In this document: positions 1-64,000 of the stretch, in pieces
Layout: every line of letters begins with the position of its first letter
Numbering within the stretch: the first letter of the stretch is position 1
Origin: Lama guanicoe
Taxonomy: Eukaryota
NCBI GenBank assembly: GCA_013239625.1
Contig: MU053792.1
Span: forward strand, 470,941-534,940
Direction: 5' to 3'
DNA length: 64,000 nt
Notes under the pieces: model-generated
The model's database searches: none
Told to the model about the DNA's origin: nothing
The model's input: the letters and a program-made list of their open reading frames with translations, nothing else
Made by a program: the position numbers and the translations under genes

Positions 1-1803
1 TTTTTTGGTTTTTCTTATAAATGCTAAATTGTAGGAGGCAATTCCTGGTTGTTGATTTTTATATATTTCAAAATAAAATCTGCATTTTCCAGGGCACTGT
101 TTCAGAATAATTACATAGTTAAATTAAATATGTCCCTGCAACTAGGATATAAATTAAGCTATTTATTAACCAATAAATATTTTGAAATGTCTACTTTAAG
201 ACTTCAGAGAAATACAAAGAGATGCCAACCTTTTGTCTTCAAAGAACCCATAATTTAGTTTGGGAGAAAATGCTCACTTACATGAAAAATCAATTACTAA
301 CAATGAGTCAAACTGGAAAGCAACGCTGGTTCAGAGGGTGTCATTAGGTATCATGCAACTGTTTAATGAATAGTGAAGACAAGATTTCTGTGGTCCAGTG
401 AAGCTTCAAGGCACTTTAGCTAGACTTTGAAATTAAATTTAGAGAATTTTGTAGAGAATCCAGTCTTATGATTCAATATCAGCACATAGTAAAATAAATC
501 TGATTCCCTCCTGGGTTCATTTCAATTTAACCTGCCCTAATTGGCAATTCCAGGATACTTACCACCTGTACAGAGCATGAACAATCCCTAACCCTGACGT
601 CGTTAGCCATAACAAAGAAGAGCTATTGTGTTGAGTCACTGACCTACTTTCTCCCTTGAAACTTCAATTCAAATTAAGTGAAGCCCATCTATCAAAATCT
701 GTGATGGATAAATCAGGGGTTATAAAAATAAATACACTGTTCTTATTGAAATAGTCCCTCAGATTTCCCCTCCTTCATCCTGCTCCTGTATAAAATGGTA
801 TCTGGCAATACGGTGGAGGAGGTACCCTGAGGATTTACAGGAAAGGGGATGTCCACAGTCACAGGGCTCTTCGGGGACCTCACCACACAGGCTGCAGTAC
901 TGGAGAAGTTTGTCTTGGGTGAAAACAGAACCAGTGACTGACTAGCTGCAGCTGGTTCTCCCTGGCTCTTTTGGGGGGAGTTAAATATTATGACTGCTAC
1001 CATCTGTAGTGGTCCTGATCCTTCATTCCTGATTTTGAAGCCCAAACCTTCAACAGCTTCTCATCCTGATCGACACACCGCCTTTATGCCTGAGGACTCA
1101 GGGCAGACAGGAACTCTTTGGGTTACTGTGTAACAGCTATGGATACCCAGGACCTCTGTTCCAGGACCACCTGTTTGGATGCTTCCTATGAATGAATCTG
1201 TACCATCTTTGGAAGTGGCTGCTCTCAGGGATATCTCTCAAAACTTACAGGTCCCTCGCTAGCATCCCAAGAGAAGCATAAAATATGTCCTTGTGTTCCT
1301 GAGCTACCCATTCTTCACCAAATATTTCTAAAACATTGATCAGTTCCCAAGTAGAGAACTTGAGATTCAGACATGTGAAGGTATACTTAAATATGTTTCT
1401 TCCTTTACCGTATTTTTTACTACTCTTAAACAGCAAACTTCAAAACTACTATGGGCAAAAGGATTTCTTCTCTACACTTACAGAAGAAATTCTGTAACCT
1501 AAGCCTTTAGAATTGGTTCTTATCATTTTAAAGGAATTTGGAGAATTCCTTTGTTTCTTGTTCAAATCTAATGATAAAGCTTGATGTTTTGGCATATAAT
1601 CTTATTTTAATTGTCATATCTTACTGTCAATTCTAAATGATTTTATTACTTTAGAAATGATCGTGATTAATATACACCTCCATCTACTCACTTATGCCAA
1701 TGACTCAAGCTAGTTATAAAGTCTTGCATACAGAAATGTATGAAAGAAAAAGCAACACTTAAGAAAACAATACTCCAATTAAACTGTGGTAAAAGATAAG
1801 AAC

Positions 1804-2076
1804 TGTATCAGTCAGAGTTCTACCAAACAGAACTAGTAGGATATGTATGATTGTCATGATAAATAAGAGAGAGAGGTATTTGGCAGGCTGGAATAGAAGC
1901 AGAATTTCTTTTAACTCAGGAAAAACTTTTTGCTCTTAAAAGCCTTTCAACTGATTGTATAACCTCTCATTTACTCAATATCAACTGATCGTGGATATTA
2001 AGCAAGATCTACAAAATATCTACACAATACCTAGATTAATGTTTGATTGCAGAAATGGTTACCATAGTCTAGCAAC
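1804..2076 (-). mobile_element. MLT2 (ERVL) LTR fragment
   Basis: TGTATCAGTCAGAGTTCT...ACAGAAC start and 'gcctttcaactgattg...ctagattaatgtttga...ccatagtctagc' resemble the reverse complement of MLT2 LTRs as I recall them. Confidence 0.7.
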
Positions 2077-2414
2077 CCTTAAAGATGGAGAATTTGACTT
2101 TAGTCCCTGTCTTTCTAAACACTGTTTTCATGATACCTGGCTTTGGTTCATTTACTTTTTCTACGTTTTATTCTTATTACATTTTTCTAAACGTATTTGA
2201 GTTAGATTGAGTGGATTTCTGTTCTTGCATCCAGGAATAAAACCAAGTGCTAGAAAGAAATCTAGTTAGAAATATCAGCACTATTTATTTTCAAACATTC
2301 TACTACCTTAATAGTTAATAAGTATGTTTGGTAGTGGTGAGATGGAGAAAGAGAGAATTTTAAAACCAGGACCAATATGAGTCTGGATATAGCTGAACTG
2401 GAAAATAACAGGGA

Positions 2415-2580
2415 ACCTGACTGGAAAGGGAGATGAAGAAACTTTCTGGGTTGATGCAAAAGTTCTAAATCCTGATTGCAGTATTTATTACACAAGTTTA
2501 TGCATTTGTCAGCATATACTAAACTATTAAGGAGGATCTATGCATTTCTCTATATGTAAATAAAAATCAATAAAAAGTTA
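2415..2580 (+). mobile_element. ancient L1 (L1MC/ME-type) 3' UTR fragment
   Basis: 'gactggaaaggg...aactttctgggttgatg...tgcatttgtc...caataaaaa' is typical of old L1 3' ends. Confidence 0.6.
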
Positions 2581-4049
2581 ACATGCCTCATTTGGCTTAG
2601 TTAGCAGGTGGCAGTTGGCTAGAAAGCTATTTTCAGATGCTGAAAAGATGCCAATTCATATTGTTGTAAAAGATAAATATATTGTAAATTTATTTCCTTT
2701 GACAATCTGGATGGCTGCCACTGAGGAAAAGGGCTCAGCAAAATATCAGTTATGTGTGATGTTTTTTAACACAATGCTTATAGCAAAGTGTTATCAAAAA
2801 GAGAGACAGAGACAGAGAGGGATGAGGCTTGGGAAGAACTGACTAGTTTGAGAGCAAAAGTGAATTCTAACCAGAAGAAATAAAAAATCTAGGTCTTGCA
2901 GGTTAGAAAACTCAACTGCTTTAAGATCCCAAACTGGGAAAGGCCCACAAAGATCTTTTAGTTAAACAAGGACTTAGCTGTGGGCAGAGGTTGAAGAACG
3001 GGAGGACTGAGTAACATGGTTCAAATTATATGGTGTTAATTTCAGAAGTAAAGAAAGAAAATCAAGGAGGTGAGACCCAAATAAATAGCTCATGCTAGAT
3101 AGTTATATCTAGCCGAGAACTTGAACATGGTTGCATGTACGTGGTCCTGACCAAGGTGATTAGGTTCATTTGTACAAGAACTGTGTTGCCCAAAGAACCA
3201 TGACCCTGGCCTAAACATACCTGGACTTGCAGCATGTGGCTACAGACTATGAATTCCCCAAGGAGGATATACTCCCTCCCTAATGCCCACTACGAATATG
3301 GCCGTGGGCTACAGGAAAGAAAATGGACAAAAGGTGTCCTTCCTGGAGAAGAATGTCAGAGTCTACTCAAGTGACTTTCTCCACCACCAGGGCAGAGAGT
3401 TTATACAGTCAGGCAAGTAGGATTTTGTCTTTGCTGTGACATCCTTCCCTTTCCCAAAGGAGAGTCTCAGTGCAGTTTGCAGCCCATCCCGGCATCAGGG
3501 GAGGGCAGGCCACTTGTCTTTCCTCTGACTGTCAGAGTGGGATGGCATGCTTGATGAAGAAGATTGTAGAACACCCACAGATCCCCCATAAGGGATGAAG
3601 GCAACTTTTAGTAGCCTTGTGGCTGAGGGGATTGAGAAGCGTGGATCAATGTAAGAAACATTTTGCTATTTTTTAATATTTGTCTGGCATACTTAGTAGG
3701 CACCAGAGTCATTCAGATGGTGTAAATATAACATTCATATAGCTTGCATTCTACTCCTGGAAATCATGGAACAGCAGAAGACCATGTAACCAAATATAAT
3801 TAGTGAACTGGGGACTTGGTTTGAACTGTTACATGAATTCAGAGGAAAATAAGCCAGTGAAGGCTGGGTTTATCAGGAACTTCTGCCTGCAAGATTGAAA
3901 AGATCATGGAAGGAAAGACCATGGAAGCTTGAAATCTATCTCAATTTCAAAAGCATTCACTTAGTCGTAATCTGTTATGTATTAACAGGATAGAGGGAGT
4001 AAAAATAAATAAGTAAATATAAATTTTTTTTAAATAAGAAACGTTTCAA

Positions 4050-4400
4050 AGGTAAAGTTAACAGAGATCGATGATGCATTAAAAACAGTAGGTGAGAGAA
4101 AGAGGATAATAAAAAGGTCTTTTTGAATTTTGACATAAAAGTGTAGTTGGATAATGGTGTCATTTATTAAGTGAACAACTAGAACACAACCAGGTTTGGA
4201 GAAAATAGGTTGACATGGGTCCCGTTGGATAAGAGGTGTTTGCCGCCACCTGGAGACGTCTAATGTCTTGAATTCCGAAGAGATGTCATCCAGGAACACT
4301 CACCTAGGAATAAGCAGAATATAAATAATGACTGAGGCTTTGGACGTGAGTTAGCCTAGGAAGAGACTACAGAATAAAAACAGAAGAAAGCCTAGGTCAA
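4050..4400 (-). mobile_element. L2 fragment
   Basis: 'atggtgtcatttattaag...caggtttgg...gaggtgtttg...ggagacgtc' resembles the antisense L2 3' region. Confidence 0.5.
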
Positions 4401-4514
4401 CGGAAGGGGCAGCTCATGAAATAGTTACGTCTAATGCAAGGTCTGTGGCACTTAGGTCAAGTTCAAATTGAATTCCAAAACATATGCCATATTATACAAC
4501 TCTGAAAGAAATAT

Positions 4515-4730
4515 GCTGCAGTGATAAGATTTTTAGCTCAAGTTAAAATATTTTTGGTTACTTAATAACTGTTGACCTCAGGCTAATTGCATAACCGGTC
4601 TGGGTTCCAGTTTTTCCGTGGGAAAATTGAGGATAAGACTGAATTGAAGAACTATCGTGTAGGGTTATACTTTTTTTTTAATGGTAAAACATTTGATATG
4701 TATCATGAGTTCAAAACAAAGGTAGCTCCT
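4515..4730 (+). mobile_element. MIR SINE
   Basis: Degenerate MIR core 'acttaataactgttgacctcaggctaattgcataacc...cagtttttcc..ggaaaattgagg'. Confidence 0.5.
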
Positions 4731-6558
4731 GTATTATTAATTCTGTGACCCTAGAAATACTGGGGGAAAAAGTACCTGTTTAAAATTATAAATGTGAATC
4801 CTTTTTTTAAAAAGGTAATTATTATTATGTACGAGAGTGATTAAAAATCTTTAAAAATATTATTCCACATCCAATGCTTATAATCACCATAGATTGAAAG
4901 AATATTTTAAAATTTAATTGAATAAAGAGTATTATTTTTTTAATTTCAGAGATATAAAGAAAGAAATCTCATGACTGCTGTTGCAACAATAGGAGAAATA
5001 TAATATTAAGCTGACTCTTTTTTCAGTAGTTATCAATGTCATTTTCCTGTCACATTATTTCCAAGATAAGAGAAAATTAGTGACTGTTGGCTGCAGTTTC
5101 TCTGAAACATTTCATTAATGTGGTTCATGTTATTTGTACATTTAATCATTTTCTTTTTTTTTTCCTCTTTTGAAGAAGAGAAATTAATCTGTTGGCTGGG
5201 AAAAGAATTAAAAGATACCAAATATCCACAAGGAGAAATTGTTTTTGTGTTTCCTTTTAATATCGTTATTATATTGCCATGTTAGAAAATACTTTTTGAG
5301 GGTGTAAAATGTCTTTTACTCTATTACAAAGTTTCAACCTTTAAAAAGATCTCTGTCCCACAAAGTCCTCTACATCAATGGATGCCTAATAAAAATTGTT
5401 GATTAAAACCAGGAAAGAACATTTAAAAGCACTGTCTGTAAGACATTTGATCACTTTCTTTTCTATGAAGTATTTTATTTATGCTACATCGACATGTTTC
5501 TATGTATGAAATTTAATTTTGCAGAATTTCCCTGAGGTGGCCTGTGGTGTGGAGGAAAGGAAGAGAGTCAGGCTGGGAATAGACTTAAGAAGATGTAGTT
5601 TGCTTTCCACTGACAGAGAACAATATAATTAAAATTAACAACTGCTGTGTTATTACCGTCAGAGCAGGGTCAAGGAAAGGGGGAAGCTACGGGGAGCAAA
5701 ACTTAAGGAAACCTGTGAAATCAAAGGCACTAATTAGTCTTTCGAACAAGAAGGTGCAATCACTGCTTTGTGACTAACCGGAGAAGATGCAAGAGGACTT
5801 GCTGTTGCTAGCAGCTTCACAAAGAGTCGCTCTTCCTGCAAAGCAGTGACTTCAAGCATGTCTGTGTGCTTAGCTCCGAACTGTGTTTCATTAGTTTCAC
5901 TGAAACAGCCAAGGGTTTTCAATCTGATTCTGCTACTCAGCACTCCCCCATTTCTAGGCTGGCTACTAAGAGCATGGATTACTTTTTTTTTTTTTTTCTT
6001 TGCCAACAGTAGGAAAACAGTTCTACATGTATCTCATCTTTGTCAGGGAGTAGTCACTATATAAGTGGCATTTAGAACTCTTCAGGGGTGTCAGTTACTC
6101 ATTTTATATCCTTTAATGGACACATGTGTTCACAAATACTTGCTTTTTCAGTTAATGTGTTTTCTCCCCAGATTTGTTTACCAAAATTGGGAAGATTGAA
6201 TTTATCTCCCATTTGCATTCATATAGGAAAAAAAATAGGTTAGAATAGTCCTAGTTTTTACATGGTTTTAATATAGTTATGCTTTTTTTGTTCCATTTAG
6301 ATTTGTTAGCTCTTGCCCTAATTTTACCATGAAGATTGGAGCACTTTCCTCTTACCCTTTGTTTCAGGTTTTTATTGTCATTTTCATTTCCTCCTTTCAA
6401 ATTCAAAATTCTGTTTAATCTGCGCTTGCTTGTCCGATTTAGGCATCCACTTTTTGCTACTTTGTTTACTGTGGTGCTGATATGAGCATAACTGGTTAAA
6501 AGCAGTTAGACCATTCATTCACACTTCTCTTCAGTGACATCAGTGTATGAAGGAGATT

Positions 6559-6632
6559 TGACTCATAAGGCTGAAACCAACCTTTCACTTCTCTGTTCTC
6601 AATTTCCCACTCTCTCACCACAGGGAATTCCT
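6559..6632. promoter_or_regulatory. candidate inducible enhancer: AP-1 + IRF/PRDI + NF-kB-like motifs
   Basis: TGACTCA at 6559-6565. CTTTCACTTCTC at 6582-6593 (reverse complement GAGAAGTGAAAG). AATTTCCCAC at 6601-6610 (rc GTGGGAAATT). GGGAATTCC at 6623-6631. Motif evidence only. Confidence 0.35.
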
Positions 6633-9600
6633 CCAGTGTTCATCAAGGCTGGCTGAACCCAGCTGTCTGTGCTGAGTTTCCAGAGTGACTTGGGCACTGG
6701 GGACAATCTGCCTCATTTATCAGCACCTGACTTTTTGGCCCAAAGAACAAAATCTAGTAAAGAGTACTTACAAAAGTCTCAGTATTTCACTCAATTTTTG
6801 TGTAAAAAAAACCTTCTTCTTGGAAAAGATAGTTTTTCCCTTAGTCCAGCATATTATATACTGACAACATTTCTTTTTGGAAAGAATGGGCATGGAATTT
6901 AATTGAAAAAAACTAATCAAAAACAAAACAAAACCCCTAAATGATCCAAATGGGAGTAGACATAGGGCTAAATAAGCAAATTATTCAATTTCAACAGCAT
7001 TTAGTTCTCAAGCCAAGTTTTCTACTAGCATTAAATGATTTAATAGATTTCAGATATTGTTGCTGTAAACAAGTGACAGCTACTTTCTTTATTATTAAAG
7101 GGGTAAGACATAGATGAAGTAGGCTGAAGTGAAGATGGCACCGTGGTTGTATCCAGAACTCATCCATAGTAATTACTACTTAGAAGCTCCAAGGTAGACA
7201 TAGCGAGACAGAATTCAAGTGCACAAGAGAGGAGCACTGAACTAGCAGGAAATAGATACAGCCGAGGCCGTGGCAGAGTCCCGGGTCAGAGCCGGAGTGA
7301 AACAGCAGATCTCAAATGAAGGACAGAAAGCCCAGTGTGTACGATGGCAGAGCGTAGGCCTGAATGACTACATCAATCACCAGAAATGTAATGAGGTAGC
7401 AGAAGCTGAGGTCCCCTGGAAGGGAAGCCAGACAGTACTTGATTCTCACAGACATCGCTCTGTCTCAGAGTTCACTATTGAACGCTAAGTTTCAGCCTTA
7501 CCGACAAACAGTTGAAACTTTGAGATTCTCCTGAATTAATTAGCCTGAAGACTCAGCAATGACCAAGTTAATTTCCACCCCTGCGTGTCCATATGTATGT
7601 ATTATTGAATAGTACTTTTTAAAAAAAGTCTGTTAGGTATTTATTTTTCTAATACCCTACCGCTAGAGTGGAATCAGAAAAGCATCTTTTCTATTGTGTT
7701 CATGGCTACATCCCCAGCAGATGGCTTAAGACTGACATGTATCTGTTGCTTTATAAATCATTGTGAATGGGTCAGTGAATGGCTGTCTTTCTTTTACATT
7801 AATACTCCATTCATAAAATTATGAATTATGTCTCTTAACATTCTTTTCCACACAGTTTCAATCTCTGTTTTATTACATATGAAAACTGAACATCCTTACC
7901 ACAGATAAATTAGCACTGCTCAGCAGAAACAGAAGTCAGTGCCAAATACTATTTTTCTGCTGGAAACAGATCAAAAATTCTAGCAGCTTATGAAGATGAA
8001 ATAGTGGCATATGGTGTGATTGGATTGAAGAGGACAGAAGTATAAATTCACAACCTCATCTCTTTAAAAAAAACAAAGAAAACAATATTTTGAAAAGAAA
8101 TGTTTCTACCATAAGACATCATGAATGCATAATACTGACAATGTTTATTAGTTGGTAATACAATTTCTAAAAATTTCTATAAATCATGAAGCCTATACAT
8201 TCTTTGTAATTTCTAGAGTATTATATATTTGGAAATCTGTTGCATAATGAGCAAATAATAAATATTACAGACATGAGATTTAGTACTTTTCTTTGTTTTG
8301 GTTCCATATTAGCTTATAAAGTAGAGAACTTCTTAAAGATATCTTATAGCGGCTGCTGCCTATGTCAGGGCAGACTCCCAAACCTGGCTTCAAGATTGAA
8401 GCCAAACTCGTCTAGTGGTAGGTTGTCAAGGGGTTAGGTCGCATGATACAAAACATGGTGAAGGAATCACTGTGTCGCCAGCAAGGGTGAAAAGAGCAAT
8501 TCATTTACTAGGGGCAGAGAGTGGGCGGTCCCCATAGATGGGTTCTACAATCCAACTGAGACAGTTTTGATGGAACTCAAAAATTTCCCATAAAACACTC
8601 CACTGTTTACACTTGGAGTTTTATAATCAATAAATAACTCTCCTATTTTCTTGGCAAATGTAGAAATAATGGAGCGCTAGATGCAGGTGCCACACAAAAG
8701 GACCATCTCATCTCCTACATGCTTCTTACAAAGTATGATTTTTAAGTGATCATGAAAATTTATGTCTTTAGTGTTCACTTTATATGAAAAATAACTTTGC
8801 TTGCTGACCATGTAACATACTTAACTTTGAAGACTCAGCCAACAGAAAATAAACAATATCTACATGCTACTCCAGCGGTGCTCCTGGAGACCAGGTTGTG
8901 CACTACAAGAAGAAATGATCTCAAAAATTCTTCACCCCAATTTAAAAGTAGCAAGCGTAATTTCTACTGTTTGATGTAAGCATAAAAATCCAGTCTCACT
9001 TCTATGCTTAAGACTTGAAGGGTAGTTCAATAAAGCTGGTCAGGAGTCAACCTGAGAAGCAGCTCAGGCTGGAGACGACCAGCTAAAGTTTAAGGGCTGC
9101 TGCAGGTCACAAACAGCCAGAGATCTGGACCTCAAGTCCTTGAAACTTGAGATGACAGCAATTTCAGTTCTGACTAAATTAGAGAAAGCCGAAAATATGA
9201 GAAGTAGGAATTTAGAACGAGAAGGCAAAAATGGGTCAAGGAGGGTAAATGTCAGTAAATGTAAAATTCCCAAGCAGACTAAAGTCCCAGGTGTGACTGA
9301 CTCTAGATCTAGATTATTTTTGCTTTGAGTATTTTAATATATACTGTCAAGCATGGGAGTCCATGATTCATGAATAATAATAAGGAAATTGTTATAAAGG
9401 AAAAGTCAGAAATCCCTCAGAAACTGTCTAACCAAACTCCTCTCTTTAAACAGCCAACAGACATACAGGCACACCTGTGGCATATAGCTCCATTTTTTTT
9501 CCCTTAAATAAGTGGAATATTCAATTTTAATATCTGTGTTTCTTTTCTCAGTGTGTTTCATTGGCTTTGTGGTCTCTAGATTGCTCTACTTTTAATTCAT

Positions 9601-9659
9601 TTTTTGATGTCAGATTTGAAAATTGGATCCAGTTTCCATAGACTTAGTCCTTGATTGCT

Positions 9660-10103
9660 ATGGTAGTTTGCTAGAATTCCTATAATGAGATCTCACAAAA
9701 CTGAGTCGCTTAAGTAACAGAAATGTATTGTCTCGCAGGTCTGTAGGCTAGAAGTTTGAGATCAAGGCGTTGGCAGAGTTGGTTCCATCAGAGGGATGGA
9801 TGTAAGGGAGAATGTGTTCCAGGCTTTTCTCCTAGCAATCTTTGGCATTCCTTGAACTGTATATGTAACAACTTATTTCTGATTCATGTTTACATGGAGT
9901 TCTCCTGTGTGTGCATCTGTGTACAAATTTCACCTTTTTATGAAGACACCAGTCCTTTTGGGTTAGAGGTCTATTCCACTTCTGTATGACCTCATCTTAA
10001 CTAATTGTATCTGCAAAAACTCTATTTCCAAATAAGGTCACATCCTGAGGAGCTGGGAGGTACTTCAACGTATGACTTTTGGAGTATCAGAATCAAGCCA
10101 TGG
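9660..10103 (-). mobile_element. MLT1 (MaLR) solo LTR
   Basis: 'cagaaatgtattgtctcgcag..ctgtaggctagaagtttgagatcaagg...tgacctcatcttaactaatt..tctgcaaaaactctatttccaaataaggtcacatcctgagg' is a classic MLT1A-C signature. Confidence 0.85.
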
Positions 10104-10177
10104 CAATGCTTCTGATCATATATGGCTTGTTTGTCAATCTTGTTTTAGACCCATTCATTCGAAGAGCTGATTGTGAC

Positions 10178-10960
10178 TGGTGCAGTCACCATTAAAAATA
10201 GTATGGAATTTCCTCAAAAAAATAAACAAATAAAACTACCATATGGTCTAGCAATCCCTCTTCTAGATATATTTCTGAAGGCATTAAAATCCCTGTCTCC
10301 AAGAGACACCATGTTTGCACCCCCATGTTTGCTGCAGTGTTATTCACAATAGCTGGACATAGAAATGGCCTAAGTGTACACTGATGGATGAATGCATAAA
10401 TAAAATGTGGTATATATTTACAATGGAAAACCATTTAGGCATAAAAATGAAGGAAATCCTGCTATTTGGGATGACATGGATGGACCCTGGGGACAACATA
10501 CCAAGTGAAATACATCAGAGAAAGACAAGAAAAACTGTATGATCTTGTCGTATGCAGAAAGTTAAAAAAAAAACAAACTCATAAAAACAGTGCAGAATGG
10601 TGCTTGTCAAGCACTAGAAGGTGGGGAAAATGAGGAGAGGTTGATCAAAGGGTACAAACTTCCTGTTTTAAGATGAATAAATTCTGGGAATTCAATGCGC
10701 AGCATGTATAGTTAACAATACTGATTTGTATATTTAAAAGTTATTAAAAGAGTAGATCTTAAGTGTTCTCACACACATGCAAACACCCATACACAAATGT
10801 ATCTATGTGAGGTAATAGATATGTTAACTAAACTTATGTTGGTGATCACTTCACAATATTTATATATATCAACCTATACCATGCTGTACATCTTAAACAT
10901 ATATATTGCTACAGGTTAAGTATATCTCAATAAAGCTGAAGATTTAAAACAAATAAATAA
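10178..10960 (+). mobile_element. L1 3' end (L1MA9-like)
   Basis: ORF2 tail followed by 3' UTR 'gggtacaaacttcc...aagagtagatcttaagtgttctc...tatatctcaataaagctg' and an A-rich tail. Confidence 0.85.
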
Positions 10961-11459
10961 ACCAAGAAAATATTAATTGTGAAGTCGAATGGAGAACATT
11001 GAATGACCTGGATAAGAGCAATAAAAGTGATCATAGTTGTGTTATAACCAGTTACACGTTCATTTCTTTAAAAATAGTACTTTATACTCACTATTCCCAT
11101 TCTCTTACCACCTACTGACCCTTTACCTTTTTTTCCCTGGCTTTATACTTAGCATTCTCACACTAGTGGTTACTTGAAGACAGCCTTTATGTGACTAAAA
11201 TCTCCAGATTGAAATTTTCACTCTTGATCTCAGTTTCCTCTAATTCTTTGCAATCATTTTCATTAAAGGCTCATTCAGACTATTTCTGCTCCAGGATTTT
11301 ATTACATCCAATTTCCTGTCTCTTTCTTTATTTCTCCGACCACATACTTTTTATTGTACTGTCTACTTCGCCATCTCTCTTCTGTTTATGTAAATATTTG
11401 TTGAATAATTGAATGGATAGATAAATGGATGGATGGGCAGATGAATAGATAAATAAATT

Positions 11460-11679
11460 TAAGATACATTCACCCCAATGTTCATAGCAGCACTATTTAC
11501 AGTAGCCAAGACATGGAAGCAACCTAAATGTCCATCGATAGATGCTTGGATAAAGAAGTTGTGGTGTGTGTGTAGATATATATATATATATATCTACACA
11601 CACACATATATGCACATGTATACACACTACATATGAGAAGGCAGAAATGGGTCAAGGAAGGTAGATGTCTATATATATA

Positions 11680-11710
<31 letters not shown>

Positions 11711-12185
11711 ATATATATGCACACAATGAAAAGCTATTCAGTTATAAAAAATAATAAAATAATGCCATTTGCAGCAACATAGACGGACCTGGAGAATGTC
11801 ATTCTAAGTAGAGTAAGCCAGAAAGAGAAAGAAAACTACCATGTATCATTTATGTGAGGTGTTTGAAAAAAATGACACAAATGTAGTTATTTACAAAACA
11901 GAAACAGATTCACAGACATAGAGAATAAACTTATGGTACCAGGGTGCTGGGGGTGGAGGGATAAATTGAAAGTTTGGGATTTGCATATACTAAGTATTTT
12001 ACATAAAATACATAAATAACTGGGTCTTATTGAATGGCATGGGGAACTATATTCAGTATCTTGTAATAGCCTATAATGAAAAATAATATGAAAGGAATAT
12101 ATATATATATATTTATAACTGAATCACTATGCTGTACACCAGAAATCAACACATTGTTAATCGACTATAATTCAACAAAAAATTA
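11460..12185 (+). mobile_element. lineage-specific L1 3' end (5'-truncated)
   Basis: 'aagatacattcaccccaatgttcatagcagcactatttac...gaatcactatgctgtacaccagaaa...cgactata' is closely similar to the L1 3' end at 44350-44950. Confidence 0.9.
11565..11725. repeat. compound (TG)n/(TA)n/(CA)n microsatellite inside L1, split by a 35 bp unique insert
   Basis: Directly visible dinucleotide runs. Confidence 0.9.
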
Positions 12186-12261
12186 TTTTTTTATGTTAAA
12201 GAGTACTGGAAAGGTAGTGTAAAGTTTTAGCTCAGAAAATTTCATAGCTGGAATATATTTC

Positions 12262-12500
12262 CTTTTTAAAATAAATATTGCATATATGATAAGGTGAACA
12301 TGATTATATGATGTATACATAATGAAATGATTACTATACTCAAGCTAATTACGATATGATTCCCTCATAGAGTTAACATTTTGTGTGTCTGTGAGGAAAA
12401 CACCTGAATGTATTCAACTTTTTAGGTTTGACATCTAAGAGAGATCATACAGTTGTGTTTTGATTTTTGTATTTGGCTGATTTCACTTAGCACATTTCTT
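12262..12500 (-). mobile_element. L1 3' UTR fragment (L1MA-type)
   Basis: 'aaggtgaacatgatt...aatgattacta..caagctaatt...tggctgatttcacttagca'. Confidence 0.65.
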
Positions 12501-13650
12501 GATGGTATTCCCATCATTTTTTCTTTTTCTAACTGCAATTGTTCCCACAGTTCTTTGCCACATTATTATTTTCCAAAACTCTCTTGGTCAAGAACTTCAC
12601 TAGTACTCATCATCTAATAAACAATAACAATGCATCACCTCAGATCAAGGTCTTATCAATTTTTCATCAGCCCTGCTCCCCACTGTTTTCATACAGGTGC
12701 TCTGAGAGAGTGACCAAGTGGTTTTGAAGCGTAAATTTTTCTATTCCTGTGATTTTGCTACTGCCACTCACGCTGCCTGGAATATCTTTTGCAAATGGAT
12801 TATTTACTTATGTGTTAGTGAAATTACCTTTAAAGGTGTTATTAATTACTTCCTGGAAAAATTATTTTGCCTATTACCTGATGGCTTTGTTTCTCAGAAA
12901 CAAAAAAGTCATTTATTTTATTCTGGAATTTTCTCAAATTACGATAGTTTTTACAATTATTTAGAGGGAATGGTATTACTTCTATTACTCAGAAGTTCAG
13001 TTGTTGTTTGTTCATTTCATACCAATAGTTACACAGAGCTTTACTTGTAAAGGTTATAGAATTTTGTGTCCAAAAAAAAAACTTTTCTATTTTTGATTTA
13101 TCTGGATCTTGTTATTCTTAGGCAAATAAGAACTAATGTATGTTAGTAAATTATAAACATTGTTTATTTGAAGATAATGAAAATGTTTAGATGACAAATG
13201 CATACAAAGTTGGATAAAAGGTCAAAATCTCTTAGTTTTTAGTATGTTTATGTATCGAAGAAACTAGAAATTTAAATAGAAGAAAATTCACATTTTTCAT
13301 AAATTTCTATCTTTCTTTCACATGTTTCTATTAGACCAATGTCACTGTCCTTGGTTACATTGAAAATCTTGAAAACTCTTGTGCATAAAGTGTATATTAT
13401 TTGTCCTCAGAAGACTTGAAAATATCTTGAGAAAAATATTTATTACATTAAAATTAGAGAACATTTAAAGGACTCTCATTCAAATTGTTTTTTATAATTA
13501 CTCTATTTTCTCTCACGTGTTGCTTATTAGGAAATGTACTATGTATATAGGACATCAGCAACTTTATACAAGTTTTCAAAGGTCAAACAGTAATTGAGTT
13601 TTATATTAATTTGTAGTATTGTGAAGTGTCCATAATAAGAAAATCCACAA

Positions 13651-16600
13651 TTTTTGAATAAACTTTATTTTAGAGCTAGATTTACAGAAAAATTACTAAT
13701 GTAGTACAAAGTTTTATATTCCCCACACCCAACTCCCCCTATTAATAATGTTTTACATTAGTGTGTTATATTTGTTACAGTTAGCAAACCTGTTTGATTC
13801 ATTATTGTTAACTAAAGGCCATAGTTTATTCTGATTTCCTTCATTTTCACCTAATGTCTTTTTTCTGTTCCGAGATAACACATCACATTTTGTTGTCATC
13901 TCATCTTGGACGCCTCTTTACTGCGGCAGTTTGTCAGACTTCCCTTGTGTTTAATGAGCTCGGAGTCACTGGAGGAGCACTGAACAAGAACTTTGTAAAT
14001 GTCTTTTGGACGTGATTAGTTTATTTTTCTCATAATTAGACTGAGGTTATGGATTTTAGGGGAGCAGGTTCACAAAGTAAAATACTATTTTCATCACATC
14101 ACATTGAGGGTACAGACTGTCAACAGCACTTCCAACTATTAATGCTGACCTTGATCTTTTAGCTGGTGAACTGGTGAACCAGTTCGTCAGGTTTTCTCCT
14201 CTAAAGTTATTTCCCCCCAACCCTGCTCTGCTTCTCCATACTGTACTTTTTGGAAGAAAGTCTCTGTGCACAGTCTGCACTTAAGGAGGGGGAAGTTATG
14301 TTCCACCTCATTAGAGGCAGAGTATCTACATAAGTAATTCGGAATTTTTCTGCATGGAAGATTATACTAGTCTCATTCATTAATTTAATTTACTTACGTA
14401 GTCATTTATTTCTATCTGAACAAACTCATGGATGTATTTTCTGCTTTAGATTATAATCCAATGACACATTATTTATTCTGTTGCTCAACATGGTCCAGCT
14501 TAGACTATTGGTCTCTTTGTGTGGCTCCTGTGTACCTTTGACATAGCCGTATCCTTGTTGCTGTTATTTTAGCATCTCCCCACTTTCTTGCACGCTCTAA
14601 AATCTTCTTTTATATTTTCTATTTCAGTCCTAGAATGAGCCATTTGTTCCAAGAAGCCCTGGTTCCTATTATGGAAGAACGACATTGGAAACCAAGATTA
14701 GGGTACAAGATGGGCTTGCTCATTGCTATCAGGTTGTTATTGTTTCTAGGACCTCTTAGCTGACAAAGCAAGATCTCACATGTGTGTATTCTAATATATA
14801 TATATATATATATATCCCATACCTATACAACTTTCTATATGTAAACATTTGTATCTACCTTAAACTAAACGTGAGTTCGTACTGGTGTCTTCCACTCTGA
14901 TCTGCTATCACCTGTATGATTGTAGTGTCCTCCGCTTGCTTTTCTGTAACCTCCAAGTCCAACAGTGAGAAATCTGGCTCCTACCATTTGTCATTCATTT
15001 ATTTAATTCCATATACATGTACAACACCATCAGAATTTTTAACTTGTACCCCCAATGAGAACTAGCTTTATCCCCTAGAGCACAGTGCTATGTACTGTTT
15101 CTCTGTCTTTAGTCTAACAGGCTCCAGTCATTTCCAAAGCTACTTAGGTCAGCAGCTTCTCAAACTACGTCCTTCAGTGAAGTTGTTTCACAAACTTATG
15201 GTTACCAGGGGGAGAAATGGGTGGGAAGGGACAAATTGGGAGATCCAGATTTGCAGATACTAACTACTATGTATAAAATAGATAAACAAGTTTCTACTGT
15301 ATAGCACAGGGAGCTATATTCAATATTTTGTAGTAACTTATAATGAAAAAGAACATGAAAATGAATATGTGTGTGTATATGTATGACTAAAACATGATGC
15401 TGTCTATCAGACATTGATACACCATTGTAAACTGACTATACTTTAATTGAAAAAATAAAATAAAATAAAATGTTAAAAAATAAAATGAAAAAATAAAGCC
15501 AGATTCTCTTGCAGAATCTGCATTCTATCTTAGTATCCTACAATGCCCATACAATTTTTATGTATTTGTATGTTTAGGCTCATTCTTTGTGTAATAAAGT
15601 TTTATGAGTTTTAATAAATGCTTTGTGTCATGTATCTACCAATATAGTATCATACAGAATAATTAGATTACGATTTTTAAAAATAAATCAGTGTTTTATC
15701 TATTTAAACTTCACCAACATCCCTCCAGGCCCCTGATGACCACAGGTCTTTTACCATCTCTATAGTTTTGAATTTTTCAGTGTCATATAACTATACATTA
15801 TACAGCCTTTAAACTGGCTTTTTTCACTAGCACTTTGCATTTAAATTTCCTTCACATTTTTCTGTAGCTAAATATATTCCATTGAACAGATGTTCCAGAG
15901 TGTGCTTATCCATTCATCTATTGAGGACAAATTAGTTGCTTCTAGTATTTGTCAATTAAAAATAAAGCTACTATGAACATTCATATACAGATTTTTGTGT
16001 GGACATAAATTTTCAAATTAGTTGGGAAAATTATAAAGAACACAGTTGCTGGGTTCTATGGTATGACTATATTTGGCTTTGTAAGATACTGCCAAACTGT
16101 CTTCAAAGTGAATATAGTATTTTGCATTCCCATCATCAATGAATGAGGATTGCCATTGCTCTTCATCCTCTCTAGCAACTGGTGCTGTCAATTTTTTAAA
16201 AAAATTTACCCACTTGAATGTGTTTGGTGGTATCTCTTTTTTGTTTTAACTTGCAATTTCCTGATAACAAATAATGTTCAACATCTGTCATGTGCGTATT
16301 TGACATCTATAGGTCTTCTTTGTGAAGGTGTCTGTTCAGATTTTTGCCCATTTTTTCTTATTCTTGAATGCTAAGTGTTCTTTGCATATTTTGTATACAA
16401 GTTCTTTATCAGCTCTGTGCTTTGCAGATATTTTCTCCTAGACTGTGGCTGATCTTTTCACATTTTTAAGTGTCTTTTACAAAAATTTTTAATTTTAATA
16501 AATCCAACTTATCAATTTTCTTTCATGGATTATGCTTTCAGTTTTGTTTGTAAAAACTTATCATCAACACAAGATCACATAGGTTTCCCCCTGTGTTTTC

Positions 16601-17250
16601 TTCAAGTTTTATAGCTTTGCCCTTTACATTTAGGTCTATTTTTAGGTTTATGGTCCATTTTGAGCTTTATCATAATTCTTGAAAACACATAGATGAATTA
16701 TCCAATTTTGATTTTCTTCAGTATTACGTTGACTATCTTGGGACTTTGCCTTCCTATATGTATTTATAATTAGTATTTGTAGCATCTTCATAGGAATTGA
16801 ATTGAAACTATAGATGAAGTTAAAAAGAACTGACATCTTAAAAAATATTGAGTCACCTAACACATGACATAAAATATCTCTTCATTTATTTCAGTCTTTT
16901 ATTCATTTCCTCAGAGTTCTATAGTTTTATATATCTATATAAATATATGGATATTTATAAATAGATGAAATATAAAAATATACATGAATATTCTGCACAC
17001 ACTTTTTATTTACACCAAAGTATATGATTCTATATAACTTTTTTAAAAATTTCAAATACCAATTGTTTATCCTGGTATATAGGAAAGCAACTGACTTCTA
17101 TAAATTCACCTTGTGTCCTGGAAACACTATAGTCACTTACTAGTCACCAGAAATTTTTTGTCAAATTTTTGGGATAGTCTACATAGACAATTATGTTATC
17201 TGCAACTAAAGACGGTTTTATTTCTTTATTACAATGTGTACACATTTTAG
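13651..17250 (-). mobile_element. old L1 (L1MB/MC-type) long 3' UTR plus degraded ORF2, interrupted by a younger L1
   Basis: T-rich tail 'tttttgaataaactttattttagag..tagatttacagaaaaatt', long L1MC-like 3' UTR, and antisense ORF2 remnants (ORF 16648-16863 'KMSVL..IYSFNSIPMK'). Confidence 0.85.
15190..15497 (+). mobile_element. young L1 3' tip nested in the older L1
   Basis: 'aaacttatggttaccagggg...gatttgcagatactaactac...aactgactatacttt' followed by an A-rich tail. Confidence 0.9.
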
Positions 17251-17264
17251 TTCCTTTTTTGGCC

Positions 17265-17790
17265 TTTTTTCAGCTTTATTGAGATCTGATTAATAAATAC
17301 AATTTTAGATATTTAGGATATACAACATGATTTTTGATATACATTGTAAAATGCTTACTGCAACCAAGCTAAATAGCATGTCCATCACCTCATATAATTA
17401 CTATTGATGGGGACATTGGGGTGGGATTGAGAACACCTGAAATCTACTCTTTTAGCAAATTTCAAGTACACAGCACATTATTAACTTTAGTCACCATGAC
17501 GTACATTAGATCTTCAGAACTTATATCTTCTTATTACTTAAGGTTTGTACCTTTTGATCAATATCATTCCTTTTTCCTCACACTCCAGCCACTGGTAACC
17601 CCCATTCTTCTCTATTACTATGAGTTTGTCTTATCTTTTTCTTTTTCTTTTTAAGACTCTACATACAGGTGACATCATGCAGTATTTGTCTTTCTGTATT
17701 TGGCTTATTTTCCTTTGTATAATGTTCATCAGTTTCATCCACATTATCAAAAATAGCAGAAGTTTCTTCTCTTTTAGACCTAATGATATT
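17265..17790 (-). mobile_element. L1 3' end (L1MA9-like)
   Basis: 'cagctttattgagat...aaatctactcttttagcaaatttcaagtaca...gtacattagatcttcagaactt' is antisense to the same type of element seen at 10178-10960. Confidence 0.85.
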
Positions 17791-17995
17791 TCACTAAATA
17801 TATATTTACTAAATTTTTATTCATACTGGAAACATTGTGTTTTCAGATATTCATTAACATTTGTTAATGAGGAGACAACAGATCACAGGGGAGTTTTATG
17901 GAGTTTCTCAGGCCCCTTAGATTCTACCCATGCCCAGTTCAAAAGCCACTGCTATGTGTTTGAGATTTTGATGATAGTGGTACCTGACTTACAGG

Positions 17996-18385
17996 TATGA
18001 TTTTCCATTTTGCTATTGCTGCATGAAAAAAATACTTCAAAACTTAGTATCTTTTAACAATAATTTTTGTCTCTGTCCTTTGGTCCAGAATTCATACAGG
18101 ACAGCAAGAATGGCTTCTCTCTATTCTAAAATATCTGGGACCTCAACTGAGAGACTCAGTGACTGAATGCCTGGGTCATCCAGAGATGAGGTGGACCATG
18201 GGGAGGCATCTGTATTGCCGTTTATGACCTAGCCTTGGAAACCCTCAGCATCACTCCTGGTGCATTCTATTTCTTACAAGCCAATCATTAAATTCCCCCC
18301 ACATTCGGGAGGAGTGACATAGATCCTCACTTTTCAATGGGAGGAGCAATAAAGAATCTGTGCATGTTTACAAAACCTTCACAAT
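17996..18385 (-). mobile_element. MLT1 LTR (older subfamily)
   Basis: 'gctattgctgcat...aaacttagt...tttatgacctagccttggaa...cattctatt...aatgggaggag'. Confidence 0.7.
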
Positions 18386-18985
18386 GATTTTAATAGAATT
18401 TTGAGAAGTGAGGAGACAAACACCTTCTTCACATCACATTACATATAACCCCTATTTTCCCACTTTTCCCTTAATATAGTTTAATTACAAAACTAATAAT
18501 ACTCAAAATTTCAAAACATAGAAAAATAGAAATAAGATTATCACTGATTTTTATCTTCCTGAGAATTAACAAATAACAGGTTTCCTACAGTCTTTTTTTG
18601 ATTTAATGTTTTTCATTAGTTTGTTTTGTTCTAATAGCACTTCATATAAGTAACCCTTTAAATTTTTATTTTGCCTTTGCCATTTAATATTAATATGCCA
18701 GCATTTTAATACCATCATAAAGATTTTGTATGCAATATTCAAGTAGCATTTAATGTCTTTAAATAAAAATAATTTATTGAATAATTCCCAGGCCATGGAA
18801 AATTTGGTTATCTTTTCTTTCTGATAAGTAAATAACATTATTTTCCAAAATGTACTTTATTAACTTGAAAGTTGGGTTCTGTTCTTTTTTCTGATATGTA
18901 AAATTATAAGTTTTATGTAATTATTTTATTTATAATGTTGCTTTTTAATCACTTTTACTATTTTTAACCTTAGAAAACCTTCCCA

Positions 18986-21900
18986 GATCAAAGGGCAAGA
19001 TATATTCAAAGTCCTCAATGAAAAAAAGATGCAATCTAGAATACTTTATCCAGCAAGGCTATCCTTTAGAACAGGAGAGAGAAAGAACTTCACAGACAAG
19101 CAAAAACTAAAAGAATTCAGCAATACTAAACCTGTGCTAAAAGAAATATTGAAAGATCTACTCTAAATGGAAAAGAAGTAGGATGCTACAGAAAGGAGAA
19201 AACCATAATTGGAAAGGCAATAACTACAATGAATTATAACAGAATGAACCAGAGGATGTAAAAGAGAACATTCAAATCATTAAAGCTGGGAGAGGGGAGC
19301 AAGAGAATATAGTTTTTGGGGTTTTTTTTTATTCTTTTCAGGAAGGGTTTAAGCTTATATGACTATCAGTTTAAAATAAACAGATGTAGCAATGGGTTAA
19401 TATACTTAAAAAACAGGGTAACCACAAGTCAGAAACTTACAACAGAGGCACAAAAACCAAAGAGAAACCAAGATAATACAAAAGAAAATTATCAAACCAC
19501 AAAAAGAAAAAGAAAGGAACAAAGAGGTAATCCCAAATGAAATGGAAAACTAAGTACAAAAGTGGCAATAAACACACACCTATCAATAATTACTGTAAAT
19601 GTCAATGGACTAAATGCTCCAATCAAAAGACATAGAACAGCATATGGGATAATAAAGCAAGAACCTACAACAGGCTGCATACATAGATTGAAAGTGAAAG
19701 GGTGGAAAAAGGTATTTCCTGCAAATGAAAATGACAAGAAATCAGGAGTAGCAATAGTGATTTCAGATAAAATAGACTTTAAAACAAAGGCCATAAAGAA
19801 AGATAAAGAAGAACACTATATAATGATAAATGGAGCAATAAAAGATATGGATATTACAGTCATTAACATATATGTACCCAATACAGAAGCACCTAAACAC
19901 ATAAAGCAAATATTAATAGATATAAAGGGAGAAATTGATGGGAACACAATCATAGTAGGGAACTTAACACCCCACTAACATCATTGGACAGATCTTCCAG
20001 ACAGAAAATTAATAAGGCAACGGAGAAACTAAATAACTGTAGAAAAATTGAACATGGTTGATATGGTCAGACCATTACATCCCCCAAAATAGAATATACA
20101 TTTTTTTCAAGTGCACATAAAACATTTTCTAGCTTAGATCCTGTACTCAGGCACAAAAGAAGTCTCAACAAATTTAAGAAGATAGAAATTATTTCAAGCA
20201 TCTTTTCTAACCACAGTGCCATGAAACTAGAAATCAACCACAGAAAAGCAAAGGAGAAAAAAATGACAACATGGAGATTAAACAACATGCTACTAAAAAT
20301 TCAATGGGTCAGTGAAGAAATCAGAGAAGAAATTAAAAACTACTTTGAGACAAAGGACAATTAAAACACAACCATACAAAATCCAAGGGATGCAGCAAAA
20401 GCATCTCTAAGAGGGAAATTCTTAGTGATACAGGCCTTCCACAGAGAAGAACAACCTCAAATAAACAATCTAACATACTATCTAAAAGAATTAGATAAAG
20501 AAATACAAACAAAACCAAAAGTCAGGAGAAGGAGGGAAATAATGAAGATTAGGGAGGAAATACATAAAATAGAGATTAAAAAACAATAGAAAAAAATCAA
20601 TCAGATCAAGAGCTGGTGTTTTGAAAGAGTAAACAAAATTGACAAACCTCTGGCTAGACTCACCAAGAAGAAAAGAGAGAGAACACAAATAAAATTAGAA
20701 AGGAAAATGGAGAAATTACAACCAATATCACAGAAAGATAACATATCATAAAAGAGTACTTTGAACAACTATATGGAAACAAATTGGACAACCTGGAAGA
20801 AATGGAAAAGCTTCTGGAAACATACAGTCCACCAGGACTGAATCAAGAAGAAATTGACCACTTGAACAGACCAATCACAGGAAAGGATATAGAATTAGCA
20901 ATAAAACCCCCTCCCTACAAACAAAAGTCCAGGACCAGATGGCTTCACTCAGAAACTCTACCAAACATACAAAGAACTCATACCTGATACCAGTCCTTAT
21001 CAAATTCTTTCAAAAGATTGAAAAGGAGGGAATACTCTCAAACTCATTCTATGAAGCCACCATCACCCTGATACCAAAACCAGGCAAAGACACTACCAAA
21101 AAAGAGAATTACAGGCCAATATCACTAATGAACATAGATGCAAAAATCCTTAACAAAATATTAGCAAACAGAATCCAGCAGCACATAAAAAAGATCATAC
21201 ACCATGATCGAGTGGGGTTCATCCCAGAGAAACAAGAATGGTTCAACATATGCAAATCAATCAATGTGATACACCACATCCACAAAAGAAAGGACAAAAA
21301 CCACATGATCAGCTCAATAAATGCAGAAAAGGCATTTGATAAAATTCAACACCCACTTATGATAAAAACCCTTACCAAAGTGGGTATAGAGGGAATATAT
21401 CTCAATATAATAAAAGTTATTTATAACAAACCTACAGCCAGCATAGTACTCAATGGTGAAAAACTGAAAATCTTCCCACTAAAATCTGGGACAAGACAAG
21501 GTTGTCCACTCTCTCCACTTCTATTCAACATAGTCTTGGAAGTCCTACCCACAGCAATTGGGCAAGAAAAATAAATAAAAGTGATCCAAATTGGAAGAGA
21601 AGAGGTGAAACTGTCACTATATGCAGATGACATTATACTATATATAGAAAACCCTAAAAGCTCCACACAAAAATTACTAGAGCTAATAAAAGAATTTGGC
21701 AAGGTAGCAGGATACAAGATTAATGTAGAAAAATCAGTAGCATTTCTTTACACTAACAATGAAACAATAGGAAAAGAAAGTAAAGAAAAAATCTCTTTTA
21801 AAATTGCATGCAAAACAATAAAATACTTAGGAATAAATCTGACCAACTAGTTGAAAGACATATATGGAGAGCAACAAAACATTGATTAAGGAAATTAAAG

Positions 21901-23125
21901 AAGACTTAAAGAAATGGAAAGATATTCCATGTTCTTGAATTGGAAGAATCAATATTGTTAAAATGGCCATACTGCCCAAGGCAATCTACAGATTTAATGT
22001 GATCCCTATCAAATTACCCAGGACATTTTTTACAGAACTGGAACAAACAATCCTAAGATTTATATGGAATCACAAAAACCCAGAATTTCCAGAGCAATAT
22101 TAAAGAAAAAGAACAAAGCTGGAGGAATAACCCTTCAAGATTCAGACAATATTATAGAGCTACAGTAACCAAAACAGTGTGGTATTGGCATCAAACAGAC
22201 ATATGGATCAATGGAACAGAATAGAGAGCCCAGAAATAAATCCACAGACTATGGTCAATTAATCTTTGACAAAGGAGACAGGAATATACAGTGGAGAAAG
22301 GACAGTCTCTTCAGCAAGTGGTGTTGGGAATACTGGACAGCAACATGGAAATCAGTGAAGTTAGAACACTCCCTTACACCATACACAAAAATAAACTCAA
22401 AATGGCTTAAATACTAAATATCAGACAAGACACAATAAATCTCCTAGAAGAAAACATAGGCAAAACATTCTCAGACATAAATCTTAGCAATGTCCTCCTA
22501 GGGCAGTCTACCCAGACAATGGAAATAAGAGCAAAAATAGACAAATGAGACCTAATTAAAGTCATAAGCTTTTGCACAGCAAAGAAAACCATAAGCAAAA
22601 CAAAATAACAACCTACGGAATGGGAGAAAATATTTGCAAATGATGACAAAGGCTTAATTTCCAGAATATATAAACAGCTCATACAACTTAATAAAAAAAA
22701 ATAAACAACCCAATCCAAAAATGGCAGAAGATCTAAACAACGTTTCTCCAGTATGAATGGCCAACAGACATATGAAAAAATGCTCAATATCGCTACTTAT
22801 CAGAGAAATGCAAATCAAAACTACAATGAAGTATCACCTCACATCAGTCAGAATGGCCATCATTCAAAAGTCCACAAATGATAAATGCTGTGGAGAAAAG
22901 GAAACTGTGGAGAAAAGGAAACTCTCCTACACTGCTGGTGGGAATGTAGTTTGGTGCAGCCATTATGGAAAATACATACAAGATCCTGTGGTAGCTCACA
23001 GCAAAAATAAATGTAACAATGAATAAATATATGTTCATGTATAGCTGAAAAATTGTGCTCTACGCTGGAATTTGACACAACATTGTGTAAAATGACTATA
23101 ACTCAATAAACTCAATAAAAATGTT
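18986..23125 (+). mobile_element. young camelid-type L1, 5'-truncated within ORF1, disabled
   Basis: ORF1 C-terminus (…ILYPARLSF…KEILKDLL*, stop 19164-66), ~400 bp spacer, ORF2 with EN (LSIITVNVNGLNAPIKRH), RT ([29 protein letters not shown] at ~21620) and a 3' UTR with AATAAA. Confidence 0.97.
19562..22972 (+). pseudogene. L1 ORF2 (endonuclease/reverse transcriptase) with stops, frameshifts and deletions
   Basis: Fragmented ORFs 19562-19978, 20784-20987, 20939-21574, 21581-21850 and 22757-23026 carry ORF2 motifs. Confidence 0.95.
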
Positions 23126-24179
23126 TAAAAAGTATTCAAATGCCTATATTTCTTAAGGGAGTAAAGTAGTAAAACAAATTTGTATATTGAGGTGACAATA
23201 GCACAGAAGATGTGTACTTCTTAAAACATGAACAGGGTGAAAATGTATGAAAAATGTAAAGGCAAAGGAAGCACCAAAATTACCTTGTTTCATCTACATT
23301 TGGGCTCTGCAAATGGACTTCACTGCTTCAGGGTATCTCTTTCCATTAATGATTTTACTATTTATGTTAATTTAAAAGAGGTGGCCTTCATGAAGACTAA
23401 AGATATATGTTGAACCTGAGCATATATGTTTAAATGAAGTTTTGTTCTTATTTTTACATTTTTTCTGTCTCTAAATTTTGAGGTAAAGTGTTTGAAGAAT
23501 TGATTAAACAGAGAAGTTAAGTGAAGTCTTGGCAGGTTTGTGAGTGGGGAAGGATTTTATTATATGATTTAGAAACATGAATCATTACATATGTATTAAC
23601 TCTTCTGAGGGGATGCTCTTCAGTGTGTGTAACTAAGACATGAATAAGGCAAGATCATGCTTTAGTGTTGGCCATTTTAACTGAAATGTTAATCAACTAT
23701 ATTTTTTCTGAAGCATGCAGGCTTCCATAGCTGAAGATATCATTTAAGATATGTAATACAGAGCAGTAGTTCTGATCTGCTAAGCTCAAGAAAAATTATT
23801 TCAAAGGGGTAATTCTTCTTCCCTGAGAGGGACATTTTATCTTCTGTTAATTAAAAAAGTGAGTTTTGAGATGATAAAAGAGATTTATAAAGATCATAAA
23901 ATGGATGACACTAAGACTAAATGTACAAATACATCTGACATCTTAAAACCTGAAGAACAGCATCAGCCTCAAAGAAGTGTTAAATGTATTTTAAGGCATA
24001 GCGTAAGTTTGGAAGAGAGTAAACAGTCACATTTCTATAAATGAGGTACAAGATATGAAATTAACTTAGTTCTGGAGAACTTTGTTGGAGATCTCATCAG
24101 ATATCAGACAAAAATTACACTAAATTACATACGCATGCACACAAGTCTGGTCACTGTCTGTTAGAACCACCTCTGACAT

Positions 24180-24345
24180 TTCCAGAGTCTGTGACAACAG
24201 TACAAATGGAGCCCACATACCATATGTTAAAACATTAAAAAAATGTATAAATTAATTTTTCAAATTGATAAGATATTTTTAAAAATCCATTAAATAAAAT
24301 GACTTAACCTTCTGTCCTGACAAACATGACTTTCTTATGATCTGC
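24180..24345 (+). mobile_element. hAT-type DNA transposon relic (Tip100/MER115-like, tentative)
   Basis: 'agtacaaatggagcccacataccatatg...ttaaataaaatg' is related to 27310-27420 'agtacagataagcccttcttacatatgtc...tttaataaaggtg'. Family name from memory. Confidence 0.4.
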
Positions 24346-24352
24346 AACCTGC

Positions 24353-24787
24353 TGATACAGGGGGAGCTAGCTACCCTGGCTACTCAACCCGCTGGCTGCT
24401 ACCCCCTGGTTCAGCTACCCATCCCCCACTTCTTTTCCCACTCCTGACTTTATCCTTCATTACAAGAGATCTTAAATCCACATGTATGCACAGATGTATC
24501 AGTTCCATCAGTTTCCTTAAATCCTCTCCCCCTGTAAGCTTAGGGTTGGGTACAGAGGCTAGATAGCCTATTTTTAGGAGGACAAAACCAGGACGTAACC
24601 CAAATCGGTTTGGAAGGAGATGAGGGCCATTCAAACAGGAATTCAAGCTTCCAGTTACCAAGAATGTTGTATCGAAGGGAAATGTAGAATCCATATGCGT
24701 CTACCTATTGGTCTCATAAACTCCTAACCCATTGATTGAGAGACTATATGGTGACCAGAACAAGCTATACAAAACATGAGGTCCACA
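24353..24787. mobile_element. possible ancient solo LTR
   Basis: GC-richer ~435 bp block bounded by TG...CA, with CCTGCTG/CAGCAGG inverted at the edges. Family not recognised. Confidence 0.3.
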
Positions 24788-25039
24788 GCAGGAGGACTCT
24801 CTTGCCAGGATTTCTAAGGACAATACTGCTTTCCTTACTTAACCAAGCATGTCTTTTGAATAAATACACACTTCAAAACTATTCATTACTTTCACTAAGT
24901 GTGAACAGAATCGGGAAATGTCAAAATAATATTTCAAGTATATTTTCAATGTAGAATATGTATGAATTTTATATGATGTCTGTTTTATAGCTTTTGGAAC
25001 ATCAAAATGTATATAAATTCTGTTTTCAGTTTTATAAAT

Positions 25040-25490
25040 TGTTATGCTGTTGCTTCTACTGTGTGCCAAGCACTGTGCTAAACACAGTGGGTGTAAAATT
25101 GAACAAGGCAGGTACAGCCTCAGCAGCCTTCAGAGAAATAGAGAATTCGTGTGTAATAAGCATTAGGATAAGACGTAAGCCCTGTGAAGCAATTAACTAT
25201 ACAGGTTTGAGAGTTCAGGAAAATCTCCTTGGAGTTGTAATTTTAAGTTGGAACTTGTGGAATAAATAGAAGTTAGCCAGGCAAAGGGAACCTGTGGAAA
25301 TCATTAAGTTTAGAGGGAATAAGACAAATTCCAAGAACTAAAAGAAATTCATGGTTCTATATAGTTTGGGTAAGGAGATGAGTGGCAAAGATAAATCTGG
25401 AAAAGTAAGCTTAGACCATATCATGAAGGTCCTTGTGTAACAAGATAATGTGGACTGGACCCTGAAGGAAATAACAAGCCATTGAAAGAC
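25040..25490 (-). mobile_element. L2 fragment (continues after the L1 insert at ~26055-26380 and in the duplicated copy)
   Basis: 'ctactgtgtgccaagcactgtgctaaacac...agaagttagccaggcaaaggg...ccatatcatgaaggtccttg...gccattgaaag'. Confidence 0.75.
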
Positions 25491-25494
25491 TTGA

Positions 25495-26053
25495 TTTATT
25501 TATTTTAACTTTTTTTATTGAGGTATAGTCAGTTTACAATTTTGTGTCAATTTCTGGTGTACAGCACAATGCTTCAGTCATACACAAACATACATATATT
25601 CATTTTCATATTCTTTTTCACCATAAGCTACTGTAAGATATCGAATATGTTTCCCTGTGTTATACAGTATAAACTTGTTTATCTATTTTATATATACCTG
25701 TCAATACCTGCAAATCTCGAACTCCCAGTTTATCCCTTCCCACCCACCTCCCTGCTGGCAACCACAAGTCTGTATTCTGTTTGTGAGTCTGTTTCAGTTT
25801 TATATATAAGTTCATTTGTCTTTTTTTTTCAGATTCCACATATGAGTGATATCATATGATATTTTTCTTTCTCTTTCTGGCTTACTTCACTTAGAATGAC
25901 ATTCTCCAGGAACATCCATGTTGCTGCAAATGGCATTATTTTATCATTTTTTATGGATGAATAGTATTCCATTGTATAAATAGACCACAACTTCTTTATC
26001 CAGTCATCTGTCGATGGACATTTAGGTTGTTTCCATGTCTTGGCTATTTTAAA
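25495..26053 (-). mobile_element. young L1 3' end inserted into L2
   Basis: T-rich tail followed by 'ttattgaggtatagtcagtttacaat...cagattccacatatgagtgatatc...gtttccatgtcttggctatt'. Confidence 0.92.
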
Positions 26054-27320
26054 TAATTTTAAAAGTGAGTTAACTAGATCAGATTAGGTTGGTTGGTTGG
26101 TTGGTTTTTAAAGCTCACTTTAGATTCAGTAAGAGAAAGTGGATAGATTGGTACAAGACTGAATGTAGGGATCCAGATGAGATGGTAAGTCCAGATTAGA
26201 ATAGTGTTTATAAAGATAAAGAGAAGTGGAAAGATGTAAGGGGTATCTAGAAGGTATAACTGACAAGACTGCCAATTCAGTTAATATAAGGAATAAGAAA
26301 AAGAAGAAGGAATCATAATTAAAGCAAGTGCCTGCTAGTGCCATTCACTGAGAAGAGAGTGTAAGGGGAAAAAAGATCTTGGTAGTCACGTGTGAGGAGC
26401 TATCCTGTCCGTAACATATGTAGGGCCTGGTACAAAAGTAACAGCACAATGCTTCAGTCATACACAAACATACATATATTCATTTTCATATTCTTTTTCA
26501 CCATAAGCTACTGTAAGATATCGAATATGTTTCCCTGTGTTATACAGTATAAACTTGTTTATCTATTTTATATATACCTGTCAATACCTGCAAATCTCGA
26601 ACTCCCAGTTTATCCCTTCCCACCCACCTCCCTGCTGGCAACCACAAGTCTGTATTCTGTTTGTGAGTCTGTTTCAGTTTTATATATAAGTTCATTTGTC
26701 TTTTTTTTTCAGATTCCACATATGAGTGATATCATATGATATTTTTCTTTCTCTTTCTGGCTTACTTCACTTAGAATGACATTCTCCAGGAACATCCATG
26801 TTGCTGCAAATGGCATTATTTTATCATTTTTTATGGATGAATAGTATTCCATTGTATAAATAGACCACAACTTCTTTATCCAGTCATCTGTCGATGGACA
26901 TTTAGGTTGTTTCCATGTCTTGGCTATTTTAAATAATTTTAAAAGTGAGTTAACTAGATCAGATTAGGTTGGTTGGTTGGTTGGTTTTTAAAGCTCACTT
27001 TAGATTCAGTAAGAGAAAGTGGATAGATTGGTACAAGACTGAATGTAGGGATCCAGATGAGATGGTAAGTCCAGATTAGAATAGTGTTTATAAAGATAAA
27101 GAGAAGTGGAAAGATGTAAGGGGTATCTAGAAGGTATAACTGACAAGACTGCCAATTCAGTTAATATAAGGAATAAGAAAAAGAAGAAGGAATCATAATT
27201 AAAGCAAGTGCCTGCTAGTGCCATTCACTGAGAAGAGAGTGTAAGGGGAAAAAAGATCTTGGTAGTCACGTGTGAGGAGCTATCCTGTCCGTAACATATG
27301 TAGGGCCTGGTACAAAAGTA
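25561..27320. repeat. tandem duplication, 2 x 880 bp (25561-26440, 26441-27320)
   Basis: Copies look identical by eye. The ORF track gives identical peptides offset by 880 (26126/27006; shared stop at 25859/26739). Confidence 0.97.
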
Positions 27321-27520
27321 CAGATAAGCCCTTCTTACATATGTCTGCATATGCGAAAGTTATGAAACAAGTAACAAATGGTTTAATAAAGGTGTTCTAC
27401 TTTACCTTCGTAACCTGGAAGGCCAATTTCAAGTTTAGAATTATTGGACTCCTCCAAATTTTGCACCAGGGCATAGCAACAGAGAGATAGCTGGTCCCCA
27501 CCCCCACTTCTCTCCCTATC
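27275..27520 (+). mobile_element. hAT-type DNA transposon relic (same family as 24180-24345)
   Basis: 'gctatcctgtcc...gtagggcctgg..caaaagtacag...acctggaaggccaatttcaagtttagaatt..ggactcctc'. Confidence 0.45.
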
Positions 27521-28009
27521 CCTGACCCTTTGCCATTTATGCGAATACTCCATCCTACATGTCCACATCTCTTGGAAACAGACATCAAGTGAGCATTCAC
27601 TCCTCAGGTGCAAGGGTCAGCATAGCTGAAGCCGAGGCCTGCTATCAGGGGACAGCCTGTGGGAAGATACCCATACTGGCTCCAGAAAGGGAATTACAAG
27701 GTCCTGGAACAAGAAGTGTGGTCCAGAAGTAAGGACCAAGCCCCAAGAGAGCACATCACTTGGTCCTGCAAACCTCTCAACCCAAGAAGTGGAGGTCAGC
27801 TAGCCAGTGAGGAGCCCTTTAAAGCACAGGGCCCAGGGCATACTTCCCTGTAGCCTGTCTATTAGGAAGAAGGTGTGGTGAAAGTCGGATGCACACAAGA
27901 AGTAATATGAGTTCATCTGGGGACAGGTTCACTTAAAACTGAAGGTAGATTTTCGAAGCAATAACATCAAAAATCAGTTGAAATGCAGATACCCTTTTTT
28001 AGAAAACCA

Positions 28010-28110
28010 ATGTATCATTTTGCTGCTGTAACAAAACACCACAGACTGGGTGGTTTAGACAACAGAAATTCATTTTCTCACAGTTCTGGAAGCTAGGGGT
28101 CCAAAGTCCA
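28010..28110 (-). mobile_element. MLT1 LTR fragment
   Basis: 'gctgctgtaacaaaacaccacagactgggtggtttagacaacagaaattcattttctcacagttctggaagctag'. Confidence 0.8.
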
Positions 28111-28146
28111 ACCTCCCAAACTGGGTGAATTCCCTGTGTCACATGT

Positions 28147-28297
28147 GCTTTAATTTATTTATTTGTTTATTGATTGTGTTTATTTGTTTTGGAAGGAGGT
28201 AATTAGGTTTATTTATTTATTTTAATGGAGGCACTGGGGACTGAACCCAGCACCTTGAGCATGCTAGGCACACACTCTACCACTAAGCTATCCCCTA
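28147..28297 (-). mobile_element. tRNA-derived SINE, camelid Vic-1-like
   Basis: The minus strand has an A box (TAGCTTAGTGG), a B box (GGTTCAGTCC) and an (AAAT)n tail with 'cctaattacctcc'. A 16 bp TSD TCCCTGTGTCACATGT lies at 28131-28146 and 28298-28313. Confidence 0.9.
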
Positions 28298-28724
28298 TCC
28301 CTGTGTCACATGTTTATATAGTTCCACTATATTCCTACAGTTGTTTGCTGAGCTTGTGTCTTTTATTCCACTCTCTTAGATGTGTGAGAATAACTGTACG
28401 TGTCATGTTCAGTGTCATGAGCCAAATACCCAACATTCTGTCTGTAGAGATTATAGGCATTAAGCTGCCAAAAAATGTTTGTATTTCTTTTGAGACATTC
28501 TGCTGAAATCTGTTATCATTTATATAAAATGAGTCAAATCAAATAGTCATTTTAAAGTGACAAAGTTTTTGAGCTCAGAAACCACATGTCTGTTATTCCT
28601 TGCTTATTCAGTACTTAACATGCTTGGCACACTGTAGACGTGCAAGAAGTCAAGGTTAAGTGACAGTGCTCAATACATTAGACGACTTAGAATGTTAAAA
28701 GGATAAATATGCATTGCAGATCTA

Positions 28725-28840
28725 TGTTCCAGCTTGACTCCCATCCCTATACCTGTGACCCAGGACAAGCTGCTTAGCTTCTCTAAGTCTCAGTCTTTTT
28801 TCTATAAAATGAGAGAACAGAAATTCCTACCTTGTAAAAC
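28725..28840 (+). mobile_element. MIR fragment
   Basis: 'ctgtgacccaggacaagctgcttagcttctctaagtctcagtc...ctataaaatgag'. Confidence 0.7.
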
Positions 28841-29521
28841 AGAGAAGACTGGACAGCCTCCAAAGTTATTCTTAATTTGAAGATTGTATTAGTCTAATTT
28901 TTCATCATGGGAGTTATTTTTTATCCCTTTTCTCCTGAATTTTGGTGATTTGATTAATTTAGCTCTTTGGACTAACTACACTAAAAATTAGCCTTGAAGT
29001 AACCCAGAAATGTGCTACAATATGATTTTCTCTGGACCAGAGTTTGTGAAAAGGCAGATCTTTTGAACACCAGTCAATATCATTTAGATCCCGAATTTCC
29101 AAAAGGACCTATTAAAAAACATTTTATCTTGAAAGGTGATATTCCAGACTGTCCTTATGTCTGCTGCCATCAGGGTGCCAGAGGGATCCATTGTCAATGA
29201 GTATATTAATTAGAATTTATGTAATACAATGATTACGACTAGCTTCTCAACTAAGCCCTTAACAATGAAAACTATGTTTTATATACAATTGTGGACAATT
29301 TTATGAGCATTTAACATGATTTCTCAATGCATCATTCAACATAAAATTTAGGGTTAAAATAGGACATCTCTGTACTCATAAGTGTATCATGTCACACACA
29401 CAGAACAATTTCTAAAGTTAAACTAATACTGTGATACTTGATAATTGATATTTTTGTGGTATTTAAAGTTAAATTACTCACTGTAAAGCATGAAAAGATT
29501 TATTCATAATAAAAGGTAAGG

Positions 29522-29720
29522 ACCAGAGTTTCTTAAGTTTGTTCCAGAAAAAAGTCATACTACCAACATCAGAATTATATGGAGTGCTTATTAAAAGTTC
29601 AAACATCTCAGTTTTTTCCCAAGAACTATTGGATGGTTCTGGAATAGTGGTTAGGAACCTGCATTTTTACAAATATCCCCCATGAATGTTACAAACACCA
29701 AAGTTTTAAAATTCACTATT
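29522..29720. mobile_element. MER5A-like hAT-Charlie MITE
   Basis: 'cagagtttcttaagtttg...catcagaatt..tggagtgcttattaaaa...aggaacctgcatttttacaaat.tcccc...aaagttttaaaattcact'. Confidence 0.7.
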
Positions 29721-30219
29721 ATAAAATATGGCTGTGGACAATATATGAGAACATATACAAACAGATTGTGATTTTAAATCATGATTCACATGGCCAGGTT
29801 TCCAAGGTAATGTAATAATTTAAATAGTTTTATGGGATAATTCTGAACTAAAAGTATGATTTTGGAGTTGTACTCTCTTGTGACAGAAGCAAAGTAAACA
29901 CATATAAAGATAGATGATAATAATTAGACAGACAGATAACACATAGATTGATAGGAGGACTAATTTTTGTGCATTGCTATATATAAAATTCTTTCTTTAC
30001 TTCTAAAATGCTTTTAGAAAATGGTAAATTTTATAGAAAAGTAGGCATCTGGCAAGCTATTTTTGATTTACTAAGCTTGGAATAGCTGCAAAAACACTTC
30101 CTCTTACAGGCTTATGTAATCAATCATTTGTTGCTTTCCCTTACATGTCAGCATTAGTTTTATATTTCTAAACTTTCCCCCCATTTTTTAAGCATTAAAG
30201 GAGGTCACAGAGCAATTCA

Positions 30220-31420
30220 GTTCAATTTTAAATTCAATAAAATTAAAAATATATTTAATGAACTGTAGTTCTCTGCTAGCATTTTTCTAAGTGCTGTGGT
30301 AAAGCCAAAGTCTTTAACCATCACAAGCTTCTAACTTTACTTGAAGTCTCCTCCCAGCAAAATAAGAAATAATGGAGTAACTAAATAGACCGTTCTAGAA
30401 TTTGGGTTCGGAACTGGGAGGTGGCACTCAGTATTAATAGAAAGATCCAAAGAAGGCTTCATGATTGAGATGGATGTATGACTTAAGTTTTGACAGGCTT
30501 TGAATAATTCTTCACCCCTTCCATGGAAAACAAAAAAAAACTTTGAAAGTTGGAATGAACATGATTATGCAGGGGTCAGTGAAGGGGTAGTTTATAACTT
30601 AGAGACATCTCAGACTTTCATGTGTGCCAGCTGCTTAGTAAGAATGTAAGCCCTCTGGTATAAGGACTAGGAAGGTAAGACTGATAATAGAAAGATTCTG
30701 AATTATGGAGTTAGAAAAACCTCATTTCTCAATCTTGTCTTTGCAATAAACACCAGTGTTATGTGGAAAATTTTACTAGCATTCTTTGAGATTGGGGTTG
30801 GGTTTCTTTATAACAATGGGAATAATGAATCCTTTCTTGAAGGGCTGCAGTAAAGATGTAATGAGACTAATGCACTCTACAGCAAGTAACAAGGAGTCAA
30901 AAATATGAACTTTCTTAGTATAAGTGCATACCCTACCCATGATAAGAGCTCAATATATGTGATGTGACTGATAGGAGAATAATTCCGTTGTAGTGGGACA
31001 TCATTATACATTTTTTCAAGCATGTTAGAGGTACTTAAACCATGAGAATGATACAATTACACAAGGAGAATATGTAGTGAAAGGTTGATTAAAGGGAGAA
31101 CCACAGAAGGGATCACAATTACAGAATGGGAAGAGGAGAAGAATTCCTCCAAGAAAATAAATAATAAGTTGTCAAAAGTACAGAAATATATGCTCAGGAG
31201 GGCTTAGGAAAACTGAAGGCAAGTGTATAGAAAATGCCAAAACATACGAAGTCCACTGCATTATAGAAACCTGGAAGTGTAAATCCTGAGAAGTTTCCAT
31301 TAGATGGAGGCTATGAGTAAGCCTTAGGAGAGCATGTTTACCTGCATGACTGGGAGAGAAAGCTAACGGCAGGAGGCCGAGGAATAAATGGAAGCTGAGC
31401 AAGCGCAGACAGTGAATTCC
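30220..31420 (-). mobile_element. degraded L2 fragments with an interleaved MIR (~30670-30900)
   Basis: Purine-rich L2-like tracts and MIR-like 'ggagttagaaaaacct...ataacaatgggaataatga'. Confidence 0.45.
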
Positions 31421-31894
31421 TACTGCTTTCCAAGACTTTAGTGATGACAGAAGAGGAAAAGCAATGTACTTAGAAGGGATACTGTGTTAAAGGTGGAAGC
31501 AGAGTCAGAAGCTTGAAACAGAAGTGTGGACCAAAAACTGGTCTCCATGGAGTAAGATAAGAATGTCCAGAGGGAATTCAGTAAAAAGTGAACTGAAATA
31601 TTTACAATCTGTATTAAGTTTAGTGGTAGGAAGTTCTTAAGATCTTTATCACCAATCACAGGAAACATGACAGAATTTTCTTAAATAAGCCACAGTAGTG
31701 GATGAAAGTAGAAAGAAGAATAAGGAGGAAGTGAAGGATGCAGCACAGTTTCTTTGCCTGCATAAATATCAGCAAACGTATGTTAAACTGAAATTAACTG
31801 TAAATATAATCTCTTTTAAATAAGTAACGCTAATAACTAAGGTGTTTGCATAGTATCTATAGCAAAAATCAAGAAATAGAATTGGAGAGGGAAG

Positions 31895-34800
31895 GGAATT
31901 AATAGGAGAAGAGTATGTGGAGTTCACTGCTCTTTACAAACTCACAAACACATCAAAAATACATCTACATGTGGAAAAATTCTCATGGAAAATTAACCGG
32001 AAATTGGCTGAACTCCTATATAACCAAGACAGCAAATAAGACTCCCATCTTATTTGGGAAAAAGCATCAGGCTGGGACTCTCCTATGCCCCTGGGAGAAC
32101 ACTGAAAAGAAAAGGAAGACCACAAGGTCAAAGTAAGTGGGTCAAAATACAGACTGAGCATCCCTAGTCCTCGGCTACTGTGCAGAGGAGACAAACCCTG
32201 GTGGTTGCTTGGAGAACCACGGGGACAGATAGAAAGCTGGAGAAGGAGAAACCTGGACTCCACTTGCAAGGAGTGCATGGGTGCTGGCTTGACATCAGGC
32301 AGGGCAGAGAAAGCCCTGCCCTAGCGGCTGATGCCTCACCACACTCCCCAGTCAAAGCTGAGCAAATACGGAAGCCCCACTCTCTCCATGCCACAGCTTG
32401 GCACTGGAACTAGAAAGGCCAGTTTTTGAGAAAATATTCAGTTTAGAAATGCAGAGGCAGCCCCAGGGGCCTGGGGCACGGTCCAGGTGAGGCAGTGGTA
32501 GCCATTATTGGTGATTACTCAAACAGCATCCCAGAAGAAGCCCAGACTTCTGAGGACAGTGCAGCTGCCTTAAATCCTATGACCACAAGGCCCTGACCCC
32601 CAGTCCTAGCCAAGAGAATGCTCTAGCCTCATCCACTCCATGCCACAACATTGCTCTATGGCCGGGATGACCACAACAGTGGAAAACGTGCAAACTGGAG
32701 CTGCATCTGAGAGGGGCCACAGACAACTACACAAGCAGTGCATCAGATCTCTGTAAGCACATGAACTTCACTTGCTTCAGCACTCCTCTCCATTAGGGCA
32801 AAGTTTCCAGGATGGGGAGAAGGAAGAGCACACACTTAAAGGTAACAGAGTGAGCTTGAGCCCATACCTCTGGGCTTCTTCCCCAGGGACACAGGAGCAG
32901 ACCTCACTCATGACAGGATGGAGATTACCACTGAGCAGAAAGTAAACCCTGCTTCACACTCTGCACAGGCTCTCCAACACCAGCCACACTCTCTGTCAAG
33001 GTGTTAGTGGCTAGCACACCCTGAAGAAAGATGTTTCTGGCATCTACAACAAATCCAGCCCTCACATCAAAGACCTTGAGCAAATGCAGTCTACCGAAGA
33101 ATTTTCCATGTAAAAACACCTCTTCAAGACCATAATAGATAACTCTTTCACCTAAATTCATAGAGACAGAGAAAGTTAAGTAAAATTTAAAAAATCAGAG
33201 GAGTCACTCTCAACTGAAGGAACAGGAGAAAAACCCTGAAAAGATAAATGATGAAACAGAGATAATCAGTCTATCAGAGGCTGAGTTTAAAAACTTGGTA
33301 ATAGAAAGGCTAACTGAATTAAAAGAGAGAATTGATCTAAACACAGATCATTTAAATAAGGAACTCGAAACTATAAAGAAGACCCATTCAATAACAGACG
33401 ATTCAATCTCTGAGATTAAAAAAAAAACACTCCAGAAGGAATAAATAGTCAACTAAATAATACAGAAGAATTCACAAGTGATCTGCAAGACGGAATAATA
33501 AGAATCACCTAATTAGAACAGCAGACAAAAAGACAAATAAAAAATGAAAGCAACATAGGCGATCTATAGGGTAACTTAAAACATGCCAATATGTGCATTA
33601 TAGGGATTCCAGAAAAAAGAAGAGAGAGAGAAGGGGATTAAAAATGTGTTTGAAAAAAATTATGACTGAATACTTCCCAAACCTAATGAAGGAAACAGAT
33701 ATCCAGGTGCAGAAGGCACAGAGGGTCCTAAAGAAGTCCCCTAGACAGTCTCACCAAGAAGAAAAGAGACAGTGCCCAAATAAACAAAGTAAGAAGTGAA
33801 AGAGGTGACATAACAACCAATGCCACAGAGAGCACTATGAGTAGTTATAAGACAACAATTTGGACAACTTAGAAGAAATGGATACACTTCTAGAAGAACA
33901 CAGCCTGCCAAGACTGAGTCAAGAAGAAACAGGCAATCTGAACAATCAATCATTAAAAGTGAAATAGCATCTTTAAAAAAAGAAAAAAAAAAAGCCTCCC
34001 AGCAAACAAATGTCCAGGATTGGACTGGATGGCTTCCCAGGGGATTGCTACCAAACACAAAGAAAAAGTTAGATCTATCTTTCTGAAACTATTCCAAAAA
34101 ATTAAAGAGGAGGTAACACTCCCAAATTCTTCCTTTGGGGTCACTAATACCCTGATACCAAGAACAGACAAAGACACTGAAAAAAAAAAAAGAAAGAAAG
34201 AAAATTACAAGTCTGTATCTTTGATAAGTATATATGCAAAAATTCTCAACACAATATTAGCAAACTGCATCCAACATTATATAAAAAGGATCATACACTA
34301 TAATCAAGTTGGATTTGTTCCATTGTCATAAGGATGGATCAATACATGCAAATTAAACAATGAGATACACTACATTAACAAAAAGAAGGAAAAAACACAT
34401 GATAATCTCAATCTATGCAGAAAAAGCATTTGACAAATTTCAAAATTCATTCATGAATAAAACACTCATCAAAGTGTGTATAGAAGGAACATACATCAAA
34501 TAATGAAGGCCATTTACAATAAACCCACAGCCAACAAAATACTGAACAATGAAAGCCTTTCTGCTAAATTCAGGAAAAAGACAAGGTTGCCCATTCTCAT
34601 TGCGTGTACTTAACATAGCACTGGAAGTCCTAGTCACAACAATCAGACAAGAAAAAGAAATAAATTGTATTCAAATTGGAAAGGAAGAAGTAAAAGTGTC
34701 ACCATTTGCAGGTGACATGTTAGCTTATATAGGAGCCACTGAAGTCTCCACTCAAAAACTATTAGAACTAATACAAAAATTCAGCAAGGTAGCAAGATAT

Positions 34801-36722
34801 GAGATTAATGTGCAGAGATATGCTGTGTTTCCATACATAATAATGAAACATCATAAAGAGAGAAAGCTTTTTTAAAAAATCCCATTAAAAATCACATAAA
34901 AAATATCTAGGAATAAATTTAACCCAGGAGGTGAAAGATCTACACTTGAAAACTGTAAAACACTGATGAAGGGAATTAAAGATGATTCAAAGAAATAGAA
35001 AAATATCCTGTGCTTTTTGGATTGGAAGAAATAATATTATTTAAATGACCACAGTACTCCAAGCAATCCACAAATTTAAAGAAATTCCTATCAAAATACC
35101 TGGGATATTTTTCACAAAACCAGGGCAAATAATTGTAAAATTTATGAAACCACAAAAGACCCTAAATTGCCAAAGAAATCCTGAGAGAAAACAACAAAGC
35201 TGGAGGTATCACGCCCAGACTTCAGACTATACTACAAAGATACAGTAATCATAACAGCAAGGTACTGGCACAAAAACAGACACATAGATCAAGGGAACAG
35301 AATAGAGACCCCAGAAATAAACCCACACTTCTATGTCAACTGATCTACAACAAAGGAGGCAAGAATATACAATGGAGAAAAGACAGGTTTTCAACAGATG
35401 GTGCCAGGAAAACTGGACAGCCACATGTAAAACAATGAGATTAGAACATTCCCTAACCATATAAAAAAAAAACTCAAAATGTTTTAAAGACTTAAATGTA
35501 AGACATGAAACCATAAAACTCCTAGAAGAGAACATAAGTGGAGCACACTTTGACATAAACTGTAGTTAATATTTTCTTGGATCAGTCTCCTAAGGCAAAA
35601 GAAATAAAAGCACAAATAAACAAATGTGACCTGGTTAAACTGAAAAGCTTTACACAACAAAGGAAACCATCAACAAAATGAAAACACAACCTATGGAATG
35701 GGAGAGAATATTTGCAAATGTTGTGAAAAACAAAGGATTAATATCCAAAATATACAAACAGAGCATACAACTAATTATCAAAAAACAAACAAATAACTCA
35801 ATTTTAAAATGGACAGAAGACTTGAATAGACATTTTTTTCCAAAGACAGAGATGGCTAACAGACAAATGAAAAGATGTTAAATATGGCTAAATATTAGAG
35901 AAATGCAAATCAAAACCACAGTGGGATCATTACCTCACACCTGTCAGTATGGTAATGGTTACCATCAAAACGTCTACCAATAATAAATGTTGGAGAGGAT
36001 GTGTAGAAAAGGGAATGTTCATATGCTGTTGGAAGGAATGTAAATTGTGCAGCCACTATTGACAACTGTATGGAGGTTCCTTTAAAAACTAAAAATGGAA
36101 CTACCATATGATCTAGTGATTCCACTTGTGGTTATATATCCAGGAAAAAAAAAACCCACTAATTCAAAAAGATACATGCAATCTTTATAGCAGAACTATT
36201 TGCAATAACCAAGATATGGAAGCAACCCAAAGCCCCATCAATGGATGACTGGATTTAGGAGATGTGCTATACATTTGATTACTCAGCCATAAAAAGAAAA
36301 TGAAATACTGCCATTTTCAGCAATGTGGATGATTCTAAAGAATATAATACCCAGTAAGTCAGAGAAAGACAAAAAATACTATATGATATCACTTAAACGT
36401 GAAATCAAAAAAATTATACAAATGAATATGTATGCAACACAGAAACAGATTCACAGACATAGAATACAAACTTGTGGTTACCAAAGGGGAGATGAAATGG
36501 GGAAGGGACAAATTAGAGGTATGGGATCAACAGATATAAACTTCCATACATAAAATAAATAAGCAACAGAGATACATTGTATAGTACATGGAATTATACC
36601 CATTATCTTGTATTAACCTATGATGGAATATAGCCTGCAAAAATACTGAATCATTATGCTGTACATCCGAAATGAACATAATATTTTAAATCAACTATAC
36701 TTCAACAAACAATAAAAACAAA
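31895..36722 (+). mobile_element. older L1 with 5' UTR, internally deleted (ORF1 C-terminus, spacer and EN missing)
   Basis: GC-richer 5' UTR 31900-33150, ORF1 remnants (…MTEYFPNLMKETDIQVQKAQRV), then a jump at ~33740 to post-EN ORF2. RT 'GKRQGCPFS...FAGDM'; 3' UTR ends 'tcaactatacttcaacaaacaataaaa'. Confidence 0.93.
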
Positions 36723-37359
36723 TTTCAAAGTTTAAGTACTATATAAAGCTCTGAAACAAGCAAAATTTAAATATTTTGTTTAAGCTTCATATATGGTTTT
36801 AAAAATTCAAGGGAATGATAACCCACAATTCAGAGCAGTGGGAAGGTAGTGGAGTAGGATAGAGGAAACACACAAGTCATCTCAGTGGCATTAATAATTT
36901 TCTAGTTAAGCTGGGTGGTGGTTTTACAGCTGTGTATTATTTTGCTCCATAACTTACATTTACTTTTGTTTATAACAAACACTACAGACTATAATTATAC
37001 TTAAAGACCTTTTTAATAACCCTAGCTCCTATCCTTCTGTCCAAGTAATTAGATTTCCACACATGTTCAGACCATTAGACCCTTGCATTTTCTGCAGTAC
37101 CCTTTGCATAGAAAGCACTCAGATTGCCACTGTGACTTGTGTTCCCTGATGTCACTTGTAACAATCAGCTTACTTGTTAATTTTGCTCAGTTAACACTGG
37201 CAGTTACACTTTCTACCATTCATTCTCTTCCAGGCGAAAAGGATTTTGAATGTGATTGTGTATCTTCTAGATGTCAGATACTACCTGACATTTTCATTTA
37301 GTACCTTTAATCATTAAAGTTAATCTTGTGAAAACATTTTAATGTAATATTAATAACCC

Positions 37360-37585
37360 CTGGGCCTAGGGATTAAAAATGTTAGTTTTGAAGTCAGACA
37401 TCTTGGGTTCAAATCTTGTCTTCATCACTTGGGAAAGTTAGCCTCATTACACTTCCATTTTCTCATTTATAAAGTGGAGGTAATAAAAAAAATTCACAGA
37501 GCTACCCTGTGGGAGTTTATACACTTGAACCACTTACAAGAGTGGTTGGCATCTGTAAGCTTTTAATTCATGTCGGTTATTATTT
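37360..37585 (+). mobile_element. MIR
   Basis: 'ttttgaagtcagacatcttgggttcaaatcttg...ttttctcatttataaagtggaggtaataa'. Confidence 0.75.
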
Positions 37586-37699
37586 TGTGCATGTTAGATG
37601 TTTATTTTCTAAAATAAAGCTTTTAAAGAGGACGTCCACCCCAGCCCCAACCCTGAATCCTTTAAAAATTTTTGGAAAAAAGAGAACAGTTAAAAAATT

Positions 37700-37960
37700 A
37701 TTACAAAAATGGATGAACCTAATACTTAAGCTAAGTAAAAGAAACCAGTTGCAGCAGATTATATGTTATGACTCCGCTTGTATGAAGAGTCCTTAAGAGA
37801 CAGATTTATAGACAGAAAGCAGAACAGTGGTTCCCTAAGGATCTGGGTAAGTGGAGGAAGTTAAACGGGGGCAATGGGAATGTTCTAAACCTGGACTGTG
37901 GTGATGATTGCACAGCTCCATAAATTTACTAAAATTATTGAATTATACACTTATAAAAGT
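37700..37960 (+). mobile_element. old L1 (L1MB/ME) 3' fragment
   Basis: 'atggatgaacct...gctaagtaaaagaaaccag...aatgttctaaacctggactgtggtgatgattgcaca...aaatttactaaaattattgaattatacactt'. Confidence 0.75.
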
Positions 37961-38994
37961 TTTTTAAAGAAATAGTTTCAGAGTTTTTACTTTAACAGAA
38001 CTTTTACCAGGGTGGGTAAAATCTGATGAAACTCTCATATTTGAATGTAGTCACAAATCCAGTAATATATTGTTATATGTGGGAGGCAGAGACCAGATCA
38101 TGCATTACTTGGGGAAAAGTTAATTTTGTTAAGCCTTGCTATTCAAAAATGTAGTATATCTTTCAAATTAAAAAAAAAGAATTGGAAAAAGAGGAATATT
38201 TAAGTTTGAATGGGCACTGTATTATTTTTTTTTCAATATATGTTTTCTTCTCTACTCAACTCAGTTTACAAAACCAACAACCTTGTCATCCAGGGAAGAA
38301 TTATTACAGTATTGCTCCAAGAAAAAAAAAAGTCTAGGCACAGTGCCCATCAAGTTATGTATTATCTAAGAGAATTTAAAAATACCTGTGAAACATAAAA
38401 GAGAATTCTATCCTCTGACTACTAAACACACACCATCCCAAATCAAATTCCTAAAATAAAGTAAGAGAACAAAGTAAAACAAACAACATATTTGTAAATT
38501 CTGTCATATAAATTACACAACAAAATTTCTAACCATTCTTTTCCATTAAAGATTCAACTTCTCTTTCTGAAATTACTTTGACACTGGAATTCAGGTAAGA
38601 TTTCTCTTGGTTTATTACAGTCTGCTTCCCAATTCACTAGCTTTTATTCAAATTTCTTCACTTTCTGACATGTGCTTTGCAGTAAGTTGATATTCATCTG
38701 GAAATAGTTTTCCTAGATTCTGACGATGTCTATGCCAGCAGCTGCAAGCTCGCTGAGAATACAGCAAATGTGCATGCACAGGACAAAATTCTTCCAATTA
38801 GGACTGCTGTTTAACTGGCAAGTTTGCTGTCAAGGGGCATGACCACTGCATTTTATTCAAATCTGAGTTCCATGGAAGTGTAGATATTTAAGAGCCTATT
38901 AGAGAATTTGCATAAGAGTTAAAAGAGAAAATAGATGTGTTTGAGGGAAACAAATCTGACTTGATTTTAACATTATTCTTTTCTTAAACTACTT

Positions 38995-39250
38995 GAGCAG
39001 TGTAGCAAGCTGGTTAAGCGTGTCAGCTCTGGAGTTAGAAATGGATAAGAATTCTAGTTATGCATCTTGGCAAGTCATGGGATTGTAGATAAGATTCTGA
39101 ACCCACCTGAGACTCACTTTTTCATAAAATGGAGATAAAATATATCCATCCTGGGCTGTTTAAAACTGAAATGAAATGATAAAAATCAATCACTCAGCAG
39201 AGGGACCATCAGATAGTCAGTTCTCAGTGAATTGTGGCTGCTACAATCAT
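38995..39250 (+). mobile_element. MIR
   Basis: 'ggttaagcgtgtcagctctggagttaga...ataaaatggagataa'. Confidence 0.7.
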
Positions 39251-39406
39251 CCAGACAAGGACAAGGAAACCGTTCTTGATTTCTTAATTCAATGGCATAC
39301 ATTATAGACTCAATAAATATTATTAAATTAAATTTTTTTTCTGTTTTAAATTTTACTTCAACGGATCTTAATGCCAGCTTATACTGAAATATTAATTTTT
39401 GAACTT

Positions 39407-39571
39407 TTATGCACGTATGTTGTACCTGGCTTCAGAATCCTTCCATTTGCTCTGCAAATATAATTCAGTTCTTTCTTTTCTTCCTTCCATACTGACTCCT
39501 CTTTGAGCCTTTGTGAATGTGATGCTGCTGATGGTGGTCAAGGTTTTTAGAAGCAGGAGCATCCACAACAT
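39407..39571 (-). other. candidate signal-peptide-encoding exon (possibly a pseudogene relic)
   Basis: MLWMLLLLKTLTTISSITFTKAQRGVSMEGRKERTELYLQSKWKDSEARYNI. Possible donor CAG|GTACAA at 39426/39425. The acceptor is weak. Confidence 0.25.
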
Positions 39572-39877
39572 TTCCTCATACAGTAGATTAATCATTAGGT
39601 TTTTTTTTTTTTCATTAGTTGTGATGAAGGACCATCCGCTGCCACAGAACTGTCATGATCTGATTTTACTAGTCTAATGAAGCTCTCGGTGCCTACTACA
39701 CTGACGCTCCTTTCTCCACTGGGAGTTTAGATAATTAGTTAACAATTACTCAGACTTGATGGCAATTACTAGTCATCCCCTGACAGGGCTGTATTTCTCA
39801 TCTAGCTGTTCAGACTTGGTGACCATCTCACCAAATGGAATTTCTAATGACTGCTGTTTTGATACTTAAGTGCTTAC

Positions 39878-39982
39878 AATCTCAGCTGTCCTTCATATCT
39901 GTCTCTGAACTCTGAGTGCAAATCCTCAACAATCATCCCACACCAGTTCACCATTGCACACACTGTTACCAGCCTTTATATA
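39878..39982 (-). promoter_or_regulatory. candidate TATA box and short non-coding first exon
   Basis: Minus-strand TATATAAAGG (TATATAAA at 39982-39975), with donor ATT|GTAAGC at 39878/39877 about 100 bp downstream. Confidence 0.3.
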
Positions 39983-42814
39983 GCAGAAGAAATACAGACA
40001 TTGAAATGGCCTAAAATAAAGATCCTCATTTGCTTAATCATAAATGGGATGAAAAGCCACATTATTTGCTGATACAAAGCCCAGGTAAGCCAGACAGCAA
40101 AACCAAACCCCACAAGTTAATACAAAACTTGGCAGAATTTCCCAGAAAGGTTGTCTGCTGTGTCTTGTGAACCTAGGACCATTAGCATTATCAAAATTGC
40201 TGTGACTTCCAAAGAAATCAGGAGGACAGGAGCCATCTTCTGTGTCTACCAGCGAGCATAGCCCAAGTGCTGCCTCATTCTAATGTAAAGAATAGATAAT
40301 CATCCAACATATTTTTCCATAGATGTTTACTGGTCCTGTCTTACCGAAAACTATAGAAAGATCTAAATGAGCATTAAAAACTATCTTAATAAAGAGAAAA
40401 GAGCTAACAAGTAAATCCCAAGATAGAGGGTGGGGGTGCTGAATAGGTTTGTGTGAGGAACTATGACTATTGAGCTCTCCATTTCTGTCAACCAGAGCGT
40501 TTCTCAAGAATTTAAGAATGTTTTTCTTCTCTAAAAAACTCAATGTCAGAGAAGGGTAGAGGAAAAAGATGAGTGGAAAATTCATACATTGTATTTAGAT
40601 CCCCAAAGGACAGGGTGTATTGGCAATGGTTACACCTTTGATATAAAACTACAATGATAGATAGAGAGTGGGTGGGTAAGTAGGTAGAGAGAGATAGATA
40701 ATTATTGCTGGAACAATTGGAATTTTTTCTTTGTCGTGATTTTTAAGTGAATTATCTTAAAGAATTTCTAAAACAAGTTTGCATGTTGGTGCATTTTCCA
40801 TTATTTTACCAAGTGATAAATGATGCTCTTCTTAAACAAGCTTGAAAACCATTTTAACTTAATCAATAGTGACTTAGAATCTTCAGACCCTCCTGCAGCA
40901 TTCCTACAACTGTCACCAGATAACATTATAAATAATCTATGCAAAATTTAATCCTTTCAAATATACCTGGAATACCATGTGATACTCTAATATTGTTCTC
41001 AATTTATTATATGTGATAATTGGTCTTTTGGGATCTGAGAGTTATTCTTAAGGAAATTGTAATGATTTATATTATTTCTCAACCTTATCATATAAAGTCC
41101 AACTATAGATTATATATAGAAGCAATAAACCTTATTTTTTGGCCCAATATTAGTTAAGACTTTTTCCCAAAGAAAATTCTTCCTTTTGAGCGATTAATAT
41201 TGTAGAATTTCTAGGGTTCACCCTATTCATTATTTTCTACAATTCCATGCTTTCCGTTCTGCTTTATAAAATCACTCAGATTGTATTCAACTATCCACAC
41301 TTTTATTCTACAAGAGTAAAAAAAATATACCCCATTTAAAACATCAGACAGTGGATTGTGATAAGACCAAGACAATCATGGTGCTCCTACTGCCTTCTGC
41401 AGCAATTAACTGATTTGAGTATGTGATTCTGATCAAAGAGACATAAGGACAAATCTGATGAGATTGGTTAAAAGAGGCCTTCTCTTTTAATAAGGAGCTA
41501 AAGTTAAGAGTCAACACTTCTTTGTACTTTGGCTATTGTCCTACTGAGATGTGATACCTACAACTGCTGGGAGTAGTTAAGGGTAAAGCCATCTAATAGA
41601 GGAGGGTAATTCTCTGACATTTTGGACCCGGGGCTTATATATTTCCTTCGATGAGGTAACTAATTTCTTCATTATTCAAACCAGTTTCAGATGGGCTTTA
41701 TTATAATTTAAAAATGCAAATTGTTGACCTTTACAATTCAGTAGAAACTGCAAACACTCAAGAGATCACATTTAGGCTAGCTGCAGCAGAAAACAAATTG
41801 GATGATGGAAGTGAACATTAGCTACAATAAGGAACTAAGAAGCACACTTGGCAAATTCAGTGACGCTACCATTTGTAAGTGTTTGTGTCACTTCTGTTTC
41901 AAGTTAAAAGTTAAGACGCTACAGGAATACCTATATTGTGGCATGGTGGTGATAATTTATTTATATCCATTAATTAAGATTGATTTTAGTTCAACTCTCA
42001 TTCAATAAAATATATCAAAAATTAAATAAGATTGGATTAAACATTCAGATATAATTTAGACTGTAAGTTCCTGAATGCTACGAACTTACAGTCTAACAAA
42101 ATGCCATCAGATTATAATTACTCAAAGATGTGCCAATAACTATAAATGCTACAGGAGTACAAGGTTGTAAATGAGAGATGCAGAGGTCTGTGAAAGTGCC
42201 ATGTAAGGGGTACATGTTAGACACTGGAAAGTGAAATGCTCACTATAATTTGTAATACATGACATGAAGGTGTAAAAAGCAGAACACTGTGAAAGAAAGT
42301 ATCTCATGATACAGAAGTGCTTCTTGTCAGTTTCTACAAATAAAATCAATATTCTCCCAGTCATACAGTCTGGGAGTCACTTCTCTCTTTTCTTGCTTTA
42401 TTATAGACGATTTACTGAATTATTTCAGTTCTCACTCTATGATGTCTTTCATTCTTCTTTGTTTCCACTACAGCAATTTTTCCCCTTACAGAAAGCTTCC
42501 TAGCTAGCTTCCTAACAAGTTGATGTTTCCACTGTGTATGACTTCTTCTGAAGACTCTCAAACAATATTTCCAAAATATTCATTTTAGCTTATTTATTTC
42601 TACTCAAAACCTCCTATGAATCCCTACTGCCTACAGGTAAGGATATAGAGACAAAATAAATTGTCTTTATATTAAATTCTTTATAGTCTGGTAGGAAATT
42701 ACAGAAAAAGAAAACACAAAGGTAAGTTCAATAAATTATTAAAGAGTTTCTGATAGAAGCTTGCTCCTCATAGAAAGTATCTTTGTGATTGATAAAATTA
42801 AAGTCTTTATCCAG

Positions 42815-44951
42815 GAGGGAGTGCCAAGATGGCAGAGTAGAAGAACACTCTTAGCTCACTGTCTCCCACAAATAAACCAAGAGAGACATCCTTGGACCCA
42901 CCCATTCATTCAGAACATCTGCTGAACTTTGACAGAACACATTCTTCAAAAGACAAAATTCCTCACAAATTCTGGTAGAAGAATGCAATTATTTTAATTC
43001 AATTTTAAAAGGGATTGATTCTTTACTTTTTTTGTTATTTTATTGTTAGTGTAAAGAAATGAAACTGATTTCTATATGTTAATCTTGTATCCTGCTACCT
43101 TGCTGAAATCTTTTATCAGCTTGAGTAGTTTTTGTGTGGAGCATTTAGAGTTTTCTATATATAGTATCATGCCATCCACATATAATGACAGTTTTACCTC
43201 TTTTCTTTTAATTTGAATCCTTTTTATTTCTTTTTCTTGTCTAATTGCTATGGTTAAGACTTCCAATACTATATTGAATAGAAGTGGTGAGAGTGGGCAT
43301 CCTTGTCTTGTTTCAGATTTAGCAGGAAATTTTTCACAGAACTAGAACAAACAATCCTAAAATTTATATGAAATCACTAAAAAAATACCCAGAATTGCAA
43401 AAGCAATACTGAAGGAAAAAAAATGAATAAATAAAGCTGGAGAAATAACCCTCCCAGACTTCAGACAGTACTACACAGCTACAGTAATCAAAACAGCATG
43501 GTATTGGCAAGAAAACAGACCATCAGTGGAACAAAATAGAAAGCCCAGAAATAAACCCACAAACTTTTGGTCCATTAATCTTTGACAAAGAAGGCAAGAA
43601 CATACTATGGAGTAAAGATAGTCTCTTCAGCAAATTGTGTTGGGATAACTGGACAGCTGCATGTAAATAAATAAAGTTAGAACACTCCCTCACACCATAC
43701 ACAAAAATAAACTCAAAATGGATCAAAGGCTTAAACATAAGACAAGATAAAATAAACTTCCTAGAAGAAAACGTAGGTAAAGCATTCTCTGACATAAATC
43801 TTAGCAATGTTCTCCAGTCTACCCAGGCAATAGAAATAAAAGTGAAAATTAACAAATGGGACCAAATTAAACTTATAAGCTTTTGCACAGTAAAGGAAAC
43901 CATACGCAAAACAAAACAACAACCTATAAAATGGGAGAAAATATTTGCAAATTATGTGACTGAGAAAAGTTTAATTTCCAGAATATATAAGCAGCTCATA
44001 CAACTTAATAACAAACAAAAAAGAAAAACCCCAAAATGGACAGTGACCTAAACAAGCAATTCTTCAATGAAGACATACAAATGGCCAATAAACACATGAA
44101 AAAATGTTCAATATTGTAATTATTAGAAAAATGCAGATCAAAACTATAATGAGGTATCACCATGAACAATAAATGCTGGAGAGGGCGTGGAGAAAAAGGA
44201 AGCCTCCTATACTGCTGGTAGGAAGGTAGTTTAGTGCATCTATTATGGAAAACAGTATGACGTTTCCTCAAAAACCTAAAAATAGACTTACCATATGATC
44301 CAGAAATCCCACTCCTGGGCACATATCCAGAGGGAACCTTAATTCAAAAAGATACATGCACGCTAATGTTCATAGCAGCACTATGGACTATAGCCAAGAC
44401 ATGGAAACAACCTAAATGTCCATCAGCAGATGACTGGATAAATAAGCTGTGGTATACTTATACAATAGAATACTACTCAGGCATAAAAAAAGAATAAAAT
44501 AATGCCATTTGCAGCAACATGGATGGACCTAGACATCGTCATACTAAGTGAAGTAAGCCAGGAAGAGAAAGAAAAATACCATGTGATATCACTTGTATGT
44601 GGAATCTAAAGAAAAGGAGAAAAGAGGACACTAATGAACTCATCTACAAAACAGAAACAGACCCACAGACACAGTAAACAATCACAGTTACCTTGGGAAG
44701 GAGGATGGGAAGGGATACATTTGGAAGTTTGAGATTTGCAAATGTTTGCCACTATATATAAAAATAGATTAAAAAAACAAAATTTTTCCTGTATAAGACA
44801 GGGAACTATATTCAATATCTTGTAATATCCTTTGATGAAAAAAGAATATGAAAATGAATATATGTATGTATATGCATGACTGAGACATTTTGCTGTACAC
44901 CAGAAATTGACACATTTTAACTGACTATACGTTAATAAAAACAATTAAAAA
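42815..44951 (+). mobile_element. rearranged young L1 (sense 5' UTR tip + inverted RT fragment + sense 3' end)
   Basis: TSD TAAAGTCTTTAT(C/G)CAG at 42799-42814 and 44952-44967. 5' tip 'gagggagtgccaagatggcagagtag'. Antisense RT ORF 43072-43266. Sense ORF2 end and 3' UTR 43325-44950. Confidence 0.92.
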
Positions 44952-45689
44952 TAAAGTCTTTATGCAGACAAAACTACGCACTAACCCTCTCTATCCAAAG
45001 CACTTTGCACTTCTTCATCACCATACCTTCCCATAAAACATTTCTCTCCTCTGGAAAATTCACTTTACCCAATTTATTAATTAATCCTTAAATATTATTC
45101 AAGGCTTATTTAAAGTTTATCTTTCTCCACATTTTATGGCCTCTTACTCTTAAAATTGATTCAACAATCCTCTTTCTAGCTGTTCCTTATGCTAGAGAGC
45201 GTTGCACTTCAGAGAACAGCTTGTTGTATTTATAAACAGTTTGAATTATCATCATGAACTTGCTTAAATGGAACCAAAATTCACTTTTCTCTGTTCATTT
45301 TAGTAGAATGTTATAATGCCACAATAAATAAAATAAATTTTCTTGTATATAGCAATCAATCAGATATCTGAAAATATTATGACATTCTCATATTTTCTCT
45401 TTCCTAGGCAAACTATCAATAACAGATTTTTTTTCTCAAATGATGTTCTTTCTAGAATCTTCACAGTTTTATTGTTCTTACTATAGGAATTAATTATGGA
45501 ATGGTTAACATTTCCCCTAAAATGAAAACATAATGTCCAAGACATCTGTTTTTGACTATGTTTGTTGAGCTTATCCCACTACAACTGTTTCGAACATGAC
45601 AAGTAGGAAAACTCAATAAAGTAATTTATATGCCACTTACTTCAAGATTTTAGTTTCCCAAGAAAGCATTTATTAACTTTCATCACCCA

Positions 45690-46366
45690 CTCATTATTTT
45701 TCAAAAGTCTTTGCAAAATGGAAATAAAAGAAAATTTTCTTATTCCCTTAAAAGGAACCTACAGCAAAATACCTACAGCAATTGTTATACTTTCAATGAT
45801 GAAATATTGAAAGTTTTCAATCACACATCAAAAAATGGTCAAGATCCAATAACATTGTTTTCACCTATTTTTGTACTGGAAATCCTAGCCAGTGAAGTAA
45901 GTGGAAAGAAATGCAAAGAGATGTAAGTATAAGAAAAGAAGAAATAAAATCATCAATATTCACAATTTTATTATAAACACAGAAAATCCAAAATAATACA
46001 AATAAATAAGTACACTTAGAAAGTTTATTGCAAACAAGGACAATTTTAAATGTTAATTATACTTTTTCTATAGCAGCTACTTATATTTTAAATATATTTT
46101 AAAATATTAACAACTATAATACTGAAAACATCAAATATCTAAGAAGTATAATAGAAGAAAACCCAACAAACAGTAAATCATAACATATTAAAAAAATCCA
46201 TGAACTGCCTCTAGTCTATCATGTTTATTGATTGGAATAAGCAAAATTATAAAAAATATTCTCTTAAATGTATCTCAATTCAGTGCAGTCAAGGTCAGAA
46301 TCTTAAGCAACTTGTGTAAATGGTAGATGCGAAAATTGACAAGACAATTTAAAAATTTATTTGAAA
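45690..46366 (+). mobile_element. ancient L1 ORF2 remnant (resumes at 51225-51720 after a nested insertion)
   Basis: 'VLEILAS' remnant. 'aaattgacaag..aatttaaaaatttatttgaaa' continues as 'ggaaaatataaggttcaagaatagtcaaaa...gcatggtattagtgcaag'. Confidence 0.75.
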
Positions 46367-49300
46367 GAAAGGAGTGGCCAACATGGCAGAGTAGGAAGGC
46401 CCTGAGTGCCTCTCCTCCTACAGGCACATCAACATTCACAAAGCAGCTATCAAGAACGTCCTGAAGCCTAGCAGAAAGAACTTCCAACTAAAAATGTAAA
46501 GAAGGAACCACAGTGAGACAGGTAGGAGTGGTCGAGACATGATATAGCCAAGACCTATAGATCCAGGTTAGTGACTCACAAATGGGAGGATAATTACAAT
46601 AACAGAGGTTCATCACAAGGAGCAAAGGGCTCAAGCCCCACATTGGGTTCCCTAGTCTGGGGCTCCTGCAGCAAAAGGACAAAGCCCCAGAATGTTTAGC
46701 TTTGTAGATCGATTGTGCTTATTTTCAGAAGAGTGAGAGGGCTGTAGAAAATAGAGACTTCAATCTTAAGAAGGGTATGCAGAATCTCACAGCCCAAGGA
46801 CAAAGGCAGAAGCACTAATTTTAAAGGACCCTGGGTCAGATCCACTTGCTGATCTTGGAGATGCCCCTAGAGAGGCAGAAGGCCACCAGGACTCACTCTG
46901 AGGATATAGATGCTGGCAGCAGCCTTTTGGGGGAGCTTATTCTACCATGAGCACACTGATGCTAGCAAGCAGCATTTTGGAATCCTCTCTCAGTTCCACC
47001 CACCAAACAGGCACCACCAGTTCTGCGACACTGTGGGCCAGGCAGCTAACTGGGCAGGGACACAGTCTGAGCTCTCAGCAGGCAGGCTGCAGTAGGACCC
47101 CCAGAGGCCCCAGTCTGTCCCAGGAACATGCCTCACCCACTAAATCTGGGACTCCCAGAGCCCATAGCCAGAGACCTTAGGATCCAGCTCTACCCACCTA
47201 AGGACCAGTGCTAGCACCAGAAAACACTGGGCCCCAGATCAGCCCACCAATGTGCTGACACCAACTCCAGGGAACACCAGATCCCATAGTCACAGATCCT
47301 AGGACTCTACTTCACCTACCAGTGAGTGGGCACAGCCCAAGGAACCCCTGGGACCTAGCCCTCCCCACCAGTGGGCCAACACCAACTCTCAAATCCCCGG
47401 GCCCTTACAAACAAAGGCCTGGTGTCTGGATCCACTCACCACACACCAGCTCTAAGGTTCCCAGGGCCCACAGATAAAGACCCCAGGACTTGTCTCTACA
47501 AACCAGTGGTAAGGCACCAGCCCTGCGATGACCTGGGCCCTGTTTCCACCTGTGATAAGGGCAACACCAGCTCTGGGACCATCGAGCCCCTCAACCAGCT
47601 GCCCCAGGAGCAGGCCTAAACCACACGTGTGCAGAAATCAGCTCTGGGAGACAGCAGACTCCACAGACAGCCCTGACAGGAACCAGCCCAGCCCACTTTC
47701 AGGCCATCACCAGCCCCGCCTCAGGATGCAACAGGCCGTAGTTTTTCCCACAGTCAGGAGAACACTGACTCTGAGACCCCCAGCACCACAGCCAGCCTCC
47801 CCAGGACTCGGCTCAGCTAGCCTGCGGGCCAACATGACAGCCCCATGACACCACGGGGCTCCACAGCCAACCACCTCATGTGCAGTCCTGCCCCCCAGCA
47901 GGACTACACCACCCGGGCTGCAGCCAGCCTTGTCAGGACCTGGCCTTGCCCACCAGCCGCCAGCAAGCTCTGCACTAGAAAGGGCCTGGCAACCTGTTCT
48001 TTCTTATGAAAGAAAAAATTCTCACTTGTAAAGGTAAATACACAGTAAAGGTAGTAGATCAACTATTCATAAAGCTAGAAGGAAGGTTATAAAGGAGTAA
48101 CATCATCTCTATCCACAGTCAGTAGTTCAGGGATATATAAAACAAGATGATGTAAAATATAACATCAAAAACATTAAACATGTAGAGGGTAATATGCAAG
48201 ATTGTTACAATGCATTCGAGCTTAAGAGATCAGCAACTTAAAATAACCATATATGTCTATACATATAACTATATATAAGCCTCATCGTAAACACAAACCA
48301 AAAATCTATAATAGATACACACACAAAACAAAGAAAAGAATCCAAACCTAACACTAGGCATTGTCATCAAATCACAAGGGAAATGAGCAAAAGGAGAAAG
48401 AACAGAAGAGAACTACAAAAACAACCATAAAACTGCTAACAAAATGGCAGTAAGTACATCCCTACTGATAGTTACTTCAAGTGCAAATGGAAAATGTTTA
48501 AATCAGAGGACATAGACTGCTGATTGGATGCAAAAACAAGACCAATATATATGCTGCCTACAAGAGACTCACTTCAGGTCTAAAGACACAAAGATTCTGA
48601 AAGTAAAGAGATGTAAAAAGGTATTCCACGTAAGAAATGAACAGAAAGCCAGGGTAGCAATACTTATATCAGACAAAATAGACTCTAAAACCAAGACTGT
48701 AACAAGATCAATTACATAATGAGAAAGGGACCAATCCAAAAAGAAGATATAACAATTGTAAATATATATGCATGGAACATAGGAACAGTTAGATAAAAAA
48801 AGAAATATTAAAAGGCATAAAGGGACAAATGGACAGTCGCACAGTAATAGTAAGGGGCTTTGACACAACACTTGCATCAATGGATGGGCCACTCAGAGGG
48901 AGAATCAATGAGAAAACATTGACCTTAAATAACTCATTAAACCAAATGGACTTACTAGATATTTACAGAACACTTTATCCAAAAGCTATGCAATACACAT
49001 TTTTTCAAGTGCACATGGAACATTCTCCAGGATCAATCACATGCTAGTTCAAAAAACAAGTCTGTAAATTTAAGAAGATTGAAATCATATATTTCCAAAC
49101 ACAACGCTGTGAGAACAGAAATCAACAAAGAAAAATCTAAACCAAAAAAAAAAAATTTGTGTTTTAAACAACATGCTACCAAGTAACCAATGTATCACTG
49201 AAAACATCAAAGTAGAAATCAAAAAATAACTGAAGATAATTAAAAAAAGACACCACAAGATCCAAAATCTATAGAATGTACTAAAGGCAGTTCTAATAGG

Positions 49301-51224
49301 GAAGTTTGTAACAATAAAGGCTCACCTCAGGAAATAAACAAACAAAAAATCTGAAATAAATAATCTAACCTTATGCTTAACTGAAGTACAAAAAGAAGAA
49401 CAGCAAAACTGAAAGTTAGCAAAAAGGAAAAAAATAAAGATCAGAACATAAATAAATAAAATATAGACTAAATAAGACCAATACAACTAAGCATTGGCTC
49501 TTTGAAAAGATAAACAAAATTGATAAGCCTTTATCTGACTCACCAAGGGAAAAAAAAAGATGAGAAGGCCCAAATAAACAAAATCAGAAATGAAAGAGGA
49601 GTCATTACAACCCATTCCACAGAAATACAGAGAATTATTAGAGATTAATATCAATAATTATACACCAATAAAATAGAAAACCTACAAGAAATGGTCAAAT
49701 TCCTAGAAATGTACAATCTCCCAATACTGAACCGGGACTAAATTGAAAATATGAACAGCCAACTTGACAGTAATGAAACCGAATCAGTAATTTAAAAACC
49801 GGCAGCAAGCAAAAGTGCAAGATAAACCAGCTCCACGGGTGAGTTCCACCAGCCATTTCACTAAGAGTTAAAGCCTACTATTCTCAAAATATTCCAAAAA
49901 GTTTCAGAGGAAGGAGTGCTTCCAAACTCGTTCTATAAGGCTGGCATCACCCTGACACCGAAACCAAAGGCACTCCTTCCTCTGATCACTAATCATCAGA
50001 AAAATGCAAATCAAAGCCACAGAGAGATATCACTCCACAACTGCCAAAATGACCATTACCAAAATGACATCAAATAACGAATGTTAGCAATGGTATGGAG
50101 AATTGGTAGGAATGAATATTGGTGCAACCACTATGGAAAAGAGTATTGAGATTCCCCCAAAAATTAAAAATTGAGCTACCAATGATCCAGCAATTTCACT
50201 CCTAGGTATTTATCCAAAGAAAATGAAAACACTAAGTCAAAAAGATGTATGTACTCTTATGTTCATAACAGTGTTGTTTACAATAGACTAGACATGGACA
50301 CAACCCAAGTACCCATCAATAGATGAATGGCTATGGAAGATAATGTATATGCACACAATGGTCTGTATACAGTAAGTCGGAAAAAAAAGAATGAAATCTT
50401 GCCATATGTGACAACATGGTTGGACTTAGAGGGTATTATGCTAAGTGAAATAAGTCAGACAGAAAAAGGGAAATACTGTATGCTTTCACTTACATGTGGA
50501 ATACAGGAAACAAAACAAATGATCAAATATAACAAAAAAGAAACAGAGTTGATATAGAGAACAAATAGGTGGTTGCCAGAGCAGAGGGGTTGCAAGGAGG
50601 AAAGAAATCTGCGAGGAAATGAAAAGACACAAACTTCTAGTTGCAAAATACATGAGTCGCAGGTATGGAATGTACAGTGTGTGGAGTGTAATCAATCATC
50701 ATGTAATGTCTTTTTATGACAACACATCATAACTAGACTTTTCACGGTGACCATTTTGAAATGTATAGAAATACCAAACCACTATGTTGTGTACCAGGAA
50801 CTAACATAGTGTTGTAAGTCAATTCTACTTCAAAAACAAACAAACTCATAGAAAAAGAGATCAGATTTGTGGTGACCAAATGCTGAGGGTGAGGAAAGGG
50901 CAAATTGTAGAAGGTGGTCAAAATGCACAAACGTCTAGATAGAAGATAAATAAGTACTAGGGAAGTGATACACAGCATGATAAGTATAATTAACACTGCT
51001 TTATCTTATTTCTGCAAATTGTTAAGAGAATAAATCTTAATAGTTCTCCCACTATTTGAAAAATAGTTTTCTCTATTTTTCAAATTTTATGTATGATGGA
51101 TATTCACTAAACTTTATGGTGGTGATCATTTCATGGTGTATTTCAGTCAAATCATTATACTACACACCTTAAACATATGCAGTGCTGTATGTTAATTTTA
51201 TCTAAGTAAAACTGGAAGAAAAAA
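46367..51224 (+). mobile_element. older L1 with long repeat-rich 5' UTR, ORF1 and RT deleted, double 3' UTR module
   Basis: Starts 'ggagtggccaacatggcagagtagg'; EN remnant 'YICCLQETHFRSKD'; deletion junctions at ~48000 and ~49975. Degenerate TSD TAAAAATTT(T)ATTTG(G)AAA at 46350-46366 and 51225-51243. Confidence 0.9.
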
Positions 51225-51724
51225 TAAAAATTTTATTTGGAAAATATAAGGTTCAAGAATAGTCAAAAATTCTTTAAGAAGAAAATATGGAGGGTAATAT
51301 TCAATAGCAACAGTCATTATAAAACCACAGTAATTAATATAGCATGGTATTAGTGCAAGGCTAGACACAAAGGGTAAAATCCAGAAACACTAATATAGAC
51401 ATAAACATATAGACTCTACACATAGGACAAAGGTATCACTCTTGAGCAGTGGTTAGAGGTCATTCTGATAATGGCAAGTCAAACTTTTAGAAGATAAAAT
51501 AAAATATATAAATATTTACTCAGTTTTTCAAAGTAGGTACATATTTCTTAAGCGCTAACCATAAAGAAAAAGTTTGATAAATTGGACATTAACACTAAGA
51601 ATTTGCAAGGCAAAGCAAAGGAATAATGGGAAAAGATATTTGCTATATATAATTAGGAACTCTTATCCAGGATATAAATTTTAAAACTCATCCAAGTTAA
51701 TTAAAAAAACAACAACAAAAACAT

Positions 51725-52075
51725 TTGCGGACCCAGGTTCTTCCCACCATGTTGTTTTGTCACTCCTTGGGGTCTTACTTTTGTCTGCAAGGTCAAACAA
51801 GGTCACATACACGGCCATGCTCCAGCTGACTGGAAGACAAGAGTGCATGGCGGTCGACACATTCAAAGCCCTAAGGATCATAATTTCATGTCATTCCCAT
51901 TCAAATTCCACGGTCAAAAAATGCAGTTGTATCACCACACCCAGCTCTAAAGGAGAATGGTAAATGTAGTCCATTATTCTCTTACTCTGGAAGATGGAGA
52001 GAGTAAGTGTGGCTGGATCAAAGCTGCCTGCATTATCCTTGATACTCGCAATATGAGGTTGTTGCCCTTGAGTGG
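51725..52075 (-). mobile_element. MLT1 (J/K-like) LTR fragment
   Basis: 'gacccaggttcttccca..atgttg...cattccc...cacacccagctctaaaggagaatggtaaatgtagtc'. Confidence 0.65.
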
Positions 52076-54219
52076 CTGCAATGGGTAGCATCCATCAAGA
52101 CCGTAAGAAAATGTCTCTCTAAATGAGTGTTTCCCAAATCACTAATATTAAGGAATACTTCATATAAATGAAAGGAATGCAGCAGACATGCAGCCCAAGG
52201 TCGAATGCAATCTGAATCAATCTGTACACAGTAAGATACTGAAAATTAGAAAAACTTCTGCTATACAGAAGAATCTTAGCAGGTATTAATGACAACTTAA
52301 ACACAGTTTCCTCAATTTTTTTAAACATGAAACATTTCTGCAAAACTTAATAATAAGCTCCAGAATTAGGACTTTATAGAACACATTTTGGGAAATATTG
52401 CTCTGGTTACTGCTTTAAGTATATTTTATTACTGTTTTTTTTAAATGCAGATTTTCCTTTATTTTTTAAAATACATTAACAATAGAATATTGTGTAAATT
52501 TAAGGTGTACAATATGATCACTTGATAAATTTTTATAATATAATATGATTGCCACTGTATATTTAAAATACAAAAATTTATGGATATTTGACGCATACAT
52601 TTTGATGAGTTTGGATATATGCATACTCCCCTAATACCACCCAGGTTAATTTGGTGACTGGGGGACTGTGGTCTGCTGGTTTCATCTGCCTGTGTCCCTT
52701 CTTCATTTTTCTCTCTTCCCTGTTCATTATGCCCCCATGAGAAAAAACCTAAACGCAGACGATTATAGCAACAAAAAGCTTTACTTTCCTCTCCAGCCTA
52801 TCAGCTCTGGAAAGAAAAGTTGCTTTTTAAAGGGCACAAGATCTCTTCATAAATTTAAAACTTGATATAAAACCTATTTCTAATAAGTGTTTTAATTGTA
52901 AGAATGTATCTAGAATAGAATAAAATCAAAGACATTTAAAATAATAATTATTAATTTAAAACATTTTTGAGAATGTAAAAATTTATAAATTGGAACTTTT
53001 GGTATAATTATCTTCTTATGATAAATACTTTAATAAATAAAACAAAAAATTTGAAAGTTACTTAAGGCTTATCACTGTTACGACATTTCGTATCGAAATA
53101 AGATACAATCTAAGGCTACTGTTTTCTTCTGCCCTGAAATGATGCAGTGTTCTATTTTTTCCCCCTTAGGAAACTTCATCTTAAATCCATAGCTAAGGCA
53201 ATTAATTGATGTTAAACAGTATCTAATCTAAGTTGTGTCGGTAATTAAAATTAAACCTTTTTTTCATTCAATATGAGTAAAGAAATAGGAGCATACATAG
53301 AAACCAGAGCAGCACTGGGAAGAGCTGCGGATTGGAACTGAGACAGAGTATTTCCCATTTCTAATTTTCTGAAGTTAAATTAGGAACTCAAATATGTACA
53401 GTAACCTCTCAAAAATCTCAATAACATTGTGCCAACTGTGTATGTGGGAGAAATTTGATGTAACGTTTTCCTTGCTTGTAATGCTAAAATTAACTGAATT
53501 GTGGCACTGGAAATTATGGACTTTGTAGTAAAGAGATAAAACTGCCCAGGCAGTTCCTGTAGAAGAGATTAAAGGCAAGTCCATCTCTAAAAACACAACA
53601 CAGTGGCCTGGGAATAAGCTACCGAAAGAGAACCCGCCCATGAATAGCAGTTGCTTTATTTCCAGCGGCAACTTTATTTTTTTTTTAATCAGTGACACAC
53701 TTTCCTGAGCAGAACTACCTTTGAATATAAATTTATATCACTCGTGACATAACATGAAATGTTTTACCACAAAGATGAACTTTTATGATAAGGCCCATCT
53801 GCATTCCTATTTTAAATTGTCCAGTGCAAGTATTTAAAAACATACACCTTCTGTTTCCTAAATATAAGAATTATTCATGATTTATTAAACTCCATTAAGA
53901 GTGAAAAAGCTGAGCTTATGAAAGCCAGACCATAAAGCTAATGAATATCTTTTACTAAATAAGTACTTGATCTTAAATAAACTGATGCAATGGGCAGATT
54001 GAGAGCCTTCTGGGAAACAGGTTGATTTTAGTCAGCTGTGTTAGGAATCTCTGGATACCCGGGTTTGATTTTCCCAGAGAAGCAGTAGAAGAAGATCAAA
54101 TCATTTCCTTTCATATTTTATAGCTTTTGGGTCCCCAAAACTTGAGGAACAACTTGGGTGATCAGCACAAATTTTTCACAAAACATTCATCTGCCATTTG
54201 ATGAAACAAAATTTGTATT

Positions 54220-54685
54220 TTAAGGCAGGACAAGAAAAATTAAAAATATAACTATTTGGGCCTCGTCCTCTCTCCCTAATGTGCAGTGTGCACCTGCATT
54301 ACACATTAACCAGGGCTTCTTAAGGATGCTGGTGCCTACCTGACCCAAAAGATCATTTTTTTCTTCTGATGTTAGCAATGTAACTTCCTAAAAGAACAGT
54401 GTGATTTCCCAGCTCTGCAGGGGGTGATGGTGACTTGCTCCTCGCTTTGTATGTACTTATATGGACTATGTTTCCTTAGTGAACTTCAGGCAAAGTATCA
54501 GTACATCATCTGATGTACAATCATTTGTCTCAAAATGTACATGATTGCACGTTTGGCTTCTAACAGGCAAAGCAATTATCAGAGCTTTGTGAGAGTCTGT
54601 TTCTCAGGTTAAATTCCTCAGTTTGGCTTGAATAAAATTCCTTTTTTACTTCTTAACTTGATTATTAATTGTAGTTTCTTAGACA
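54220..54685 (+). mobile_element. ERV1-like solo LTR
   Basis: U5-like end 'gagagtctgtttctcagg...cctcagtttggcttgAATAAAattcc...tcttagaCA'. Possible 4 bp TSD TATT at 54216-19 and 54686-89; the 5' edge is uncertain. Confidence 0.6.
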
Positions 54686-55636
54686 TATTCCAATTTAGAG
54701 AGTTGGAGAATGCAACATGGTGGTCAAAGGACTCAGTAGAGAAAATACATCAGGGTTCACATCTATCTCCTTTTTTTCCACACTGCTCTTTTGTGTGTAG
54801 CTTCCCTTCCCTGGAACTTTAGGGAAATGCTATGAGGTGGAACTAATATGAAAAGGAAAACATATTTACTAAAATAAACTAGCTCTACTAGGGCAGAAAT
54901 GTCCTAAAATTGGGTTTTAGATATATCTATGTGTGTTTTTAAATTATGTATTGATCAATTTTTTAAGTGTTATTTACTTTTTAAGTGATGTTTACAAAAC
55001 TGCTAACCAAATAAATGATTTCCTATGAGGCAAATTTGCCAACAAATTAGGTAAGCTAATTATTGCGTTTAAATATTATGACTAATGCTGCACCAGAGGG
55101 TTTTTTTTTTCTGAACCTAAAAAGATTGCTGTAAGAAAGTTTGTCGTTAATAAAAATCCAAATACATTGAAAGAACAGATTTTTTACTTATATGGCTTTT
55201 TAACAAAAAAGTTATAAAGGATTCATTTAAACAGTCAATATCTAAAATGAAATAGTGACTATTCATTTAATAATCTTATAGCACATTATTTCTGGAATGC
55301 TCAGGACACAAAATGGAACACCAAGACAGAAATTACAGATGTATAAAATATAAAAATGTGTATGCATCTATTAAAAATTCTTGACCTACAAAAAGTACAT
55401 AACTCAGGAGAAAGCTGAGTCATTGATGTCTTGCATAATTAGTCTTTGGGCTACAACACCACACACAATATTGCAGGAGCAAAGTGCATAATTTCTATAT
55501 CAATCACTTACATACTCTAAAGAATATACACTTACCTTCTCTGCAGCTGTTTATTTCAAGTAATCCCTCCACTCTTTGAAGTAACACTCCCAGAGACACA
55601 CATGAGAATATTTCGCACAACATGGAAGCATTATTT

Positions 55637-56150
55637 TTTTTAATAGACTATTCTTTTACAGCAGCTTCAGGTTCACAACAGAACTGAGCAGAAAATACAG
55701 CGTTCGCACATAGCCCTCCCCACCCACACATATATACCCCCTACCCTCAACATCCCTCATCAGTGTGACGTATTTGATACAATCAATGAACCAACATGGG
55801 CACATCATTAACAACCAAAGTCCGTAGTTTACATTAGGGTTCACTCTTGATGTTGTAAGTTCTGTGGGTTTTGACAAATGCATAATGACATGTAGCCACC
55901 ACTATAGTATCATATAGAATAATTTCATTTCCCTAAAAATCCCTTGTGCTCCATCTATTCATTCCTTCCTCCTCCTCCTCAAACCCCTGGAAACCACGAT
56001 CTTTTTATTGTTTCTGTAGCTGTGCCTTTTCCAGAATGTCATTTGGTTGGAATCGTACAGTTTGTAGCCTTTTCAGACTGGCTTCTTTCATTCAGTAATA
56101 GGTCTTTTAAGTTTCTTCTATGTCTTTCATGGCTGAATAGATCATTTTTT
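55637..56150 (-). mobile_element. L1MB/MC-type 3' UTR
   Basis: 'ttttttaatagactatt...cagcttcaggttcacaacagaactgagcagaaaatacag...ttacattagggttcactcttg...ccttttcagactggcttctttca'. Confidence 0.9.
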
Positions 56151-57364
56151 ACTGTGCATATATTTTTAATTTACATATATTAATACCAGGTTGTATGTAT
56201 CTTTTTGAGTTAATTCTTATTTTGTGGTTGGCTTTATTTCTTTGACAACAATGTAAGTTTAAAAGTTAAAGCTCTAAACATTCTTAGAAGCAAGGAACAG
56301 TACATATATGTACACATATGGAAGCATTATTTGATCCTGATCTTTAAACAAATAAGCAACTACGAAAAATGTGAGAAAGCAAAGACTTGAAACTAGAGGC
56401 TTGCCTTTGAGCTACATAATCCTGGACAAGAATATAAATCTCCTGGGCCAAAATCCCCTCACCTATAGAAATGGAATAATAATAATATTTGTGTGAAATA
56501 AGGATCCAATCCTCTACCATTAACAATGCCCACTGGGTATGTCGTGCCCCCAGTTTTTAGTTACTCATAATATTATCAGTATTCAAACAGAATTCTGAGT
56601 GGCAGAAACCTCTCCATTATTTTCTTTCATGCTTAAAGTCACACACTACTCACTCGAGTGCTTTATAAATTTTCAATGCACTTAATGATAAATGTTTAGA
56701 AACCTCTTTTTAGGTTTATTACTTAATAGTGAAAAATCAAAAAGCCATATACCATTGGAAAAACACTCATTTTTTTCTGCTGCAATAAAAATGACTGAAG
56801 GAATATGCTGAGAACATAATGCCTTCTTTTCTCTGCCAAAAATGTAGGAAATGTCATCGTAAAACATTACTAAAGGTGTGAAAAACAAGCATTAGGAGAA
56901 AACTGCAGTGTGAAGTTTTGCTGTATAATTGGATTAACTCACAGGCTTTGCAGCATTTCTTTGCTTATTTTATTTACTCAACTACAACAATAAAAATGAT
57001 AAATTTTATATAATATGTTGTGCAACACAATTGAAATTAAAAATTAAGTAATGAGATATGTAGAAAAGTTTAAAATATTTAAAAATTAAATAACACACTT
57101 CTAAATAATCCACAAGTCAAAGAAATCACGAGGAAAACTGCAAATCCAATGACAATGAAAATTCGTAATTTGTGAGGTGTATCTAAAACAATGCTTAGAA
57201 GAAAGTGTATGGCTTTAAATGATTACATTAGAAAACAAGGATGATTGAAAAGTTCTCAAGTTTCACCTTGAGAATTTAGAGTAAAATAGACCATCAGAAA
57301 TGAGAAAGAGAGAAAAAAAGATATGAAATTCAGGACTTTTCAAATTAACAACAAAAAAAGAGAT

Positions 57365-57545
57365 GAGCAACAAGAATTTACAGTATAACACAGGGAACAA
57401 TATTTAATATCTTGTAATAATCTACAATGGTAAATAATCTGAACATATATATGAAACTGAATCACTTTGCTGTACACCTGAAACAAACACAATACTGTAA
57501 ATCAATTATACCTCAATAAAAATGTATTAAAATAACAAAAAAAAA
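57365..57545 (+). mobile_element. short L1 3' tip
   Basis: 'agcaacaagaatttacagtataacacagggaac...ctgaatcactttgctgtacacctgaaac...cctcaataaa'. Approximate TSD AAAAAGA(G/A)ATG. Confidence 0.85.
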
Positions 57546-57712
57546 GAAATGGAAAGAGCTATATACTATAACTTCTTCAGGCATTAGTGTGATATTATAA
57601 GAACAGTATGATCACCTTGCAACAAATTCAGCCACTGAGATTATCTAGAGACATGTCTTAACAAATACAACTTACTAAAACTGATACAAGAAGAGTTAAG
57701 TTTGAATAGCCT

Positions 57713-58531
57713 TACTCAGAAACATACTTATTTTCAAATACCAATTATTCAACATAAGATACATTAAATAACTATAACATTTAAAATCTTAATAGGGTAT
57801 ACATTAGCAAATATGTTCACAGCATCTTTCATTCAAACATCATTCCCAAGCAGCAGTGACTTATTTAAATATTAGCTCTCTCAGATTTTTTTTAAATAGC
57901 AGTACATTAAAAAACTGAACATGGCAGGTCAAAAACATGAGTATAAATGTTTTATATCTGAGATGCAATCAAAAGGCTGGGAGGAACTGCTTTCACCACA
58001 GCTATGCTTAAACCTTCAAAGTATTCCCAGTTTGCATTCTGTAACGTTAAGATACACTCAAATATTAATTTGGCAACAGTACCTGGGATGTATTTTCATT
58101 AAGAATAGATTTGTGTAGCTTAGTATAATGTCAGTATCAACCTGCCTACCCACATTTCAGCATTTTTGAAATGTATAAATTTTTTAAAATTCTTTTCTCT
58201 CTAGGAACCCCAGTTCATCCCCTATTTTATTTTCTTTCAGAAATTAGGGATTTGTTCTTAGCCGATATCTGGAGTGAGCAGCTAATTTGCCATCATTCAC
58301 TGAGAATCTAATGCTTGTGTTGTCACATTACTAATGAATATTTTTTAATGCGTCTTGTAAAGTGTGGTTTTCGATTCCATGTATCAGTCAGTATGTTTAT
58401 ATAGTAAAGGATTATTTGTCACATTATAATGTCACCCAGGAAAACATGCTTCATCTCTTAGATTTTTAACTAAAACTGGTTAAACTTCAGTATTTCACTG
58501 TCAGATTAAATCCCCTTGCCTGAAGAAAAAA
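57713..58531 (+). pseudogene. probable L1-mediated retrocopy of a cellular mRNA 3' UTR (parent unknown)
   Basis: 15 bp TSD AAGTTTGAATAGCCT at 57698-57712 and 58532-58546. ATTAAA at 58505-58510 followed by an A tail from ~58523. The insert does not resemble a repeat I know. Confidence 0.8.
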
Positions 58532-59366
58532 AAGTTTGAATAGCCTATATTTATTTAGGAAATTGATATAGTTCCTACAAAGAAAACACCTGGTCCAAAT
58601 AGTTTCCTTGGTGAAGTTTGTCAAACACTAAAGGAAAAAAATAACACCAAATTTATACAGACACTTTCAGAAAATAGAGAAGGAAACATTCTTCAACTCA
58701 TTTCACGAGGACAGTACAAACCTGAAAAGAAAAAAAGCTAACATTGGTTGGAAATAAAACTGCAAATATTCTTCATAAACATATGCACAGATATTTGCAA
58801 ATTGAATACTGAAATATATAAAAAGAATAACACAAACAGCCAAGTGGGTTTTTGCCCAGAACTTACCCAGAGTTGAAAATTCCTACTCTTTAAGAGAAAC
58901 CATTAAGAAAATGAAAAAGCAAGTGAAAGTGACAAAATATTTGCTACTATCTGAAAAAGACCTTATGTCCAGCATTTATAAAGATCTCTTACAGGTCAAC
59001 CATAGAATGATAAAAAAAAATCTAAAACAACTAAAAACAAAATATGGACAAAAGATTTGAACAGACACACAGAAGTTTGAGATCTTGATTCTCAGGAGTA
59101 TCAACTTAAGTACTTAAGATCAGTGTGAAGATGTTACATGTGCTTTGTCTTCTTGCTCCATTTCATATACAGGATCTGGATGTATAAATTGTAGAATATC
59201 AGAGAATAATTTTCTCAAAAGGCTTGATCTCTGCTGATTTAAACACTATCAGATCCAAAATCTTAGTCCTAGAATTCATACAATGAATATGCTCATATGC
59301 AGTGTGTATGTGTAAATGTATCTGTGTATATTAAAAATTTTACCGTCTTAAACAAAAATTGTGAGC

Positions 59367-59386
59367 GTGTGTGTGTGTGTGTGTGT
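59367..59386. repeat. (GT)10 microsatellite
   Basis: Directly visible. Confidence 0.95.
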
Positions 59387-61619
59387 TGGGGTAATAGTTT
59401 CATTTTAGACAAACTCCAGTGAATGTATTAAAACATCACATTTTAAATACCACTATAAATCAAATGATGTTTGAAATATAAAATATTGTCTAATTTAAGA
59501 ATGTCATAAATGATAGATCTTCAAATGAAACCAAAACAAAAATAAGGAAAAAAGTAAAGTTGTTAAAGGCAAAATACATGCCAGAGTTTTCACATACAAT
59601 ATTTAATTTAGTGCATTTGCTTCCTTACATTTCTTCTTCAAAATATACCCAAGGACTAATTGGTTCACGTTTTCTATGGGAAAACACATTGTGAATATAG
59701 TCAAGATATGCTATTGAAAACAGAGAATGTGGTGGTCAAGGATTTGGGAAATTCAGTGTCCTGTGTTAACAGGACTCCACATGTGCACAAAAGAATCTGA
59801 AATGGAGAACATTAGTTTCTTTTCTTCAGGGTCAGAGCAATGTAGGATAGATCTCCCCTTTACATTTTCTTAGAGTTGTTTTATGGAGAGAGGTTATTTA
59901 CAAATCAAGTATTTGTATATCCTGAACTAAATGCAGTTGAGGTTTTTCTCAAGCCCAATCACTTGAAATTAACCATCTTTTACCACACTTGTGAAAATTT
60001 TCTTACAAATATTTGAGAGCCCTCTGTCCATTAAAAAATAAATAAATAAATTGTGAAAACCTAATTATCCTGTAGAGAACCAAAAGGAACAAGAAGGTAA
60101 GAGGGAAAAAAATGATGTAGGCAAACTTGGAAGTAAAATTTTTGAATTTTCAGTATGTTTTAGTTATTACTCTTAGAAGCTATTAGGAGTACATAGCCAC
60201 AAGAATTTTCAGGAGTTTCGATGATTACTTCCTGTTATGATTTTATCCAAAGTCTGTTACAAATCACTTGAATGACTAGATGAGACACTTCAAGTGAAAT
60301 TGAATAGGGTGCCACCAAATAGGAAAATGTTTGATCTAAGGAGCCCTAAGTAGAATTAGAAAAGTATGATGCCTTCTGCCCTTTTGATCCTAGAAATGCT
60401 CTCTCTTTACAAATTGGGGGAATATTTCCTTCTAACAGCCCAAGTATTTTTTAATCTAATTTTAAACCTTCTCATAAGACACCATGATATTTTATTATCA
60501 TGTTCTATATATGTATATAATATGTACTGCTTGTTAGCCACTCAACACTATTTTTAATTACTATCATTTAACTAGACTTTAAGATTCCTGTGAGCAAGTC
60601 TGTTATTTACCCATCATATGGGACAGTGGCTGGAACAAAATAAATGTTCAAAGATGTTGGTTAATAAATGTATGAATAAAGATAGACACTGGCATCAGAT
60701 TTGGAAAGGGGGGTTTCAGCAATTGGTATTATATTAAAATAACATTTTCCCATCACTCTATTTTTTCTCCTTTTTGTACTCATCTTTACCTGAAATAGTA
60801 CAGTATTTAAATTTAGAACTATTTATACAGATAATTACAGATGATGATAAATAGATAATATGACAGATAAATAGATAGATGAATACAGATGCAGATAGAA
60901 ATTCCTTATTGTCTGTCTTTCTTACTAGAATGTTTTGTCTCCTGAATTAACGTTTAAATAAAGGAAAGCCGATGAGGTTTAAGTGATTTGAAATTGACTC
61001 ATGAATCACAACCAGGCTTCTTTCCCCATTTAATCAAAGGAAACGTGCGAAGGTAAAATCTCTATATGAATTAAAGTAAGACTACCAGTGAATAAAATAT
61101 GACAGAATTTACTTCAAAAAATATAATATTCTTAAACATTGATAGAAATAGCTCTTTAATTAAGTCTGGATTATTAAAAAAAAAGTACTTTGAATCAATT
61201 TAAGGAATACTGTTTAATTTCCTGAATACTGCTGTTAACAATAAATGTCTAGACGAGTACATTAAATATATATGGATGTGAAATATTTTAGGATTCAAAG
61301 TTCATGCTGTCTTTAAAGTACATCATATTTATGCCAGAATGTTATTCAGAGCATGCTATTATTTCCAGTGAGGTCTCTGGAATCACTGATCAAATATTCA
61401 GCTTTTGATAATAATAATTTTTTATAACACAAGAGTACATATTACAGAAACAGTCTTTGTATACAAGTATACATGTTACACATATATTTATAAAACAATG
61501 GAAAACTATAATAAAAATCCATACATGTAACTACATCATTTTTCTGAAGAAATCTTTTTCTCATTCGGCTACCACCTTTTGACTGCCAGTTATTATGTAA
61601 TAACAGGGACAATAATGAT

Positions 61620-61830
61620 CATAATTAACTACCTAACATTCTTTGAGTGCTTGTTATATGCCATAAAATGTTTTATTCGCTTTAAATGTATTTCAGCTAT
61701 ATGTCTTTGACAGAGGTACCGTTATTCATGTAATAAATGAGAATGAAGCCATGGTTTTTAAGTAATGTGCCCATGATCACACAGTAAGGTGGAAAGATTT
61801 CAATCCACACAGTCTAGTTCCAGCGTTTAC
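61620..61830 (-). mobile_element. MIR
   Basis: 'ctaacattctttgagtgcttgttatatgcca...aaatgagaatgaagc...ttaagtaatgtgcccatgatcacacag..ggatttcaatccac'. Confidence 0.75.
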
Positions 61831-62714
61831 ACTCCAGCAAATAAGCAAGCAAAGGAGAGAGATTTTAACAAAGGGCAAAAATATTTACAGATCAATAGAA
61901 AAGCTAATGATAATAATGTACCTCCAGCAACTAGATTACCATTTTGTCAGATTCTTCAAAACATTTATAAATTTGATCTATATGTTAAATTTGTATTAAC
62001 ATTGATTCTTATTTGTGAATTAATGACACCATAAAAATAAAATCCTCACCACCTGGGGACAAGGTTAGTAAAGCGAGAGAAGTGCTATATATCTAAAGCA
62101 AGCTTTTTAAAGCTTTTTCTCATTTTAAAATTCATTTTCTTGGAAATATTAAGATAACTATATTTTTATTTAATTATATGTACCCTGAAGTTAATACAAT
62201 CTTTAATAGCATAATTTTATTTCTGCTTGGTCACATCACACATCACCAGACATTTTATTTTTTTGAAAAAATATGATATAGAACAGATTGTCACTTTCTA
62301 TTAAATTTAATATAGAATAATCAAAATTAGCTCAAATATTCATTTTATTATTTCTTATTTTTCTTCAATTATCTGTGTCTTTTTCTCATTTTCAGTTTTA
62401 TTAAGTAGAATTATTATGGTTTGACTGCACTTATACATGATATTGCATGTAAATACACATATACAATATACTGCATGTTTTTTAGTTTACATATGTGTAC
62501 TGATCATTGTTTCTAAGAGTCAATTAGAGCTTTAGCTTTTTAAACTTACATAGTTATTAAAGGAATATAGCCAACCACAAAATAAGTATCAACAGAATGC
62601 AATAATCCAATCATAAAAGACAGTCAGATGAGCTTACACATATTCAGAAATCAATCATCTAAGTTATAAATAATAAGTAGTTCATGTGTGTCCTTATATT
62701 TTATTATATAACTG

Positions 62715-64000
62715 ATAATATATGGCATTTTTCTTTCTCTTTCCTACCAACTTCACTTAGAATGGTGATCTTCAGGTCCATCCATGTTGTGGCAAATAGC
62801 ATTACTTTATTCTTTTTTATGGCTGACTAGTGTTCCATTTTATATATGTACCACATCTTCTTTATCCAGTCATCTGTTAATGGACATTTGAGTTGTTTCC
62901 ATGCCTTGGATATTGTAAATAGTGCTGCTATGAACATTGGGATGCATGTGTCTTATTTTAGTTTTATTTTTCTCCAGGTATATGCCCAGGAGTGGGATTG
63001 CAGGATCACATAGTAAGTCTATTTTTAGTTTTTTAAGGAACCTCCATACTGTCCTCCATAGTGGCTGCACCAGTCTATACTCCTACCAACAGTGTAGGAG
63101 GGTTCCCGTTTCTCCAGACACTCTCCAGCATCTATCATTTGTAGACTTTTCAATAATGGCCATTCTGTAGGTTGTCTTTTCATTTTGTTGATGGTATCCT
63201 TCTCTGTGCAAATGCTTTTAAGTTTAATTAGACCCCATTTGTTTATTTTTGCTTTTATTTCCATTACTCCAGGAGCTGGTTCAAAAAATATATTGCTGTG
63301 ATTTATGTCCGAGAGTGTTCTGCCTATGTTTTCCTCTAGGAGTTTTATAGTATCTTGCCTTCTGGTCTGACATTTAGGTCTTTAACCCATTTTGACTTTA
63401 TTTTTGTATATGGTATTAGAAAATGTTCTAATTTCAGTCTTCTACAGGTAGCTGTCCAGTTTTCCCAGCACCACTTATTGAAGAGACTGTCTTTTCTTCA
63501 TTGTATATTCTTGCCTCATTTGTCATAGATTAATTGACCATAAGTGCATGGGTTTATTTCTGGACTGTCTATCCTGTTCGATTGATCTATGTGTCTTATT
63601 GTGCCAGTGCCATACTTTTTTGATTACTGTAGCTTTGTATTGTCGTCTGAAGTCAGGAAGCATGATTCCTCCAGCTCCATTCTTTTGGCTATTTGGGGTC
63701 TTTTAACATATTTTGTTCCAGCTCTGTGAAGAATGTTGTTGGTAATTTGATAGGGACTGCATTGAATCTGTAAATTGCCTTAGGTAGTATGGACATTTTA
63801 ACAATATTGATTCTTCCAATCCAAGAACACAGTATATCTTTCCATTTGTTTATGTTGTCTTCAATTTCCTTCATCAGTGTCTTATAGTTTTTGGCACATA
63901 AGTCTTTTGCCTCCTTGGACAGGTTTATTTCTAAGTATTTTATTATTTTTGGTGAGATGGTAAATGGTATCATTTCCTTAATCTCCCTTTTTGCTATTTT
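62715..64000 (-). mobile_element. young L1 ORF2 3' part, runs off the window; distal 3' UTR missing
   Basis: ORF 63689-63973 '[36 protein letters not shown]' and ORF 62870-63070 '[18 protein letters not shown]'. Confidence 0.95.

What the first reader, a model, noticed from the sequence alone, without database searches (positions are those of the whole stretch)
57698..58546. Orphan polyadenylated insert with perfect 15 bp TSD: probable retrocopied 3' UTR, perhaps 5'-inverted
Seen: AAGTTTGAATAGCCT flanks ~820 bp of non-repeat-like sequence that ends in ATTAAA, ~13 nt, then an A tail; removing it rejoins the host ancient L1 ORF2. Known: TSD + poly(A) signal + A tail mark L1 target-primed reverse transcription of a cellular RNA or an orphan 3' transduction. 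Inference: composition flips from A/C-rich (57713-~58080) to T-rich (~58080-58520), suggesting a twin-priming inversion. Having no ORF, it would be invisible to gene and repeat annotation, yet it records a germline-expressed transcript and its poly(A) site.
Basis: partly seen in the sequence, partly recalled or inferred. Interest (0 to 1): 0.72.

Follow-up and report, generated by a model that had tools for sequence, protein, structure and literature searches.

The report
Old retrocopy of a transcript's tail
This is an old reverse-transcribed copy of the last 810 bases of an unidentified cellular RNA, pasted by the L1 jumping-gene machinery into a dead L1; it is a real but ordinary genomic fossil, and the flip of its front part that was suspected is not there.

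Summary
The insert is real. An exact 15-bp duplication (57698-57712, 58532-58546) brackets 819 bp that end in ATTAAA, 12 bases and a decayed A tail, and the two flanks rejoin as one old L1 ORF2. Public DNA contigs from two organisms show a second copy, 6.7% diverged (47 of 701 sites), that leaves the window's sequence at the left duplication edge and parts from it near the start of the A tail: the source. A relative 3% diverged carries both junctions, so the insertion is old, roughly twice that split. The proposed inversion at ~58080 is refuted: one source contig (57919-58117) and an unnamed gap-free 65-codon frame both run straight across it. Only two uncovered gaps could hide one (about 4%). 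This is a new member of a well-described class. Interest is low.

The parts
57592..57712 (+). Host: left part of a decayed L1 ORF2 fragment, interrupted by the insert
   Evidence: Aligns to L1 copies at 20743-20870 and 33853-33950; the first copy matches L1 ORF2p in the PDB
57696..57701 (+). Inferred endonuclease nick site, TT|AAGT: TT/AA core kept, two departures from TT|AAAA
   Evidence: Sequence; consensus as stated in PMC2912911
57698..57712 (+). Target-site duplication, left copy (15 bp)
   Evidence: likeness to the source copy begins at about the first base after it (tables 7 and 8, read by eye)
57713..58522 (+). Body: 5'-truncated copy of the 3' end of an unidentified source locus, colinear wherever the source is covered (57720-57874, 57919-58140, 58198-58524)
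   Evidence: tables 3, 7, 8; 47 differences in 701 sites
57921..58118 (+). Chance 65-codon frame shared with the related copy; not under protein constraint
   Evidence: P0005 differs at 10 and P0001 at 12 of 65 residues, each by one base, no gaps; pN 0.070-0.084, as high as the DNA divergence; no Pfam family
58505..58510 (+). Poly(A) signal ATTAAA, also present in the source copy
   Evidence: source and insert contigs both end flush at 58521 with no listed difference after 58491
58523..58531 (+). Decayed poly(A) tail (AA, G, then six A running into the duplication)
   Evidence: source and insert part near 58525 by depth bookkeeping, allowed end points 58520-58533
58532..58546 (+). Target-site duplication, right copy
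   Evidence: spanned by zero-mismatch contigs in X1 and X5; two substitutions in X15
58547..59067 (+). Host: right part of the same decayed L1 fragment

Best explanation
A 5'-truncated, non-inverted retrocopy of the last ~810 nt of a polyadenylated cellular transcript (distal 3' UTR of an mRNA, or the end of a lncRNA). L1 ORF2p nicked an old L1 fragment at TT|AAGT, primed on the poly(A) tail added about 12-14 nt after ATTAAA, copied ~810 nt and stopped; repair left a 15-bp duplication. It happened in the germ line or early embryo of an ancestor shared with the 3%-diverged organism of run X15, and the copy has drifted since. Shown: duplication, tail, signal, split host, second copy, left boundary, presence in a relative, colinearity over most of the length. 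Inferred: the right fork point, target-primed reverse transcription, the age, and that the source is a transcribed exon.
For: Hallmarks. Two contig classes in X1 and X5: identical ones at single-locus depth (X5 8.1-9.7) and diverged ones (10.2-11.3), with shared stretches at the summed depth of about 20. The diverged copy runs on for 400 letters of other DNA left of 57720, unlike the L1 flank, in one contig of depth 10.2 (X5 record 16). No strand-changing joint (table 5). P0005 differs at codon 63 (58107-58109), where the depth fit places a fork (shared stretch starting 58108-58110), tying it to the same source. Its cluster lies on Logan contigs of up to 4331 and 4493 bp, far longer than any source contig in the two DNA runs (at most 489 bp), as expected from a run with the source but not the copy, such as RNA; this step is inference. 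Single-exon processed pseudogenes outnumber orphan transductions in human long-read data, 216 against 48 (PMC12350158, passages).
Against: The source gene was not identified, and no RNA contig was laid on the insert: X19 showed nothing there, and X15 may be DNA. The source looks little conserved at its 3' end: at six sites in 58448-58491 it alone differs from both the window and a third variant (table 3). No contig shows the source beyond the fork, so priming on a genomic A run is not excluded. No empty site was seen in any of 4 runs; no outgroup was available. The nick site is not among the three motifs counted in PMC12016303. The left junction is covered only in X15, not in X1 or X5.
Confidence: 0.75

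Rival explanations
1. Orphan 3' transduction: an active L1 read through its own weak poly(A) signal to this ATTAAA, and truncation left only the downstream DNA.
For: Same hallmarks as a retrocopy. The source seems to change at about the neutral rate near its end, and a third variant in X1 (record 6, 58365-58513, 11 other letters) could be a sibling. No RNA was laid on it.
Against: At least 1.2 kb of source (810 + 400 letters) shows no young L1 tail, judged only by the single-locus depth of that contig; the 400 letters could not be read. Orphans are the rarer class in human data, 48 against 292 processed pseudogenes.
Confidence: 0.17
2. Retrocopy with a twin-priming 5' inversion, the break lying in one of the two stretches where no source contig was laid (57875-57918 or 58141-58197), with a long deletion between the two parts.
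For: A-to-T skew shift, z 1.8-2.7 at those gaps; 57713-57874 has C 29 against G 12. Inversions were seen in 3 of 23 processed pseudogenes (PMC12016303).
Against: 58080 itself is crossed by a source contig and by the P0001/P0005 frame. With an inversion, the 400 letters left of the insert should run into the start of the right part; they lie on nothing in the stretch, so the deletion would have to be some 370 bp or more, while 132 of 287 L1 inversion junctions are within 20 bp. Missing contigs are common here for other reasons: X5 lacks source cover at 57919-58108 that X1 has, and both lack the left junction.
Confidence: 0.04
3. The 3' end of an undescribed interspersed repeat or non-autonomous retroposon family.
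For: A third variant in X1. No Dfam or Repbase search could be run.
Against: Laid at 80% likeness, X5 is fully explained by two copies along the insert; none elsewhere in 64 kb.
Confidence: 0.02
4. A DNA-level duplication, or an assembly error, with a chance direct repeat.
For: Exact 15-mer pairs arise in 10% of 6-kb shuffles.
Against: Signal, tail, duplication, split L1 and source boundaries coincide; the right junction is on contigs in 3 of the 4 runs laid and the left in 1.
Confidence: 0.02

Closest known systems
5'-truncated, single-exon L1-mediated processed pseudogenes (PMC2912911, first of five parts read; PMC12350158, passages: 216 of 292 polymorphic ones are monoexonic)
   Same: About 15-bp duplication, A tail, TT/AA nick core, one source locus, truncated 5' end.
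   Different: No coding remnant and no exon junction, so intron loss cannot be shown; source unnamed; old and shared between species rather than polymorphic.
Orphan 3' transductions of L1 (PMC12350158, passages: 48 events, defined as aligning outside exons)
   Same: Unique sequence with tail and duplication and no L1 part; cannot be told apart from the insert alone.
   Different: No donor L1 seen; needs the source to lie outside exons, which was not testable.
Twin-priming 5'-inverted insertions (PMC12016303, passages and section 8; Ostertag and Kazazian 2001 seen only as a reference there)
   Same: Length and outer hallmarks are compatible.
   Different: The source is colinear across the proposed break; no strand-changing joint.
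Retrocopies of non-coding transcripts used to infer the parent's 3' end (PMC7692494, abstract and outline)
   Same: The tail position records where the parent RNA ended in germ-line or embryonic cells.
   Different: Those parents are known microRNA host genes; no RNA family matched here.

Membership tests
L1-mediated processed pseudogene | Target-site duplication of about 15 bp | tested here: met
   source likeness starts at its edge
L1-mediated processed pseudogene | 3' A tail shortly after a poly(A) signal | tested here: met
   ATTAAA, 12 bases, decayed tail
L1-mediated processed pseudogene | Tail is not templated by the source DNA | tested here: inconclusive
L1-mediated processed pseudogene | L1 endonuclease site TT/AAAA | tested here: inconclusive
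   TT|AAGT: core kept, two departures
L1-mediated processed pseudogene | A source locus elsewhere, without the flanks | tested here: met
   Second copy in X1 and X5, 6.7% diverged, other DNA to the left
L1-mediated processed pseudogene | Source is an exon of a cellular transcript | tested here: inconclusive
   No RNA contig laid on the insert; 4.3-4.5 kb unnamed contigs are only a hint
L1-mediated processed pseudogene | Loss of introns | not testable with these tools
   No exon junction recognisable; source structure unknown
L1-mediated processed pseudogene | Empty site in an outgroup | not testable with these tools
   No mammalian genomes held; the rejoined host L1 is a proxy
Orphan 3' transduction | Source lies downstream of a donor L1, outside exons | tested here: inconclusive
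   400 upstream letters at single-locus depth, of which only 30 were shown
Twin-priming 5' inversion | Left part lies opposite to the right part relative to the source | tested here: not met
   Not met at 58080 or anywhere the source is covered; 57875-57918 and 58141-58197 remain untested
Interspersed repeat family | Many genomic copies | tested here: not met
   Two copies in X5, two or three in X1, at 80% likeness; filtered contigs could hide more

The most novel reading that the evidence does not exclude
The source is no annotated mRNA but an unannotated, weakly conserved germ-line transcript of 4 kb or more (a lncRNA or L1 read-through unit) that was retroposed at least twice with the same 3' end: this copy and the third variant in X1. 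The copies would then be the only record of a poly(A) site used in the ancestor, and such ORF-less copies nested in old L1s could be mined as a fossil map of germ-line RNA ends.
Probability: 0.2. Interest if true: 0.35.

Novelty: new member of a known kind. Interest (0 to 1): 0.17.

Why it matters
Little by itself: mammalian genomes hold thousands of such copies (over 12,000 putative human retrocopies in PMC2584115, abstract passage). Its uses are modest. It is a presence/absence marker for a clade, it fixes the poly(A) site of one ancestral germ-line RNA, and it is a near-identical paralogue that breaks short-read assembly of the source. It also shows that a composition shift and a perfect duplication are weak guides to inversion and to youth.

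Tried and rejected
Own-genome search: no genome is held. Five RNA runs (X16-X20) hold 0.06-0.07 of the sampled words, close to the 0.060 expected of a run with the source only (49 of 819 words). Only X19 of the five was laid and it put nothing on the insert, though its L1 loose ends match those of X1 and X5; this is a lead, not evidence. X15 is labelled RNA by guess and covers the L1 flanks, so it was used as DNA. Metagenome scan with a 19-letter motif at the poly(A) signal: 3 of 3 hits were chance. P0005 against viral contigs gave 1 weak 22-residue hit among 31 candidate stretches (E 3e-4 among candidates only; not followed up, taken as chance) and none among 184 in prokaryote genomes. Terminal coding exon after the acceptor-like tract at 58223-58240: the 60-codon frame 58129-58308 found no relative among longer or similar-length proteins, a weak negative. 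The Pfam hint of an integrin beta tail (E 0.12, below cut-off) vanished in P0001 and P0005. P0002-P0004 are repetitive proteins and were dropped as chance. Micropeptide reading of 57921-58118 rejected: 10 residue changes against 11 base differences in the overlapping X1 source contig fits neutral drift (P 0.29). No tRNA gene in the window. Earlier findings: none near the place or by sequence. PMC3663115 and PMC8605555 (passages) added nothing used here. No paper on this locus appeared in four searches (listings only), which cannot show absence from print; no supplements were opened, and retrocopy catalogues there could list it.

Full report
Observation. The 15-mer lies at 57698-57712 and 58532-58546, exact and unique in the window at up to two mismatches. 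Such pairs alone are not rare (50 of 500 shuffles of a 6-kb region), but a pair with six A right before the second copy arose in 0 of 500. The 819 bases between end in ATTAAA (58505-58510), 12 bases, AA, G and an A run. With the insert and one copy taken out, the flanks align across the junction to two of three other L1 stretches tried (131 against a shuffle maximum of 65; 125 against 68; the third 62 against 72), with 6-7 nt gaps beside the junction. One of those copies is L1 ORF2p (E 1.4e-98). The insert has no relative in the window and no Rfam match.

Second copy. No genome is held for this window, so I used public runs. Of 24 runs listed, 14 hold 0.81-0.91 of the insert's sampled words (13 guessed DNA, one of unknown kind; four organism labels, six studies). 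I laid four at 80% likeness: X1, X5, X15 and X19. X1 and X5 each give contigs identical to the window (one difference in X1) and contigs that differ by several per cent at 57720-57874, 57919-58117 and 58233-58521. In X5 the listed pieces plus two short unlisted stretches at about double depth account for the whole depth profile of the insert, which means two copies. Pooled over non-overlapping pieces of both runs, leaving out the uncovered gaps and indels, the two differ at 47 of 701 sites (6.7%, 95% interval 5.0-8.8%). The second copy lacks the L1 context: left of 57720 it runs on for 400 letters that lie on nothing in the stretch, and by eye the likeness begins at about 57713, the first base after the duplication. 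On the right the copies share the signal and part near 58525 (fits allow 58520-58533); this is inferred from contig ends and depth, not read. The window's copy is therefore the derived one.

Age. X15, 3.1% diverged from the window (23 of 737 sites), has contigs across both junctions (57640-57868 and 58297-58632), with two changes in the right duplication copy. The corrected ratio of source-to-copy over X15-to-window divergence is 2.2, so the insertion is about twice as old as that split if rates are equal. If X15 were the other camelid tribe (split about 16-17 million years ago, recalled), the event would be some 35 million years old. Two 15-mers stay identical at 6-8% divergence with probability 0.3-0.4, so the perfect duplication fits.

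Inversion. The skew shift peaks at 58089 with z 3.0, reached by 44 of 1000 shuffles but by 36% of 152 other tiles of the window. The direct test goes against it. X1 record 2, a source-type contig with 11 differences, runs unbroken from 57919 to 58117, with 161 and 37 letters on the two sides of 58080, and no joint of any kind was listed in the four runs. A search of 1.84 billion proteins with the frame 57900-58115 gave 4 hits; the best, P0001, and its cluster mate P0005 start at the same ATG (57921), have the same 65-codon length and align without gaps. Two stretches lack source cover, 57875-57918 and 58141-58197. A break there would need a deletion of some 370 bp or more, whereas 132 of 287 L1 inversion junctions lie within 20 bp (PMC12016303, section 8). 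The tool drops some contigs unseen, and demonstrably did so here. I put a hidden inversion at about 4%.

What the source is. Unnamed. P0001 and P0005 carry no name and come from Logan contigs of up to 4331 and 4493 bp. They are mechanical frames: all changes need one base each and pN equals the DNA divergence. Contigs that long are unlikely in a run holding both copies, where the source breaks into pieces under 500 bp, so they may be RNA; that is inference. Against a strongly conserved UTR, the source has six private substitutions in 58448-58491 when compared with the window and with a third variant, X1 record 6 (58365-58513, depth 9.3, 11 differences, absent from X5's profile), which I cannot place; it may be another short copy of the same end (27 rows of that table were not shown). 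No RNA contig was laid on the insert. Searches for a terminal coding exon and for the source in other collections found nothing.

Mechanism. Most likely (0.75), L1 ORF2p primed on the poly(A) tail of a cellular transcript at a TT|AAGT nick in an old L1 and stopped after about 810 nt, by the route described in PMC2912911 (first of five parts read). An orphan 3' transduction (0.17) gives the same anatomy and can be told apart only at the source locus. In human long-read data 216 of 292 processed pseudogenes are single-exon and 48 orphans were counted (PMC12350158, passages), so both classes are well known. Protein-based screens miss UTR parts, but mRNA-to-genome alignment finds them (PMC2584115, passages).

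Verdict. Real feature, retroposition correctly read, inversion not supported, source open. New member of a known kind; interest 0.17.

Noticed in passing
window 25561-26440 and 26441-27320: Two head-to-tail 880-bp copies, 100% identical, inside old L1-derived sequence. An assembly artefact or a very recent tandem duplication.
   Followed up: partly
run X1, record 6, laid on window 58365-58513: A third variant of the insert's 3' part: 11 differences and a 3-base gap against the window, agreeing with the window at six sites where the source differs; depth 9.3; not in X5's depth profile. Unexplained; possibly a second retrocopy of the same end.
   Followed up: partly
window 55622-56332: Another exact 15-bp direct repeat, with a T run right after the left copy: a 681-bp insertion on the minus strand, partly like other repeat pieces in the window.
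   Followed up: partly
window 57297-57555: An A-tailed repeat end, 63-71% like several others in the window and probably an L1 3' end, nested in the same host L1 about 150 bp before the insert.
   Followed up: partly
window 28131-28313: Exact 16-bp direct repeat around a 151-bp minus-strand element that looks like a tRNA-derived SINE; family not tested.
   Followed up: no
window 46121-49211: Exact 15-bp direct repeat 3076 bp apart in L1-rich sequence, possibly bounding a nested L1 piece.
   Followed up: no
window 58190-58204 and 58223-58240: Two pyrimidine tracts ending in AG that resemble splice acceptors. Four source differences after the second (58263, 58266, 58269, 58296) fall on silent third positions of one frame, but no protein relative was found.
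   Followed up: partly
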